NCBI GenBank assembly: GCA_963675785.1
Contig: OY776562.1
Span: 2,432,001 to 2,496,000, forward strand
Length of the DNA stretch: 64,000 bases
Direction: 5' to 3'
Source of the DNA: Anaerolineae bacterium
GTDB taxonomy: Bacteria > Chloroflexota > Anaerolineae > UBA1429
Positions 1 to 64,000 of this stretch are shown here, one piece after another. The position numbers were made by a program, and so were the translations under genes. Positions within the stretch are counted from its first letter, which is position 1; the number at the start of each line of letters is the position of its first letter. The notes beneath the pieces are model-generated. The model had not been told where the DNA came from, did no database searches, and saw nothing but the letters and a program-made list of their open reading frames with translations.

Positions 1-690
1 TTGGCTCATCTCGCGGGGATGAGAGGTAAGAAAACGAAGGCGCTCCAGCCCCTCGATCTCGTGAACAGCCATGAGCACATCGGCCAAGTCCACTGGCTCG
101 TCGAGGTCCGATCCATAAGCATCCACGTTTTGGCCCAACAGAACGATCTCTTTAGTACCGTGGGCAACGAGGGAGCGAGCATCAGCCACAATCTCGACAA
201 TGGACCGGCTGCGCTGAGGTCCACGCCGCATGGTGACAATGCAATAGGTGCAGTGGTGGTCACAGCCATAGCTAATGGGCACCAAATCCGAGATCTGTGG
301 CGGAGTCACCAATTCGCCAGAAACAGAGTCCGTCCCGTTCTCCCAGGCGCGCACATAGCGAGATACCCCCTCGATATCCGAAGGTTGGAAAAAAGCGTTG
401 ACAAAGGGATAGGCTTCCTTCATCCGCTGAGGGTCATCGACCAGGCAGCCCATCACCAGCAATGCCCGGCGCCTTTCGCCATCCAGCAGAGATTTGAGCG
501 AGAGCATTCTGCCCATTGCACGGTCTTCGGCGCTCTGACGAACCACGCAGGTGTTCATAAAAAGCACATCCGCAGCCTCAGGATCGACCACAGGCTGGTA
601 TCCAAGCAGCTCAAGCTGTTCTTGAACCCGGTAACTATCCGAGCGGTTCATCTGACAGCCGCTCGACCATATATAGTATGCTTTACTCAC
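1..690 (-). CDS. miaB: tRNA-2-methylthio-N6-dimethylallyladenosine synthase MiaB (5' part; runs off the window edge)
   Basis: Not in the ORF track. Manual minus-strand translation from GTG 690 gives MSKAYYIWSSGCQMNRSDS...NTCVVRQSAE...GCDHHCTYCIV (radical SAM CxxxCxxC)...EIVLLGQNVDAYG. Confidence 0.9.
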   Translation of the reverse strand, partial: MSKAYYIWSSGCQMNRSDSYRVQEQLELLGYQPVVDPEAADVLFMNTCVVRQSAEDRAMGRMLSLKSLLDGERRRALLVMGCLVDDPQRMKEAYPFVNAFFQPSDIEGVSRYVRAWENGTDSVSGELVTPPQISDLVPISYGCDHHCTYCIVTMRRGPQRSRSIVEIVADARSLVAHGTKEIVLLGQNVDAYGSDLDEPVDLADVLMAVHEIEGLERLRFLTSHPREMSQ

Positions 691-713
691 AATCACTCTT
701 TCACACGCTAATG

Positions 714-3572
714 CTAGTACAACACCCGCTTGAGATATTGTCCGGTATACGATTCGGGACAGGCGGCCACCTCTTCGGGCGTGCCAGAGGCGATGACCCG
801 CCCGCCTTCTGATCCGCCCTCAGGTCCCAGATCAATAATCCAGTCGGCGGACTTGATCACATCCAGATTGTGTTCGATGACCGCCACAGTATTACCTGCA
901 TCCACCAATCTGCCCAAAACGAGCATCAAACGGTCGACATCGGCAGCATGCAAGCCCACAGTCGGTTCGTCGAGAATGTAGAGCGTTCTGCCTGTGGCGC
1001 GTCGAGACAGCTCACGGGCCAATTTGATGCGCTGAGCCTCACCACCAGAAAGGGTCGTTCCCGGCTGACCCAAACGAATATAACCCAGACCCACATCCCG
1101 CAGCGTTTGCAGATGGCGCTGCATGGAGGGGATGTTCTCGAAAAAGCGCAGAGCTTCATCCACGGTCATTTCGAGCACATCGGCGATCGAGGCTCCCTTG
1201 TATTTGATCTCCAAGGCTTCACGATTATAGCGCTTGCCCCCGCACACGTCGCAGGGCACATATACATCCGGCAAGAACTGCATCTCGATGCGAATGATGC
1301 CGGCACCCTGGCAGGCTTCACAACGGCCGCCTTTAACATTAAAGGAAAAACGGCCCGGCTTGTAGCCTCGTATCTTGGCATCAGGCAATGAGGCAAACAG
1401 GCTGCGAATACTGCCAAACAGTCCCGTATAGGTAGCCGGATTCGAACGCGGTGTGCGCCCAATCGGCGATTGGTCGATATCGATGACTTTGTCCAGATAA
1501 TCCTGACCGCGCATCTCATCGTGCGGCCCCGGCTTGGTGGCAGCGCGGTTCAGCTCGTGTGCCAGTCGCTTGTAGATAGTCTCGATGAGCAGACTACTCT
1601 TGCCCGAACCCGATACGCCCGTTACTGCAACAAAGCACCCCAGGGGCATGCGCACACCCACATCCCGCAGGTTATTCATGCGCGCACCCTCAAGAGTCAG
1701 CCAATGCCCATTACCCGAGCGACGCTTGGCCGGCATAGGCACAGCCTTGGTTCCACTGAGGTACTGACCAGTCAACGAATCCTCACAAGCCATAATCTCT
1801 TGCAAGGTGCCAGCACAGACGATCTCGCCACCCAACTCACCGGCGCCAGGGCCCAGGTCGATGATGTAATCCGCACTGCGGATGGTCTCCTCATCGTGCT
1901 CAACTACCAGCACGGTGTTACCCAAATCCCGCAGGCCAATCAGGGTATCGATGAGCCGCTGGTTATCGCGCTGATGTAGGCCAATGCTGGGCTCATCCAG
2001 AATATAGAGCACGCCCATCAGCTTGCTGCCGATTTGCGTGGCCAGGCGAATGCGCTGAGCCTCACCACCAGACAGCGTCGCCGCCGCCCGTGACAGGCTC
2101 AAATAATGCAGCCCTACATCCCGAAGAAAATTGAGCCGATTGAGCACTTCTTTGATGATGTCACGGGCAATAGTTAGCTGGCGTTCTGGCAAATGCTGAT
2201 CGAGGTCGGTGAAAAAGGCAATGGCCTCTTTGACTGCAAGCCCGCTCACCTGGTCGATCGCCTTGTCGCTCACGGTAACCGCCAAGCTGGTAGGCTTGAG
2301 TCGGCGCCCCTGGCAAACCGGACAAGGCGTTACCGACATGTACTCTTCGACGCGGCTCTTCCAGAAATCCGAGCTGCTCTCAGCATAACGACGCTCCAAA
2401 AACGGGATAACACCCTCGAAAGTGGTCTCATAGTTCCGCTCGCCGCCCTGCCAACTGTTGTAGTGAAAAGGAATCGATTCAGCCCCACTGCCATAGAGCA
2501 CAATCTTTTGAAAATCGGGGGGCAGTTCACACCAGGGTTTATTCATCGACACGCCGTAATGTTCGGCCACGGCCGTCAACAGTGAACGGTTGTAATCATC
2601 GGATTTCAAACCATTGGCCCAGGGAGCAATCGCCCCAGCCGCAAGCGAGAGCGAATCGTCCGGTACCACCAACTCGGGATCGATTTCCTCTTTGATGCCC
2701 AGGCCAGTACATTCGGGGCAAGCACCATGGGGCGAGTTGAAGGAAAAACTGCGAGGCTCCAATTCGGGTAAACTGATGCCGCACACCGGACATGCGTATT
2801 TTTCGGAAAAGAGCATGTCCTCGCCATCGATGACCGCAGCGATCAGGCTGCCATCGCCAAGCTCTAACGCCGTCTCGATTGAATCCGCCAAACGCCGCCG
2901 AAGCTCATCGGCTGTAGCTACATCACCCTGCACATCGCGAACAATGATGCGGTCTACGACGGCCTCAATGGTGTGCATCTTGTAACGATCCAGGACAATG
3001 TCCTCGGTCAGGTCACGGACCTCACCATCGATGCGGGCCCGCACAAACCCAGCACGAGCGAGATCAGTCAACACCTTGCGGTGTTCACCCTTGCGGTCGC
3101 GAATCAACGGCCCAAGGATGAGCAAGCGGGTACCATCCGGCACGGCCAACAGCGTATCCACCATGTCCTGTACAGTCTGGCGGCTAATCTCGCGCCCGCA
3201 CTCTGGGCAATGCGGCACACCGATACGAGCATACAAGAGACGCAAATAGTCATAGATCTCTGTAACCGTGCCCACTGTGGAACGCGGACTGCGGCTGGTG
3301 CTCTTTTGATCGATGCTAATGGCCGGCGAGAGCCCCTCAATGTGATCCACATCGGGCTTGTCCATCTGCCCCAAGAACTGGCGGGCATAGGCCGAGAGAG
3401 ACTCTACATAGCGCCGCTGGCCCTCGGCATAGATGGTATCAAAAGCGAGGGAAGACTTGCCCGAACCAGAAAGCCCAGTGATGACCACCAGCTTGTCGCG
3501 GGGAATATCCACATCAATATTCTTGAGGTTATGCTGCCGCGCTCCGCGGATCGTTATATTTTCTTGAGGCAT
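714..3572 (-). CDS. uvrA: Excinuclease ABC subunit A
   Basis: [12 protein letters not shown], two Walker A motifs ([18 protein letters not shown]), two LSGGEAQR signatures, zinc fingers. Confidence 0.99.
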
Positions 3573-3582
3573 TCATCCACCA

Positions 3583-5610
3583 TTAACTCTTTTCAACGCG
3601 TTGTGCTTTGCGAAAACGTTCCCACTCGGGAGCATCGTCTTGGGCCTCGATGCTACGCCGCAAATCGAGGATCTCGTCGCGAATGAGGGCCGCCTTTTCA
3701 AACTCGAGAGCACGAGAGGCCTCTTTCATCTGCTCTTCCAACTGTTTGATAACGCGCAGGGCCTCATCCACCGGAATAGCCGATACGTGATAAGCTGCCC
3801 CTTCTTCGGCCACAACCCTAGACGCAGCCGACAAAGCGCGGATTTCCTTGATAATCGAGGTCGGCTCGATGCCGTTGGCCTCGTTGTAGTCTCGCTGAAT
3901 CTGGCGCCTGCGGTTGGTCTCTTCAATAGCCCGCCGCATTGAATCAGTGACCACATCGGCGTACATAATGACCTGGCCGTTGACATGCCGCGCAGCACGG
4001 CCGATGGTTTGAATGAGCGCCTGCGCCGAACGCAAGAACCCTTCTTTGTCCGCATCCAGAATGACCACCAACGACACTTCGGGCAGGTCGAGACCCTCAC
4101 GCAAGAGGTTGACACCCACCACCACATCATATACACCGGCCCGCAGGTCATTCAAAATATCGACGCGCTCCATAGTGACAATCTCACTGTGCAGATAATG
4201 CACCCGAATACCCGCCTCTGTCAGATATTCAGCCAGGTCCTCGGCCATGCGCTTGGTCAAGGTCGTCACCAGAGCGCGCTCGCCATGCCGGGTTCTCTTT
4301 TGCAGCTCTTGGATCAAATCATCGATCTGCCCTTCGGTGGGTTTGACGACCACTTCAGGGTCAATCAATCCCGTCGGCCGGATAACCTGTTCGACGATCT
4401 GGCTGCTTACCGTTCTCTCGTATTCAGCGGGCGTGGCCGAGACAAACACACACTGATTGACATGATCCTCAAATTCGGCAAAGGTGAGGGGACGGTTGTC
4501 CATAGCCGAGGGTAATCGAAAGCCAAAGTCCACCAGCGTCTTTTTGCGGGCGCGGTCGCCATTGTACATACCGCGAACCTGCGGCACTGTCATGTGCGAT
4601 TCGTCGATGAACATGAGATAATCAGAGGGGAAATAGTCCAATAACGTCCAGGGAGGCTCGCCCTCTTCGCGTCCGGAAAGATGACGCGAATAGTTTTCCA
4701 CCCCAGAGCAATAGCCCACCTCGCGCAGCATCTCCAGATCATAGCGAGTACGCTGCTCCAGGCGTTGGGCTTCAAGCAGGTGGTCGCCATCGCGCAAAAG
4801 CTTGAGTTGGTCGTCGAGTTCGCCCTCGATGCGTTCCAGGGCGCCCTCCAACTTTTCCGTTGGCGTAATAAAGTGCTTGGCCGGATAGATCTGGATCTTT
4901 TCATGCTCGGCGATAATCTGGCCAGTAAGAGCATCCACCTCAGTCAGGCGATCCACCTCGTCGCCCCAGAACTCGATGCGATATACCGTCTGCCCATAAG
5001 CGAGCATAACCTCCACTGTGTCGCCACGCACGCGGAACTTGCCCGGAGAAAGTGCGGTGTCATTGCGCTCATAGAGGATGCTCACCAAATGGCGCAACAA
5101 GCGCTCGCGCCGTTCCACCTGGCCACGAGCCAGATCCACCACTACCTGACCATACGTCTCGGGATCGCCCAAGCCGTAGATGCAGGATACTGAAGCCACC
5201 ACAACCACATCGCGCCGACTGAACAAAGAAGACGTTGCTTCCAGTCGCAGTCGGTCAATCTCATCGTTGATTTGGGCGTCTTTTTCTATATAGGTGTCAG
5301 TGCGCGGAATATAGGCTTCCGGCTGATAGTAATCATAATAGCTGACGAAATAAGAGACGGCGTTATCCGGAAAGAATTCCTTGAACTCGCCATAGAGCTG
5401 CGCTGCCAGGGTTTTGTTGTGAGCGATGACGATAGCCGGACGCTGCAAGGTCTCAATGATATTCGCCATGACGTATGTCTTGCCAGAGCCCGTTACACCC
5501 AACAGAGTCTGAAAACGGTCACCCCGCTCCATACCATCAATCAGGCTCTCGATGGCTTGCGGCTGGTCTCCTGTCGGTCGATAATCCGACACCAGTCTGA
5601 ACTCACCCAA
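3583..5610 (-). CDS. uvrB: Excinuclease ABC subunit B
   Basis: [27 protein letters not shown] beta-hairpin, C-terminal UVR domain. TTG start at 5610 chosen from an AGGAG RBS. Confidence 0.98.
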
Positions 5611-5645
5611 TGGAACTCTCCTGTCTCTGAAACGCACCGACCGTT

Positions 5646-5664
5646 ATTATAGCACAGATGTTCA
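5646..5664 (-). promoter_or_regulatory. uvrB extended -10 promoter overlapped by a putative LexA (SOS) box
   Basis: Minus strand reads TGAACATCTGTGCTATAAT: GAAC-N4-GTGC (one mismatch to GAAC-N4-GTTC) running into TG-n-TATAAT. Confidence 0.65.
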
Positions 5665-5758
5665 AATTTTCCTTGATTGCTATACGGTTGCACAATGGGC
5701 TACCCTGCAATATACTGGCGAGTGCACGACTCACTCGATGGAGAGGAATTTTTCTAGT

Positions 5759-6688
5759 ATGCGCATTCTGGTTACGGGAGGGGCGGGCTTTTTAGGAACT
5801 GCCCTGGCCAACAAACTGGTACAAGAGGGGCACATCGTCCGTGTACTGGACGATCTTTCGGCAGGCGATGCTTCTTATCTGGATAAAGACATCCTTTTCT
5901 CACGCGGCGATACACGCGATATCCCTCGCCTTTGGTCATTGCTCAAAGATGTGGATTGCGTCTACCATCTGGCGGCGCGCGTCAGCGTCCCCGAGTCCAT
6001 CGCCTATCCCGTAGAGTATAACGATGTCAATGTAGGCGGCACGGTCAGCCTGATGACCGCCGTACGCGATGCAAGGGTCAAACGCGTGGTGCTGGCCTCT
6101 TCAGCGGCAGTGTACGGCAATCAAGCACAGCAACCCATCAGCGAATCCGCCGTGCTCCAGCCCGAATCACCCTACGCTGTCAGCAAAGTGGCCGCCGAAA
6201 ACTATGTGCAGGCCATCGGCAAACTGTGGGGAATCGAAACGGTTATCCTGCGCATTCAAAACGCCTATGGTCCCAATCAGCCGCTGCCGGCCTCGCATGC
6301 GCCGGTTGTGCCGCGGTTTCTCAAACAGGTGTGCTCGGGGGGATCGGTCATTCTCTTTGGGAGCGGGCGTCAGACGCGTGACTTTGTGTACATCAGCGAT
6401 GTTACCGATGCCCTGATAGCCGCGGGCAGCGTGCCCGATATCGACGGTACGATCTGTAACATCGGCAGCGGTAGCGAGACGAGTATCTCAGAGCTACTTG
6501 ATGTCATCGAAAAAGTCACCGGACGAGAAGCACATCGGCTGCAAAACGGAGTTGGCGAAGTGGGTGTATCTCGCCTCTATGCTAACATCTCACGCGCCCA
6601 AGAGGTTCTAGGATATAGCTCCAGGGTGAACCTAGAGACAGGTCTCCGATTCACCCTGGAGCAAGATGTGCGTTTCAGCCCCTGTTGA
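5759..6688 (+). CDS. NAD-dependent sugar-nucleotide epimerase/dehydratase (extended SDR)
   Basis: MRILVTGGAGFLG, YAVSK catalytic YxxxK, QTRDFVYISD. GGAGAGG RBS before ATG 5759. Confidence 0.9.
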   Translation: MRILVTGGAGFLGTALANKLVQEGHIVRVLDDLSAGDASYLDKDILFSRGDTRDIPRLWSLLKDVDCVYHLAARVSVPESIAYPVEYNDVNVGGTVSLMTAVRDARVKRVVLASSAAVYGNQAQQPISESAVLQPESPYAVSKVAAENYVQAIGKLWGIETVILRIQNAYGPNQPLPASHAPVVPRFLKQVCSGGSVILFGSGRQTRDFVYISDVTDALIAAGSVPDIDGTICNIGSGSETSISELLDVIEKVTGREAHRLQNGVGEVGVSRLYANISRAQEVLGYSSRVNLETGLRFTLEQDVRFSPC

Positions 6689-6690
6689 AC

Positions 6691-6981
6691 CTAATCCTGG
6701 AACGTCGGGGCTTCTTCGATCATGACCTTGCCAGCAACAGCTTCATCTATAGAGTGCACTGTGCCGCCACCATCTGCTATCTCGCTGACCAATGCCTCGA
6801 GGCTAAGATCAGTCCCGACAGCCGTGATCTTGGCGTTCTCAACCATTCGGTCAACTTCATAGATATTGATGTTGACGCCATCGACGCCAGGGAGCCCCGC
6901 GAGCCGCTGTGCCAGCACAACGATCGAGGGATCGTGAGGCTTGAGCACATCAAGCACGATTCGCCTAACCTTGGCTTCCAT
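6691..6981 (-). CDS. DUF211-family small protein
   Basis: RRIVLDVLKPH...GGTVHSIDE..AG pattern recalled for DUF211/COG1888; overlaps the trmI stop. Confidence 0.8.
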   Translation of the reverse strand: MEAKVRRIVLDVLKPHDPSIVVLAQRLAGLPGVDGVNINIYEVDRMVENAKITAVGTDLSLEALVSEIADGGGTVHSIDEAVAGKVMIEEAPTFQD

Positions 6982-7810
6982 TTTCGTACACTCCTTCTTC
7001 AGAACTATCCAATTCTTCTACACCCTCAGAATCCATAGCGTCTGACGGCACATACCGTGCAAACACCAGATACCCCGTATGAGCAGGCATGAGATCGACA
7101 GGGCGCAGCCGGGCTGGAACGGGTTTGTAGTGGCGCACCAGAATCTCTAGCACCTCGACATCCCATAACCCCGTGCCCCGTATGCCAAACAACAAGTCAG
7201 TCACCTGATTGGTAGTCGGGACGAGTGCGCCAAAGAACCCTGAAGGCTGAAGCGCCGCCGTTACCTGCGTCAGATATTCCCAGGGTTCGCGTACATCCAA
7301 AAAGACCGCATCCACATCCGTTTGGTCAAATCCCTCGATGATATCACGCTGGTAAAATTCGACGCGATCATTATACCCGGCCAATTCGAGATTCTTGCGG
7401 GCGATGTTGATCATGTCTTCGCGGTTATCATAGCTGTAAATCGTACCCGTGGGCGCCACACGATGGGCAAATGCCGTGGTCAGAGCGCCGCTGCCCGTTC
7501 CCGCCTCAATCACGCGGCTTCCCGCGCCAAGGTCCATCTTGAGCAAAATCAGGCCAATATCCTTGGGATAGATGATCTGCGAGCCTCGCTTCAAGTTCAT
7601 CAGCAGGTCATCCAGAGAGGGACGAAGCACCAAAACTTTGTGCCCTAAATGGGTGGTAACAGAGCGGCCGAACGACTGACCAATGATATCATCATGTTCA
7701 ACAAAACCATGATGCGTATTGTGCCGCCAACCACTCTTGAGCACAAACAGGGAACGTTTGCCGTCTTTGCCAACAAGCAGTACGGAGTCATTCTCCTGTG
7801 CTAAATTCAC
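6965..7810 (-). CDS. trmI: tRNA (adenine-58-N1)-methyltransferase TrmI
   Basis: QIIYPKD, EAGTGSGALT, FLDVREPW, RP...HTGYL motifs of the GCD14/TrmI family. Confidence 0.93.
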   Translation of the reverse strand: MNLAQENDSVLLVGKDGKRSLFVLKSGWRHNTHHGFVEHDDIIGQSFGRSVTTHLGHKVLVLRPSLDDLLMNLKRGSQIIYPKDIGLILLKMDLGAGSRVIEAGTGSGALTTAFAHRVAPTGTIYSYDNREDMINIARKNLELAGYNDRVEFYQRDIIEGFDQTDVDAVFLDVREPWEYLTQVTAALQPSGFFGALVPTTNQVTDLLFGIRGTGLWDVEVLEILVRHYKPVPARLRPVDLMPAHTGYLVFARYVPSDAMDSEGVEELDSSEEGVYENGSQG

Positions 7811-7844
7811 ATTTTATCCTTTACCTAAAGTCCCTCAACAATGT

Positions 7845-7873
7845 ATTATAGGAGGCGTATATTGCTTGTACAA
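7845..7873 (-). promoter_or_regulatory. Putative sigma70 promoter for trmI
   Basis: Minus strand TTGTAC-N17-TATAAT. Confidence 0.5.
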
Positions 7874-7895
7874 ACTGCAGAACGGAGCGAAAAAC

Positions 7896-8477
7896 ATGAA
7901 CGATCGGCAAGCCAAGACTGATTATCCTATCATGGATGAAATAGCCGAACGTTGGAGCCCCATCTCCTTTGAGCCAAAACCCTTATGTGAAGGTGAGCTG
8001 GCCAGCCTGTTCGAAGCTGCACGTTGGGCCCCTTCTTCGATGAACGCACAACCCTGGGAATACATCTATGCCCGACGCGAAAACGAGGTCGAATTCGACC
8101 GCCTGTTCTCCTGCCTCAACGAGGGTAACCAGGCTTGGGCCCACGAATGCAGCGTGCTCATCGTTACCGTAACCAACGGCGAAGGCCGCTATGCCTACCA
8201 CGACGCGGGCCTGGCACTCGAAAACTTGGCCATTCAGGCCACCTCCATGGGATTGCATGTCCATCCCATGGGCGGCTTTTCGCCATCCAAAGCGACCGAA
8301 CTGCTGGGCATCCCCGAAGGGCACAACCCCGTGGCCATGGTAGCTGTCGGCTATCTAGCCGACGATTCGGCTCTGGACGAGAACCTCATGCACAAGAACC
8401 GCCGTGAGCGTGCTCGCAAGCCGATTTCCGAGTTTTGCTTTGAAGGAACCTGGGGCAGCAGCATTCGCAAACTGTAA
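7896..8477 (+). CDS. Nitroreductase family protein
   Basis: ERWSPISF, AARWAPSSMNAQPW, HPMGGF, R.RKP. Start at ATG 7896. Confidence 0.92.
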   Translation: MNDRQAKTDYPIMDEIAERWSPISFEPKPLCEGELASLFEAARWAPSSMNAQPWEYIYARRENEVEFDRLFSCLNEGNQAWAHECSVLIVTVTNGEGRYAYHDAGLALENLAIQATSMGLHVHPMGGFSPSKATELLGIPEGHNPVAMVAVGYLADDSALDENLMHKNRRERARKPISEFCFEGTWGSSIRKL

Positions 8478-8480
8478 CCA

Positions 8481-8507
8481 TTTGGGGCAGGGCCTACCTG
8501 CCCCAAA
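8481..8507. terminator. Hairpin between convergent genes (probable terminator)
   Basis: TTTGGGGCAGG-gccta-CCTGCCCCAAA, a perfect 11-bp stem. Confidence 0.7.
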
Positions 8508-8528
8508 AGATTTTGTGATGAGGTAACT

Positions 8529-10649
8529 CTACACCTGTAAGCTGAACTTTCCCTGCACAAAGGGCAAGGGGCTATTGGCAAGAGGCTGTCCTCCACCTAC
8601 AGATACCGTGAAGGTACCAGGTTCTACATGACGCACGCCTTCATCGTCAAAAACTGCTAGCTGCGTCGGTTTGAGCGTAAAGCATACTATTTTGCTCTCG
8701 CCGGGCTCCAGGGCAATACGAGCAAACCCTTCGAGATGCCGCACTGGCACCGGATAGCTGGCCTCATCATCGGTCACATAAAGCTGCACGACTTCTTCAC
8801 CAGCTCGTTGGCCCATATTCTTGACTAGCGCACTGATTCTGACCGTTGAATCCGTCCGTCCTTCGCCCTCATCGATCTTGAGATCGCTGTAGGCAAATTG
8901 GGTGTAACTAAGGCCATAGCCAAAAGGATAGAGTGGGTCGTATTTGAGAAAGCGATACGTGTGCCCCGAGTACATAGCGTAATCCGTAAAATCGGGCAAC
9001 TGATCGACAGAGCGAGCAAAGGTAATGGGCAGACGCCCAGCCGGGTTATAATCGCCAAAGAGCACGCTGGCTAGAGCTGCCCCGCCCTCTTCGCCAGGGT
9101 ACCAGGCTTCAACGATGGCCGGCACATGCTCATCAGCCCAGTTGATGGCTAACGCACTGCCGTTCAACAGCACCAATACAACGGGCGTGCCCGTCACAAC
9201 GATCTCTTTTAACAACTCTTCCTGCACGCCAAAAAGAATGATATCATCGCGGTCAGCCTTGCGGCCTTCATCGTCTATATCCTCTTCGCCCTCTACCCTC
9301 GGATTGAGGCCTAGGCAAACGATGGCGACGTCGGCCTTGGCAGCAAGGTCCACTGCCTCGGCAAAGCCATCGCGCGAGTCATCCCAAATATCACAGCCCT
9401 TGGCATAGGTCACCTTGGCTTCTGGTAGCATGTTGCGAATGCCCGCCAATGGCGTCGTCGAACGGGAGGGGGTGCCGTTATAGTTACCCAGCAGCACTTC
9501 GTCATCATCGGCATTGGGCCCAATGACGGCCACATGCTTGAGTCCCTTGTTCAGCGGCAACATGCCATCTTTGTTCTTGAGCAACACCATTGACTTTAGA
9601 GCCACTTCCAGCGCAAGCTGGCGGTGCTCTTCTGAATCGTTCTCACTGTAGGGGATATTGGCATAAGACACGCGGTCAGCGGGATCAAACATGCCCAACT
9701 TGAAACGAGCCAAGAACAAACGCTTGACCGAAAGCGTGACGGTCTCTTCGCTGATGAGCCCTTGGTTCACAGCGTTCACCAACAACTCGAAGGCCTCGCC
9801 ACAGTTGAGGTCGCAGCCCTCGTTCACCGCCAAAGCCGCTGCCTCTTCAGGTGTGGTGGCAAGGCCGTGATCCTGATAAATATCTTTGATGGCCCAGCAA
9901 TCTGAAACCACATAGCCGTCAAAGTCCCATTCATCGCGCAAAATCTCGCCCAAAAGGCGATGACTGGCACAGCAAGCCTCACCGTTGGTTCGGTTATAAG
10001 CCCCCATTACCGAATAAGCACCCGCATCGCACACCAGTGCTTCAAAGGCGGGTAAATAGGTCTCGCGCATATCGCGTTCATCAGCTATTGCATTAAAGCG
10101 ATGGCGATCAGCCTCGGGGCCGCTGTGCACGGCAAAGTGCTTGGCCGTAGCAACCAGTTTAAAATAGTGGGGATCGTCACCCTGAAGACCTTTGACGAAT
10201 TCAACGCCGAGCTTTGCGGTGAGACAGGGATCTTCTCCATAGGTCTCCTGTCCACGGCCCCAGCGGGGATCGCGAAAGATATTGACATTGGGTGACCAAA
10301 ATGTAAGTCCCTTGTAGATGCCGCGATCGTCCTGGCGTACGAATTCGTGGTGCTTGGCTCGGGCCTCGTCAGAGACGGCCACAGACATACGACTGATTAG
10401 GTCGGTATCAAAAGTGGCTCCCATGCCGATGGCTTGTGGAAAAACGGTGGCAATGCCCGCGCGAGCGACGCCGTGCAAGCATTCGTTCCACCAGTTATAG
10501 GCAGGCACGCCAAGCCGTTCGATGGCTGCCGCATGATGAACCATTTGAGAGACTTTTTCCTCAAGCGTCATTTGGTCTACCAGATCATCGACGCGTTCTT
10601 CAAAACTCAGATCCGGGTTCATATAGCGAGGAGCCGTATCAGACATCAT
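8529..10649 (-). CDS. GH3 glycoside hydrolase (beta-xylosidase/beta-glucosidase type) with Fn3-like C-terminus, no signal peptide
   Basis: WWNECLHGV, WSPNVNIFRDPRWGRGQETYGEDP, KHFAVH, VVSDCWA nucleophile, YPFGYGLSY. AGGAGG RBS before ATG 10649. Confidence 0.95.
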   Translation of the reverse strand: MMSDTAPRYMNPDLSFEERVDDLVDQMTLEEKVSQMVHHAAAIERLGVPAYNWWNECLHGVARAGIATVFPQAIGMGATFDTDLISRMSVAVSDEARAKHHEFVRQDDRGIYKGLTFWSPNVNIFRDPRWGRGQETYGEDPCLTAKLGVEFVKGLQGDDPHYFKLVATAKHFAVHSGPEADRHRFNAIADERDMRETYLPAFEALVCDAGAYSVMGAYNRTNGEACCASHRLLGEILRDEWDFDGYVVSDCWAIKDIYQDHGLATTPEEAAALAVNEGCDLNCGEAFELLVNAVNQGLISEETVTLSVKRLFLARFKLGMFDPADRVSYANIPYSENDSEEHRQLALEVALKSMVLLKNKDGMLPLNKGLKHVAVIGPNADDDEVLLGNYNGTPSRSTTPLAGIRNMLPEAKVTYAKGCDIWDDSRDGFAEAVDLAAKADVAIVCLGLNPRVEGEEDIDDEGRKADRDDIILFGVQEELLKEIVVTGTPVVLVLLNGSALAINWADEHVPAIVEAWYPGEEGGAALASVLFGDYNPAGRLPITFARSVDQLPDFTDYAMYSGHTYRFLKYDPLYPFGYGLSYTQFAYSDLKIDEGEGRTDSTVRISALVKNMGQRAGEEVVQLYVTDDEASYPVPVRHLEGFARIALEPGESKIVCFTLKPTQLAVFDDEGVRHVEPGTFTVSVGGGQPLANSPLPFVQGKFSLQV

Positions 10650-10824
10650 AACCTCCTGAACAGATCTATTTTCCCTGATGACAGTATAGTCGGATAATCC
10701 CTTTAAACCAACGAATTCGCCGCTACGGGCGTAACTTCTCACGAGAAAAGGGGTTGGGAATATTACGGGTTTTTAGGCCATCCACACATTAAAAGCCAAC
10801 ATTCATAGCAAGAGAGGGATAGCA

Positions 10825-12144
10825 ATGGCAGTCGCTGCACTGGAGCACAAAGCCACCGCCAAAGAGCGGTGGGCGTGGTACCTCTATGATTTCGGAAACT
10901 CGGCATACGCTGCGGTCGTTATCCTCGCAGTCTATGCAACCTACTTTAAAGGTACGGTGGTCGGCGGAGCACGCGGCACGTTGCTATGGGGCGTCGCAGT
11001 CGGCATTGCCATGTTGGTTGTTGCCATCATATCGCCCGTTCTCGGCGCCATTGCCGACTATGCTGGCGCCAAAAAGAAACTCCTCTTTTTCTTTACCTCT
11101 CTATCCGTTCTCTTCACAGCTCTCTTGTTCTTTGTTCAAGAGGGCAGTGTCTTTACCGGCATGCTCTTTTTCATCCTGGCAGAAATCGGTTACCGAAGCT
11201 CCCAGGTGTTTTATAACTCTCTTTTGCCCGATATCGCTTACCAACATGAAATCGGCAAAGTCTCGGGCAACGGCTGGGCGATCGGCTCAGCTGGCGGTAT
11301 TGTCTGCCTTTTGATTGTTCTTCCGCTCATCTCGGGCATCGGCGGTGCTTTTGTCGTTCGCCTCTCACTGGTCATCACCGCGGTTTTTTATGCTCTTTCT
11401 TCGATTCCCATCTTCAAGTGGCTCAAAGAGCGCAATGAACCCAAAACACTCCCCGAGGGTGAGACGTATCTTTCGATAGCCTTCAAGAGCCTCGGCGAAA
11501 CGTTTCGTTCAGTCCGTACTTTTAAGGAATTCGTCAAGTTTGTCGTCAGCTTTCTCGTATTCAATGACGGCATCATGATGGCATTAAACTTTGCTTCTAT
11601 TCTGGGGGCCGTACTCTTTGGCATGCAGCAAACGCAACTGATCATTTTTATGATCATTGTGCAAGTAACCAGTGTATTGGGAGCCTGGCTATTCGGCATC
11701 ATGGCGGAACGGGTGAGCTGCAAGCGATCACTGATAGTCTCCCTGGTCATCATGGTCGGAACAGTCACCTGGATGTTCTTTAACAACAGCTTGACCAATT
11801 TCTACATAATTGGCGCATTGGCCGGTTTTGCATTAACTGGGGTACAATCTGTAAGCCGTGCTATGGTAGGAACATTTGCACCCGAGAAGCAGAGTGCTTC
11901 TTTCTATGGCTTTTTCGCTGTAGCAGGCCGCGGCTCATCGTTCATTGGCCCAACAGTATTTGGTTGGGTTGCATCTGGTGCCACCAATAGCTATATTGCA
12001 GGCGGCTATGCAGCAACCATAGCTGAACAGATGGGGCACAGAGCCGCTATATGGTCTATTGTGGCATTTTTGGTCGTTGGACTGATCTTACTCCTCTTTG
12101 TTAATGAAAAGCAGGGACAGCAAGTTGCCAGAGATCTTTCCTAG
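10825..12144 (+). CDS. MFS transporter, UMF1/Atg22-like family
   Basis: WYLYDFGNSAY, SPVLGAIAD, FYNSLLP, about 12 hydrophobic segments. Confidence 0.88.
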   Translation: MAVAALEHKATAKERWAWYLYDFGNSAYAAVVILAVYATYFKGTVVGGARGTLLWGVAVGIAMLVVAIISPVLGAIADYAGAKKKLLFFFTSLSVLFTALLFFVQEGSVFTGMLFFILAEIGYRSSQVFYNSLLPDIAYQHEIGKVSGNGWAIGSAGGIVCLLIVLPLISGIGGAFVVRLSLVITAVFYALSSIPIFKWLKERNEPKTLPEGETYLSIAFKSLGETFRSVRTFKEFVKFVVSFLVFNDGIMMALNFASILGAVLFGMQQTQLIIFMIIVQVTSVLGAWLFGIMAERVSCKRSLIVSLVIMVGTVTWMFFNNSLTNFYIIGALAGFALTGVQSVSRAMVGTFAPEKQSASFYGFFAVAGRGSSFIGPTVFGWVASGATNSYIAGGYAATIAEQMGHRAAIWSIVAFLVVGLILLLFVNEKQGQQVARDLS

Positions 12145-12163
12145 TCTTCAAATGAGGTAGCAT

Positions 12164-12904
12164 ATGGCGATTCAAGGGCAAGTCGTGTATCCGAGGAGAC
12201 AATTTGTTCGTGCCGGACTGCGAGGCTTGACGAGGATTGCCCTTAACCTTGTCTCCAATATGCATATAGAAGGTAGAGAGAATCTGCCTCAATCAGGGCC
12301 ATTGCTCGTGGTTGCTAACCATTTTTCTTTTCTAGATCCCGTGGCCATGATTGCCGTAACAGATTGGCCACTTGAATTCATCGGCGGCACCCAAATGCCG
12401 GGGGCTCCCCCGGCAGTCCGCTGGATTCCCAAGATGTGGGGTATCTTCCCCGTCTTGAGAGGTACTGGCTCTCGTGCGGCGTTGCGCCGATCCGAAAGAG
12501 TACTCAAACAGGGCGGTGTTCTCGGTGTCTTTCCAGAGGCCGGCTCATGGGCCCAAGTACTGCGCCCAGCTCGCCCCGGCACCGCCTTTTTGGCGACGCG
12601 AACCGGCGCCAAGTTGTTGCCCATTGGCTTTAATGGATTGCCTAATGTCATGCCACGTTTGCGCAAGGGCAAGCGAGCTGATGTCCTCGTACGCATTGGC
12701 AAACCATTTGGCCCTTACAACGCCAGTGGCAGCGGCAAGGAACACCGCGCGCAGCTTGATGCCATCGGAGATGAAATCATGCTGCACATCGCTGACCTGT
12801 TGGATCCGGAAACCCGCGGCCATTTTTCCCAGGATCCGGAAATCCGCGCTGCTGCGGCAGGCACCGAGATTTATCCATGGGATGATGAGATGGAATCCGC
12901 CTAG
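12164..12904 (+). CDS. Lysophospholipid (1-acyl-G3P) acyltransferase family protein
   Basis: NHFSFLD (HX4D) and VFPEAG motifs. Confidence 0.88.
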   Translation: MAIQGQVVYPRRQFVRAGLRGLTRIALNLVSNMHIEGRENLPQSGPLLVVANHFSFLDPVAMIAVTDWPLEFIGGTQMPGAPPAVRWIPKMWGIFPVLRGTGSRAALRRSERVLKQGGVLGVFPEAGSWAQVLRPARPGTAFLATRTGAKLLPIGFNGLPNVMPRLRKGKRADVLVRIGKPFGPYNASGSGKEHRAQLDAIGDEIMLHIADLLDPETRGHFSQDPEIRAAAAGTEIYPWDDEMESA

Positions 12905-12930
12905 TAGCTACCGACAGGCTGCCACATTCT

Positions 12931-12974
12931 AAAAAAGCACCTCGGAGTTCTTATTCTCCGAGGTGCTTTTTTTT
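12931..12974. terminator. Bidirectional intrinsic terminator
   Basis: A6-GCACCTCGGAG-loop-CTCCGAGGTGC-T8 between convergent genes. Confidence 0.9.
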
Positions 12975-13019
12975 GCAAAGCCATCTCTCTCATAGACGCA
13001 TATTATGCCATCTCATAGG

Positions 13020-13265
13020 TTATTCGATCTCCTGATTTTTCTCACAACGCCTCTGATAGGAAATTGCCAGTATCGAGGTAACTATCGAGGTGACACTCAA
13101 GATGAGAATCAGTATCTGGGTGGCTCCGTTTTCCATAAAGCCCGTCGCCGTGTTGATATGATCGATACAAAACAGCACAATGAGCATGCCTGCAACAACG
13201 ATACTGATATGAGGGACTATTTTGGATACCATATTGTGCATTTGCTTCAGTCCTCTCTTATTCAC
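13020..13265 (-). CDS. Small two-helix membrane protein, hypothetical
   Basis: 81-aa ORF with two hydrophobic stretches; overlaps the upstream stop by 8 nt. Confidence 0.6.
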   Translation of the reverse strand: MNKRGLKQMHNMVSKIVPHISIVVAGMLIVLFCIDHINTATGFMENGATQILILILSVTSIVTSILAISYQRRCEKNQEIE

Positions 13266-14358
13266 TTATAAAGACGATATCACTGACCTGACGCCCGCCG
13301 CTGGCCGGTTGATCGGCAATTTCACCTTCAAATGTCATAACTGAAGATTTGCCGCCATCAAGGTTATAGGCCACGGAAAGCCCCATGTCTTCCATAAGTG
13401 ATGCCAGTGTTTTGAGGGTCATTCCCACCGAATAGCCATCCTGCCGCCCATCAACAACCACAAAACAGTAGTGACCCGGTTCATAATATCCAATGACGGT
13501 TCGGGGATTGATGTTGCTAATGTGCCCCGAGGCGAAATTCGTAAGAGCTTCTCCACTATCTGACAACAATGAAGGGCCAAAACTCCACGCCTGCCATGCA
13601 CCAGATGCCATTGCCTCGTCGGCATCAAACTCATCCTCAGAATAGACCACCATTGTGCCGTCAGAGTAGAGCACACAAACATCACCGCTTACGCTCGAAC
13701 GGTAAAGAATACCATTTCTTATCACGACACTGCTCGACCCTGTACCATAGTAATCACCGTTTATCGCAGCAATGGCATTGTTATCCTCAGCCATATTGAG
13801 CACCCAATCAGTGATTGATCTGCCATAGGTATCGTCGGCAAAGGCTGTACGCAGATATTCTATGCTACGAATATAGATGTCCTCGACGTAATAAGTTACA
13901 CCGCCACTTTGTACAGAAGTGAGCGTTATATTCACATTCTCGCTCATGTACGTAGAATCGGTGGTTATCACCTCTCCGTCGGTAAACTTGTCGGCAAATT
14001 TCACACCCCAATCCTCAGTATCAGAAGTGACGACTGCCTCTTTGGTAGATACATCCACCGAAGCATCAGGCGACGTATCCGATGCATCAGATGCGACTGT
14101 TGGGCTAGGTGTAACACTCACCTCAGCAATCGCCGTAGGAGATACTATATTCTCAATCGTATCGGCCTGGACAGAAGTAAGTTGTGACACAGAAACAAAT
14201 GAACTCGTCTTGGATAGATCTGTCGATATTTTCTGTGGTATGACAAGGTCAAATAACATATAAATGCCGAGTGAGACCACAATAAGCAGAATATCGATTA
14301 CGGCCATTTTGGCCGGGGAAGAACTCTTTTTCTTGTTTGGTATTTTAGTATCATCCAT
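13258..14358 (-). CDS. Membrane-anchored phosphodiester glycosidase (NAGPA/EpsL-like) protein
   Basis: N-terminal TM helix, Ser/Thr/Asp linker, then AINGDYY, VIRNG, FGPSLL, NPRTVIG, VVDGRQ, AYNLDGG. GGAGG RBS before ATG 14358. Confidence 0.85.
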   Translation of the reverse strand: MDDTKIPNKKKSSSPAKMAVIDILLIVVSLGIYMLFDLVIPQKISTDLSKTSSFVSVSQLTSVQADTIENIVSPTAIAEVSVTPSPTVASDASDTSPDASVDVSTKEAVVTSDTEDWGVKFADKFTDGEVITTDSTYMSENVNITLTSVQSGGVTYYVEDIYIRSIEYLRTAFADDTYGRSITDWVLNMAEDNNAIAAINGDYYGTGSSSVVIRNGILYRSSVSGDVCVLYSDGTMVVYSEDEFDADEAMASGAWQAWSFGPSLLSDSGEALTNFASGHISNINPRTVIGYYEPGHYCFVVVDGRQDGYSVGMTLKTLASLMEDMGLSVAYNLDGGKSSVMTFEGEIADQPASGGRQVSDIVFISE

Positions 14359-14359
14359 A

Positions 14360-15424
14360 TCAGGCGCCTCCGAGTTCAATCTTTCTAAAAACGAATCGCC
14401 TTTGCGCAACGTAGCTAAGAGCGAATAGTATCAATTCTACGCCAAGTTTGGCGATCCAAAGCGGTACCGAGAGAAGAACATTCAGCAAATACAGCATCAA
14501 ATAGTTGATGCTGAGGATAAGGGCTGCCAAGGTGTAATAGCGAAGAGCCGCCGTCCATATCTGACCATCATCATGAAACACAAGCTGCTTATTCGCCAGA
14601 AAATTGACCAGCGAGCTGATCAGACGGGCACACACAACGCTGATCAGTAGTGAAGCCGCTTCTGCCATGCCTAAAGTCAGTGACTTGAAAACCAGAAGAA
14701 GCGTGAAATCTAGGGCAAACGCACTGAATGATGATAGCGCGAATTTAAGAATACAAGAATAAATTCTTATGGAATCCCACATGGCATTGAAATGCGAAGA
14801 GGCGTTATTCTCAAAATAAACCGTTTCTATCTTGATTTCGTGTATCTCGATCCTTTCTCTGACCGCCCAAAGCAATACATTCATCTCATACTCGTAGCGC
14901 TCACCATCCACATTGAGCAGATCGGGTATCAGGTCCGCGCTAAAAGCGCAAAGTCCAGTTTGCGTGTCCATAAGCCTTTTGCCGCTGGTAGCAGCAAATA
15001 CATACCGCGTCAACGTATTCCCAAATCGGCTGCGAAGTGGCACCTCGCCTTCAAAATGGCGGCTGCCGAGTACCAAAGAGGCGCCCTGATCATTCAGAGA
15101 TTCGCTTACCTTTTTGATATCCTCCGGGCGATGCTGTCCATCCGCATCTGCCGTTACCACCCCCCTGCAATCGGGGAGATTCTGGCGGATATAGGTTAGG
15201 CCGGTCTTGAGAGCACGACCCTTTCCGCGATTATAAGGGTGTGAAAGAAGGATAACCTCGGGGGGCAGCCTGGCGAACACATCATCAAACGCACTTCCGC
15301 TGCCATCGTTTACCACGACTAGAGTAAATCGTTCTTTGAGCAACAAATCCGCAAGTACTATTAACTCATTGGTCGGCTTGTAAGCCGGGATTAGTACGAT
15401 GTGCCTTTCTTCGCCACATCCCAT
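14360..15424 (-). CDS. Bifunctional GT2 (polyprenol-phosphate glycosyltransferase-like)/GtrA-family protein
   Basis: LIPAYKP, VNDGS, NRGKGRALK, DADGQH, DTQTG, YEYEMNVL, then a four-helix GtrA-like C-terminus. Confidence 0.9.
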   Translation of the reverse strand: MGCGEERHIVLIPAYKPTNELIVLADLLLKERFTLVVVNDGSGSAFDDVFARLPPEVILLSHPYNRGKGRALKTGLTYIRQNLPDCRGVVTADADGQHRPEDIKKVSESLNDQGASLVLGSRHFEGEVPLRSRFGNTLTRYVFAATSGKRLMDTQTGLCAFSADLIPDLLNVDGERYEYEMNVLLWAVRERIEIHEIKIETVYFENNASSHFNAMWDSIRIYSCILKFALSSFSAFALDFTLLLVFKSLTLGMAEAASLLISVVCARLISSLVNFLANKQLVFHDDGQIWTAALRYYTLAALILSINYLMLYLLNVLLSVPLWIAKLGVELILFALSYVAQRRFVFRKIELGGA

Positions 15425-15628
15425 AGATTCTTCTCCAACCCTGCTTTCCTATCACAGTCGCTATTAACTTGATCTTTGGTTCAAGTATAGAAAGCAGTTG
15501 TTTAGAACAGTGCAAGAAAAAATGAATTTATCAAGTACTGTGCCTGAAAGAGTTGATTTCGTGCGCCCTGTACAATACGATCGAGAAAGACTGGCTTACC
15601 AAGACGTCCTGACACATAAGGAGATGCT

Positions 15629-16063
15629 GTGGGGGAAAATGCTTTGCACAATGTTCGTCAGGCTGTACCCTTCTTCTGGGTGCAGGACATGCAGCGGTCG
15701 CTCGCGTTTTATGTTAGCAATCTCGAATTCAACGTGGATCAAAAGTGGATTATCGATGGCAGAATTCGTTGGTGTTGGCTAAAACTCGGCAGCGCATCTT
15801 TGATGCTGCAAGAATTTGACGAGCATGGAGAACACACCCTGCCCGTTGGCCCCCTAGGCCAGGGTGTGGAAATATGTTTTATCTGTCAGAATGCTTTGAC
15901 GATTTACCAAAAAGTCCAAAATAAGGAGGTCGAGTTTTCTAGGCCTTTTGTGGGGAATGGTATGTGGATTACAGAAATTTCGGATCCGGATGGATACAGA
16001 CTCTTTTTTGAAAGCCCTACGGACATGCCTGAAGAAACTGTTTACAGGGGGACGGGAGTATGA
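15629..16063 (+). CDS. VOC/glyoxalase/bleomycin-resistance family protein
   Basis: VPFFWVQDMQRSLAFY...DPDGYRLFFE. Confidence 0.85.
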   Translation: MGENALHNVRQAVPFFWVQDMQRSLAFYVSNLEFNVDQKWIIDGRIRWCWLKLGSASLMLQEFDEHGEHTLPVGPLGQGVEICFICQNALTIYQKVQNKEVEFSRPFVGNGMWITEISDPDGYRLFFESPTDMPEETVYRGTGV

Positions 16064-16989
16064 ACAAGCTGAGCTCTCGCTCCCTAGCTGTTCTCAAAGC
16101 GCTGTTCGTCGTCTTTCTTTGGGCTACTTCATGGGTTCTCATCAAGATCGGATTGCAGGATATTCCCGCACTCACCTTTGCCGGTCTGCGCTATGCGTTA
16201 GCCTTTGTATGTCTCATTCCGGTAATCATGCTCAGCCAAGAGAAAAAATCCTTGAGAGGGATATCAAAACAAGATTGGCGCCGTCTCTTGATCCTCGGTA
16301 TCCTCCTGTACTCGATTACACAGGGTGCATCATTTGTGGCTTTGGCATATCTACCAGCGGTGACTGTTAATTTGATCTGGTCCTTTAGCAGCATCATCGT
16401 AGCCGTAATGGGAATCTTTTTCCTGGCCGAACGTCCATCCAAATTCCAGTGGCTCGGGTTGGGTTTTGCTATGTTTGGCGCAGTCGTCTATTTCTATCCC
16501 GTAGAATTAGAGACAAACCAGATTTGGGGTGTTATCGCCTCGCTTGTTGGCATTCTAGCCAATGCAGGAGCCGTGATCTTTGGCAGAAACATAAACCGAA
16601 CGGGGCATATCTCTCCATTGATCGTAACTTTTATTAGCATGGGTTTTGGCTCTATCGGTTTGCTGACAACCGGAATCCTTACACAGGGTTTTCCCCCACT
16701 TTCGTTACAGAACTGGGCAATCATCGCCTGGCTGGCAGTTGTGAATACAGCATTCGCCTTTACAGTGTGGAACCACACCTTGCGCACGCTTTCTGCGATG
16801 GAATCGAGCATCATTAATGGCACTATGATGATCTGGATTCCTATACTCGCGGTCCTATTTCTTGATGAGACGGTTGCTACAAAAGAGCTATTGGGCTTGA
16901 TCGTGGTTGGCGTAGGAACGCTGATTGTTCAATTGCGCAATCCAACAATTTTGTCCAAGATGTTCAAACGAAATCTCTCTAAAAAGTAG
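16060..16989 (+). CDS. EamA/DMT family transporter
   Basis: LWATSWVLIKIGL, P..FAGLRY, two EamA repeats, about 10 TM helices; ATGA overlap with the VOC gene. Confidence 0.9.
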   Translation: MNKLSSRSLAVLKALFVVFLWATSWVLIKIGLQDIPALTFAGLRYALAFVCLIPVIMLSQEKKSLRGISKQDWRRLLILGILLYSITQGASFVALAYLPAVTVNLIWSFSSIIVAVMGIFFLAERPSKFQWLGLGFAMFGAVVYFYPVELETNQIWGVIASLVGILANAGAVIFGRNINRTGHISPLIVTFISMGFGSIGLLTTGILTQGFPPLSLQNWAIIAWLAVVNTAFAFTVWNHTLRTLSAMESSIINGTMMIWIPILAVLFLDETVATKELLGLIVVGVGTLIVQLRNPTILSKMFKRNLSKK

Positions 16990-17084
16990 TAATGCAATAT
17001 GAATTGCGAGCACAGGCGAGATGTACCCTGGCGATATTCGAAGGAGTTAACTGCCGAACGAGGAAGAAGCCTACTAGTCAGAAA

Positions 17085-17121
17085 CAGCAAAACGACCAGT
17101 TGACATGTAATCAACTGGTCG
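17085..17121 (-). terminator. Intrinsic terminator downstream of tRNA-Gln
   Basis: CGACCAGTTGA-7nt-TCAACTGGTCG stem followed on the minus strand by TTTTGCTGTTT. Confidence 0.8.
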
Positions 17122-17137
17122 CCATCTGCGTTTTAGG

Positions 17138-17208
17138 CTGAGGGACAGGGATTCGAACCCCGATTGACTGATTCAGAGTCAGCTGTCCTACCGTTAGACG
17201 ATCCCCCA
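17138..17208 (-). tRNA. tRNA-Gln (anticodon CTG)
   Basis: TGGGGGA/TCCCTCA acceptor stem (U1-A72), anticodon arm GCTGA-CT-CTG-AA-TCAGT, T loop GTTCGAATC. Followed by CCT, so CCA is not fully encoded. Confidence 0.96.
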
Positions 17209-17219
17209 ACGCGGGGCTC

Positions 17220-17248
17220 AGTATAGCAATCTGAGCCTCGAACGTCAA
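17220..17248 (-). promoter_or_regulatory. sigma70 promoter of tRNA-Gln
   Basis: TTGACG-N17-TATACT with extended TG and a GC-rich discriminator, 11 nt before the tRNA. Confidence 0.8.
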
Positions 17249-17286
17249 ATACAGTCAGATGCTCGGCACAAAGCAGCTAGAACCAT

Positions 17287-18771
17287 CTACGACTGGCTCA
17301 GCTTCTCATATGCTGCATCCAGGCGCGCTAGGCTACGTTCTTTACCAAGGATTTTAAGCGTGCCAAACATGGGCGGCGAGACGGTTTTGCCCGTTACGGC
17401 AACGCGAATCGGCGCAAAGAACTTGCCAGCGCCCATATCCAAAACGGAGGCTTGGTTGCGTAGCGCTTCTTCAATCGTCTCTTCCTCAAAGAGCTCTACC
17501 TCACTGAGGCAAGCTTTAGCCTGAGCAAGCATATTCAAAGTAGATTCGCGGTCCATTTTTTTGCCGATCAAGAGTTGCGGATCGTAATCGAGTTCATCGA
17601 CGAAAAAGGTGTCCACAAGCGGCACAAGGTCTTTCAATGTGCGCATGCGTTCTCGTACGAGCGGCTCCAAATCCAGCACTGTGGCCAAGTCCGCCTTGAT
17701 GCCGTTAGCGAGTAGCTCTTGCAGCATACGCCCGGCCAAGTCATTCATGCCCAAAGAGCGAATGTACTCGGCGTTCATGTGGTCGAGCTTTTCATAAGAA
17801 AAAGCCGCTGGCGATTTGTTGACGCGTTCGAGATCAAACACCTCAACGAGTCGACTCTGGTTGAAATACTCTGTCTGGCCGTCGTATGACCAGCCCACCA
17901 GCGCCAAAAAGTTGAACAACGCCTCTGGAAGATATCCAGCTTCTTTGAACTCGTGTACATAAGTCAACATTTCGGGCTCGCCCGGAATACGCTTTTTGCG
18001 CTTGCTCAGCTTGCCCTTGCCGCTGGGATCAAGAATGGTTGGCAGATGAGCCTGCACAGGCACTTGCCAGCCAAAAGCCTGGTACAAAAGCACATGCTTG
18101 GGGACACTGGCTAACCACTCATCGCCGCGCATAATATGTGTAATGCCCATCAAATGGTCATCGATCACATTGGCTAAATGATAGGTGGGGAATCCATCAG
18201 ATTTGAGCAAGACCAGGTCATCCAACTGCTGGTTATCAACCGTAATGTGACCCCGGAAAAGGTCGTCATATTCGGTAGCACCCTTTGTGGGGATGGCCAA
18301 ACGCACCACCCAGGGGCACCCTTCGGCCTCGTACTCGGCAATCTGTTTCTGAGTCAAAAATCGGCAATGCCGGTCATATCCAGGGGGTTGCTTATTAACA
18401 CGCTGTTCCTCACGCATAGCGTCCAGGCGCTCTGGCGTACAATAACAGCGATAAGCCTTGCCCTCAGCAACCAGTTGGTCGCAATATTTTTGATAAAAAG
18501 GCAACCGGTCCGACTGAAAATAAGGGCCGTAATCACCACCCACTTCGGGGCCCTCATCCCAATATAGGCCTAACCAGCGAAGTCCAGCCATTAAATCGGG
18601 CAGTGAATCGGGCACATAGCGCGTGCGATCTGTATCCTCGATGCGAAGAATGAACTTGCCGCCACAATGTCTGGCAAACAACCAATTATAGAGCGCAGTG
18701 CGCGCCCCCCCAACGTGAAGATATCCCGTTGGGCTGGGAGCGAAGCGTACGCGCACACTATCAGAACTCAT
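17287..18771 (-). CDS. gltX: Glutamate--tRNA ligase
   Basis: RFAPSPTGYLHVGG, LRIEDTD, KSDGFPTYHLA, KLSKR. Confidence 0.98.
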   Translation of the reverse strand: MSSDSVRVRFAPSPTGYLHVGGARTALYNWLFARHCGGKFILRIEDTDRTRYVPDSLPDLMAGLRWLGLYWDEGPEVGGDYGPYFQSDRLPFYQKYCDQLVAEGKAYRCYCTPERLDAMREEQRVNKQPPGYDRHCRFLTQKQIAEYEAEGCPWVVRLAIPTKGATEYDDLFRGHITVDNQQLDDLVLLKSDGFPTYHLANVIDDHLMGITHIMRGDEWLASVPKHVLLYQAFGWQVPVQAHLPTILDPSGKGKLSKRKKRIPGEPEMLTYVHEFKEAGYLPEALFNFLALVGWSYDGQTEYFNQSRLVEVFDLERVNKSPAAFSYEKLDHMNAEYIRSLGMNDLAGRMLQELLANGIKADLATVLDLEPLVRERMRTLKDLVPLVDTFFVDELDYDPQLLIGKKMDRESTLNMLAQAKACLSEVELFEEETIEEALRNQASVLDMGAGKFFAPIRVAVTGKTVSPPMFGTLKILGKERSLARLDAAYEKLSQS

Positions 18772-18790
18772 TCTAAATATCCCCCCGTGC

Positions 18791-19960
18791 TCAGTCTTCT
18801 GGCAGGCCAGGGCGCTCTGGATGCACAGAGCGCACCGCCACGCTTTGCGCCAATCCTAACGCCATAATTGTAGTAACCAACGAACTGCCGCCATAACTCA
18901 CAAGCGGAAGCGGCAATCCCGTAACCGGCAAAATGCTCATGTTCATGCCAATGTTGACAAACATTTGAACACCTATCATAGCTGCAACGCCGATAACGAT
19001 CAAACGCCCTCCAGCGTCAAGTGCATCATTGGCAATCTTGAGCAGTTGAAAGAGCAGATACACAAACAGACTGATTAACACCAAGCAGCCAATAAAGCCA
19101 AATTCTTCAGCGAGAACGGAAAAGATAAAGTCCGTATGACGCACCCGCAAGAAATAGAGCTGGCTTTGCGTCCCCTGAAGATAGCCTTTGCCAAAAAGCC
19201 CTCCCGAACCAATGCTAGTCAGCGCCTGGCGGATGTTATAGGTTGCTCCAGCAGGGTCACGGTCGGGGAACAAAAAGTTCAGAAACCGGTCACGCATATA
19301 GGTTTCCATCTGGAACCAAGCCACGGGCACAGCCAAAGCCCCCAAGAGGCCTGCACCGGCGACATAAACCCATCTGATGCCAGACATAAAGACCATGACA
19401 ACCCAAATGAACGCGACGACCAGCGCCGTACCGGCATCTGGTTGAAGGTAGATGAGTGCGATGGGGATAGCAACAACAGCACCAGAGACTAACGTGGGGA
19501 GCAACGTGTCATGCCAGGATTCATACTGCTCTAAGAGATGGGCCAAGATAACGATAAGCATTATCTTGCATAATTCAGAGGGCTGCACGCCGAAATATTC
19601 GAGTTCAAGCCAGCTTTGAGCGCCAAAATTAGTCTGCCCTAACAGGGCCGTAACACCGAGGATGACCACACAAAATGCCAACAGCCAGCGCCACATGCGC
19701 AACATGACATGATAATCTACCAACACAGCTGCAAGATAAAAGATCAAGCCTATGCCAGTAAAAACCACCTGCCTGAACACGGTATTGTCCATAAGCGTTA
19801 CGACATCTTCACGAGAGACCTCGTATGCGCTATAGATCATGGCACAGCCTATACCGATCAAAGCCATCATGGCCAGAAACATGCCCCAGTTAAAGTGCGA
19901 GAATAGTGCTCTTCGGCGCTGTTTCTCTATATTAGGCCCGGCCAAACTCCAGAGTGCCAC
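18791..19960 (-). CDS. rodA: Rod-shape determining SEDS protein RodA
   Basis: QPSELCK, QPDAGT, IGSGG, HTDFIFSV.AEE.G, LPLVSYGGSS; lies in the mre/mrd operon. Confidence 0.93.
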   Translation of the reverse strand: MALWSLAGPNIEKQRRRALFSHFNWGMFLAMMALIGIGCAMIYSAYEVSREDVVTLMDNTVFRQVVFTGIGLIFYLAAVLVDYHVMLRMWRWLLAFCVVILGVTALLGQTNFGAQSWLELEYFGVQPSELCKIMLIVILAHLLEQYESWHDTLLPTLVSGAVVAIPIALIYLQPDAGTALVVAFIWVVMVFMSGIRWVYVAGAGLLGALAVPVAWFQMETYMRDRFLNFLFPDRDPAGATYNIRQALTSIGSGGLFGKGYLQGTQSQLYFLRVRHTDFIFSVLAEEFGFIGCLVLISLFVYLLFQLLKIANDALDAGGRLIVIGVAAMIGVQMFVNIGMNMSILPVTGLPLPLVSYGGSSLVTTIMALGLAQSVAVRSVHPERPGLPED

Positions 19961-19963
19961 TGA

Positions 19964-20770
19964 TTATCGCCTCTCTCCGAACAAGCGCCCCACCCAACGC
20001 GAAAGCCGATTGCCGCTGATTTGTTGCTCCAGCGAAGGCAAGCTCTCGGAAGGATCGATGATGCGCCGTGCTGCCTGAGTAAATGCCACGCCAGCCGGAG
20101 ATTTGATAAAGGTCACGGGGCGACCCGTTTTTTCCTGTAGTAGGACATTCTCATCCTCAGGGATGACGGCAAGCAATTCAACCGCAAGAATGCGGCGGAT
20201 ATCATCAAGAGACAACATGCTGTCGTGTTCTGCCAGGTTGGACCTGTAACGGTTAACGAGTAATCGTACGCGCGCGTTCTTTTCAGTTTCTAGAATACCA
20301 ATGACCCGGTCTGCATCTTGGACGGCAGTCAGGCCTGGCGTTGTAACAACTATAAATTCCTCGGCAGGTGCTATGGCATTCCGAAAACCATGTTCAATGC
20401 CGGCAGGACAATCAATCAAGATATAGTCACACTGACCACGCAGCTCATTACATACACGAATAAGGTCCGCCGCGCTGATAGCTGTCTTATCGCGAGTCTG
20501 AGCAGCAGGCAGTAGATAAAGCTCATCTAGCTCTTTATCACGAATAAGAGCCTGCCTAACCCGGCAGCGACCTTCAGCAAAATCAACAATGTCATAGATG
20601 ATGCGATTTTGAAGCCCTAACAAAATGTCGAGATTGCGTAATCCGACATCAGTATCGATAACCACGACCCTCTTACCAAGCAACGCCAAGGCAACACCCA
20701 AACTAGCAGTGCTAGTTGATTTGCCTACTCCCCCCTTGCCGGAGGTCACTGTGATTACACGCGTCTGCAT
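19964..20770 (-). CDS. minD: Septum site-determining ATPase MinD
   Basis: TSGKGGVGKST, DVGLRNLD, IDCPAGIE, C-terminal amphipathic helix. Confidence 0.96.
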   Translation of the reverse strand: MQTRVITVTSGKGGVGKSTSTASLGVALALLGKRVVVIDTDVGLRNLDILLGLQNRIIYDIVDFAEGRCRVRQALIRDKELDELYLLPAAQTRDKTAISAADLIRVCNELRGQCDYILIDCPAGIEHGFRNAIAPAEEFIVVTTPGLTAVQDADRVIGILETEKNARVRLLVNRYRSNLAEHDSMLSLDDIRRILAVELLAVIPEDENVLLQEKTGRPVTFIKSPAGVAFTQAARRIIDPSESLPSLEQQISGNRLSRWVGRLFGERR

Positions 20771-20774
20771 TCGA

Positions 20775-21485
20775 TCACTCCCCCAGCTCTATGCCGTCCC
20801 AGGGTTCAACCACAATCTGGCCCTCTCGAATGCGAGCCATTTCAGGCCCCGTCTTGGTTCGGGCTTTGTGGTTATCGTCTCCTCTAGCAACCAAATCGCC
20901 AATACGGAGCATGAGCGGATTTAGCTCCAGTGCACAAACCACAGCACCCGGCTCACCGCTAATTCCCGCGCAGATCATGCCGTGGGCACGCCCCCAAATA
21001 ATCACGTCAGCCCCAGCCCATATCTCTCCGCTCGGGTTCACGTCGCCCAAAACAACCACAGGGCCTGAATGACGAATGACCTGACCAGAGCGTACTGTTC
21101 GCCGGATATACAAGGCTCCCGATACAGGAACAGCTGTTCTCACAGGCGCCGCAGCCGCCTCTGAATTTTCGCTGGATTTGGCAGCAGTGATTGGGGGCGA
21201 TATCCGCAAACCCATTGCCTGAGCAGCCTCAACCGCACGCTCATCGGAAGCGACAATTGTGCGTAAGGCCATATCGTACTTGTTCAACAATTCGGAAAGC
21301 TTTTCGAGGTCAGATTGGTCAAACGGGCGAGCACCAAGTTGGACGGCTACAGTGCCACCCTTGAAAAAGGCGCCCTGTACTTTGAGGTGTGCGTCCAACT
21401 CTTCGAGCAAATCCTGTATATCGCCTTCTCCAAGCGATACAGTTAGCCCATCTCGGGTGCCCTTGATTGAGATATTCTTACTCAT
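20775..21485 (-). CDS. minC: Septum site-determining protein MinC
   Basis: IKGTRDGL N-terminus; RTVRSGQ, LGDVNPSGE, IIWG beta-helix. Confidence 0.93.
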   Translation of the reverse strand: MSKNISIKGTRDGLTVSLGEGDIQDLLEELDAHLKVQGAFFKGGTVAVQLGARPFDQSDLEKLSELLNKYDMALRTIVASDERAVEAAQAMGLRISPPITAAKSSENSEAAAAPVRTAVPVSGALYIRRTVRSGQVIRHSGPVVVLGDVNPSGEIWAGADVIIWGRAHGMICAGISGEPGAVVCALELNPLMLRIGDLVARGDDNHKARTKTGPEMARIREGQIVVEPWDGIELGE

Positions 21486-21505
21486 CAGGGTCTCCTCAGA
21501 ATGTC

Positions 21506-23464
21506 CTATTCGACGGCTTCTGTCGACTCTGAGGTCGACTCGGAAAGGCCAAAGTAATACATCAAGATATCTCGAGCAACTGGAGCCGCTGTTTGAGAAC
21601 CTTCACCACCGCCAGCGAGAAAGACCACAACCGCTACCTCTGGCTCATCATACGGAGCAAATGCCGTAATCCATGCATGGGTGGGAAGATCGCCATTTTC
21701 ATCGACTATGAGTTCGCCATTTTCATCCAGCGCGGCATACTCGGCAGTGCCTGTTTTTGAAGCAATATCGACACCGGGAATGGCGATGCGATAAGCGGTA
21801 CCTGATAGAACCGCCTGATGCAACCCTTCGCGCACTAATTCGATATGCTCATCAGTAGCCTCAATCTCGCGAATGATCTCTGGCGCTATTTCTTCCACAA
21901 CCTCGCCATTCTCGTCCAGCACTTGATAGACAAGCTGCGGCTGGTATAACGTGCCGCCATTGGCAATGGCTGAGGTAGCGTTCAACAACTGCATGGGGGT
22001 AACCAAGACGTAGCCCTGCCCAATGGCGGCGTTGTAAGTATCCCCCGTAAGCCATTGTTCACCATAATTCTGGCGCTTCCATTTGTCGCCAGGAACCACA
22101 CCGCTAGCCTCAGCAGAAAGTGGAATACCCGTTTTTTCACCAAAACCAAACATCTCGGCAAAGGCAGCCAGCGTCGTCATGCCCATGCCTGTCTGATCTT
22201 CGAATCCGCCGGCAACCTGGTAAAAATAGATGTCACAAGATTGAGCCAGTGCATTAACCAGGCTGATATTCCCATGCCCACTGGTACTCCAGCAATAGAA
22301 CGGTTGAGCCAAGCTCGCATCTTCGGGAAAATACTCGTTGGGCAGGTACATTGTGCCACCACAATAGACTGTCGTGTTAGCGTCAACAACGCCGGATTCA
22401 AGTGCCCCTGTAGCCGTAACGATCTTGAAAGTAGAACCAGGTGGGTAAAGGCCGCTGATTGCATGGTTCACCATCGGGCGTAGCGGATCCTCGCTAAGCA
22501 TAGCATAGTCCGCTATGGAAATGCCGCCCGAAAAGAGGTTATTATCATAACTGGGTAAAGAGACCATAGAGAGAACCTGGCCATTTTGCGGGTTCATAAC
22601 GATGGCCACACCCGTTTCAGAGCCTGTATCAGCCATACCCGCTAAGAGCGCCGTTTCTACCGCCTGCTGCAAGTCCACATCAAGTGTCAAAACCAGATTA
22701 CTACCCTGAACCGCTGCATCCTCTTGAATGAGCTCTACCTGGCGTTCGTAAACGTCCACCTCAACCAGTTTTTCGCCCTTGGCTCCCCTCAACAGGTTCT
22801 CTTGTGTTGCTTCAATACCCGTCAGGCCAACAAGATCATCTGCTTCATAATCGAAATCCGTATCGTCAAGATAATCATCAATATCGTCCGAAGGAATGGA
22901 TCCCACATAGCCAAGAATATGTGCCGTCAACGAACCATAGAGATATTCACGTAGCGCATCGACTTCGATGCCCACACCCGGCAACTCGATATTCTCTTCT
23001 TCGATCATAAAAGCCACTTCACGATCGACATTGGTTGCTACGCGAACGGGTGAATAGGCACTGATAATACGTTCTTCTAGAACACGTTCAATACTGTCGA
23101 CCTCTGGTTCACCATCATCCTGGATGGCTTCCTGACTGATTAGGCCGGGTTTACCCAAAAGATCACCGAGACGCGATAGTACAGCGTCATATTCATCTTC
23201 GTCCTCGGGCAGTCCGGCAGATACAATGGTGACCGAAAAGCTGGGCACGTTTTGAACAAGGAGATTCCCGTTGCGGTCATAAATCACACCACGGGGTGCA
23301 TCAGAAGATAGCAAGCGAAAACGATTCTCATCAGCGACAGCCTGATAACTCTCGTAAGATATAATCTGCAAGTCCCAAAGACGCACCGCCAAGATCACTG
23401 CCAAAAGCACAACAGTAATCTCAAAAAGGGCTATACGAAATTTGGGGCTCCATTCTTTCATCAC
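21506..23464 (-). CDS. mrdA: Penicillin-binding protein 2
   Basis: APRGVIYDRNG, PPGSTFK (SxxK), SCD, KTGTAE. Confidence 0.96.
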   Translation of the reverse strand: MMKEWSPKFRIALFEITVVLLAVILAVRLWDLQIISYESYQAVADENRFRLLSSDAPRGVIYDRNGNLLVQNVPSFSVTIVSAGLPEDEDEYDAVLSRLGDLLGKPGLISQEAIQDDGEPEVDSIERVLEERIISAYSPVRVATNVDREVAFMIEEENIELPGVGIEVDALREYLYGSLTAHILGYVGSIPSDDIDDYLDDTDFDYEADDLVGLTGIEATQENLLRGAKGEKLVEVDVYERQVELIQEDAAVQGSNLVLTLDVDLQQAVETALLAGMADTGSETGVAIVMNPQNGQVLSMVSLPSYDNNLFSGGISIADYAMLSEDPLRPMVNHAISGLYPPGSTFKIVTATGALESGVVDANTTVYCGGTMYLPNEYFPEDASLAQPFYCWSTSGHGNISLVNALAQSCDIYFYQVAGGFEDQTGMGMTTLAAFAEMFGFGEKTGIPLSAEASGVVPGDKWKRQNYGEQWLTGDTYNAAIGQGYVLVTPMQLLNATSAIANGGTLYQPQLVYQVLDENGEVVEEIAPEIIREIEATDEHIELVREGLHQAVLSGTAYRIAIPGVDIASKTGTAEYAALDENGELIVDENGDLPTHAWITAFAPYDEPEVAVVVFLAGGGEGSQTAAPVARDILMYYFGLSESTSESTEAVE

Positions 23465-23985
23465 AGAATCCCCGGCTTTTGAGCCTGCTTACGAAGCGTG
23501 ATGAATGTGCCGATCAAATAAAATAACCCGGCTCCTAGTGTATTGATGATCACCGAAGGGATAATGTAATTCAAAATCAAATCTCCCCAGAGTACCGTAT
23601 GCCCACCTGCCCACAACCAGATCACGATGATTATCTCATAAAGCACCGTAGCCAAACCAACGATGCCAAAAAAGGCCGCTGTAAAACCATCCGAAACGTT
23701 ATGGTCGATGATGCCCGCCAAAAGTGCGGCGGCGGCAAAGGCTGTCATACAAGCTCCAAAGGGTGCTGCTGAAAGCGCATCGCAAATAAAACCGGCCGAT
23801 AAGCCAAAGAGGAGTCCGTCTTCAGAACGGCCAAACCACACCCACACACAAACTGTCATCAAAATAACGTTGGGAACACCACCCAGAATAGATACGCGCG
23901 ATACCCAGCTGGATTGCAGTACGGCAGCAATAACGCCCAAAAGCAGACACAATAATGGATTGACCGAAGCGCGATCTTCCATCAT
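23461..23985 (-). CDS. mreD: Rod shape-determining protein MreD
   Basis: Hydrophobic 174-aa ORF between mreC and mrdA, with PN.IL and G...D motifs. Confidence 0.85.
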   Translation of the reverse strand: MMEDRASVNPLLCLLLGVIAAVLQSSWVSRVSILGGVPNVILMTVCVWVWFGRSEDGLLFGLSAGFICDALSAAPFGACMTAFAAAALLAGIIDHNVSDGFTAAFFGIVGLATVLYEIIIVIWLWAGGHTVLWGDLILNYIIPSVIINTLGAGLFYLIGTFITLRKQAQKPGIL

Positions 23986-23990
23986 TAACG

Positions 23991-24827
23991 CTACTCTTCT
24001 TCCAACTCATCAAGCATAGTCGAGTCAAAGTTCGTGATCACCATGACACTTTCGAGGTCAAAAAGGTTCACAGAAGGAACCAGTGTGGCGGTTTGAAACA
24101 TGTCGATATCCTGCCGCGAAACCTCGATGATTTGCCCAATAACAAGCCCTTTGGGAAAGACAGAGCCCAATCCAGAGGTGAGTACCACATCGCCTTCGGT
24201 AATTGTATCTTCCTGGGGGATATAGCGCATGACCAAATAATGCCCGGTTTCGCCTTCTACAAGTCCGCTAGAGCGAGAGCTCTGTACAATGCCGGTGACT
24301 GAACTAGAAGGATCGGTAATCAGCATAATGCGTGAAGATGCCTGGGCGACTTGGGAGACACGGCCTATAAGCCCTTCTGGTGCAACCACGGGCATGCCAA
24401 CTTGTAAACCATCTTGACTACCGCGATCGATAATCAGGTAATCGAGTTCGCCCACAGGATCTTTGCCGATTACCTCAGCAGAAAGCAATGTATAGCTCGG
24501 CGAAGTATTCTTATAGTCCAACTGTTCGCGGAGCGACTCGTTCTCAAGCTCAGCTTCCTGGAGGAGGATGATCTGGGCGCGCAACTGAGCGATCTCATCC
24601 TCGGCTGCGCGAAGCTGTTCTCTTAATGATTCTTCTGATACAAACGCACCAGAAATCTCTCCTGGCGTAGGAGAGATAGCGTTTGCAGAATATTGTAGCG
24701 GGGCAATGATGGTCGATACAAGGTCGCTGAGTGGATTAGAAATACCCAACTGATCAAGGATAAACCAAGAAAAGGCCAGCAAACAAAGGATAATGATAAG
24801 GATAGCTGGTCCGCGTTTCCACTTCAC
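23991..24827 (-). CDS. mreC: Rod shape-determining protein MreC
   Basis: TM helix, coiled coil, IDRGSQDG, GLIGRV, VLTSGLGSVFPKGL.IG. Confidence 0.95.
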   Translation of the reverse strand: MKWKRGPAILIIILCLLAFSWFILDQLGISNPLSDLVSTIIAPLQYSANAISPTPGEISGAFVSEESLREQLRAAEDEIAQLRAQIILLQEAELENESLREQLDYKNTSPSYTLLSAEVIGKDPVGELDYLIIDRGSQDGLQVGMPVVAPEGLIGRVSQVAQASSRIMLITDPSSSVTGIVQSSRSSGLVEGETGHYLVMRYIPQEDTITEGDVVLTSGLGSVFPKGLVIGQIIEVSRQDIDMFQTATLVPSVNLFDLESVMVITNFDSTMLDELEEE

Positions 24828-24845
24828 CTAGGGCCCCTTACAAAC

Positions 24846-25907
24846 TCAAGACGAAAGACGCCCGCGTCGTGCCGAAGAGAGCACCTTATGGTAACGGTCC
24901 AGATCGGCCACGATGATGCCGGCACCGCGTACTACGCATGTCACCGGATCGTCAGCGCGATACACGCGCATATGGGTCTCTTCCGAAAGGCGCTCGGGCA
25001 AACCCTGCAGCAGTGACCCACCACCGGCCAGTGCAATTCCTTGTTCCATCAGGTCAGCCACCAGCTCGGGGGGCGTCTCATCAAGTGTAGCCTTGACCGC
25101 ATCAACAATCACTTGTACCGGTCCTGAAAGCGCTTCGCGCATCTCTACGCTGCTAACTTCGACAGAATCCGGTAGGCCTGTGATGAGGTTACGTCCACGA
25201 ATGGTAATGGTTTGCTCGGTTTCCAAAGGGAATGCAGAACCAATTGCCACCTTGGTGCGTTCTGCCATACGTTCGCCAATGAGGAGGCTATACTTTTGAC
25301 GCGCATAGCGGATGATTTCTTCATCCATCTCATCGCCGCCTACACGGATAGAACGGCTTACGACGATACCACCAAGGCTCAAAACAGCTACTTCGGTAGT
25401 GCCGCCGCCGATATCGACGATCATGCTACCCACCGAATCCTCAATGGGCAGGCCTGCACCAATGGCCGCAGCCATAGGTTCCTCAACGGGATAGGCAGCG
25501 CGGGCGCCAGCATTGAGAGAAGCTTCGCGTACGGCTCTGTATTCCACTTCGGTGACGCCGCTGGGCAGCCCAATGACGACACGAGGTTTGGCGATGTGTA
25601 AGAAACTATTCCCATGCACTTTTTGAATGAAATAACGAATCATCTTTTCGGTGATGTCGAAATCCGAGATAACGCCATCCCGAAGCGGACGAATGGCTAC
25701 GATGTTGGCCGGTGTTCGCCCAATCATTTCCTTAGCCTCTGCGCCGATGGAAAGGACGCGTTTCGTATTCTGATCAACCGCCACCACAGAAGGCTCATTG
25801 ATGACGATTCCCTGTCCGCGGACAGCAACCAGAATCGTAGCGGTACCAAGATCGATACCGATATCTCGAGAAAACAAACCCATAAAGGCCCCAAAGGGAT
25901 TAAACAT
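24846..25907 (-). CDS. mreB: Actin-like MreB
   Basis: IGIDLGT, EPSVVA, RPLRDGVI, EPMAAAIGAG, DIGGGTTEVA. Confidence 0.98.
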   Translation of the reverse strand: MFNPFGAFMGLFSRDIGIDLGTATILVAVRGQGIVINEPSVVAVDQNTKRVLSIGAEAKEMIGRTPANIVAIRPLRDGVISDFDITEKMIRYFIQKVHGNSFLHIAKPRVVIGLPSGVTEVEYRAVREASLNAGARAAYPVEEPMAAAIGAGLPIEDSVGSMIVDIGGGTTEVAVLSLGGIVVSRSIRVGGDEMDEEIIRYARQKYSLLIGERMAERTKVAIGSAFPLETEQTITIRGRNLITGLPDSVEVSSVEMREALSGPVQVIVDAVKATLDETPPELVADLMEQGIALAGGGSLLQGLPERLSEETHMRVYRADDPVTCVVRGAGIIVADLDRYHKVLSSARRGRLSS

Positions 25908-25950
25908 TGAGCGTAAGCTCCCTCATAAATTTTTGTGAGCAACGCTTGCG

Positions 25951-25959
25951 ATTATACCA
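25951..25959 (-). promoter_or_regulatory. Extended -10 promoter of the mre operon
   Basis: Minus strand TGGTATAAT about 45 nt upstream of mreB. Confidence 0.6.
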
Positions 25960-26031
25960 CAACTGCTAGGGGCTCAAAAGAACTCCTCAGTAGTTATGTA
26001 GCGCAGCAAGCAATACTCTTTTAGAATGGTG

Positions 26032-26040
26032 TGCTATAAT
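26032..26040 (+). promoter_or_regulatory. Extended -10 promoter of the glycan operon
   Basis: TGCTATAAT; implies the true start is ATG 26071 rather than 26026. Confidence 0.6.
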
Positions 26041-26070
26041 TTGCAAGTCAAACTCGCAGAAAGGCCTGGC

Positions 26071-29004
26071 ATGTTAGCACAGGGTCATCGTAAAACGCTG
26101 AGTGTGTTGTTGCGGTTCCTCATATCCACAATCATTTTTCTCATAGCGACCTTGCTCATCTATGACAATGTGAGCCTTAATCATGCAATCACTCGCGGCA
26201 TTGAAACCGGGAACAAGGTCAAGGTTCAGCCAATTGCCAGCCCATCATTGGGCACAGACCTCAATCTCTCTACAGAGGCTAACACGGCAGAGATAAAAAC
26301 AGCAATCGCCAGAGTAGCCGACGCCGGGCTCACCGGCTTTTGTCAGATATTCGCCTGGGATACCCTCGAACCACAACAAGGCGTCTATGATTGGGCCTTT
26401 AGCGATACGGTCGTTCAAGCTGCCAGTGAAAATGGTTTGCAGGTTATCGCCATCCTCAACCGCTCTCCCCAATGGGCTCGTAGCGATTGGAACAGCGATA
26501 ATGTTTATGCGCCACCCGCAGATATGAACGACTATGCGGCCTTTTGCGCGGCCTTTGCCGAACGTTATGCTGGCGACATCGCTGGCTACCAAATCTGGGA
26601 TCAACCAAACATCTACCCCAACTGGGGCAACGGCACAGTCGAGCCAAACGAGTACGTAGAGATGTTGGCTACGGCCTCACCAGCTATTCGAGAAGCTGCT
26701 CCGGGGGCGGTCATCATCGGCGGTGGGCTGGCTCCTAACACCGAATCCGGCGGAACCAACCTTTCGGATATCACCTACCTCCAAGAGATCTATCGACGGG
26801 GCGCTGGGGATTACATCGACGTACTGGGCGTCAAGGCCTATGGCTTTTGGAGCGGGCCTTATGATCGCACCACCGACGAGCAGACCCTCAACTTTTCGCG
26901 CTTGGTGCTCTTGCGCGAAGAGATGGTCAGCCGCGGAGACGCAGACAAGCCCATTTGGATTTTGGGCGGTGGCTGGGTTGCTCAAGAAGATGATTATGTT
27001 GGAGAGCCTTCTCCCATCGGCGCTGATTCATACTTGATACAAAGTCAGCGGCTTGAGCAGGCCATTGAACGCATTCGCGAAGAGTGGCCCTGGGTGGGCT
27101 ATGCCTGCCTGCAAACCGCGCAACACTATGGCTCAGCTGATGATCCATTGCAGGGCTTGGCTTTGTTTAGCCGCAACGGTTCGCGCACGCTCCTCGGCAA
27201 TGCCCTTGTTGCCGCAGTAAGGCCACAGCAAACACTCTATCCGGGTCTCACCCTGCCCTCTGATATCTATCTCGATGAAAACCTGACTGGCGAGATGGCC
27301 GAAGCCACGTTGTACGGCAGCGGCATCTGGCTGCAAATGGATTCATCCTATACTGGCGGCCTTTCTGTACTGGTGGATGAACGCCATACCGCCACCGAGA
27401 TCAATCCGCCGACACGAGACGACGGCTGGGTGCGCGTTACCTCGGGTATGTCGCTCCGCAAGCACACACTAGTATTTTACGGTGACACTGAGGCTCGTAG
27501 TGCCATCCTGGCCATTCGTGTATCCAATAGTTATGTCAATATCCGCGAGACGATTACCCTGGCCCTTGGCGTCGTGATCGCGATCTGGCAGGCCGTGCTG
27601 GCCGTGTTCGCAGCCAAAGAACTGCCCTGGAAGCGCGTCTGGCAAAAACTCTTGGCCTTGTGGCAAAAGTTGCCTGAAAGTCTGCAATGGGGACTACAGA
27701 TCATCCTGGCAATAGCCATTTTAGCCCTCTCCAATAGTTGGCTGGCGCTGCTGGCCGTCATCTGTTACGGCATCACTGCCCTATTCAGCCCCTGGAAGGC
27801 CACCTGCCTGGCCGCTGCAGCCATACCCTTTGCTCCACTTGGCAGTGGATTGATGGTGGGCCAGTTCGGCATTACGGAAATCACCGTGCTTGTAGCACTG
27901 GCCGCTTGGAGTTGGAATGCTTTACTAGGCAGCATCCAAATAACATGGAAGGGATTCCACCAATTCAAAACCATGGACTGGTTGGTCTTTGTCCTGGTGG
28001 CAATAGCGGCCATAAGCGCCATCCTGGCTGAGTATCAGCACGTGGCTCTACGTGAATTCCGAGTAACCATCGCCGAATCGGCCATCCTCTATGCACTCAT
28101 CCGTCTGCAACGGCACAAGACGACCAAGAGCCTGCTGCTCATTGACATCCTTTGGGGAGTCGGCACACTGGTAGCGCTCTACGCCCTGGCCATCTATCCC
28201 ACATCAGGGGGCGTCATCGAGGCCGAGGGCGTGCGTCGAGCACGAGCCTTTTACGGTTCGCCCAACAATCTGGCTCTGGTGATGGAACGCCTCTGGCCAT
28301 TGGGATTGGCCATGGCCCTGTGGGGCAAAACCAAATGGCGTCGCTGGGCCTATGGACTTTCCAGTGGATTGATGCTCATTGTCTTGTTGCTGACATTCTC
28401 CAGGGGGGCCATCTTTTTCGCTCTACCCGCTGCAGCGCTGGTGCTGGCCCTCTCGCTCAACAAACGTTGGCGAACCATCTTGCTTGTCGGCCTAATAGTG
28501 CTCATCATTGCTGCCATACCCATCATTGGCACCGAACGTTTGACGACCATGCTCGACCCGCAAGGCGGCACCACCGGCCTGCGCGTCTCCTTGTGGCAAG
28601 CCTCGCTAAAGATGCTCAAGGACCATCCCATTCTGGGCATTGGGCCGGATAACTTTTTGTACTATTACGGCGATTACATCCTAGAATCGGCCATGATCGA
28701 TCCCAACCTCTCGCATCCGCACAACCTGCTGTTGGACTTTTGGCTGAGGCTGGGCATTCTGGGGCCGGTGCTGCTCATCGCCATATTGGTTACCTTTGTA
28801 AGAACAGTTCGCAAAAAGCTGCCGGGAACCCACGGTGACCATTACGCCGTCATTATAGGGCTATCTTCAGGGCTGGCCGCAGCGGTGATGCATGGCCTGG
28901 GAGATTCCTTCTTCTTTGTCACTGAACTGGCTCTGTGGACCATGTTGCTGCTGGCCTGGGTAACCAACGAAAATGAGAACAATGGCGAACAGCAAGAACT
29001 TTGA
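26071..29004 (+). CDS. Fusion protein: N-terminal TM, clan GH-A-like barrel with degenerate catalytic motifs, beta-rich linker, O-antigen ligase (Wzy_C)-family membrane domain
   Basis: FAWDTLEPQQGVYDW, QIWDQPN and KPIWILGGGW in the barrel; RARAFYGSPNNLA, TFSRGA, HPILGIGPDNF and HPHNLLLD in the C-terminal half. Confidence 0.85.
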   Translation: MLAQGHRKTLSVLLRFLISTIIFLIATLLIYDNVSLNHAITRGIETGNKVKVQPIASPSLGTDLNLSTEANTAEIKTAIARVADAGLTGFCQIFAWDTLEPQQGVYDWAFSDTVVQAASENGLQVIAILNRSPQWARSDWNSDNVYAPPADMNDYAAFCAAFAERYAGDIAGYQIWDQPNIYPNWGNGTVEPNEYVEMLATASPAIREAAPGAVIIGGGLAPNTESGGTNLSDITYLQEIYRRGAGDYIDVLGVKAYGFWSGPYDRTTDEQTLNFSRLVLLREEMVSRGDADKPIWILGGGWVAQEDDYVGEPSPIGADSYLIQSQRLEQAIERIREEWPWVGYACLQTAQHYGSADDPLQGLALFSRNGSRTLLGNALVAAVRPQQTLYPGLTLPSDIYLDENLTGEMAEATLYGSGIWLQMDSSYTGGLSVLVDERHTATEINPPTRDDGWVRVTSGMSLRKHTLVFYGDTEARSAILAIRVSNSYVNIRETITLALGVVIAIWQAVLAVFAAKELPWKRVWQKLLALWQKLPESLQWGLQIILAIAILALSNSWLALLAVICYGITALFSPWKATCLAAAAIPFAPLGSGLMVGQFGITEITVLVALAAWSWNALLGSIQITWKGFHQFKTMDWLVFVLVAIAAISAILAEYQHVALREFRVTIAESAILYALIRLQRHKTTKSLLLIDILWGVGTLVALYALAIYPTSGGVIEAEGVRRARAFYGSPNNLALVMERLWPLGLAMALWGKTKWRRWAYGLSSGLMLIVLLLTFSRGAIFFALPAAALVLALSLNKRWRTILLVGLIVLIIAAIPIIGTERLTTMLDPQGGTTGLRVSLWQASLKMLKDHPILGIGPDNFLYYYGDYILESAMIDPNLSHPHNLLLDFWLRLGILGPVLLIAILVTFVRTVRKKLPGTHGDHYAVIIGLSSGLAAAVMHGLGDSFFFVTELALWTMLLLAWVTNENENNGEQQEL

Positions 29005-29052
29005 CACCGCCCTAGCCTACCTTATACTCGATACACTGGAGAAAGACTGAAC

Positions 29053-29997
29053 ATGAGGATTCTCATCACGGGTGGAGCCGGTTTCATCGGCTCGCATCTC
29101 TGTGATCTTTTGATAACAAAAGGCCACACCCTTGTCGTCGTGGATGATTTCAGCACCGGAAGCCGGGCCAATGTCCAACACCTCGCCCAGTCGGAGGTTT
29201 TTACGCTGGTCGAGCAGGATGTGGTGGCTCAACCCATCGTCATGGACGGCCCACTAGATGCTGTCATTCACCTGGCTTCACTACCCAGCCCGGTAGACTA
29301 TCTCGGTAATCCCGTACAAACCCTGCTCACCGGCTCTACCGGCACCCATCATGCACTTGAGCTGGCACGCGCCAAGGGTGCCCGCTTTTTGCTGGCCTCC
29401 ACGTCCGAGGTTTACGGCGATCCGCTGGTCCATCCCCAAACGGAAAGCTATTGGGGCAACGTGAATCCCATCGGCCCCCGCGGCGTCTATGATGAGTCCA
29501 AGCGCTTTGCTGAGGCTATGACCATGGCCTATTACACCAAATACGACCTGGATATCCATATCGCTCGCATATTCAACACCTATGGCCCGCGCATGCGTTT
29601 GAACGATGGCCGAGTGGTGCCCAACTTTTGCCGGCAGGCCTTGCGCAACGAGCCGCTGACCGTGTTTGATGACGGCAGCCGTACGCGCAGCTTTTGCTAT
29701 GTCAGCGACCTGGTACGCGGCCTGTACGCCCTGCTGCTTTCAGAGGTGCACGAACCGGTCAATTTGGGCAATCCCCAAGAGATGAGCATTTTGGAATTCG
29801 CTCAGCTCGTCATCGAACTCGCCCATTCGCAATCCGAGATCGCCTTTTCGGCGGCCGACGGCGACCGTACCACCGATGATCCCAAGACCAGGCAACCGGA
29901 CATCACCCGCGCCAAAGAGATGCTGGGCTGGGAGCCCCAAGTAAGTGTACGAGAGGGTATCGCCACTGCCCTAGCCTGGTTCGCAGAAAGGGTTTAG
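29053..29997 (+). CDS. UDP-glucuronate decarboxylase (UDP-xylose synthase)-like SDR
   Basis: [62 protein letters not shown]. Confidence 0.9.
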
Positions 29998-30001
29998 CTG
30001 G

Positions 30002-31474
30002 TTGACAGCCTATTTGCTCAACACACATCCGCATCACTATGAGGCAAAACGCCGGATTGAAATGGCCCTGGGTATCATCGGCCTGCTCATTCTGGGGTTA
30101 CTGCTGGCGTGTGCCCCACTGACGTGGTGTGTGTTGGCCCTTGCTAGCATAGCTGGTTTGACGGCACTTTTGCTCAACCCTGCCCTGGGCCTTTACGCCC
30201 TGGCATTTACCATCCCCTTTGGCTCAGCCATTACAATGCCATTGAACCTACCCTTTGGCCCCAGCGAAGTTGTCTTAGGTGCAACGGTTTTAGCCTATGT
30301 GCTGCGCGCTGTGGCCCTACGCCAGGACGACCTCAACTGGCATCCTCTGATTCTTCTTTGGGTAATCTATGCACTCGTACTGGGCTTTTCCTTTCTAGTA
30401 GCCAGCAACCTGCAAGAAGCTGCCCTGGAATTGGCCAAATGGATCGAGCTGATCATCGTTGCCTTGATAGTTAGTAACCTACACAATGCCCAAAAAACTA
30501 AACTACTGGTGCTAGCCTTGCTATTGGCCGCTATTGCTCAGGCTGCATTGGGTCTTTATCAATTCGTCTTTCAAGTGGGGCCAGAAGGTTTTGTGCTGAT
30601 GGGGCGTTTTATGCGCGCCTATGGCACCTTTGACCAGCCCAACCCCTTTGGAGGCTATTTGGGACTGGTACTACCGTTGGCCTATGGCATCGTCTACACC
30701 GGTTTTGGCAAGTTAAAAGCCACTGCGGCCCAAAAGGACTGGTTAACTATTGCCCTGTTTTGGGTGGCGCTGGTAGCCTGTGTGGCACTAACGGGGGGCG
30801 TTGCCGCCAGTTGGTCGCGCGGAGCCCTGCTGGGCCTGGCAGCCGGCCTTGTCTTGGTGATATTGGCCCTTGGACCAAGAATCTGGCTGACAGTGAGCCT
30901 TGTCGCTCTACTGATCGTCGCCGCTGTCCCCGTTGAACAGTATCTTTCTGGTGGCGACATCATTGAACGTCTCATCGAACCCGTCGCCCTGCTGCAAAAT
31001 GGCGATCTGGCCACCATCGAGATCACCGATTCTAACTTTTCCACAGTAGAACGCGCCGCGCACTGGTTAGCAGCCTGGCGCATGTTTGAGCAATCTCCCT
31101 GGACCGGCGTCGGCCTGGGGCAATATGCCACCGTCTACCCCGAGGTGGCCGTGCCGCGCTGGCAGGATCCACTCGGCCATGCCCACAATATTTATTTGAA
31201 CCTACTGGCTGAAAACGGCATCCCCGGCCTGTTGGCCTTTTTAGGCGTGATGATAGCTTGGATTGCTGCTGCCTGGCGCACCATCAGAAGAAGCAGCGGT
31301 TGGCAGCGTGCTCTGGCCATTGGCGTACTGGGCATGCTCGGCCATTTGGCAGCTCACTCACTCGTCGATAACCTGTTCGTCCATGATATGTACCTTTATA
31401 TGGGCGTGATGTTTGGGCTACTGATTGCTCAATCGACATCCGCCTCAACGGAGTCCAATCAATGCCCAAACTAG
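30002..31474 (+). CDS. O-antigen ligase/Wzy_C family membrane protein
   Basis: RAYGTFDQPNPFGGYL, SWSRGA, ER.AHW, GVGLGQY, GHAHNIYL. Start uncertain (TTG 30002 or ATG 30062). Confidence 0.88.
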   Translation: MTAYLLNTHPHHYEAKRRIEMALGIIGLLILGLLLACAPLTWCVLALASIAGLTALLLNPALGLYALAFTIPFGSAITMPLNLPFGPSEVVLGATVLAYVLRAVALRQDDLNWHPLILLWVIYALVLGFSFLVASNLQEAALELAKWIELIIVALIVSNLHNAQKTKLLVLALLLAAIAQAALGLYQFVFQVGPEGFVLMGRFMRAYGTFDQPNPFGGYLGLVLPLAYGIVYTGFGKLKATAAQKDWLTIALFWVALVACVALTGGVAASWSRGALLGLAAGLVLVILALGPRIWLTVSLVALLIVAAVPVEQYLSGGDIIERLIEPVALLQNGDLATIEITDSNFSTVERAAHWLAAWRMFEQSPWTGVGLGQYATVYPEVAVPRWQDPLGHAHNIYLNLLAENGIPGLLAFLGVMIAWIAAAWRTIRRSSGWQRALAIGVLGMLGHLAAHSLVDNLFVHDMYLYMGVMFGLLIAQSTSASTESNQCPN

Positions 31475-31911
31475 TCGCTCGCATTCGCCAAATACTCACT
31501 GAGAACAAGAGCGAAGTACATCGTTTTTTGAAATTCGCCGTGGTCGGCAGCATCGGCTTTATCGTCGATTTTAGTCTACTCAATGTCGGCATTCAGATTT
31601 TTGGCCTGGAAAAGTGGGAAGCCAATACGATTTCTTTTACGGCTGCCGTCATCAGTAACTTTTTCTGGAACCGCTACTGGACTTATCCCGAATCCAGAGC
31701 AGATCGCTTTGGGCCACAGTTCCTTCAGTTTTTCCTGGTCAACCTGGGTGGCTTTGCTATCAATCAGGCAGTCTTTTTGTCCCTTTCCAATTATGTTTTC
31801 ACCGATTGGGGAAGCTGGGGCTATAACATTGCCAAAATCATCGCCACTGCCATCGTCATGCTTTGGAACTTTTTCGTGAACCGCAAGTGGACTTACGGAA
31901 AGATCAAATGA
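31462..31911 (+). CDS. GtrA family flippase-like protein
   Basis: RFLKFAVVG, SNFFWNRYWT, WNFFVNRKWT. Confidence 0.9.
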   Translation: MPKLVARIRQILTENKSEVHRFLKFAVVGSIGFIVDFSLLNVGIQIFGLEKWEANTISFTAAVISNFFWNRYWTYPESRADRFGPQFLQFFLVNLGGFAINQAVFLSLSNYVFTDWGSWGYNIAKIIATAIVMLWNFFVNRKWTYGKIK

Positions 31912-33020
31912 TGCGCATTGCCATCGACTATACCTCGGCCGTTCAGCAACATGCAGGCATTGGGCGTTACACCCGCGAGCTAATTCGGGCTCTGGCGCAG
32001 TTGGATCATGACTCACGCTATACGCTCTTTTCGGCGGGGCACGACCCCGAGGGCTATGCCTGGCCAAGCAATTTTCGCACACGCGAACTGCCACTGACCG
32101 ATCGTCACCTGGCTATCCTCTGGCAGCGGTTACGCCTGCCACTGCCTGTCGAGTTCATCACCGGCGGCGCCGACATTTATCACTCACCCGATTTCGTGCT
32201 GGCTCCCGTGCTGCATGCCAAACGCGTGCTCACCATACATGATCTCTCTTTTATGCGGCTGCCCGAATGCTCCTCACCACCTCTGTTAGAATACCTGATG
32301 CGCAATGTTCCCCGTTCAATCGAGCGGGCTGACCTCATCCTGGCCGATTCAGAAAGCACCCAGCAAGATCTAGTCGAGCTGCTCCATGTCGATCCGGCAC
32401 AAACTCGCGTGGTGTATGCAGGCATCGATCCAAACTTTGGCGAACACCTTGATGTGGACACTGCCCGAAAAAAGTACGGCCTGCAGCGCCCCTATATCCT
32501 CTCGGTAGGCACCCTACAGCCACGCAAAAACTATGTGCGGCTCATCAAAGCCTTTGCCCTATTACGCCAAGAGCAACAGGTCGATATCGATCTGGTCATC
32601 GCCGGCGGCAACGGCTGGCTGTACGAAGAGATATTTGAGACCATCACGGAGCTGGGATTAGAAGAGCGAGTACACGTCACCGGCTTTGTTGACGAAGCCG
32701 ACCTACCTTCACTCTACGCTGGTGCGGCAGTTTTTGCCTTTCCCACACTGTACGAGGGTTTCGGAATGCCCGTGCTAGAGGCTCTGGCCTGCGGCGCGCC
32801 GGTGCTCACCGCCAACACTTCATCCCTGCCCGAGGCCGCTGGGGAAGCCGCTCTGTTGGTGGATCCTCTGAACATTGAGGGAATGGCCGAAGGTTTGTGG
32901 CGTCTTTTAGATGAACGCGAACTGCGCAACGAACTGATGAGCCATGCCGAGGAGCAGTTAGCCAAATTTACCTGGCCCCACGCAGCCGCCGATTTGTTGG
33001 CGTCCTACAAGAGCCTGTAA
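31908..33020 (+). CDS. GT4 family glycosyltransferase
   Basis: GIGRY, TIHDL, GTLQPRKN, EGFGMPVLEA (EX7E); ATGA overlap with gtrA. Confidence 0.93.
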   Translation: MMRIAIDYTSAVQQHAGIGRYTRELIRALAQLDHDSRYTLFSAGHDPEGYAWPSNFRTRELPLTDRHLAILWQRLRLPLPVEFITGGADIYHSPDFVLAPVLHAKRVLTIHDLSFMRLPECSSPPLLEYLMRNVPRSIERADLILADSESTQQDLVELLHVDPAQTRVVYAGIDPNFGEHLDVDTARKKYGLQRPYILSVGTLQPRKNYVRLIKAFALLRQEQQVDIDLVIAGGNGWLYEEIFETITELGLEERVHVTGFVDEADLPSLYAGAAVFAFPTLYEGFGMPVLEALACGAPVLTANTSSLPEAAGEAALLVDPLNIEGMAEGLWRLLDERELRNELMSHAEEQLAKFTWPHAAADLLASYKSL

Positions 33021-33024
33021 GACG

Positions 33025-33058
33025 AAAAAAGGGCGCTGCAAGATGCAGCGCCCTTTTT
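33025..33058. terminator. Bidirectional intrinsic terminator
   Basis: A6-GGGCGCTGCA-aga-TGCAGCGCCC-T5 between convergent genes. Confidence 0.9.
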
Positions 33059-33071
33059 ACTATAAAAAGAA

Positions 33072-33617
33072 CTAGCTATAAACCTCGGGTTTGAGCACGG
33101 CGATAAAAGGTAGATTGCGGTACTTTTGGGCATAGTCCAACCCATAGCCAATGACAAACTCGTCATTGATATCAAAGCCCACGTAATCGACCTGGAGCTC
33201 GACCTCTCGCCGGGCTGGTTTGTTGAGCAGCGTGCATAGCTTGATGCTGGCCGGGTTGCGCACCTTGAGGTTCTCTAACAAATAAGCCAAAGTGTTACCA
33301 GTATCGATGATATCTTCGATGATCATGATATGCCGGCCGGTAATATCGCGATCCAAGTCCTTGAGGATTTGCACCACGCCGCTAGTTTCCGTGGCGTCGC
33401 CATAACTGGATACAGCCATAAAATCGATGCCATGATGGATGGTGATCTGTCGCGTCAGGTCAGCCAAAAAGACATAACCGCCCTTGAGCACGCAAATCAA
33501 CAGAGGGTTAAGACCGTCATAATCGCGCGAGATTTGCTGGCCAAGCTCGGCCACGCGTTCCTTGATCTGCTCCTCTGAGATGAGCACACGGGCGATATCG
33601 TTGCTTATGGGATCCAT
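33072..33617 (-). CDS. hpt: Hypoxanthine phosphoribosyltransferase
   Basis: VLKGG, IIEDIIDTGNTL, FVIGYGLDY, YRNLP. GGAGG RBS before ATG 33617. Confidence 0.96.
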   Translation of the reverse strand: MDPISNDIARVLISEEQIKERVAELGQQISRDYDGLNPLLICVLKGGYVFLADLTRQITIHHGIDFMAVSSYGDATETSGVVQILKDLDRDITGRHIMIIEDIIDTGNTLAYLLENLKVRNPASIKLCTLLNKPARREVELQVDYVGFDINDEFVIGYGLDYAQKYRNLPFIAVLKPEVYS

Positions 33618-33682
33618 CCTTGTCCTCCCGGTAGCCAAGTGAGATTGCCCCTATTCTACCCTTTTTGCGCAATGCCGCAAGG

Positions 33683-34873
33683 TTACTCGACCAGACACAA
33701 CAAGCCCTTGAGATAGGCCCCCTGGGGAAAGGGCAGGAACACCGGGTGATCTGGCCCCTGGCGCAGCTCTTGCAGAACGCGCAGCTCACGGCCAGAATCA
33801 ATGCCTGCCCCAAATACCACTTTTTGAAAGAGCAGAGCATCCACGGCACCCGAGCATGAGAACGTCGCCAGAATTCCCCCCGGCTTGAGCAGGTGCATGG
33901 CGGACATGTTGATATCCTTGTAGCCGCGCGTGGCCGATTGCACCTGGGCTTTGGAAAAGGCGAACTTGGGGGGGTCAAGGACGACCACATCATAGCGTTT
34001 GTTCTGGTCACGCAGAGTGCGCAGCAACTTGAAAGCATCACCTTCCAGTCGCTCTCCCGGCTCAAAGCCATTCAACACCATATTCTCCGCAGCTAAATCC
34101 AGGGCGTTTGCCGAGCTGTCCAAATGGGAGATATGCGCCGCTCCCGCCCTGGCCGCATACACAGAAAAACCGCCTGTATAGGCAAAGACGTTGAGCACGT
34201 CGCCGCCCGCACAATAGCTGCCTACCGTCTCACGGCTCATCCGCTGGTCAAGGTAAAAGCCAGTCTTGTGCCCGTTGAGGATATCGACGTAAAAGCGCAG
34301 GCCGTTCTCATGCACCTCGATGCGCTCCGGAGGTATCTCTCCAGCCAAAACGCCCACCACCGGCCCCAGCCCCTCTTGCGGGCGAATGTCCGCATCGCTG
34401 CGTTCATAGATACCCCTGGGAGAGAGCATTTCCATGAGCATCTCGGCGATCTCTTGCTTGAGACCGTCCATACCCATGGTGAGCGATTGCAACACCACCC
34501 AATCGGCATAGCGATCGACGATGAGACCGGGCAGGCCGTCGGATTCGGCATAGACCAGGCGATAGGCGTTGGTATCACCGCTCACCATGCGCTCGCGTCG
34601 GGCAATGGATGCGGCCAATTGTTGCCGCAAAAAAGCGCGATCGATGGCCTGTCCCTGCTCCCAGGTTAGCACCCTCACCCGAATCTTGGAATTAGGGTTG
34701 TAGTAACCCCTGGCCCACCAGGCACCGCCGGCATCCACCACATCGACCATGTCACCCGGCACAGCATCGCCAATCACTCTCGCCACTGCCCCGCTGTAAA
34801 TCCAGGGGTGGCGGTTCATCAAAGCCTTTTCGCGCCCCTTGGCCAGGACGATACGAGACAATTCTGCCATCAT
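33683..34873 (-). CDS. rlmI: RlmI-like 23S rRNA m5C1962 methyltransferase
   Basis: HPWIYSG PUA domain, ESDGLPGLIVDRY, GHKTGFYLDQR, DPPKFA, TFSCSG, YLKG. Confidence 0.88.
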   Translation of the reverse strand: MMAELSRIVLAKGREKALMNRHPWIYSGAVARVIGDAVPGDMVDVVDAGGAWWARGYYNPNSKIRVRVLTWEQGQAIDRAFLRQQLAASIARRERMVSGDTNAYRLVYAESDGLPGLIVDRYADWVVLQSLTMGMDGLKQEIAEMLMEMLSPRGIYERSDADIRPQEGLGPVVGVLAGEIPPERIEVHENGLRFYVDILNGHKTGFYLDQRMSRETVGSYCAGGDVLNVFAYTGGFSVYAARAGAAHISHLDSSANALDLAAENMVLNGFEPGERLEGDAFKLLRTLRDQNKRYDVVVLDPPKFAFSKAQVQSATRGYKDINMSAMHLLKPGGILATFSCSGAVDALLFQKVVFGAGIDSGRELRVLQELRQGPDHPVFLPFPQGAYLKGLLCLVE

Positions 34874-34884
34874 GTTTGTTTCCT

Positions 34885-36342
34885 CTACGCTGAACGCCGC
34901 ACAAGACGCAGAACCAGTACGCGGCGTGTTGATTCGGTAATACATCCGGCTTGACCCTGTCGAACACCAGCAAGCCAAACAATCTCGTCCCCACTCTCGA
35001 TGAGCGGCAGTCCATCGCGCAAGGGCTGGGGCACATGTTCGTCGATGAGCACATCCTTGACCTTGCGCCTCCCAGCCATACCCAAGGGCCTCATGCGGTC
35101 ACCCGGACGGCGCACTCGCAGTCGTAGTTCGCCCAAGGCATCGGCGTCCAGAAAAGCCGTCAGAGGATGCCCGCTACTCTGCCAATCCACAGGCAATTCA
35201 CACCGTTCAAAGAGTTCACATTGGAGCACCCAGCCCTCAGCCAATTCGCACATCCCCGAACAGAAAATGGGTCGCGGATCGCCGTGATACTGCGGCAGCA
35301 AGCGCTTCGGTACAGCTTGACCGGCCTCAGCGATGATGACTTTATCGTAATAGACGGCTAGCTCTAGACCGCCAGGAAGCGTGCAATGCGCCCCGGTCTG
35401 CCCGCTACGAATGACCTGCAATGCCGCCTCGGCATGCACCCAACCCACATCGCGCAGGGTGGATTGCAGGTTAAAGATGGCACGTCGCACCATCGCTCGC
35501 ACCACTGCATCAGAAAGTGTTTGCAGCACCTTGGCTGACAAAATGATAGGCTCGCCCTCGCTGATACAAGCCTTTTCCCAGGCGTTATCTACCACCTCAG
35601 AGATGATCTCGTAATCGCCTGCAAAGGCCTGACTGGCCTGCCAAACACCCTGCTTGAAATTGGGATTATAGGTCTCTAGCAGCGGTAACAGTTCGTGGCG
35701 CAGTCGATTGCGAAAATAGGTCATATCGGCGTTGGTCTCATCGATGCGCGGGGCCAGGTGATACTGCTGACAATAAGCCTCGATATCCGCCCGCCAGACG
35801 CCCAGCAGGGGGCGCAGTAGGCGCAGTTTTTCGGCACCAGGCACGGCTAGGCTCAGGGGATCCAGGTTAGATTCGAAAACCATGCCCCTCATGCCGCCCA
35901 GGGCCGAGCCACGGAGCCAGTGCATCACCACCGTCTCCACCTGATCATCGGCGTGGTGGGCCGTCAAAAGGACACTCGCCCCAACGCGAATTGCCGCCTC
36001 AGCCAAAGCTGCATAGCGAAGCTGTCTCGCCGCTTCTTCCAACGAAATGCCCGGTACTTGAGCAGCAGCTGGCGCATCCACAGAGATAATCTCACAGGTC
36101 AAGCCTAGGCTAACGGCATAGTCGCGCACAAAGTGGGCATCGGCCAGTGAAGCCTCGCCGCGGATGCCATGTTCTACATGGACTACATGCAACGCCAGGT
36201 CCAATTCTGGTGCCAGGGTGTGCAGCACGTGCAGCAGGCACAACGAATCTGCCCCGCCCGAGACTGCCACAACGATCGGCACGTCGCACACGAGGGGAAC
36301 GGCACTCAACAATCTAGTCCTTACCCCTGCAACAATGTCCAC
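34885..36342 (-). CDS. tilS: tRNA(Ile)-lysidine synthetase
   Basis: AVSGGADS PP-loop, AHHADDQVET, RPLL, RNRLR, C-terminal TilS domain. Confidence 0.96.
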   Translation of the reverse strand: MDIVAGVRTRLLSAVPLVCDVPIVVAVSGGADSLCLLHVLHTLAPELDLALHVVHVEHGIRGEASLADAHFVRDYAVSLGLTCEIISVDAPAAAQVPGISLEEAARQLRYAALAEAAIRVGASVLLTAHHADDQVETVVMHWLRGSALGGMRGMVFESNLDPLSLAVPGAEKLRLLRPLLGVWRADIEAYCQQYHLAPRIDETNADMTYFRNRLRHELLPLLETYNPNFKQGVWQASQAFAGDYEIISEVVDNAWEKACISEGEPIILSAKVLQTLSDAVVRAMVRRAIFNLQSTLRDVGWVHAEAALQVIRSGQTGAHCTLPGGLELAVYYDKVIIAEAGQAVPKRLLPQYHGDPRPIFCSGMCELAEGWVLQCELFERCELPVDWQSSGHPLTAFLDADALGELRLRVRRPGDRMRPLGMAGRRKVKDVLIDEHVPQPLRDGLPLIESGDEIVWLAGVRQGQAGCITESTRRVLVLRLVRRSA

Positions 36343-36408
36343 ATCTCTATCCTACACAAAGCCGGAGCACAAGGCTCCGGCTGCGTTCATCCTGCAAAAC
36401 CCCGTCTC

Positions 36409-38145
36409 TCAGAACAGGCCGGTTACCTTACCATCTGCCGTCAAATCTATATCCATGAATGAAGGCCGCCGAGACAGGCCGGGCATGGTTTTCATATCAC
36501 CACACAAGGGGTAAACAAATCCCGCTCCAGCGCTCACCGAGACATCACTGACGGGCAGCACATAGCCCTTGGGAGCCCCCTTCAGGGCCGAATCATGGCT
36601 GAGCGAAAGCTGCGTCTTGGCCATACAGATGGGCAGTTCGCCATAGCCCAGCTTTTCGTACTGCTTGATCTTGCGATCGGCCTCGGCGCTATACTCGACA
36701 CTGCCGGCGCCATAAACACGCGTGGCAATGATCTCGATCTTGTCCTTGATGGGCAGATCCAATGGATAGAGATAACGGAAATCGCTGGGCTGCTCGCAAG
36801 CCGCCACCACAGCCTCGGCCAATTGACGAGCTCCTCGCCCACCTTCGGCCCAGTGGTTGCTGGGTACTGCGTCGAACGCTCCTGCTTGTAAGGCGATTTC
36901 ACGGATCAGATCGATTTCGGCCTCGGTATCGGTAGCAAAGCGATTGACCGCCACCACCACCGGCACACCGTATTGTTTGGCAATGTTGATATTGGCAATG
37001 AGATTCTCACAACCTAGGCGCAAGGCGTCCAAGTTTTCCTCGACCAATTCGCGCGGCAGCGGTTTACCGGGCACCACAGGGCCCAAACCGCCATGCATTT
37101 TCAGAGCACGCACGGTAGCCACCATGACCACACAATTGGGCTTGAGACCACTCACACGGCACTTGATGTCAAAGAATTTCTCCATGCCACAATCGGCACC
37201 AAAGCCCGATTCGGTTACCACGTAATCGGCCATGCGTGAAGCCAGTCGATCGGCGATGATGGACGAATTGCCGTGGGCGATGTTGGCAAAGGGCCCGGCA
37301 TGGACAAAGGCCGGCGTGTTCTCTAACGTTTGCAACAAGTTGGGCATAATGGCGTCTTTGAGCAGCACGGCCATGGCCCCAGCCACGCCAAAATCCTCAG
37401 CCGTAATCGGCTGACCACTGGTATCCAAAGCGAGTACCATACGCCCCAAACGAGCCCGCAGATCAGTCAGATCCGTAGCCAAAGCCAAAATAGCCATTAC
37501 TTCGCTGGCCACAGCAATATCGAAAGCGGTTTCACGCGGCGTGCCCTCACGTGGGCCACCCAAACCCGTCACAATGTGACGCAAGGAGGCATCCTCGACA
37601 TCCACCACGCGCCGCCAAAGGATAGCCATGGGATCAATATTGAGACGCTGCAGGCAGGCCTTGGCCAACGACTTGTCGCCCAGGTGACGTTCGTGAATCA
37701 TGCGCGCATCAATGGCAGCAGCAGCCAGGTTGTTGGCGATAGCCACAGCATGGTTGTCGCCAGTAAGATGCAGATTAAAGTCCTCCATGGGCACAACTTG
37801 GGCATAGCCACCGCCAGCCGCACCGCCCTTGATGCCGAAGGTGGGCCCCATGGATGGCTGCCGAATACAGGTAAAAACGCGTTTGCCCAGCTCTGAGCCC
37901 AATGCCTGGCTCAGCCCGACAGTCGTCGTAGTTTTGCCTTCGCCCAATGGCGTGGGCGTAATAGCCGTCACGTCCACATAACGCGCGGCCGGACGGTCAA
38001 CGAAACGATGCTCTGCCTCCAGATGGACCTTGGCCTTGAACCAGCCGTAGGGTTCGATGTCATCCTTCTCCAGCCCTAGGTCAGCGGCAAGTTCCAAGAT
38101 GGGTCGCAATGTAGCGGCCTGTGCTATCTGTAGATCGGTGAGCAT
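36409..38145 (-). CDS. fhs: Formate--tetrahydrofolate ligase
   Basis: TPTPLGEGKTT, GIKGGAAGGGY, HAGPFANIAHG, CMAKTQ, MPGL. Confidence 0.98.
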   Translation of the reverse strand: MLTDLQIAQAATLRPILELAADLGLEKDDIEPYGWFKAKVHLEAEHRFVDRPAARYVDVTAITPTPLGEGKTTTTVGLSQALGSELGKRVFTCIRQPSMGPTFGIKGGAAGGGYAQVVPMEDFNLHLTGDNHAVAIANNLAAAAIDARMIHERHLGDKSLAKACLQRLNIDPMAILWRRVVDVEDASLRHIVTGLGGPREGTPRETAFDIAVASEVMAILALATDLTDLRARLGRMVLALDTSGQPITAEDFGVAGAMAVLLKDAIMPNLLQTLENTPAFVHAGPFANIAHGNSSIIADRLASRMADYVVTESGFGADCGMEKFFDIKCRVSGLKPNCVVMVATVRALKMHGGLGPVVPGKPLPRELVEENLDALRLGCENLIANINIAKQYGVPVVVAVNRFATDTEAEIDLIREIALQAGAFDAVPSNHWAEGGRGARQLAEAVVAACEQPSDFRYLYPLDLPIKDKIEIIATRVYGAGSVEYSAEADRKIKQYEKLGYGELPICMAKTQLSLSHDSALKGAPKGYVLPVSDVSVSAGAGFVYPLCGDMKTMPGLSRRPSFMDIDLTADGKVTGLF

Positions 38146-38171
38146 CGGTATCTCCTGAAAAGGGTATAATT

Positions 38172-39026
38172 TTAGCCCAATTGACGTTGGGCAGCGGAAA
38201 TCGTATTCATCAACAACATGGCATTGGTCATAGGGCCGGTGCCACCGGGCACAGGTGTGTACCAGCCTGCCACATCCATGGCCGCCTCAGCGTCCACATC
38301 ACCCACTATGACATCACCTACCACATTGATGCCAAAATCAATCACGGCGGCCCCTGGCTTGATCATCTCGCCAGTGACAAAGCCACATCGCCCCACAGCA
38401 GCCACCAAAATATCGGCCTCTCGGGCAATGGCAGCCACATCCTGCGTTCGCGAATGGCAGATGGTTACTGTGGCGTTGCGGTGCAACAGTAACAGCGACA
38501 TGGGCCGCCCTACGATATTGCTGCGACCAATAACCACAGCACGCTTGCCGGCCATCTCGACGCCATAGCGTTCCAGTAGCACAATGCCGCCCAGAGGTGT
38601 CGCCGGAACCGGCGCATCGCCCGTATTCTGCAGCAAACGCCCAGCATTCAGCGGATGAATGCCATCCACGTCCTTGGCGGGGTCTAACACAGAAACGATG
38701 CTCTCGCTTGTGAGCGGCGCTGGCAAGGGCAACTGCACGATAATGCCATTCGTGCGTTCATCGGCGTTGAGCGCCCGAATGCGCTCTTGCAGCGCCGTCT
38801 CACCAGTTTCACTTTCAAGCTGAACCAACTCACAATGCAAGCCAGCACGCTCAAAGGTTCGGCTAATCTGGCGGACATACCAGGCCGAAGCAGGATCACT
38901 GCCCACCTGTACCACGGCTAGACCAGGGGCAAAGCCGTGCCTCGCCACAAACTCGGCTGCCTGTATGGCCGCATCTTGACAGATTTCCCGGGCACATTGT
39001 TTACCGTCGAGGATTCTAGCCGTCAT
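38172..39026 (-). CDS. folD: Methylene-THF dehydrogenase FolD (cyclohydrolase lysine absent)
   Basis: VQLPLP, KDVDG, GRSNIVGRP, TPVPGGTGPMT; the YxxxK position reads YVRQI. Confidence 0.93.
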   Translation of the reverse strand: MTARILDGKQCAREICQDAAIQAAEFVARHGFAPGLAVVQVGSDPASAWYVRQISRTFERAGLHCELVQLESETGETALQERIRALNADERTNGIIVQLPLPAPLTSESIVSVLDPAKDVDGIHPLNAGRLLQNTGDAPVPATPLGGIVLLERYGVEMAGKRAVVIGRSNIVGRPMSLLLLHRNATVTICHSRTQDVAAIAREADILVAAVGRCGFVTGEMIKPGAAVIDFGINVVGDVIVGDVDAEAAMDVAGWYTPVPGGTGPMTNAMLLMNTISAAQRQLG

Positions 39027-39034
39027 GCCAACCC

Positions 39035-39670
39035 CTACGCTTTGATCCGCTCATCGACCAGAGCCAACACCGCATCACGACACTCGGTGAGACCCTCGGT
39101 CAAAGCAGCCATCTGTTCGGTCAGTTCGGCGGCTCTATCCGCATCGGTGATGCTTTGTAGATTGATGGTGACATTGAGCAGAGCGCCGTGCACGGCGCTC
39201 TCCGCCAGCCGCACGGCCACGCCTGCATCGCTCACTGCCCAGCGGTTGCCCAATTCGGCAGCCGGACGAGCCAGAGCTACCACTTTGGTGCAGGCTCGAG
39301 CGATCTGTAGCGGCACTTGGGCCGCCTGCCACAACGCCTCTTGAATAGCTGCGGCGCGTGCAATTTTTTCGTCTGCATCTGACTTGGGCAAATGATAAGC
39401 TGCCATCACCTGGTCATACACCATAGCATCCATATCGGCCAGAGCAACCAACTGGCAGCGCACCCCCTCGCTTTCCATCAACACTTGGCGCAATTCGTCC
39501 TGAGCACCTTCATAGCCCTTTTTGCCAAGGGTGAGGTTGCAAACCATGCTGACCAGACTTGCTGCCAGGGCACCGCCCATAGCGGCACCCGCACCACCAC
39601 CCGGCGTCGAGGCCTTGGAGGCCAGAGCGTCCATGAATTCGTTGATGGTGAGTTGAGAAAAACTGGGCAC
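39035..39670 (-). CDS. fchA: Cyclodeaminase/cyclohydrolase (FTCD_C, FchA-like)
   Basis: LAS...TPGGG, SMVCNLT.GKK, GN...SD, NV.INL. GTG 39670 follows GAGG. Confidence 0.88.
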   Translation of the reverse strand: MPSFSQLTINEFMDALASKASTPGGGAGAAMGGALAASLVSMVCNLTLGKKGYEGAQDELRQVLMESEGVRCQLVALADMDAMVYDQVMAAYHLPKSDADEKIARAAAIQEALWQAAQVPLQIARACTKVVALARPAAELGNRWAVSDAGVAVRLAESAVHGALLNVTINLQSITDADRAAELTEQMAALTEGLTECRDAVLALVDERIKA

Positions 39671-39692
39671 AGCTATTCCTCGTTCATCAAAA

Positions 39693-40292
39693 CTAGATGA
39701 TGCGCCGCCCTGAAAGGGCCTCGGATAGGGTGATGCGATCGGCGTATTCCAAATCACCGCCGCGCGGCAAGCCCAGCGCCAAGCGCGATACTTGAATCCC
39801 CAGCGGGCTAACGAGCCGCGAAATGTACGTGGCCGTGGCGTCGCCCTCCATGGTCGGATTAGTAGCGACAATGACTTCGCGAATGGTATTGTCTTGCAGG
39901 CGATTCACCAGTTCGCAGAGGCGCAGTTCGTCCGGGCCAATCCGATCCATGGGCGAAATATGTCCATGCAACACGTGATACAATCCGTGATAGGTGCCCG
40001 TATCTTCGATGGCTACCACATCCAGCGGTTCCTCGACCACACAAATCAGTGAGCGATCGCGATTGCCGCTAGAGCAAATATCGCAAGGGTCAGATTCACT
40101 GATATTACAACACACCGAACAAAAAACCGTGCTTCTATGAAGGTCAGCTAACGCATTAGCCAGGGCCAAGGTCTCGTCCTCACCTGCGCGTAGCAGGTAA
40201 AAAGCCAATCGCGAGGCCGTTTTAGGGCCAATGCCCGGCAATCTGCTCAGGGCATCGATCAGCCGGGTGACGGGTTTGGGAGCACCAGCCAT
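39693..40292 (-). CDS. recR: Recombination mediator RecR
   Basis: LPGIGPKTA, C4 zinc finger, YHVLHG, ATNPTMEG, DLEYAD. Confidence 0.97.
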   Translation of the reverse strand: MAGAPKPVTRLIDALSRLPGIGPKTASRLAFYLLRAGEDETLALANALADLHRSTVFCSVCCNISESDPCDICSSGNRDRSLICVVEEPLDVVAIEDTGTYHGLYHVLHGHISPMDRIGPDELRLCELVNRLQDNTIREVIVATNPTMEGDATATYISRLVSPLGIQVSRLALGLPRGGDLEYADRITLSEALSGRRII

Positions 40293-40639
40293 TAGAAGAG
40301 CCCTGGGATATCGACGCCACCAGCCAACGGCCCAAGCATATCACTGGCAAGCTTTTGCGACATGGCCGTCGCCTCATTAAAGGCAGCCATGATGAGGTCC
40401 TGCAACATCTCGACGTCCTCGGGATCGACAGCGTCGGGCGAGATTTTAACAGAGACCACTTCTTGTGCGCCGGTCATCTCTATAGATATGGCTCCACCAC
40501 CAACCGTAGCCGTCACTGTCTTTTCAGCCAGCGATTGTTGGGCCTCCATCATCTGCTTTTGCAGTTGCTCCAGCTGCTGGGCCATAGGGGCTCCGCCACC
40601 ACCAGGCGTCTTGAAGCGTTTCTTGCCTTTACTTGCCAC
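40292..40639 (-). CDS. ebfC: YbaB/EbfC nucleoid-associated protein
   Basis: GGG, DPEDVEMLQDLI.AA.N; canonical dnaX-ybaB-recR order. Confidence 0.93.
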   Translation of the reverse strand: MASKGKKRFKTPGGGGAPMAQQLEQLQKQMMEAQQSLAEKTVTATVGGGAISIEMTGAQEVVSVKISPDAVDPEDVEMLQDLIMAAFNEATAMSQKLASDMLGPLAGGVDIPGLF

Positions 40640-42407
40640 TATCTTCCTCCTGATCAAGATCTTCCTTGATATGCACATCAGTTATTTTCATGCCCAAACG
40701 CTCGGCCTCTTTGATCGCCGGATGGCTGAGCAATCTGTCGCGTGCCTGTTTCTTGGGGTCGGGCACTGAAAATAAATCCGCTGGCCCTTCGCGCATCTCT
40801 CGTACAGCAGTCCCACTACTCGTTGTGCAAGTCACCCGGCAAGGCGTGCCCAACACTTCGGAAAGCACGTCCTCCAAAACGGTGCGGCGCTCATTCTGCT
40901 GTAGTTTTTCGCGGTGAAAGTCTGCTTCGCAGCCGATGATGACCACGCCATCTTGAACCCCAACAGGCCTGACAGAGTGCAAGAGAGCTTCTACCTGACG
41001 ATTGACCGAACGCATACGAATAAGCACTTGCCGCCAATGCCCCTGCACCCAGTCCAAAGTTAAATCCGGTGTTGCTGTAGGTTGAGACGGCGTCTCTATT
41101 GACTCATCCGCCACACTCGCCTGAGGTTCGACTACCGGCTGTGCTTGTTCTTTCACCGTGTAGGTAGCTGGCGTTTCTGTACGAGGCTCCTCGACAGTAG
41201 GCGTTACCGCTTCGCGCACCTGGGGGCGACTGGAGCGAGGTCGAGAGGCTGTTCGTTCAGCAGGCGGCGTCTCGGCGGGCTTAGAGACGGTCTCGCTATC
41301 CTCAATGCGATGCTTTTGGCCAATAGCCATGGCCGCTTCTACCAGCGCCAGCTCGATAGGAATCTCGGGGCGTGTAGCGTGGCGCAAGCCCTGGCCCGCC
41401 TCGGTGAACAATTTAATGGCTCGCAACACCGTCCCCAAAGAACAACCTGCTTGAACTAGGGCCCTTAGGTCGGCAATATCTTCTGGCGTCATGGCCGTGC
41501 TCTCTGCCGAACTGCCCACCCTGAGCAACATGAGTGCCCGCAGTGCTTCGACAATATCAGCAAGAAACTGCCGTGGTTCTGCGCCTGCATCAAAGGCCTC
41601 GCGCACCACCTCAATGCCGCCGGCGGCATCGCCTGACACAATAGCCCGTACCAAACCAATGACCAGATCGCTGGAGGTGCTGCCCAATAGAGCCTGCACT
41701 TGCTCCAGGGTAATGCGGCTGCCCTCATAAGAGCTAAGCTGATCGAGCAGGCTTTCGGCATCGCGATAGCTGCCCGCACCACGCCGCGCAATATAGGCAA
41801 GGGCTTTTTCTTCGATTTCAAGACCCTCGCGCTTGCAGATCATGGTTAGCTTGTTCTGGATGTCCTCTAGCGAACCGCGGCGCAGATCAAAGCGCTGGCA
41901 GCGCGAGAGGACGGTATCAGGCAAGCGGTAGGGCTCGGTCGTGCAAAAAATAAAGACCACATGGGCTGGTGGCTCTTCCAACGTCTTGAGCAGGGCGTTG
42001 AATGCTTCGCGGGTCAGCATGTGGACTTCGTCAATCACATAGACTTTGTAGCGACACTCATTGGGGGCAAAGTTAACCTTGTCGCGCAGATCACGGATCT
42101 CTTCGATGCCGCGGTTGGAAGCACCGTCGATCTCGGTCAAATCGAGAGAGCGACCCTCCAGCAGGCTGGTGCAGATGTGGCATTGGTTACAGGGCGGCGT
42201 ATCGGTGTCCCCGATGCAGTTGATGGCTCGCGCAAACACACGCGCAATGCTGGTTTTACCCGTGCCCCGCAAACCCGTAAAGAGATAGGCATGGCCAATG
42301 CGCCCACTGCGAATCTGATTCTGAAGCGTGCGCGTAACATGCTCTTGCCCCAAAATCTCGTCGAATGTTTGTGCGCGCCACTTGTTATAGAGCGCCATAT
42401 TACTCAT
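40629..42407 (-). CDS. dnaX: DNA polymerase III subunit gamma/tau
   Basis: LYNKWR, GLRGTGKTS, EIDGASN, IDEVHML, LLKTLEEPP, SRCQ. Confidence 0.97.
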   Translation of the reverse strand: MSNMALYNKWRAQTFDEILGQEHVTRTLQNQIRSGRIGHAYLFTGLRGTGKTSIARVFARAINCIGDTDTPPCNQCHICTSLLEGRSLDLTEIDGASNRGIEEIRDLRDKVNFAPNECRYKVYVIDEVHMLTREAFNALLKTLEEPPAHVVFIFCTTEPYRLPDTVLSRCQRFDLRRGSLEDIQNKLTMICKREGLEIEEKALAYIARRGAGSYRDAESLLDQLSSYEGSRITLEQVQALLGSTSSDLVIGLVRAIVSGDAAGGIEVVREAFDAGAEPRQFLADIVEALRALMLLRVGSSAESTAMTPEDIADLRALVQAGCSLGTVLRAIKLFTEAGQGLRHATRPEIPIELALVEAAMAIGQKHRIEDSETVSKPAETPPAERTASRPRSSRPQVREAVTPTVEEPRTETPATYTVKEQAQPVVEPQASVADESIETPSQPTATPDLTLDWVQGHWRQVLIRMRSVNRQVEALLHSVRPVGVQDGVVIIGCEADFHREKLQQNERRTVLEDVLSEVLGTPCRVTCTTSSGTAVREMREGPADLFSVPDPKKQARDRLLSHPAIKEAERLGMKITDVHIKEDLDQEEDSGK

Positions 42408-42480
42408 CAATCCGGGCCCCTGCTCTAAATGTATCTCGTTTAGTTTATCATTGGCCACAGGTGCATACAAACCCCGCAGT

Positions 42481-43119
42481 TTATGCCAACTCGGGCAAAA
42501 CCTGCCTCAACGCCTCGATAGAAAGGCCCCCTGCACGAAGTACGACAGGGATGGCGCTGGTCAGATCCACAATTGTCGAAGCGACACCCATCTTGCAGGC
42601 ACCGCCATCGACTATCAGCGGAATACGCCCCTTGAGCGCTGCAAAGGTCTCCTCAGCATTCTGTGGTGCCTGCTGCCCCGAGATATTGGCACTGGTAACA
42701 GCCATGGCACCGCCAAGGCGTTGGATGAGATCGAGAGCAAACGGGTGATCCGGCATGCGTACCGCCACAGTATCCCGCCCACCCAGCAATACGCGAGGCA
42801 GTTCTTCTCGCGCGGGCAAAACTAAGGTGAGCGCCCCCGGCCAAAAGGCTGCGGCAAGTTGCTTGAGCCGGGTAACATAAACCTCACTATGTGTTACCGA
42901 GCGAATGCCCTCAATCGAGGACACAAGCACGGGGATGGATAGATCCATAGGCCGCTGCTTGGCGTTGAATAACTTGCGAATGGCCGGCTCAGACCACACG
43001 TTGCAGCCCACGCCGTAAACGGTATCCGTCGGAAAGGCCACCACTTCTCCGGCCACAATGAGCTCGACTGCACGATCTAGCACACCAGTGTCATCAGCCC
43101 CGAGTAAGACCGTTTCCAT
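42481..43119 (-). CDS. tsaC: L-threonylcarbamoyladenylate synthase (short YrdC type)
   Basis: FPTDTVYG, K.R, FWPGALT, TSANISG, ASTIVD. Confidence 0.93.
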   Translation of the reverse strand: METVLLGADDTGVLDRAVELIVAGEVVAFPTDTVYGVGCNVWSEPAIRKLFNAKQRPMDLSIPVLVSSIEGIRSVTHSEVYVTRLKQLAAAFWPGALTLVLPAREELPRVLLGGRDTVAVRMPDHPFALDLIQRLGGAMAVTSANISGQQAPQNAEETFAALKGRIPLIVDGGACKMGVASTIVDLTSAIPVVLRAGGLSIEALRQVLPELA

Positions 43120-43915
43120 CTACCAACTCCTCGATCACCAAGGCTACGCCATCCTCATCGCAAGAAAGCGTTTCGCGATTAGCAGCCGCCTTGACGCGCG
43201 GCAACGCCGACCCCATAACCACGCCGCAGCCAGCCCACTCGAGCATAGCAATGTCGTTACCATTATCGCCGATGGCTAACGTTTCGTTCTGAGCAACACC
43301 CAACTGCTCAGCCAGCCAGGCAAGGGCAGTGCCCTTGTTTACACCCAAAGCCAGACCCTCTAAAAAATAGGCGTGCGAGCGGAGAATTTCCATACGTCCG
43401 CCCAACGCCGCTTCCAGCTCTGGTTCTACAGCATCCAACTCGCTTTGTGAACCAATAATGATGAACTTGATGGGAGCACAAGGCAGCGACTGAGCAAGAT
43501 CGCCCTGTACCACATGCCAGGGAAGGCCAAACCAGGCCTCGTAAAAGTCATCGGATTGCTGTTTGTCGGCTACATAAATCTCGTCGTTGGCATAGAACGT
43601 CAGCGACAAATGCCTCTGCTGGCAGAAATCACAGACCTCGCGAACCAACTCGGAGGGGAAGACCTTTTTATAGATCGACTCCCGGCTCAACGGATCGGTA
43701 ATCAACGCGCCTTGATAAGAGATAATGGGCACATCAATAGTCAGGTCATCTGCCCAGGTGCGCATAGATTGATACGAGCGCCCCGAAGCCAGTGTGAACC
43801 TGATGCCTGCACGTCTTGTTGCCTCAATGGCACGCCGTGTTCGTGCTGAAACCGTATGAGCGCTATTGAGTAGCGTACCATCGAGATCACTAACAATGAG
43901 TTTAATGCTCATCAA
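43094..43915 (-). CDS. Cof-type HAD-IIB hydrolase
   Basis: DLDGTLL, ASGR, NKG.AL, GDNGND. Confidence 0.92.
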   Translation of the reverse strand: MMSIKLIVSDLDGTLLNSAHTVSARTRRAIEATRRAGIRFTLASGRSYQSMRTWADDLTIDVPIISYQGALITDPLSRESIYKKVFPSELVREVCDFCQQRHLSLTFYANDEIYVADKQQSDDFYEAWFGLPWHVVQGDLAQSLPCAPIKFIIIGSQSELDAVEPELEAALGGRMEILRSHAYFLEGLALGVNKGTALAWLAEQLGVAQNETLAIGDNGNDIAMLEWAGCGVVMGSALPRVKAAANRETLSCDEDGVALVIEELVDGNGLTRG

Positions 43916-43927
43916 ATCCAGTCTCCA

Positions 43928-44800
43928 CTATCGCTCAACACACACCAGGCGTTCGAGCCCGGCATAGTCCCTAATCACCTCAACCGTAGCGTTCGGCAGT
44001 ATTTTAGCGCAAAACTGGCGCACGGCGTCTCCCTGTCCCTCGTCGATCTCTAGCAGACACAGTCCTGGTTGATTGAGATGATCCGGCAATTGATGAATGA
44101 GTTGTCGCACCAAGTCAAGACCATCAAAGCCACCATCCAGCGCCAACTGGGGTTCGTAGTCGCGTACATCGGGCGCTAACAAAGGGAGCCGCCCGACTGG
44201 GATATAAGGCAGATTAGCGACAATGATATCCAAGCGAAAATCCACGGCCTCTAGCAGATCACTGTTCAGAAACGTTATCCTATCGGCAAGAGCGCAAGAT
44301 GCCGCATTAGCCCGGGCTACATCCAAGGCTGTCTCAGAGACATCCACAGCCCAAACCGCTGCCTGAGGGATATGGCGGGCCAATACAACAGCAATAGCGC
44401 CACTACCCGTACCTACATCTACAACGCGCGGCGCACCCTGTGGCCAATCCCTCGCCTTAGCCCAGGCTAAAGCTCTTTCAATGAGCAGTTCGGTCTCTGG
44501 TCGGGGGATTAGTACCTGCGCATTGACCGTAAGCTCAACATCATAAAAAGGCTGTCGCCCGATGATATAAGCAAATGGCTCATGCCCAGCCCGCCGTTCA
44601 ACAACCCGTTCTATTTGCTGTTTTGCGTTATCGTCCAGGATATCATGCCAGCGCATATAGAGCTGTGCCCGACTCAATCCCAACACATGCTGCAGCAATG
44701 CCAGCGCCTCAAGACGTGCATCCTCAAGCCCCGCAGCAGCCAAATGCTCTGTCGCCTGCTGTACAGCCCCACCGATGGAAAGCACGCCGATTTCATCCAT
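43928..44800 (-). CDS. prmC: Release factor glutamine methyltransferase
   Basis: EP.AYIIG, VLIPRPETE, DVGTGSG, NLPY, EP.LALDGG; follows prfA. Confidence 0.95.
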   Translation of the reverse strand: MDEIGVLSIGGAVQQATEHLAAAGLEDARLEALALLQHVLGLSRAQLYMRWHDILDDNAKQQIERVVERRAGHEPFAYIIGRQPFYDVELTVNAQVLIPRPETELLIERALAWAKARDWPQGAPRVVDVGTGSGAIAVVLARHIPQAAVWAVDVSETALDVARANAASCALADRITFLNSDLLEAVDFRLDIIVANLPYIPVGRLPLLAPDVRDYEPQLALDGGFDGLDLVRQLIHQLPDHLNQPGLCLLEIDEGQGDAVRQFCAKILPNATVEVIRDYAGLERLVCVER

Positions 44801-44808
44801 CGCTATGT

Positions 44809-45885
44809 TCAGTTACCCGCTGCTCCACCACCCAGGCGGCGCTCTTCTTCTTGCTGAGCCAGAGCATCAATAAACGGATCCAATCCGCCAGTTAACACGC
44901 TTTCCATATTATAGATCGACATGCCAATACGATGATCGGTGACGCGGTTCTGTGGAAAGTTGTAGGTGCGAATCTTTTCACTGCGTTCACCCGTCCCCAC
45001 TTGGCTGCGACGGTCTGCATCAAGCGCATTCATCCGACGCGAATATTCGATATCATAAACGCGAGCACGGAGAATGCTCATGGCCCTGGCGCGGTTTTGC
45101 AGTTGTGAGCGTTCATCCTGGCATTGCACCACGATCCCTGTCGCAATGTGAGTAATGCGCACAGCCGAATCAGTCGTGTTGACACCCTGGCCACCGTGGC
45201 CGCCAGCGCGATACACGTCAATGCGGATATCGTTATCGGTGATCTCAACTTCAAGCTCATCCACTTCGGGCATTACTGCCACAGTAGCTGTGGAAGTGTG
45301 GATACGACCACTGGTCTCTGTTTCGGGCACACGCTGAACACGGTGAACACCGCTCTCGTACTTTAAGCGCGAAAAGGCGCCCTTGCCCTTGACTTCAAAA
45401 ATCACTTCTTTAAATCCACCGATTCCCGTATCACTGGAACTCATGACTTCTTGCTTCCAACCGTGTGCAGCCGCATATTGCGAATACATGCGGAAAAGAT
45501 CCGCAGCAAAAAGCGCAGCTTCTTCGCCGCCCGCACCAGACCGAATCTCGACAATGACATTGCGTTTATCGCGAGGATCTTGGGGAATAAGAAGCTGCTT
45601 GAGTTGCTCAGCTAGCTCTGCATCTTCGGATTCGAGGGCTTGGATCTCTTCACCAACGAGTTCGCGCATGTCCACGTCTTCTTCGCCAGCTAACATGGTA
45701 CGAGCCTGATCCAGTTCATCTTGCACTTGCCGATAGCGCGTATAAGTAGTAACCAAATCCGCTATTTCGGCTTGTTCCTGAGAATACTCGCGAATCTTGG
45801 TCGGATCCGAGGCAATCTCAGGAGACGAAAGCAGGGTTGAAAGCTCGTCGTAACGCTCGACAATCTGAGCGACATTCTCAAACAT
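44809..45885 (-). CDS. prfA: Peptide chain release factor 1
   Basis: [18 protein letters not shown] (PxT), [25 protein letters not shown] before ATG 45885. Confidence 0.97.
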
Positions 45886-45915
45886 GGAACACTCTCCCAA
45901 TAGAAAATTATGAAT

Positions 45916-45945
45916 CAAAAAGCGGAGAACAACCAGGTTCCCCGC
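45916..45945 (-). terminator. Terminator-like hairpin between co-oriented parB and prfA
   Basis: Minus strand GCGGGGAAC-ctggtt-GTTCTCCGC-TTTTT. Confidence 0.7.
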
Positions 45946-45968
45946 CACAACAGTTTTAAAACCTGGTG

Positions 45969-46844
45969 CTATTCCTCTATGAGCCGATCATAGAGCGATT
46001 GCAGGTCGTCATCGGAATAAAAATGAATCACCAAACGCCCACCCTTGCGTGTTTTAAAGAGCTCCACCTTGGTACCCAGAGATTCGCGGAATCTGGATTC
46101 CAGTGCATCCACCTCTGGCGAACGCAAGCGCAAATCAGCATCCTCCGACTTGTCTGCCGCCTTGTGAAGTCTGCGTACCAACTCTTCGGTCTGGCGAACA
46201 GAAAAGCCCCGGCGGATAACCGTCGTCATGGTCCGGATCTGATCGGCTTCGTCTTCCAACATCAACAACGCCCTGGCATGCCCTTCACTGATCTTGCCTT
46301 CAGCAAGTGCCGCTTTGACAGCAGGCGGCAGTCGAAGCAAACGCAACGCGTTGGTGATGCTTACACGACTCCGTCCGACACGCTCGGCAATTTGATCCTG
46401 GGTCATGCCAAAGTCTTTGGACAATGCCTGATAGGCCTGTGCCTCTTCAAGAGGGTTGAGATCGGCGCGTTGAATATTCTCAACCAGGGCCAATTCAAGC
46501 GTTTCTTGTGGCGTGACATCTTTGACAATGACATCGAGATGCCTAAGCCCGGCAATTTGTGCCGCTCGCCAACGCCGCTCGCCAGCAATGAGTTGATAAC
46601 GCTGCGGTGTCGCCTCGGCATCTGCCGAAGGCAGTAATTGAACGATGAGCGGCTGAATCAAACCCATCTCGCGAATCGAATCCGCCAACTCGGCAAGCGC
46701 CTCGGAATCAAAATGCGTACGAGGCTGCAGCGGATTGGGAACAATAGCATCGATGCTGACGCGTTTTAGACCCGTTGCACCTGCAGCGGGCGGAATCAGT
46801 GCATCGAGCCCGCGGCCCAGGCCGCTCCTGGAGTTGCGTGCCAA
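45969..46844 (-). CDS. parB: Chromosome partitioning protein ParB
   Basis: [46 protein letters not shown]. Confidence 0.97.
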
Positions 46845-46871
46845 GCTACGCCTCCTTTGCCCTTATCGGCT

Positions 46872-47636
46872 CTATGACTCGGTTGCCAACAGCTCGCGAG
46901 CCAAAGCCGCATAGGCCTTTCCACCACTCGAATCAGGAGCATATGAATTGATCGGCTCGCCATAGCTGGGCGCTTCACTCAACTTGACGCTCCGCGGAAT
47001 AACCGACCTAAAGATACGAGAAGGAAAATGTTCTTGAACCTCAGAAATGACTTCTCTCCCCAGGTTGGTACGCGCATCGTAAAGCGTCATCACCAAACCA
47101 CGTATTTCCAGTGTCGGGTTGAGAGATTGACGAACGCGCTCAATAGTTTGTAAAAGCTGACTCAAACCCTCCAGAGGCAAGTACTCACACTGAACGGGAA
47201 TGATGACACCATCAGCCGCAGTAAGAGCATTCACAGTGAGCATACCCAGGCTGGGTGGTGTGTCCATTAGCACAAAATCGTAGCGAGACTGGATCTGCTC
47301 AATGGCTCGCCGCAAGCGCATCTCGCGCCCCGGCAGATTGACTAGTTCCACATCTGCACCAGCCAAGATTGGTGCCGAGGGCACCAAATCCAACCCTTTG
47401 CAGGATGTCAGCGTAATCACGTTAGCCATAGCTTCGCCGCCGACCATCACATCATAGATGCAACGTCCGACGGCGTTTTTGTCGATACCGAGACTGCTGG
47501 TTGCATTAGCCTGGGGGTCGGCATCAATAAGCAACACACGTTTCCCATAGCTGGCCAGCAAGGCGCCAAGATTCACTGCGGTCGTGGTCTTGCCAACGCC
47601 GCCTTTTTGATTCGCCAGCACATATACTCGGGCCAT
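46872..47636 (-). CDS. parA: Chromosome partitioning ATPase ParA/Soj
   Basis: NQKGGVGKTT, DPQANAT, DTPPSLG, PVQCEY, LSEAPSYG. Confidence 0.97.
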   Translation of the reverse strand: MARVYVLANQKGGVGKTTTAVNLGALLASYGKRVLLIDADPQANATSSLGIDKNAVGRCIYDVMVGGEAMANVITLTSCKGLDLVPSAPILAGADVELVNLPGREMRLRRAIEQIQSRYDFVLMDTPPSLGMLTVNALTAADGVIIPVQCEYLPLEGLSQLLQTIERVRQSLNPTLEIRGLVMTLYDARTNLGREVISEVQEHFPSRIFRSVIPRSVKLSEAPSYGEPINSYAPDSSGGKAYAALARELLATES

Positions 47637-47643
47637 AACTGCC

Positions 47644-48528
47644 CTACCCCCAAAATCGGCGATCCGACTGCCGTACGCGCCCTCTCTCCAGGCGCTCCCT
47701 CACGATATCCGGCGAGGGAAGCTCGTACGCACCCACATTTTCGACAACGAAAGAGGCAACGCAGTTGCCAAAGCGAGCAGCCTCTATCGGATCACCATGC
47801 TCTTGCAAACTGGATAGAAAAGCGGCTGCGAAGACATCCCCTGCACCAGTAGGATCAACCTCAGCAACCTCATAAGCGGGAATATTGGTAACCTCACCCG
47901 CATTATATACTACCGCCCCATGTCGCCCATCAGTAACCACAAGTAACCGGGTCTTCCGCGAGATGGCACGAAGCAGAGTCCAATCGCCGCCAACATCTTC
48001 CTGACTGAGTATAACCGCATCTGCACGATCAAGTACAGTCTCGGCCTGGTGCCATTCACATGGCACAATCCGCCCATCATCTTCCCAGGCACGCAACCAC
48101 CCTTGAGGGGTAACACCTATCAATGAATGAGGGAACAGATCAACAATATCCGAGCTGAGCTCATGGTTGAGCGGGCCCAAATGCACAATGGAGGCGTTCA
48201 GCCATTCTTTAGGGACATCCGTGTTGAGTATGGGCAAAGCAACAGCACGAATGTACTGGGTCCGTGCACCATCAACATATACGTTCTCATACGTCGTGGT
48301 TACCTCACCCAACTGGCAGGCCACTGAAATGTTGGGGTGCCCCACCAGCGCATCTGGCAGAGCGCTTGCTCGAGTTACCACACCCACACACCTGCCAAGC
48401 ATATCAGCATATACAGCCGAATAGCAAGCGGTTCCCCCACTTACATAGCCATCACCCGGAACAAGATCCCGGGTGACGTGGCCAACAACAATATAATCAG
48501 GCAATCGCCCGCTGCAATTCACGCTCAC
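47644..48528 (-). CDS. PfkB family carbohydrate kinase
   Basis: GHVTRD, GGTA.Y, DPTGAGDVFAAAF. Confidence 0.88.
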   Translation of the reverse strand: MSVNCSGRLPDYIVVGHVTRDLVPGDGYVSGGTACYSAVYADMLGRCVGVVTRASALPDALVGHPNISVACQLGEVTTTYENVYVDGARTQYIRAVALPILNTDVPKEWLNASIVHLGPLNHELSSDIVDLFPHSLIGVTPQGWLRAWEDDGRIVPCEWHQAETVLDRADAVILSQEDVGGDWTLLRAISRKTRLLVVTDGRHGAVVYNAGEVTNIPAYEVAEVDPTGAGDVFAAAFLSSLQEHGDPIEAARFGNCVASFVVENVGAYELPSPDIVRERLERGRVRQSDRRFWG

Positions 48529-49313
48529 TTGGGCAGAATCTGCACTTTACGCGATTCATCCTGACCGATGCTCTCGGTATAAACATCCTCAGCATCACGC
48601 AGAGTCAGGTGCACAATACGCCGCTCATATGACGGCATCGGTTCCAAAGTTACGGGCTCGCCGGTTTCGCGCACCTGCTCGGCCATATGCAAAGCAAGTG
48701 TACGCAAAGAGTGCGCGCGGCGCTCTTTGTAGCCCTCTACATCCAATACAATATTGGGCCATCCACCAAGTTGCCGACTGACGATCAAGCGAGCAACAAA
48801 CTGGAGATCACGCAAAGTTTCACCACGTCGGCCAATAAGGGATGTCACATCATCGCCAACGATGTTCAGTCGTAGCGGCCTATCCTCATCCTCATCGTCA
48901 TCCTCATCACGGGCAATCTGAACTTCGACGGCTGCATAATAGCCCATTTTGTCCAGAAGCGTAGCAAGAACCTCAGTCGCGATGGCTTCGAGTTCTGGGT
49001 CAGGCCCACGCCCTGCCACCACGTCATCCTCATCATACTCGCCTTCCGAAGCATCATCACTCACGTCGTCTGCAGAAGCAGAGAAGCTCTCGCCGAGCAT
49101 TTGATCCTGGACGTGCTGTCCCAAGTCAACGACAATCGTAACCTCACCCGTTCGAACCAGGCCAAGGAAAGAGTGCGAGGTGTTCTTGACAACGCGATAA
49201 TTGAGCTCAGAAACACTCACGCCCAATTCGAGGGCAGCGGCAGCAACCGCATCATCTACGGAACGACCGGTGTACTCAGCGCTTTTTCTTGCGACGTTGT
49301 CTTTTTCTGCCAT
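48525..49313 (-). CDS. jag: Jag/EloR/KhpB RNA-binding protein (Jag_N, KH, R3H)
   Basis: GRSVDDAV, LIGRRGETL, LEPM.SYERRIVH; downstream of yidC. Confidence 0.93.
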   Translation of the reverse strand: MAEKDNVARKSAEYTGRSVDDAVAAAALELGVSVSELNYRVVKNTSHSFLGLVRTGEVTIVVDLGQHVQDQMLGESFSASADDVSDDASEGEYDEDDVVAGRGPDPELEAIATEVLATLLDKMGYYAAVEVQIARDEDDDEDEDRPLRLNIVGDDVTSLIGRRGETLRDLQFVARLIVSRQLGGWPNIVLDVEGYKERRAHSLRTLALHMAEQVRETGEPVTLEPMPSYERRIVHLTLRDAEDVYTESIGQDESRKVQILPK

Positions 49314-50190
49314 GCGACACTTCCTCATTATTGCCTTGTGTGAGTTGAGCAAGCTTTTCCGGATCAACCGGTTTTTCAAGACGATCGATCACAAGTTGCA
49401 TCAACACACCGATAATGTTTGAAATAACAAAGTAGAGGGCCAGACCAGATGCGAATTGTGTCGTGAGATAGGCAAACATGAGCGGCATCATGATCTGCAT
49501 CGAATTGTTCATCGATGATGTCTGTGGATCGGTGCTGGGTTGAGCCATCAACTTTTGCTGCAAATACATTGTACCGCCAACCAAAATTGGCATGATGTAC
49601 ATGTACGATGAACTATCCGGCACAGCCAGATTCAACCACAAAAACTTGGACTGGAGCGGCACAATAGGCGTATATGAAGCCAGATGGTACATAGTCTGAC
49701 CGAGTTTCATCAATTCTACGGGCGTATCCGCCAGAATCAATGTGATCGACTGGTACAGACCAATCCAAATTGGGAACTGGATCAGTTGAAGCAAACAGCC
49801 GCTCATCGGATTGACGCCTAGCTCTTTATAGAGTTTTTGCTGCTCTTGTACGAGCTTTTCATTGTTGCCAGCGTACTTTTTCTGAAGCTTGGCCATGGCT
49901 GGCTGAATAGCTGCCATGCGCTTGGTTGTACGGGTTTGGCGAATGGCTAATGGCAAAGTCAACGCACGCAATATAACGGTCAACACACCTATTGCTATGA
50001 CGAAGCTGCGCCCCAAATAAGTATACAGAATCAAGAGGGCGTTGGCTATTGGGCGAAGGATTACTTCGCTCCAAATTGTATTCCATCCAAAAGTAAAGAC
50101 CAGGACCAGCACAGCACCAACACCGAGCCATGTCAGGATGGACTTACGGAGCTGCCTGCGGTCTACCTGCGGCCTAGTTGCATTCTCCAC
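49276..50190 (-). CDS. yidC: Membrane protein insertase YidC/Oxa1, short form without a large P1 domain
   Basis: LRALTLPL, QP...LQKKY, GVNPMSGCL, QFPIW, FLWLNL, GLALYFV.SN. GTG 50190 follows GGAGG. Confidence 0.93.
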   Translation of the reverse strand: MENATRPQVDRRQLRKSILTWLGVGAVLVLVFTFGWNTIWSEVILRPIANALLILYTYLGRSFVIAIGVLTVILRALTLPLAIRQTRTTKRMAAIQPAMAKLQKKYAGNNEKLVQEQQKLYKELGVNPMSGCLLQLIQFPIWIGLYQSITLILADTPVELMKLGQTMYHLASYTPIVPLQSKFLWLNLAVPDSSSYMYIMPILVGGTMYLQQKLMAQPSTDPQTSSMNNSMQIMMPLMFAYLTTQFASGLALYFVISNIIGVLMQLVIDRLEKPVDPEKLAQLTQGNNEEVSHGRKRQRRKKKR

Positions 50191-50210
50191 GCGTGAATAT
50201 CCTCCGGTCG

Positions 50211-51374
50211 CTAGTTGGCAGCGGAATAGAGCCAAAGTTCTGTCGAACCAGGTTCCGACAGATCAAGGGCAAACAAATAGCCGGTAGTTGTGCCAACGTA
50301 TGCCTTATCTCCCACAACAGCCGGAGTCGAGAGCACAGAGCCAGTCGCGGCAGTTTCGCCAATCTCGCCGACATCGGGATAGAGCCGAACTTTGGCCCCC
50401 GTCTCGGGGTCAATAGACCACACTTCACCTGATGATGTTGCCACAACCAGGTGTCCCTCATTCCTTACAACACCAGACTGCGTATCTGCTCCAAGAGCCG
50501 TAGGCTCCCATCGCGCGCTGCCATCAGTTACGCTCAGGGAGTGCACCATGCCATCAAGTGTGGCAACATAGACATAGTCATCATAGACCACCATAGCCCC
50601 CAGAACCCAGCCATCAACAGGCTGTTCCCAGAGTAGCTCACCTGTTATTGCGTCGAGAGCATAAACATACTTGTCGAGGCAGCCAGCATATACAACGCCA
50701 TTGTATAGCACTGGTGTTGCCTGAAAAGCGCTCTCGGCCTCATAACGCCAATCCTCAGCGCCTGTTGCAAGATCGAGTGCATAAACATTGTGATCCATAG
50801 CAGCCACATAAACATGGGTATCATCTACTACAGGACGAGACCAGATGATATCGGCACTCTCAAAAGGAGCCCCCCATACGAGATCACTTGTGGCCACATC
50901 CACGGCATAAACCTTGTTGTCGCTTGACCCAAAATAGGCTACGCCATCTTGATAGGCTATGCCACCCACAACAGCAGCTTCGGCAGTATAGATAACAGAA
51001 TAGTCACCAGTTACGGCATCAAACAAGTAAACCTGGCCATCAAAGGCCCCCACCAGAATGCCCATATCCGTAACAGTGGGGCTACCGTACACCGCCTGAA
51101 GGGCACTGTCGCCCGTTTCATCATCATTGCCGCCAAACAGAGAAAACCCGCTCGAGCTTGCAACCTCGACGGGATAATACCAAATCGATTGTCCGCTTTC
51201 GGGATCTATGGCAGCCATGGTGCCGTCTGCCATTGCCGAATACACCGCGTCTTCCGTCGCTGTGACCGATGTCCAGCCGACATTCACGACGTTGCGTGAT
51301 GTGCACCCAGACAGCAGAAAAACCACAGCTAGCACAGAGAGAAGGATAACTACTCTCCTCTGACGTTTGTTCAA
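50211..51374 (-). CDS. PQQ-like/BamB-like beta-propeller lipoprotein
   Basis: Signal peptide with LSGC lipobox; repeated blades of the form YA(L/V)D..TG...W. TTG 51374 follows AGGAGG. Confidence 0.85.
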   Translation of the reverse strand: MNKRQRRVVILLSVLAVVFLLSGCTSRNVVNVGWTSVTATEDAVYSAMADGTMAAIDPESGQSIWYYPVEVASSSGFSLFGGNDDETGDSALQAVYGSPTVTDMGILVGAFDGQVYLFDAVTGDYSVIYTAEAAVVGGIAYQDGVAYFGSSDNKVYAVDVATSDLVWGAPFESADIIWSRPVVDDTHVYVAAMDHNVYALDLATGAEDWRYEAESAFQATPVLYNGVVYAGCLDKYVYALDAITGELLWEQPVDGWVLGAMVVYDDYVYVATLDGMVHSLSVTDGSARWEPTALGADTQSGVVRNEGHLVVATSSGEVWSIDPETGAKVRLYPDVGEIGETAATGSVLSTPAVVGDKAYVGTTTGYLFALDLSEPGSTELWLYSAAN

Positions 51375-51411
51375 TGAAAACCTCCTAGTGACCGATTCCG
51401 TCTCATTTAGA

Positions 51412-51630
51412 TCATGGAACCGGATCATAACCACCTTTATTAAAGGGGTGACAGCGCGAAAGACGACGTATGCCCATAGATAGACCATGGAATACCCCGT
51501 ACTTTTCAACCGCCTCATAGGTATACTGCGAACACGTCGGCGTGAAGCGGCAGCTACTGGGGAAAGCGGGAGAAATAAATCGCTGATAAAAATGGATCAG
51601 CGCGAGGATAACGCGAACACCCAATTTCAT
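51412..51630 (-). CDS. yidD: Membrane protein insertion efficiency factor YidD
   Basis: [29 protein letters not shown]. Confidence 0.96.
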
Positions 51631-52004
51631 GGTTGCTCACCCCGTTGGCCCGGGATATGCGCAGACTGCAAATACAAACTAGCAGAAGCAAGCAGTCGAC
51701 TTACATGTTCTTCCACAGTCCCAAAGTCCTGACCCACAATATCCTTTCGGGCGATAAAAACCACATCCCACCCCGGGGAAATCGCATCCAACTGTAGCCG
51801 GACAGCCTCTCGCAACAGGCGTCGAACCCGATTCCGTGTCACCGCATTGCCAATTCGCTTACTAACAGAAAAGCCAAATCGACTGACTAAAAGCCCATTT
51901 GGAACCGCTGCAAGCACTACAATACGATTAGACCAAGAACGCCCCTGTGTGCGCACCCGGTTGAAATCAGCTGAATCAGTAAGGCGGTACGTTTGGGGAA
52001 GCAC
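51627..52004 (-). CDS. rnpA: Ribonuclease P protein component
   Basis: [21 protein letters not shown] (RNR motif). Confidence 0.96.
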
Positions 52005-52021
52005 TAGAGTATTAGCAAGCC

Positions 52022-52186
52022 CTAGCGATTATTGATCTTGTAGTTACGTTGAACAGTAAGCACCTTACGACCCTTGGCTCGACGCGCCTTGAGCACTTTA
52101 CGTCCACCGCGGGTAGCCATGCGGGACTGAAAACCGTGCTTGCGCATACGACGCTGCTTTTTGGGTTGCCATGTTCTCTTGGGCAT
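52022..52186 (-). CDS. rpmH: 50S ribosomal protein L34
   Basis: Below the ORF-track cutoff. Manual translation [54 protein letters not shown]; AGGAG RBS. Confidence 0.97.
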
Positions 52187-52245
52187 GTGTATCTCCTAAA
52201 ATATCAATCTCACTGGTGAGATGCAAAATACGCATTGAGCAAGTG

Positions 52246-52275
52246 ATTATACTTGTGATACGCCAAGAGTGTCAA
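52246..52275 (-). promoter_or_regulatory. Consensus sigma70 promoter of the rpmH operon
   Basis: Minus strand TTGACA-N18-TATAAT. Confidence 0.85.
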
Positions 52276-52302
52276 GATAGCCTGACTCCTCTTGAACTAG
52301 GC

Positions 52303-53295
52303 CTAATCCTGTACCGAATCAATCCCAACGCCCCGCACGGGGCATGGCCTCATAACCAACTCACAGCCAGATTCCAAAAGCTGATCAGACAACCTATCCG
52401 GGTCTTGAGAGAGGGCGATGATCGTGCCACCGTCACCAGCACCTGAAAGTTTGGCGCCCAAGGCACCAAACTCGAGTGCTTTGCGAATAACCCGCTCGTT
52501 GGCCTCGCCAGAGCCGCCTAAACCACGTTGTATATCGTGATTCTCGTTCATTAAAGCGCCAAATCGTGTCCAGTTTTCGGCAAGCAAAGCGCGTTTGCCT
52601 TCACGAGCCAGCAAAGCAATACGCTCATAGCCCTGTCGAACTTGGGTGTCCCCATCAAGCCATAACTCGCGAAGTGGCCGATGCACAGCATCCGAAGAAT
52701 GCTGCTTGCCAGTATGAGCCAACACAAAAGGCAATTGGGGCACCATGGGATCGAGGCGTTCTACTGTAGCATACAACTCGCTCGAGTATTCACGATAGTA
52801 CTCTTTTCCACGAAAATCGAGATAGTTCAATTGGCCAAATGTACACATATAGGCATCCTGGTACCCACAAATAACGCGCATATGGTTGAGTTCAACATAG
52901 CGCGCAAGTTCGGCTACCTGATAAAGATTGCCCAGTTGGTTCAAATAGACCAATACGCCATAGACCATGGCTACAGTTAGAGCAGTTGAACTGGACAGGC
53001 CCGCCGACATGGGCACGCTGCTCGAATACTGTATGCGGCAATGCAGATCGTCGCCAAGAAAATAGCCCAATACGGCGCGGGGCACGTCGAACAAATCGCC
53101 GCGCAGGGTATAGTCATCTGGCCCTGATATTGTAAATTTCGTTCCGGCAGTATCCAGCACAAGCTCCGTCGCCGGGCTAATGGTAACTCGTGCCCGCCGA
53201 TCAATGGCACAAGAAATGACAGTGCCGCCGTACATATCCGTCGGATTCCCCAAAAGGCCGCACCTTCCAGGGGCCGAACAAGAGACCTCTCTCAT
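52303..53295 (-). CDS. GHMP-family sugar kinase, glucuronokinase-like
   Basis: PGRCGLLGNPTDMYGG, PMSAGLSSS (GHMP ATP loop), GAKLSGAGDGG. Confidence 0.8.
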   Translation of the reverse strand: MREVSCSAPGRCGLLGNPTDMYGGTVISCAIDRRARVTISPATELVLDTAGTKFTISGPDDYTLRGDLFDVPRAVLGYFLGDDLHCRIQYSSSVPMSAGLSSSTALTVAMVYGVLVYLNQLGNLYQVAELARYVELNHMRVICGYQDAYMCTFGQLNYLDFRGKEYYREYSSELYATVERLDPMVPQLPFVLAHTGKQHSSDAVHRPLRELWLDGDTQVRQGYERIALLAREGKRALLAENWTRFGALMNENHDIQRGLGGSGEANERVIRKALEFGALGAKLSGAGDGGTIIALSQDPDRLSDQLLESGCELVMRPCPVRGVGIDSVQD

Positions 53296-53296
53296 T

Positions 53297-54196
53297 CTAA
53301 AGTTCGCTAGCCTTACGCTTGATGTACTGCCTTAGAGTGTAGCCGTATTTTTCATCGGCCAAAGCCATATCAACAAAAGCCCGATAGTAGCTCTCAAAGT
53401 TGCCAATGTCGTAGCGGTGTTCTCCCTCGCCAAAGCGAATAGCGCGAACGCGATAGCCCATGCGCAGCATCAGTCGAATTGCATCAGTCAGTTGAATCTC
53501 GCCGCCACGGTCAGCCGCCGTACGGCTGATGGCATCAAAAATAGCTGGGGAAAATACATAGCGCGCAGCAATAGCCAGCTGACTGGGTGCCACTGCTGGA
53601 CGCGGTTTTTCAATGAGATCCTCAAGATCGAAATCACGCTGCCCTTCTTGCCCGGCAACCGGCTTGACGATGCCATAACGAAAGACCTCATCAAGCTCTA
53701 CTTGCTCAACAGCAATAGTACAATCGGCGCCACTCTCCAGATGTGTTTTGACCATCTCTTCAAGAAAACAGGCGCCATTCCGTCCCTGAACGATTGAATC
53801 GCCCAACGCGACAACAAAGTGTTCATCGCCTACAAACTGCCGCGCATGATAGATTGCATCGCCAAGACCGCGAGGAATGCTCTGCCGCGTATAGTAAAAG
53901 CGTGTTGGCGTATCAGTAAAAGATAGCTCATCCAACAACGCCTCAGAACCGCCACTGGCCAACAGCCGCTCTAACTCGGGGTCCGCATCAAAATGATCCT
54001 CAATGGCTGTCTTTTTCCGGCCCGTAACAAAGAGAATCTGGTCTAGCCCTGCGTTCTGCAGTTCTTCGACCACATACTGAACCACGGGACGACGCCCAAC
54101 GGGGAGCATCTCTTTGGGCTGAGATTTGGTTGCAGGCAGCAGACGAGTGCCCAATCCCGCTACCGGAATAACCCCCTTGATGATTCGATCAGTCAT
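53297..54196 (-). CDS. UTP--sugar-1-phosphate uridylyltransferase (GalU-like)
   Basis: IPVAGLGTRLLPATK.QPKEMLP, AIEDHFD, GLGDAI, EKP, GEIQLTDAI. Confidence 0.9.
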   Translation of the reverse strand: MTDRIIKGVIPVAGLGTRLLPATKSQPKEMLPVGRRPVVQYVVEELQNAGLDQILFVTGRKKTAIEDHFDADPELERLLASGGSEALLDELSFTDTPTRFYYTRQSIPRGLGDAIYHARQFVGDEHFVVALGDSIVQGRNGACFLEEMVKTHLESGADCTIAVEQVELDEVFRYGIVKPVAGQEGQRDFDLEDLIEKPRPAVAPSQLAIAARYVFSPAIFDAISRTAADRGGEIQLTDAIRLMLRMGYRVRAIRFGEGEHRYDIGNFESYYRAFVDMALADEKYGYTLRQYIKRKASEL

Positions 54197-54228
54197 AGTA
54201 TCTCCTTATTCGGGCCCGTAAGGATGGC

Positions 54229-55047
54229 TCAGCCTTGATCAACGCGGGCAATCAACTTGCGCAACGCTCGAGTCGCAATCTCGAAATTCTCGGGGCCAGA
54301 ATACCCCTTGAAACTACCCGCAAAGCGCAAATGGGGTTCCAGAGACAAAAAACCATCATACCCGCGAGCGTTCAGGGCTGAAAGAATCTCATACACCTGG
54401 CCATCCCCCTCACCCGCTGGCACAATACGCTTTTCAGCGATGATGCCGTCCTTGATGTGCATATAGTCCACATACTCGTCCAGCATGTCCCAGCCGTCAG
54501 TATAGGGATGAACATCTTCCATCACAAAGTTGGCCGGATCAAAAGTCATACGCAACTTGGGCGTGTTGAAGGTTTCTAGAATATCCTTGCAGCGTCGGGG
54601 GATGTCACCATAGATGCGGCGCTCATTCTCATGAAGCAGAACAACCGGACGATCCTCGGCAGCCTCAATCAACTTGGAAAGGCGATCCATCACCGGGCCT
54701 CGATAGGCATCTGCCTCACCCTCGGGCACAAAGAAGGAGAACATGCGGATAAAGGGTGTTCCAAAGAGCTCGGCCAAATCCATGGCGCGCTCGAATTTTT
54801 CAAGATGCGGCTCAAGCGGGGCATCAACCTGAATCTTGCCGATAGGCGAGCCGATGGCAGATACCTGAATGCCTCGCGCATCGAGCTCTGTCTTGAATCG
54901 AGCGATCTCCTGATCATCCAAGTCGAGAACGCCTTTGCCCCATACAGCTCGAAACTCGAGATACCCTATGCCAAGCTGTTCCAAAACATCCAGTTGCTCA
55001 TCCAATTCTTGCGAGATTTCATCAGCAAAGCCTGTTAGTGTGAACAT
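54229..55047 (-). CDS. Sugar phosphate isomerase/epimerase (xylose-isomerase-like TIM barrel)
   Basis: GFADEI, GSPIGK, HENE, FDPANF, HIKD, SLEPH. AGGAGG RBS before ATG 55047. Confidence 0.88.
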   Translation of the reverse strand: MFTLTGFADEISQELDEQLDVLEQLGIGYLEFRAVWGKGVLDLDDQEIARFKTELDARGIQVSAIGSPIGKIQVDAPLEPHLEKFERAMDLAELFGTPFIRMFSFFVPEGEADAYRGPVMDRLSKLIEAAEDRPVVLLHENERRIYGDIPRRCKDILETFNTPKLRMTFDPANFVMEDVHPYTDGWDMLDEYVDYMHIKDGIIAEKRIVPAGEGDGQVYEILSALNARGYDGFLSLEPHLRFAGSFKGYSGPENFEIATRALRKLIARVDQG

Positions 55048-55065
55048 CCTGTCCTCCTTTTTGCC

Positions 55066-55106
55066 AAAAGGAAAGCCCGGAAGCAATCAACGATCGCTTG
55101 CCGGGC
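55066..55106 (-). terminator. Terminator-like hairpin, second of two after tatA
   Basis: Minus strand GCCCGGCAAGCGATC-gtt-GATTGCTTCCGGGC-TTTCCTTTT. Confidence 0.65.
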
Positions 55107-55134
55107 CCATTCCCCTCTCACGCCTAAGTGCCAC

Positions 55135-55155
55135 AAAAGGGCCCTGGCGGCCCTT
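55135..55155 (-). terminator. Terminator-like hairpin immediately after the second tatA
   Basis: Minus strand AAGGGCC-gccag-GGCCCTT-TT. Confidence 0.55.
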
Positions 55156-55159
55156 CAAG

Positions 55160-55363
55160 TTACGACTCCTTGGAGTCGTCGTCTTTGGCTGTACCGATAT
55201 CTTCGAGGTCTTTTTTAGCCTCATCTACATCTTTGATTGCACCCTTGAAATCCTTGACGCCACGGCCGAGCTCTTTACCGAGAGAGCCAAGTTTGCCAGC
55301 GCCAAAGATCAAGATGACGATGACCAGGATAATGATGAGCTCTGTTGTCCCTAAATTGGGCAT
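55160..55363 (-). CDS. tatA: Twin-arginine translocase TatA/TatE subunit
   Basis: ELIIILVIVILIFGAGKL, then LGRGVKDFK amphipathic helix. Confidence 0.95.
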   Translation of the reverse strand: MPNLGTTELIIILVIVILIFGAGKLGSLGKELGRGVKDFKGAIKDVDEAKKDLEDIGTAKDDDSKES

Positions 55364-55390
55364 GACCCCCTCCTTCGGCCGCAGCCATCG

Positions 55391-55651
55391 TTACTCTTCA
55401 GAAGGCTCTGAATCGTCTTCTGCCAAGTCTTCTTTCTTCTCAACGGAAGCTTTTTTCTGGCTTGAAGCCTTTTTGGCCTCGCCTTTTTTCTCTTCTTTTT
55501 CTGCTTCTTCATCGTCGGTTTTTACTGCCTTGCGAAAATCGGAAACGCCCTTGCCAAGTGCGCTACCAACGCTTCCCAATTTGCCGGCACCAAAAATCAA
55601 AATGACGATGACCAGAATGATGATCAGTTCTGTCGTTCCAAGATTCGGCAT
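55391..55651 (-). CDS. tatA: Twin-arginine translocase TatA/TatE subunit
   Basis: ELIIILVIVILIFGAGKL, LGKGVSDFRK, charged tail. GGGAG RBS before ATG 55651. Confidence 0.95.
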   Translation of the reverse strand: MPNLGTTELIIILVIVILIFGAGKLGSVGSALGKGVSDFRKAVKTDDEEAEKEEKKGEAKKASSQKKASVEKKEDLAEDDSEPSEE

Positions 55652-55813
55652 TGTGTGCTTCTCCCAAGAGCGAACGGCTCTACCCATCTCTAGATGGGGC
55701 CGCATGCGAATTAGCAGGCTCGGCGTGAGGGAGCCTCTTATGTATCTCCCCTCAAGCCACTCGTGCTATCGCAAAGACCAAACCATCTGAATTGCTATAA
55801 TCAAGCGCTACCT

Positions 55814-55843
55814 AGTGTAGCCCTGTTTACCCTATCTTGTCAA
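55814..55843 (-). promoter_or_regulatory. Putative sigma70 promoter for the tatA pair
   Basis: Minus strand TTGACA-N18-TACACT, about 160 nt upstream of the start codon. Confidence 0.6.
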
Positions 55844-55930
55844 AAGTGGATGGTATCTTTGACATAAGCCATCTGGTCAATCACGATTCGGTTGGCCAGC
55901 AACCATCCCTATGTTACAATTATGGCACTT

Positions 55931-56302
55931 ATGAAACAAGCCAAACGTACAGGGAATTTGGGTGAAGACATGGCCTGCCAGGCACTCGCCCAGGCGGGTT
56001 ATCAAATCATAGAGCGAAACTGGCGCTATGCCAAGGGCGAAATCGATCTCGTTGCCAGGGAAGAAGAAACCTGGGCTTTTGTTGAAGTCAAGGCAAGGCA
56101 TGGTCGTAAAAGTGGTTATCCCGAAGAAGCGGTCACCCCGACCAAACTCACGCGCATTCAAGAAGCAGCAGAGAACTATCTTGCCGAACACAATCTTGAT
56201 GACGTAAACTGGCGTATTGACATCGTGGCAATCGAGCTCGATCATGCGAATCACATCAAGTCACTTCGTGTTCTCAAGGGGCTCACTGCCGATGAAGACT
56301 GA
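55931..56302 (+). CDS. yraN: YraN family (UPF0102) PD-(D/E)xK endonuclease-like protein
   Basis: GE..A, ERNWR...GEIDLVA, FVEVKAR, RIDIV. Preceded by TGTTACAAT extended -10. Confidence 0.92.
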   Translation: MKQAKRTGNLGEDMACQALAQAGYQIIERNWRYAKGEIDLVAREEETWAFVEVKARHGRKSGYPEEAVTPTKLTRIQEAAENYLAEHNLDDVNWRIDIVAIELDHANHIKSLRVLKGLTADED

Positions 56303-57227
56303 ACCGGCAAACGTCAAGGTCGTCACCATTGTTGGTCCGACAGCCGTGGGAAAAACCGGCCTCTCAGTCGAATTGTGCGAGGCTCTGGGGGGTGAGATCG
56401 TTTCAGCCGATTCACGGCAGATCTACCGCCATATGGATATTGGTACGGCCAAAGCCACTGCCACCGAGCAGGCCCGAGCCCGCCACCACCTCATTGACAT
56501 TGTCGATCCGGATCAGGAACTCACCCTGGCACATTATCAAAAACTGGCACTGGATTGCTTTGACGAGACCAGCGCCCAAGGAAAATTGCCATTCTTGGTG
56601 GGCGGCACAGGGTTGTACGTCAAGGCGACACTAGAAGGTTGGACGGTACCGCAAGTTCCTCCTAACCCAGATTTCCGGGCAGAAATGGAATCGCGAGCCG
56701 AGGAAATCGGCGTGGACGGCTTGCATCAAGAGCTAGCCAAAGTTGATCCAGAAGCGGCTGCACATATTGATGCACGCAATGTTCGCCGCGTTATTCGTGC
56801 TCTCGAAGTCTATCAGCATACCGGGCAGAAAATGTCCGAGCAACAGCAAAAGTGCCCGCCCCCATTGGACGTGCTTCAAATCGGGTTGACACGGGGCAGG
56901 CAGACGCTGTATGAACGCATCGATCTGCGCATTGACCGAATGATCGAGATCGGCCTGGAAGCCGAAGTGCGCGGCCTGCTTGATAGAGGTTATACTCCAG
57001 ATTTGCCGGCTATGAGTGGGCTGGGCTATCGCCAGATGATTGATGCCATTCAGGGCAAAACAACCCTCGATGAAGCCATTGCCCTGACGAAAAGACATAC
57101 TCGACGCTTTGTTCGCCAGCAATATAACTGGTTTCGCCTATCCGATCCGGCCATTCACTGGTATGATGCTTCTACGATAGAAACTCAAAAACTGGCAGAC
57201 GAGATTCAAACCTTTCTCAATGCCTAA
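56292..57227 (+). CDS. miaA: tRNA dimethylallyltransferase
   Basis: GPTAVGKT, SADSRQIY..MDIGTAK, VGGTGLY, RRVIRALEV, LGY, RQ..WF. Confidence 0.97.
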   Translation: MKTEPANVKVVTIVGPTAVGKTGLSVELCEALGGEIVSADSRQIYRHMDIGTAKATATEQARARHHLIDIVDPDQELTLAHYQKLALDCFDETSAQGKLPFLVGGTGLYVKATLEGWTVPQVPPNPDFRAEMESRAEEIGVDGLHQELAKVDPEAAAHIDARNVRRVIRALEVYQHTGQKMSEQQQKCPPPLDVLQIGLTRGRQTLYERIDLRIDRMIEIGLEAEVRGLLDRGYTPDLPAMSGLGYRQMIDAIQGKTTLDEAIALTKRHTRRFVRQQYNWFRLSDPAIHWYDASTIETQKLADEIQTFLNA

Positions 57228-57248
57228 GCGCAGCAGGAGACGGCGCGC

Positions 57249-58166
57249 ATGTCGTATACTGACGCATCATTCGCACCCAAACGCGGCAAAGCCAAACGAG
57301 CTCTCACTGTCGTTCTGATTCTCATTGCTGTTGTCGTTGGCTCGCGTTTTCTAGAGACGGGCTCTATTCAAGTTTTGCCCTCGCCCCAAGTGGAGATTAA
57401 CACAGGCACAGCGACGCTCTATCGTGTCGATTCTTCCGAACCTGCTACGCTCATCGTTGGAGCGACAAAGAACCTTGAAGAAGGCGATGAGATTGTTTGC
57501 AGTGCGGATGGCACGGCGACGCTCACACTGGGAGACAGCCGCACCATCGAAATGGCGGAGAATACGCGTGTTACGTTGTTGAGTACAGAGTGGGACATAA
57601 CTGATCGCAGCAACCCCGCCTGGATTGCCGTAGACGAAGGTCAAGTTATTGCCCGAGTGGCGGCGTCTACACTTGCTTCAGCGCCGCTCACGCTGGATAC
57701 AGATACTGTCAGCCTCAAAACAGAAAACGCTACCTTTACCTGCAGCGTACCTGATCGCGACCACACTTATGTTGCCGTCTTTAGCGGCGAGGTTACAGTG
57801 TCCATGGGTAGAGATGAGGTCACCGTTGTCGGAGGACAAAGTCTGGATGCCACCCTGGGTTACCAGCTCGAGGTGCAAGCCATGACAGACGCAGAACTTG
57901 CGGCAGAGCCAACGGCCTCACTGACACCAGAAGCCTCGACCTCATCACTTGCCACAACGCCCACTGCTGAAGGTGTTGGAGTCACATCCACAGCAAACAA
58001 TGGGACAACCACCTACACGGTTCAATCGGGCGATACGCTCTACAGCATTGCCCAACGCTATGGCATCGACTGGGAGACTCTGTGGCAGGCCAATATCGAT
58101 ACTGTGCCCACCGCAGAACAGCTCAAAGCTGGCCAGGAACTGATTATCCCTACTGGTGGTAACTGA
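57249..58166 (+). CDS. Membrane-anchored FecR-like beta domain plus C-terminal LysM protein
   Basis: N-terminal TM helix; L..GDEI, L.LGD, ENT.V and VAVFSGEV.V (FecR-like); Ser/Thr linker; YTVQSGDTLYSIAQRYG...GQEL.IP (LysM). Confidence 0.8.
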   Translation: MSYTDASFAPKRGKAKRALTVVLILIAVVVGSRFLETGSIQVLPSPQVEINTGTATLYRVDSSEPATLIVGATKNLEEGDEIVCSADGTATLTLGDSRTIEMAENTRVTLLSTEWDITDRSNPAWIAVDEGQVIARVAASTLASAPLTLDTDTVSLKTENATFTCSVPDRDHTYVAVFSGEVTVSMGRDEVTVVGGQSLDATLGYQLEVQAMTDAELAAEPTASLTPEASTSSLATTPTAEGVGVTSTANNGTTTYTVQSGDTLYSIAQRYGIDWETLWQANIDTVPTAEQLKAGQELIIPTGGN

Positions 58167-61100
58167 GCGGCAGATAGGTCACATAAACTGTATCAGCCAT
58201 GTTGCCGGCCAGATCAGCAATGCGGAAACGAACCATGCCACTGGTTCCTGTAGGTGCTTGCAGGGTTACTGTAGCTGTTGTTCCCTCGTCCACATCCAAG
58301 GACAGTGCATTCCATGACGACCATGTTTTCCCCCCATTACTAGAGGTACACCACATCGCCGTACTTGGATCCAATCCAGAGACCGTATCACGAACGATAG
58401 CAGAGGTAGTTCCCTTGCTCACCCAGGTTGGCTCAGTAAGATCAAGACCCACGGTCAAAGTAGATTCGACCGCATTACCCGCCTTGTCAGATAGACGCAC
58501 CAAAACGGTCTGTTCGCCCTCAATTGCCTCCAAAGCCCACCCCACCGAAGAACTCACCGGCAGCTTTTCACCATAGACTGTCACGCGATCCATGGCCAGA
58601 GTGCCCAAAGCATAATACAGCACCCGGAACTCTAGGCCACCAACCGTCATGCCCGCATCAGGCACAGACGAAGAGAGATAATCAAAGACGACAAGTACAT
58701 CCTCGTAATCTTCGGAGGCAAAATCAGCGCTGGCGATGTCTCGGGAAGCATAGATGCGCAGCCCGTTGGAATCCGAGACGTCGATTTGAGCCAGGTTCAC
58801 ATCCTCGTCGGGCAGGCCTCTTAGGCGGAAATAAGCATCATAGGTACGATAAGCTGGCAGACCAAAGGTGTAGGGGCCATACCAATAGCCATACGAAGCA
58901 TCCGCAGCCAACCAGGTGCTATCATTGATAGCCAAAGTATCTGTGGCAACACTGCCAGTATCAGGCTGATGCGAGAGCTCTTCACCCTCCCAGAACCAGT
59001 CGTTGCTAAACTGGACATAGTTCGCCCCGGAGCTGTCCACCGCAAAGTATGTATAGATGCTGTTTGTCCAGGCTGGCGCCGTCACAGTGCCCGTAGGCGC
59101 CGTATTGTCTACATAGAGCGTCAGGCTTTGCTGGGCTGAGCCACCATCGTTCGTAGCGGAAATGACGACCGTATGTTTGCCGTCGACATAGCCGGCAGTG
59201 TTCCATCGGAGGATATAAGGCGAGATAGTGGTTGCATCTACCTGAACACCATCCACGCGCAGAACTGCACTATTGATGGGTACGTTAGCCGACACGGTAA
59301 CGCGCTGCACAGATGCGACATATGCCCCATTGGTCAATCCTTCTACAGTAATACGTGGGGGGATGAGCGAAAAGCGGCCAAGTGCTGTGCTGCGAATCGT
59401 ACTCATGATGGACAGAATCTGCGCACCGGGGCAACTAACATTCTCCCAGCCACTGTGGGCCGAAACCACCGGATAGCTACTGCCGCCATAGCTAAAATAA
59501 CCCGTTGGATTTAGCTCATACTCGACCGAGTCCTGGGCAATGAGGTCTTCCAGACTATCCACCATAGCTGATGAGGGCGCACTGCTGGCATAATCGCCCA
59601 GCAGCAGGATGCCAACGGCAGAATCATTGGCCTCGTCCAGATGCGTGCCAGCCACGCTGGCGCCACCATCGCGGGCCTCGTAAACATTGCCCAGCGCATC
59701 CATAGCATAATTGCAGGCCAATCCGCCCATGTTCAGACTGATGGACTGCATATACTCGATGCAACGCAATGCCGCGGTGGGGTCAAGGCCATTGAGTGAA
59801 GCCGTATCGTGCAGCACAAAGGCCTGCGGATCAGCACTGTCCGAGATGCTAACCAGCGAAGCATCCGCTCCCCAGCTCTCGCGTGATAACACCGGCACGA
59901 GCTGATACTCGGTCAGGTCCCCTTGCCCCACCAACGATGCTGCTGTTGGGCCATCGGAGCCATTCAGACAGAGTAGGCGCACATATTCGAAAATCGGGGA
60001 TTCACCACTCGAATTGGCAGTAAACTGCACGCGGTACTGCACCGCCGTCGATTCACCAAAGATAGGCTCCGACCAAACGGAACGACCATCAGGGGCGTCG
60101 TCCGCCTGACCCATCTGCACCCAATCACGCCATGTTCCATTGGCAGCACGCGTGGATACAGAAAGAGTCAATGTTGCCCCTGTCGGCACGATACCATACC
60201 AGTTGACATACACCGTCTGAAAGCCACCGGATATCTCACTGATAGCCGAGGTAAAGGTACCGGAGGTCTGGCCAGAAGACAGAATAACTCCTCCATCGGT
60301 ATCACCAGTGGTGTAACTCATTACAGTATCGTCTTCGCTCCACCCATAGAGCGACAAGAAATTATTGGAATGGATGATATCTTCGACCAACACGCCTGTA
60401 TCAATGCTCGGCGTGCCCGTGTTGGATACGGCCACCGTTTGGAACGAGCCATCCCTAGGCCAGCGAGCCACATTGCCATCGCCATCATCAAAGTAGAATT
60501 GGTAGGCCTGAGTTCCGGCAGGAAGGTTGGTTTGCAGCACATAGGTATAGGGCTCGGTACCATCGCCAACGCGCTGCATCGCTTCGGCGCGCAACTCGCC
60601 GCCCTGCTGGAACAGCACAATGGCCACAGCCGGTGCACCCGTCAGCACCTGATTATAAGTAGCCTGAAAAGTAAACACCGTGCCCTTGTCACCACTGGAG
60701 GGGGTTACCGAAGCAGAAGGCACATCCGAAGGAACGGGCACATAGATTTCGACGCCGGTGTAATAGTGTTTGAGAATTTGGTCAAAGGTCCAACCTTGCA
60801 GAGCATAAGCCCTGGCGCCCACCTGGCACAGGCCGACGCCATGGCCATAGTAATAGTCATAGCCGCAGATGCATTCGACGCTACGCAGATAGGGAACATA
60901 ACTGCTCCAAACATCCTCGACATTCTGCGTATGGCCGTTGCAATGGCCATGGAAAAAAGCATAGATGACCTCGCCATTGTAACGAGCTACAACCCCCGCA
61001 GTCGCGGCTACAGCGCGATCGCTGCTATCATAAGTCGTTGCCTTCCAAACCTGGCAATGGGTGGTGGTGCAAACGTCGGCATTTGCCTCATCGTGCCGAT

Positions 61101-61728
61101 GAGCCGTAGCAGCATAGCAGCGGGCTGCCACAGCCTGAGCCTTGAGCGCCTCCATGGGCCAATAGGGCGACATCTCTGCCCAAACCACGCCGCGCAGATA
61201 CTCTTCCATGGCCATCTCTACCACCGAGCCGTCTTCCATGAGCACACGAATGGTCTTGGGGCTCTCGTAGACGGCCTGCGTGGTAACAGCCAGCGTCTCC
61301 AGCTCGTGTTCCAGGTCTTCTTCGCTCTGAATACCCGTATCCGATACCAGTTTTTCATCGATGATGGCTGCCTGCTCCTCGGTCGGATCGGCAATCACCA
61401 TCTCGAAATCCACACGCGCACGGCCCATATCCAGTTGGCGATAGAGCTGGGTCATGCCGATATAACCAGGCAGAGAAGCATAGAGATCATAATTGCCAGC
61501 AGGCAAGGTCAACACGTAATTGCCAGCCACATCGGTCTCGACGGTAGTATCCCCAACGGAAACATGCACGCCAGGCAAGGGTTCGCCGGTGACCAGATCG
61601 GTGATGGTGCCCACAAAGGCCGTATCATCCGATAGTTGTGCGGCGAACAGCAGAGGGCCGGAAGTGAGGATGAGCAGCGAAATCATTAACGAAGAAAGCA
61701 GGATCCGTAACGGATGTGACATTTTCAT
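58150..61728 (-). CDS. Secreted multidomain peptidoglycan hydrolase: SpoIID/LytB, amidase_2 (PGRP-like) and Ig-like domains
   Basis: Signal peptide; EEYLRGVV.AEM, EALKAQAVAAR, GHGVGLCQ.GA, ILKHYY (SpoIID); SRESWGA, VLHDT, GNVYEAR, SAH...SCPG (amidase_2); DNTAP Ig-like module; C-terminal YLPL. Confidence 0.85.
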   Translation of the reverse strand: MKMSHPLRILLSSLMISLLILTSGPLLFAAQLSDDTAFVGTITDLVTGEPLPGVHVSVGDTTVETDVAGNYVLTLPAGNYDLYASLPGYIGMTQLYRQLDMGRARVDFEMVIADPTEEQAAIIDEKLVSDTGIQSEEDLEHELETLAVTTQAVYESPKTIRVLMEDGSVVEMAMEEYLRGVVWAEMSPYWPMEALKAQAVAARCYAATAHRHDEANADVCTTTHCQVWKATTYDSSDRAVAATAGVVARYNGEVIYAFFHGHCNGHTQNVEDVWSSYVPYLRSVECICGYDYYYGHGVGLCQVGARAYALQGWTFDQILKHYYTGVEIYVPVPSDVPSASVTPSSGDKGTVFTFQATYNQVLTGAPAVAIVLFQQGGELRAEAMQRVGDGTEPYTYVLQTNLPAGTQAYQFYFDDGDGNVARWPRDGSFQTVAVSNTGTPSIDTGVLVEDIIHSNNFLSLYGWSEDDTVMSYTTGDTDGGVILSSGQTSGTFTSAISEISGGFQTVYVNWYGIVPTGATLTLSVSTRAANGTWRDWVQMGQADDAPDGRSVWSEPIFGESTAVQYRVQFTANSSGESPIFEYVRLLCLNGSDGPTAASLVGQGDLTEYQLVPVLSRESWGADASLVSISDSADPQAFVLHDTASLNGLDPTAALRCIEYMQSISLNMGGLACNYAMDALGNVYEARDGGASVAGTHLDEANDSAVGILLLGDYASSAPSSAMVDSLEDLIAQDSVEYELNPTGYFSYGGSSYPVVSAHSGWENVSCPGAQILSIMSTIRSTALGRFSLIPPRITVEGLTNGAYVASVQRVTVSANVPINSAVLRVDGVQVDATTISPYILRWNTAGYVDGKHTVVISATNDGGSAQQSLTLYVDNTAPTGTVTAPAWTNSIYTYFAVDSSGANYVQFSNDWFWEGEELSHQPDTGSVATDTLAINDSTWLAADASYGYWYGPYTFGLPAYRTYDAYFRLRGLPDEDVNLAQIDVSDSNGLRIYASRDIASADFASEDYEDVLVVFDYLSSSVPDAGMTVGGLEFRVLYYALGTLAMDRVTVYGEKLPVSSSVGWALEAIEGEQTVLVRLSDKAGNAVESTLTVGLDLTEPTWVSKGTTSAIVRDTVSGLDPSTAMWCTSSNGGKTWSSWNALSLDVDEGTTATVTLQAPTGTSGMVRFRIADLAGNMADTVYVTYLPLSYHQ

Positions 61729-61730
61729 CC

Positions 61731-62429
61731 CTATCCTGTTTTAGCAGACGCGAAATGGTGAGCCCAACGTGTGGGCTCTGGCAGGCGATAGCGGGTGCTG
61801 CAGCCAAGTACCAGTTCTATAGACGAAGGCAGCGACATCTTGTTCCCGATGGAGACATACACGGGGCGAACCCGCGTGCGAGTGCGCAGCACAGCGCCGA
61901 TCGTCTCCTCGCCATCGAACAGCAGCGCATAGCTGCCTTTGGATTCAGCCGGCTCCTCATGGGTGCCGGTCAAGCGCGACTTGGCGCAGCCGATAGAACG
62001 TACATCCAGCAACACGCCCAAATGAGCCGCCAACCCCATGCGCCGCGGATGGGCAATGCCCTGGCCATCGAACATGAGTACGTCGGGGGCCGCATCCAGT
62101 TCGCCAAGAGCGGCCAACACCGCCGGCGCCTCGCGATAGGTCAACAAGCCGGGCACATAGGGGTAACTCAAAGGGCGCTCTGCGGTAGCAACTTGCAACT
62201 GCGCGAGCTCGGGGTAAGAGAAAACGACGACCGCAGCGTGCATGGTCTCTTTGTTGCGAATACCCACATCTATGCCGGCAATGGTGTGCACCGGCTCACC
62301 CGTATCCTCACGGACAAGCCGCTCGGCCAGCGCCGACTGCGCCTGAATAGCCTCGTGTGGCGTCAAAGTCCAGTTTTCGGGAACGGCGGCCTGTGCCAGA
62401 CGTTGTTGCCAATCATCTATCGAGATCAC
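61731..62429 (-). CDS. nfi: Endonuclease V
   Basis: AGIDVG, PYVPGLL.YRE, DGQG.AHPRRMGLA.H, GCAK, YRLPEPTR.AH. Confidence 0.96.
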   Translation of the reverse strand: MISIDDWQQRLAQAAVPENWTLTPHEAIQAQSALAERLVREDTGEPVHTIAGIDVGIRNKETMHAAVVVFSYPELAQLQVATAERPLSYPYVPGLLTYREAPAVLAALGELDAAPDVLMFDGQGIAHPRRMGLAAHLGVLLDVRSIGCAKSRLTGTHEEPAESKGSYALLFDGEETIGAVLRTRTRVRPVYVSIGNKMSLPSSIELVLGCSTRYRLPEPTRWAHHFASAKTG

Positions 62430-62731
62430 GAAAGAACGACCACCGAGTTCACGCCCCCGAAAGGATTCGGAGCATATTCATCGGCGTGCCAGTCGTTGAT
62501 CCAAGTCTCGCCATCTACGAGGTAGCGAAACTCGATCCGCCGCCCTTTTTTCAAGTGAACCTTGATCTGCCAGGTTTGCGTTCTCTCATCAAACAACATG
62601 GGCGTAGAGCCTTTGTCCCAGTTATTCATATCGCCAACCAGGTGAGCCGAACGTGCCTGCACATCGGGCGGCAGTACAAACGTCACAGATACCGATTCAC
62701 TGGAAGCATTATCTTCTCTGATAATCATCAC
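62426..62731 (-). CDS. Isoamylase early-set/CBM48-like glycogen-binding domain protein
   Basis: VTF.LP, LVGD.NNW, FRYLVDG..W.ND..AD, PNPFGG.NSV. Confidence 0.88.
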   Translation of the reverse strand: MMIIREDNASSESVSVTFVLPPDVQARSAHLVGDMNNWDKGSTPMLFDERTQTWQIKVHLKKGRRIEFRYLVDGETWINDWHADEYAPNPFGGVNSVVVLS

Positions 62732-62817
62732 TCACCAGCTTTATTCATAGAACAAACACATTCTAGCCTTGCTGCACTTGGCAAACAAGACCTGGGGGTA
62801 AAAAGCACGTGGGTAAT

Positions 62818-62858
62818 GCACGGGTTGCCACAACGTTTTGGCTGTCAGCAACCCGTGC
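62818..62858. terminator. Inverted repeat after the URO-D-family gene (possible terminator or stabiliser)
   Basis: GCACGGGTTGC...GCAACCCGTGC, perfect 11-bp arms 13 nt past the stop; no adjacent U-tract. Confidence 0.5.
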
Positions 62859-62871
62859 GATACATCAAAGA

Positions 62872-63939
62872 TCAGCGACCGCGAACGATCTCTTCCAGCG
62901 CGTACAGCTCTGCCAGCGTGTTGGCTGTCTTGTAAACACCCTCATAGGCCTGGCCGGGCGCTGTGCCGCGAGCTGCCGCGAAAAAGGCATCCAGGTTGGC
63001 CAAGGGTACATCGGGCGGCAAGTCGCAGCCCGTACTGTAGATGAAATTGGGATAAGGCTTCATAGCCTCGATGAGTTCGACGCCAGCCTTGTAAACCCCA
63101 TTTGGTGTCTCTTGCTTCATCACCGCCACCGGGTCCAGATTGCCAATCAGCACCACATCACTGGGCACCGTCTTAGCCACCTCGGGAAAGTTGACCATGG
63201 AATCCAGGCTCAACCCCTGAGCGCCCGTCTCGCACATCACTGGCAAGAGCTTGGTGGTCTGCCCGCAAATGTGCAGAATAGGCAGGGCCTTCATCTCGGC
63301 GATGATCTCGGCCACATACTGGCCGGAGAACTTGGTGTAATCACGCGGCGAAAGCAGGCCGCCAGTGGGCTCCAAGATAGCGATGGTATCGGCACCGGCC
63401 GCATCCAAAGCCGCTACGTACTCTTTAATGACCTCGGTGCAGTAGCGCAAGATGGCATGAAGATCATCGGGGGCCATCACCGTGGCCATAGCCGCCTCAG
63501 AGGCGCCCATGAGCAATCCGGCAAGAGAAAACGGCCCCACCACATAACCGCCACATACCGTATTCAGATGTCGCTTCATCAGGCGCATGGTCTGAATGTA
63601 GACCATAGCGCGGCCATCGGCGGTAATATCACCCTTGGTAAGCTGCGCAAGGTCGGCCGCGGTTTTCACCGGGTGCTCTTCGACCGAAGGCGACTCATCA
63701 CGCGGAAAACGCACCTGCAGGCCCAGCGCGTTGGCTTCTACCGAGAGGTCCATGAAAAAGAACAAGCCGTCGGGCTGGAATCGCGTTTGCAAAGCCAGCA
63801 ACGAGGAAAACTGCGAGACCCAGTTGAACGTGTTCTCGCGCAGACTGGTATCACTGAGCTGGATGCCGGGAAACCCCATGAGGGGTACGGTCATCACACC
63901 ATCGTGAGCCTTGACCACATCTATCAAACGTTCCGCCAT
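62872..63939 (-). CDS. Uroporphyrinogen decarboxylase superfamily protein, MtaA/CmuA-like methyltransferase type
   Basis: DLSVEANALG, GPFSLA, ILHICG, GNLDP, STGCDLP; lacks the HemE WxMRQAGR motif. Confidence 0.8.
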   Translation of the reverse strand: MAERLIDVVKAHDGVMTVPLMGFPGIQLSDTSLRENTFNWVSQFSSLLALQTRFQPDGLFFFMDLSVEANALGLQVRFPRDESPSVEEHPVKTAADLAQLTKGDITADGRAMVYIQTMRLMKRHLNTVCGGYVVGPFSLAGLLMGASEAAMATVMAPDDLHAILRYCTEVIKEYVAALDAAGADTIAILEPTGGLLSPRDYTKFSGQYVAEIIAEMKALPILHICGQTTKLLPVMCETGAQGLSLDSMVNFPEVAKTVPSDVVLIGNLDPVAVMKQETPNGVYKAGVELIEAMKPYPNFIYSTGCDLPPDVPLANLDAFFAAARGTAPGQAYEGVYKTANTLAELYALEEIVRGR

Positions 63940-64000
63940 GCGCGCAACCCCCTGTTTCGCGTCTATCCAAGCGGTGCTGCCCACCCCACTGCGGACAACA

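Follow-up and report, generated by a model that had tools for sequence, protein, structure and literature searches.

A conserved pairing of a GHMP-family kinase with a GalU-like uridylyltransferase in an Anaerolineae genome, a candidate bacterial module for hexuronate activation

The window analysed here is a 64,000-nucleotide stretch of an Anaerolineae genome (Chloroflexota; contig OY776562.1), whose minus strand carries three ORFs encoding a TIM-barrel protein, a GalU-like enzyme and a GHMP kinase, at the positions given by a first-pass annotation made from the sequence alone. These genes, and a fourth that bears on their interpretation, are as follows.

52303-53295, minus strand: GHMP-family sugar kinase (330 aa), member of clade A (see below), predicted hexuronate 1-kinase
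53297-54196, minus strand: GalU-like UTP:sugar-1-phosphate uridylyltransferase (299 aa), of a specialised, kinase-linked GalU subfamily
54229-55047, minus strand: xylose-isomerase-like TIM-barrel protein (272 aa), putatively akin to metal-dependent sugar or sugar-phosphate epimerases/isomerases
29053-29997: UDP-glucuronate decarboxylase (UXS) homologue, matching human UXS1 (4gll) at E 4.5e-108

The three genes are co-oriented and tightly spaced, as the first-pass annotation described them, with 32 nt (54197-54228) between the TIM-barrel and GalU-like genes and a single nucleotide (53296) between the GalU-like and kinase genes. The TIM-barrel ORF spans 54229-55086, and alignment of its homologues favours the ATG at 55047 as the start. 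The N-terminal motif of the kinase had likewise been read correctly, residues 9-24 being PGRCGLLGNPTDMYGG.

The kinase contains both GHMP domains (Pfam GHMP_kinases_N, PF00288, 4.2e-13; GHMP_kinases_C, PF08544, 8.2e-14) together with GalKase_gal_bdg, and stays below all NCBIfam equivalog cut-offs, scoring 97.3 against 163.05 for mevalonate kinase (MVK, TIGR00549), 60.5 against 226.65 for galactokinase (GalK, TIGR00131), 58.7 against 600 for HddA (NF049969) and 25.3 against 721 for fucokinase; the genome's own MVK and its two GalK genes pass theirs. By sequence comparison it is not a GalK, MVK or HddA, and among characterised proteins plant glucuronokinase (GlcAK) is nearest to it. A Ziziphus protein named glucuronokinase 1, which was located by matching published Lilium peptides, aligns with it over the full length at 98.6 bits (E 7e-28, 28% identity; BLASTP), the top PDB match, an MVK, reaching 74 bits and the genome's own MVK and GalK 55.5 and 43.5 bits, respectively. 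One glucuronokinase peptide sequenced from Lilium, VGFLGNPSDVYFGR, as given in PMC2823444, is identical at 8 of 14 residues to CGLLGNPTDMYGGT of the window kinase and bears out the plant motif that the first-pass annotation had cited, R.G(F/L)LGNPSD, and a second, WLDGDEF..., corresponds to LWLDGDTQ. The LGNP[ST]D.Y.G and WLDGD signatures are common to the window kinase and these Lilium peptides, and the LGNPSD-type motif is present throughout an 84-row superclade, which it marks rather than GlcAK alone. Names in the source databases offer little guidance: near relatives are called merely 'galactokinase/mevalonate kinase-like', none of the 10 nearest 50%-identity representatives has an informative name, and look-alikes in the Atlas fall in generic GHMP clusters only.

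In a careful tree of 56 rows, with GlcAK, MVK and GalK for comparison, the window kinase falls in a clade of 18 rows (clade A, support 96/96). Together with two further rows, clade A is sister (90/79) to the true-GlcAK clade (14 rows, 100/99), MVK and GalK lie outside this grouping, and a quick tree of 93 rows agrees. The description of the kinase as glucuronokinase-like in the first-pass annotation consequently stands as to kinship with glucuronokinase over GalK, MVK and HddA, and the tree likewise places it with neither GalK nor MVK; what does not stand is membership of the plant GlcAK clade, as the kinase lies beside that clade, to which the only glucuronokinases with known biochemistry, all eukaryotic, belong, and not inside it. 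Since it belongs to a parallel clade, we infer, rather than read from its placement, a specificity for glucuronate. None of 301 genomes contained two matches to the kinase at E<=1e-20, as would be expected if a kinase of one clade takes the place of a kinase of the other.

The GalU-like enzyme carries the NTP_transferase domain (PF00483, 5.5e-32) and matches GalU and YngB structures in the PDB at E 6e-59 (YngB, 7o2n), and its 277.3 bits with the TIGR01099 galU model fall under the cut-off of 326.8. A branch with SH-aLRT support of 100 (96 in a 71-row tree) separates its subfamily from 16 ordinary GalU of the same phylum, and in the 71-row tree one GalU clade (SH-aLRT 100, stem 1.05) takes in all 31 clade-A partners as well as 15 of the 24 partners sampled for true-GlcAK-clade kinases. 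Judged by these comparisons, the enzyme is a member of a specialised GalU subfamily. Forty-five positions are invariant in both this subfamily and ordinary GalU, including G14, G16, T17, R18, K28, D133, E196, K197 and P198, which we take to represent the nucleotidyltransferase catalytic motifs (G-x-G-T-R, K, D, EKP). Peculiar to the subfamily are a 3-residue insert, an exchange of charged residues at positions 35 (D to R) and 281 (R to D) and an altered C-terminal helix, the gained R35 with its reciprocal D281 looking like a salt-bridge swap. When group-specific residues were compared, no basic residue both newly gained and conserved was identified in the sugar pocket of the GalU-like enzyme, and neither this enzyme nor the kinase showed a clear candidate for binding a carboxylate. 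The enzyme is the sole strong GalU-type match in this genome, in which GalT is also present, and on these grounds may also, or only, make UDP-glucose.

What is conserved at this locus is the pair. Among 80 loci (genome_contigs) from six phyla, spanning inter alia Chloroflexota, Latescibacterota, Terriglobia, Spirochaetota and Gemmatimonas, a GalU-like gene lies immediately upstream of the kinase, and on its strand, in 74, and the same holds for 18 of 20 loci sampled by phylum from that collection; an arrangement kept this often is not due to chance. The full trio with the TIM barrel occurs in 15 of the 80 loci, in the nearest relatives only, and in none of the 20 from the phylum sample, so that the conservation sought for three genes was found for two. 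Furthermore, in a sample of 300 phylum genomes (33 strongly kinase-positive, 267 kinase-negative), matches to the GalU-like enzyme at E<=1e-80 occur in 30 genomes, all of them kinase-positive, and in 0/267 of the kinase-negative set, the next best match being 4.3e-66; 11 kinase-positive genomes have a second, ordinary GalU in addition. Where sampled, the subfamily only adjoins kinases of either clade, and at 61 of 80 loci with a true-GlcAK-clade kinase a GalU-type gene is its neighbour (some of these pairs are also adjoined by RmlB, which is uninformative on UDP-GlcA). Both the adjacency and the co-occurrence lend support to the kinase-then-uridylyltransferase logic first suggested for the locus. 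Among longer proteins, no fused kinase-transferase was detected at E<=1e-8, which is weak evidence.

Independent gene context points to hexuronates. UxaE (E 2e-147) is encoded directly upstream of the pair in 14 of the 80 loci and UxaC in 10, at one locus a PfkB (KdgK-like) kinase and KDPG aldolase precede UxaE upstream of the pair (L107), and in a spirochaete (L129) a GH2 gene whose product matches beta-glucuronidase 6ncy at E 2.5e-216 lies 24 nt upstream. Two loci (L119 and L133) contain operon-like runs of UxaC-UxaE-[pair]-SDR-HAD-like-LarA-like-6PGD-PFK-like. The uronic-acid link drawn in the first-pass annotation is thereby backed by neighbours in other lineages.

The TIM-barrel protein (AP_endonuc_2, PF01261, 4.6e-26; AF2 model pLDDT 88.6) has as its best Foldseek match the L-xylulose-5-phosphate 3-epimerase UlaE (3cqj; TM 0.80, 17% identity), with TM 0.80 also to a D-tagatose-3-epimerase-like protein (3wqo) and 14-20% identity over all structural matches; its best NCBIfam score is 18.5 bits against a cut-off of 305. 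Its invariant residues E140/E142, D170, H197 and E237 fit the usual metal site, as judged from the alignment. The possibility that it is a short relative of UxaE was rejected (hhalign probability 0.14). Homologues are present in 26 of the 267 kinase-negative genomes and their neighbours elsewhere are diverse, and the first-pass view of this protein as part of a salvage operon finds linkage only in the nearest relatives. The UXS at 29053, offered there as a consumer of the product, is indeed a UXS homologue, and was rejected as a dedicated consumer: UXS is present in 18 of 33 kinase-positive and 182 of 267 kinase-negative genomes, with no enrichment, and a match is absent in 12 pair-bearing genomes of one genus. 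A search for MIOX gave no match in this genome, the control genomes being equally silent.

We propose, with somewhat more confidence than doubt, that the two genes of the pair make up a sugar-activation module, in which the kinase and the GalU-like enzyme convert a hexuronate through hexuronate-1-phosphate to UDP-hexuronate for glycan synthesis. The GHMP kinase would phosphorylate a free hexuronic acid at its anomeric hydroxyl, C1-OH, the substrate being most probably D-glucuronate, with D-galacturonate or both as further possible substrates. The specialised GalU paralogue would then join the hexuronate-1-phosphate to UTP, and the UDP-hexuronate so formed would enter glycan synthesis, the presumed direction being salvage over catabolism. 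The TIM barrel may interconvert a keto-sugar intermediate, a role suggested by UxaE occupying the same position in other lineages. Such a module would be the bacterial counterpart of salvage by plant GlcAK and USP and by fish GKUP. The model builds on what the comparisons show, namely the families to which the two enzymes belong, the almost invariable pairing of their genes, a GalU subfamily set apart from ordinary GalU, and hexuronate genes that recur nearby.

A bolder version, which we offer tentatively, takes clade A to be an unrecognised hexuronate 1-kinase family with a specificity other than that of plant-type GlcAK, for galacturonate or both hexuronates for example, that together with the GalU paralogue forms a UDP-uronate shunt wired into the UxaC-UxaE-[pair]-reductase-LarA-like-6PGD operons. 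Organisms that have no true Ugd might depend on this shunt alone for UDP-GlcA and UDP-xylose, and the present one may be among them. Its two nucleotide-sugar dehydrogenases are both closer to UDP-ManNAc dehydrogenase than to Ugd, and the bypass of UDP-glucose dehydrogenase suggested in the first-pass annotation is a possibility here. The lineage-specific TIM barrel could in that case isomerise or epimerise a keto-uronate to supply the shunt, as an enzyme of a new kind.

It is possible, though we think it unlikely, that the two enzymes do act as sugar-1-kinase and UDP-sugar pyrophosphorylase but on a sugar other than a uronate, for instance a neutral hexose or pentose set free from polymers of plants or microbes, and that the uronate neighbours reflect shared polysaccharide-use regulation only. 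Clade A does stand apart from true GlcAK, a carboxylate-binding residue was found in neither enzyme and about 50 of the 80 loci are without uronate genes nearby, but the transferase shares its specialised clade with the partners of true-GlcAK-clade kinases, and three kinds of hexuronate genes recur immediately upstream in different lineages. The ease with which GHMP specificity shifts, plant GalAK and GlcAK being unrelated within the superfamily as discussed in PMC2823444, would also permit this reading, against which the genome already encodes two galactokinases.

Still less probable is a kinase that acts on C6 of an acyclic sugar acid (mannonate or gluconate) within the UxaE-reductase-LarA-like-6PGD route from hexuronates to ribulose-5-phosphate, with the GalU-like enzyme as a co-located housekeeping protein. 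This would leave unexplained why a gene of a dedicated GalU subfamily almost always adjoins the kinase gene (74/80) and why the co-occurrence is exclusive, and in the window's own genome the corresponding UxaE-SDR-HAD-LarA-6PGD-PFK cluster lies 2 Mb from the pair. The runs at L119 and L133 do enclose the pair without a recognisable GntK and parallel the Thermotoga gnd-uxaE-uxaD-gntE-gntK set described in PMC3750489, and PMC6978723 describes a pathway of L. suebicus in which no gene has been assigned to the mannonate kinase. MVK models, whose substrate is an acyclic hydroxy acid, score the window kinase nearly as well. Its R..G..GNP.D motif and CGYQD segment, however, align with the segments that we take to bind the sugar and to serve catalysis in GalK-type anomeric kinases.

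That the GalU-like enzyme is simply the organism's housekeeping UDP-glucose pyrophosphorylase, with the kinase and TIM barrel as unrelated neighbours, is hardly credible: its being the only strong GalU-type match in the genome and the presence of GalT, which requires UDP-glucose, would suit such a role, but some 33 sampled genomes of the same class all are without a GalU-type match at E<=1e-30 and yet keep UXS, which argues that GalU is not the housekeeping route of the class, and the subfamily follows the kinase (30/33 vs 0/267), ordinary GalU standing alongside in 11 genomes.

The proposed hexuronate module can be compared with several known systems. A glucuronokinase is defined by the ATP-dependent C1 phosphorylation of D-glucuronate, with no activity on Glc or GalA. 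The Arabidopsis GlcAK (At3g01640, EC 2.7.1.43) acts with the UDP-sugar pyrophosphorylase USP, as described by Pieslinger et al. (2010, PMC2823444), and the same two-step logic, from sugar to sugar-1-phosphate to UDP-sugar, is predicted for the window pair. The window kinase is a GHMP kinase with the LGNPSD.Y.G and WLDGD signatures, for which plant GlcAK is the best-scoring characterised family, whereas it belongs to the parallel clade, shows 28% identity to the plant protein and has as partner a short bacterial GalU-type enzyme, unlike the eukaryotic USP of about 600 aa. Zebrafish GKUP, a fusion of glucuronokinase and a putative UDP-glucuronate pyrophosphorylase whose activity had, by the account of Gangl et al. 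(2014, PMC3938481), never been demonstrated in vitro, resembles the window pair and its predicted activities in joining a kinase of the GlcAK type to a short nucleotidyltransferase of the bacterial type, but the window genes are separate and 1 nt apart. The true-GlcAK and GalU pairs of Planctomycetota, Acidobacteriota, Armatimonadota and Bacteroidota have the same architecture, with 15 of 24 partners in the window's GalU clade, but their kinases are orthologous to plant GlcAK (100/99) and the UxaC/UxaE and beta-glucuronidase contexts are those of clade A, UxaC and GH2 matches each occurring at just 1 of 80 true-GlcAK loci. Ordinary GalU, GtaB and YngB have the fold and catalytic motifs of the window enzyme, which differs from them in its TIGR01099 score and separate clade. 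Finally, the FKP fucokinase/GDP-fucose pyrophosphorylase, HddA/HddC and AmgK/MurU also use an anomeric kinase followed by a nucleotidyltransferase and so bypass de novo nucleotide-sugar synthesis, but with other kinase subfamilies (AmgK having another fold), other sugars and other nucleotides.

UDP-xylose, UDP-galacturonate and many surface glycans of bacteria are made from UDP-glucuronate, which to our knowledge has been assumed to derive in bacteria only from UDP-glucose dehydrogenase. A widespread salvage pair, if true, would provide a second entry route by which environmental uronic acids (from pectin, xylan and glucuronides) reach glycan synthesis. One-pot synthesis of UDP-GlcA, for which a plant kinase is presently employed (PMC6888640), would gain compact enzymes of bacterial origin from it. 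The first-pass annotation had called the route known from eukaryotes and uncharacterised in bacteria, which is half right: our search found no published biochemistry of such a bacterial route, and bacterial GlcAK homologues were already listed, without characterisation there, by Pieslinger et al. (PMC2823444). The pair described here extends to a second clade of kinases, comes with a GalU paralogue of its own and occurs within hexuronate operons, and the specificity of that paralogue offers a clean case for comparison with an ordinary GalU of the same genome.

We propose that the GHMP kinase and the GalU-like uridylyltransferase of the window most likely carry out a two-step hexuronate activation, in which a kinase of clade A (the clade holding the window's kinase, parallel to that of the true glucuronokinases, GlcAK) would convert free hexuronate to hexuronate-1-phosphate, and a dedicated GalU paralogue would convert this to UDP-hexuronate. 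We hold the kinase/uridylyltransferase logic of the pair with good confidence, modestly favour a hexuronate as its substrate, and assign glucuronate specifically only tentatively. The genes concerned are:

52022-52186, minus strand: rpmH (L34), 54 aa, downstream of the trio and preceding rnpA
52303-53295, minus strand: GHMP kinase, ORF
53297-54196, minus strand: GalU-like protein, ORF
54229-55086, minus strand: TIM-barrel protein, with an ATG at 55047, a start that agrees with 13 homologues
29053-29997, plus strand: UDP-glucuronate decarboxylase (UXS) homologue, E 4.5e-108 to human UXS1

These ORF coordinates bear out the three co-oriented genes with gaps of 32 nt and 1 nt described in the first-pass annotation, as well as the UXS homologue it reported at 29053, and residues 9-24 of the kinase read PGRCGLLGNPTDMYGG, the N-terminal motif quoted there. 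A sigma-70 consensus with 12/12 matches (TTGACA-18-TATAAT; 52275-52246, minus strand) lies just upstream of rpmH, and as rpmH and rnpA stand behind this consensus of their own, the trio ends as a separate unit. For the kinase at 52303-53295 the collection's gene call (P0001) has 316 aa at 96% coverage and apparently starts about 14 residues downstream, cutting into the N-terminal SAPGR..G motif that homologues retain. Between jag and parA lies a PfkB-family carbohydrate kinase (47644-48528, minus strand), whose position is conserved among the nearest relatives (L068, L072, L076, L081; cluster c25).

The conserved unit is the pair of kinase and GalU-like gene; the conservation expected of the whole trio did not extend to the TIM barrel. 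Among 80 loci with clade-A kinases at 48-65% identity, which span Chloroflexota classes, Latescibacterota, Terriglobia, Spirochaetota, Myxococcota and Gemmatimonas, the GalU-like gene lies directly upstream of the kinase on the same strand in 74 (tblastn), and one of the six loci without a match has just 76 nt of upstream sequence present. The window-type TIM barrel is present in 15 of the 80, all nearest relatives that have an rnpA-yidC-jag-parAB neighbourhood in common. A second sample of 20 loci from the 301-genome phylum set, taken from the same collection and with some genomes overlapping the 80 loci, has the GalU-like gene in 18/20 and the TIM barrel in 0/20. The own-class genomes sampled (~33) all have UXS and are without a strong kinase match or GalU-type match at E<=1e-30, so that, beyond the window's narrower lineage, the trio is limited to its Anaerolineales-labelled relatives (L068-L085).

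The third protein is a xylose-isomerase-like TIM barrel (PF01261), whose AF2 model (pLDDT 88.6) is like UlaE, Art22 and D-tagatose-3-epimerase-like proteins (TM ~0.8, 14-20% identity); it has no detectable kinship to UxaE. Homologues of at least 40% identity occur in 14/33 kinase-positive and 26/267 kinase-negative genomes, sitting apart from the pair among varied neighbours. Some pair-bearing operons (L100:3356-4177 and L091; cluster c69) carry, upstream of UxaC/UxaE, another AP_endonuc_2 TIM-barrel gene distinct from the window's (E 5.8e-46); the window's genome has a copy of it at ~2,044,077-2,044,877, with 65% identity, that adjoins a GFO/IDH/MocA oxidoreductase homologue.

The window's kinase matches GHMP_kinases_N, GHMP_kinases_C and a galactokinase signature in Pfam, and falls below the NCBIfam equivalog cut-offs for MVK (97.3 bits vs 163), GalK (60.5 vs 227) and HddA (58.7 vs 600); a bona fide MVK, two GalK and one HddA-like gene lie elsewhere in its genome. 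Of 1510 matches in the 90%-clustered collection, the best 120 show 59-100% identity, and those that bear names are annotated as 'galactokinase/mevalonate kinase-like' proteins of Chloroflexota/Anaerolineae. Among 50%-identity representatives, an exhaustive search yielded 7318 matches at E<=1e-3, 77 of them at E<=1e-30. When the best 150 were scanned for two peptides of purified Lilium glucuronokinase printed in Pieslinger et al. 2010 (PMC2823444), P0247, named at source as glucuronokinase 1 of Ziziphus jujuba, was picked out (12/14 and 10/17 matches); four bacterial representatives are named glucuronokinase by JGI, and a PDB search returned no glucuronokinase structure. By BLASTP the window's kinase scores 98.6 bits against P0247 (E 7e-28, 28% identity over 335 columns), 55.5 bits against its own MVK and 43.5 bits against its own GalK.

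A quick kinase tree of 93 rows (the window's kinase, four own-genome paralogues and 88 of the 150 representatives, 295-450 aa, 62 being dropped for length) and a careful tree of 56 rows hand-picked to cover clades and contexts are concordant. The window's kinase lies within clade A (18 rows, UFBoot/SH-aLRT 96/96), which with two further rows is sister (90/79) to a larger clade containing the true GlcAK clade (14 rows, 100/99). This last clade unites the plant enzyme with the JGI-named proteins, eight further bacterial kinases and one protein from eukprot. MVK and GalK branch outside both sister groups, and the kinase joins none of GalK, HddA or MVK, the affiliations that the first-pass annotation had set against its reading, in trees from which bona fide HddA, fucokinase and GalAK are absent. 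On sequence grounds the kinase stands in a clade beside that of the characterised glucuronokinase and is not its orthologue.

Its partner has an NTP_transferase domain and is nearest GalU (E 6e-59 against solved GalU/YngB structures), yet scores 277.3 bits, below the TIGR01099 cut-off of 326.8. Scores across the 301 phylum genomes are two-peaked: matches at E<=1e-80 occur in 30 genomes (52-62% identity), the next best being 4.3e-66 at 45% identity. All 30 fall among the 33 strong kinase genomes (E<1e-50, besides the window's), the remainder being G015, G270 and G294; ordinary GalU (37-47% identity) occurs in ~150 further genomes, and both kinds in eleven kinase-positive ones (nine of genus g72, with G012 and G061). 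The 301-genome tallies of kinase, GalU-like gene and UXS include genomes flagged unpublished (G227, G173, G272, G038, G145), none of them in the strong kinase or GalU-like sets.

In a tree of rows hand-picked across taxa, one branch (SH-aLRT 100) separates 31 kinase-linked from 16 ordinary GalU proteins. Around true-GlcAK-clade kinases (80 loci from Armatimonadota, Planctomycetota, Acidobacteriota, Bacteroidota and others) a GalU-type gene is present in 61; of the 53 whose ORF table also includes the kinase, 49 have the two genes within 200 nt of each other on one strand. Once 24 of these partners were added, a single clade (SH-aLRT 100, stem 1.05 changes per site) held 31/31 clade-A and 15/24 true-GlcAK partners, the remaining nine (Bacteroidota and others) forming their own clade closer to ordinary GalU. 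By this membership the window's transferase belongs to a GalU lineage found beside kinases of the superclade uniting clade A and true GlcAK and, as sampled, nowhere else. In all 31 kinase-linked proteins residue 35 is Arg and residue 281 is Asp, as against Asp (14/16) and Arg (13/16) in ordinary GalU. This reciprocal charge swap suggests that a salt bridge is conserved. The 31 proteins further share an insert of 3 residues at 249-251.

The neighbours of clade-A pairs, as identified by ORF clustering and Pfam scans, are:

Before UxaE, 10/80 loci: UxaC
Directly upstream of the pair, 14/80 loci: UxaE tagaturonate epimerase (E 2e-147)
Directly downstream, 11/80 loci: short-chain dehydrogenase
Further downstream, some of the dehydrogenase-type loci: HAD-like protein
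Further downstream, 9/80 loci: LarA-like protein
Further downstream, 5/80 loci: 6-phosphogluconate dehydrogenase
Further downstream, L119 and L133: PFK-family gene

At locus L107 a PfkB kinase and KDPG aldolase precede UxaE, and at the spirochaete locus L129 a GH2 enzyme (E 2.5e-216 to beta-glucuronidase 6ncy) stops 24 nt before the GalU-like gene. Three distinct kinds of hexuronate genes thereby adjoin clade-A pairs in different lineages; a hexuronate-type neighbour is absent in ~50/80 loci. In its UxaE-reductase-LarA-6PGD portion this gene order resembles both the gnd-uxaE-uxaD-gntE-gntK set of Thermotoga (PMC3750489) and the L. suebicus route (PMC6978723), as described in those sources.

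Several points weigh against the proposed reading. The kinase clade is separate from true GlcAK, and no carboxylate-binding change is readable in the kinase or GalU-like sequence. UXS, in 201/301 phylum genomes, has no enrichment with the pair (18/33 kinase-positive vs 182/267 kinase-negative genomes), and the transferase might here also serve UDP-glucose synthesis. 

Both nucleotide-sugar dehydrogenases of the window's genome best match Cap5O-type UDP-ManNAc dehydrogenase (388 and 215 bits), while their scores with the closest Ugd structure are 171 and 149 bits. A true Ugd is therefore not evident in that genome, though one may be present; GalT is present.

GlcAK genes in 'a few bacteria' were already remarked by Pieslinger et al. 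(PMC2823444), and Gangl et al. 2014 (PMC3938481) described a fusion, in fish, of the kinase with a transferase of bacterial type. Full-text search on glucuronokinase and related terms returned plant, animal and enzymatic-synthesis work, with no bacterial characterisation in the texts returned. What the present analysis adds is a kinase clade parallel to true GlcAK, a dedicated GalU lineage that serves as partner in both clades, and the placement of pairs inside hexuronate operons.

In the window's own genome, 2 Mb from the pair and outside the window, lies a LacI-UxaE-SDR-HAD-like-LarA-like-6PGD-PFK-like-amidohydrolase (Amidohydro_2) cluster (L150; G000:C1:469500-479407). It is similar to the Thermotoga gnd/uxaE/uxaD/gntE/gntK galacturonate set, but without a recognisable gluconate kinase or canonical UxaC, the latter not being found in this genome, one 27.6-bit match apart. 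The PFK-family or HAD-like protein of the cluster is a candidate for the kinase that a route from mannonate/gluconate to 6-phosphogluconate otherwise lacks here.
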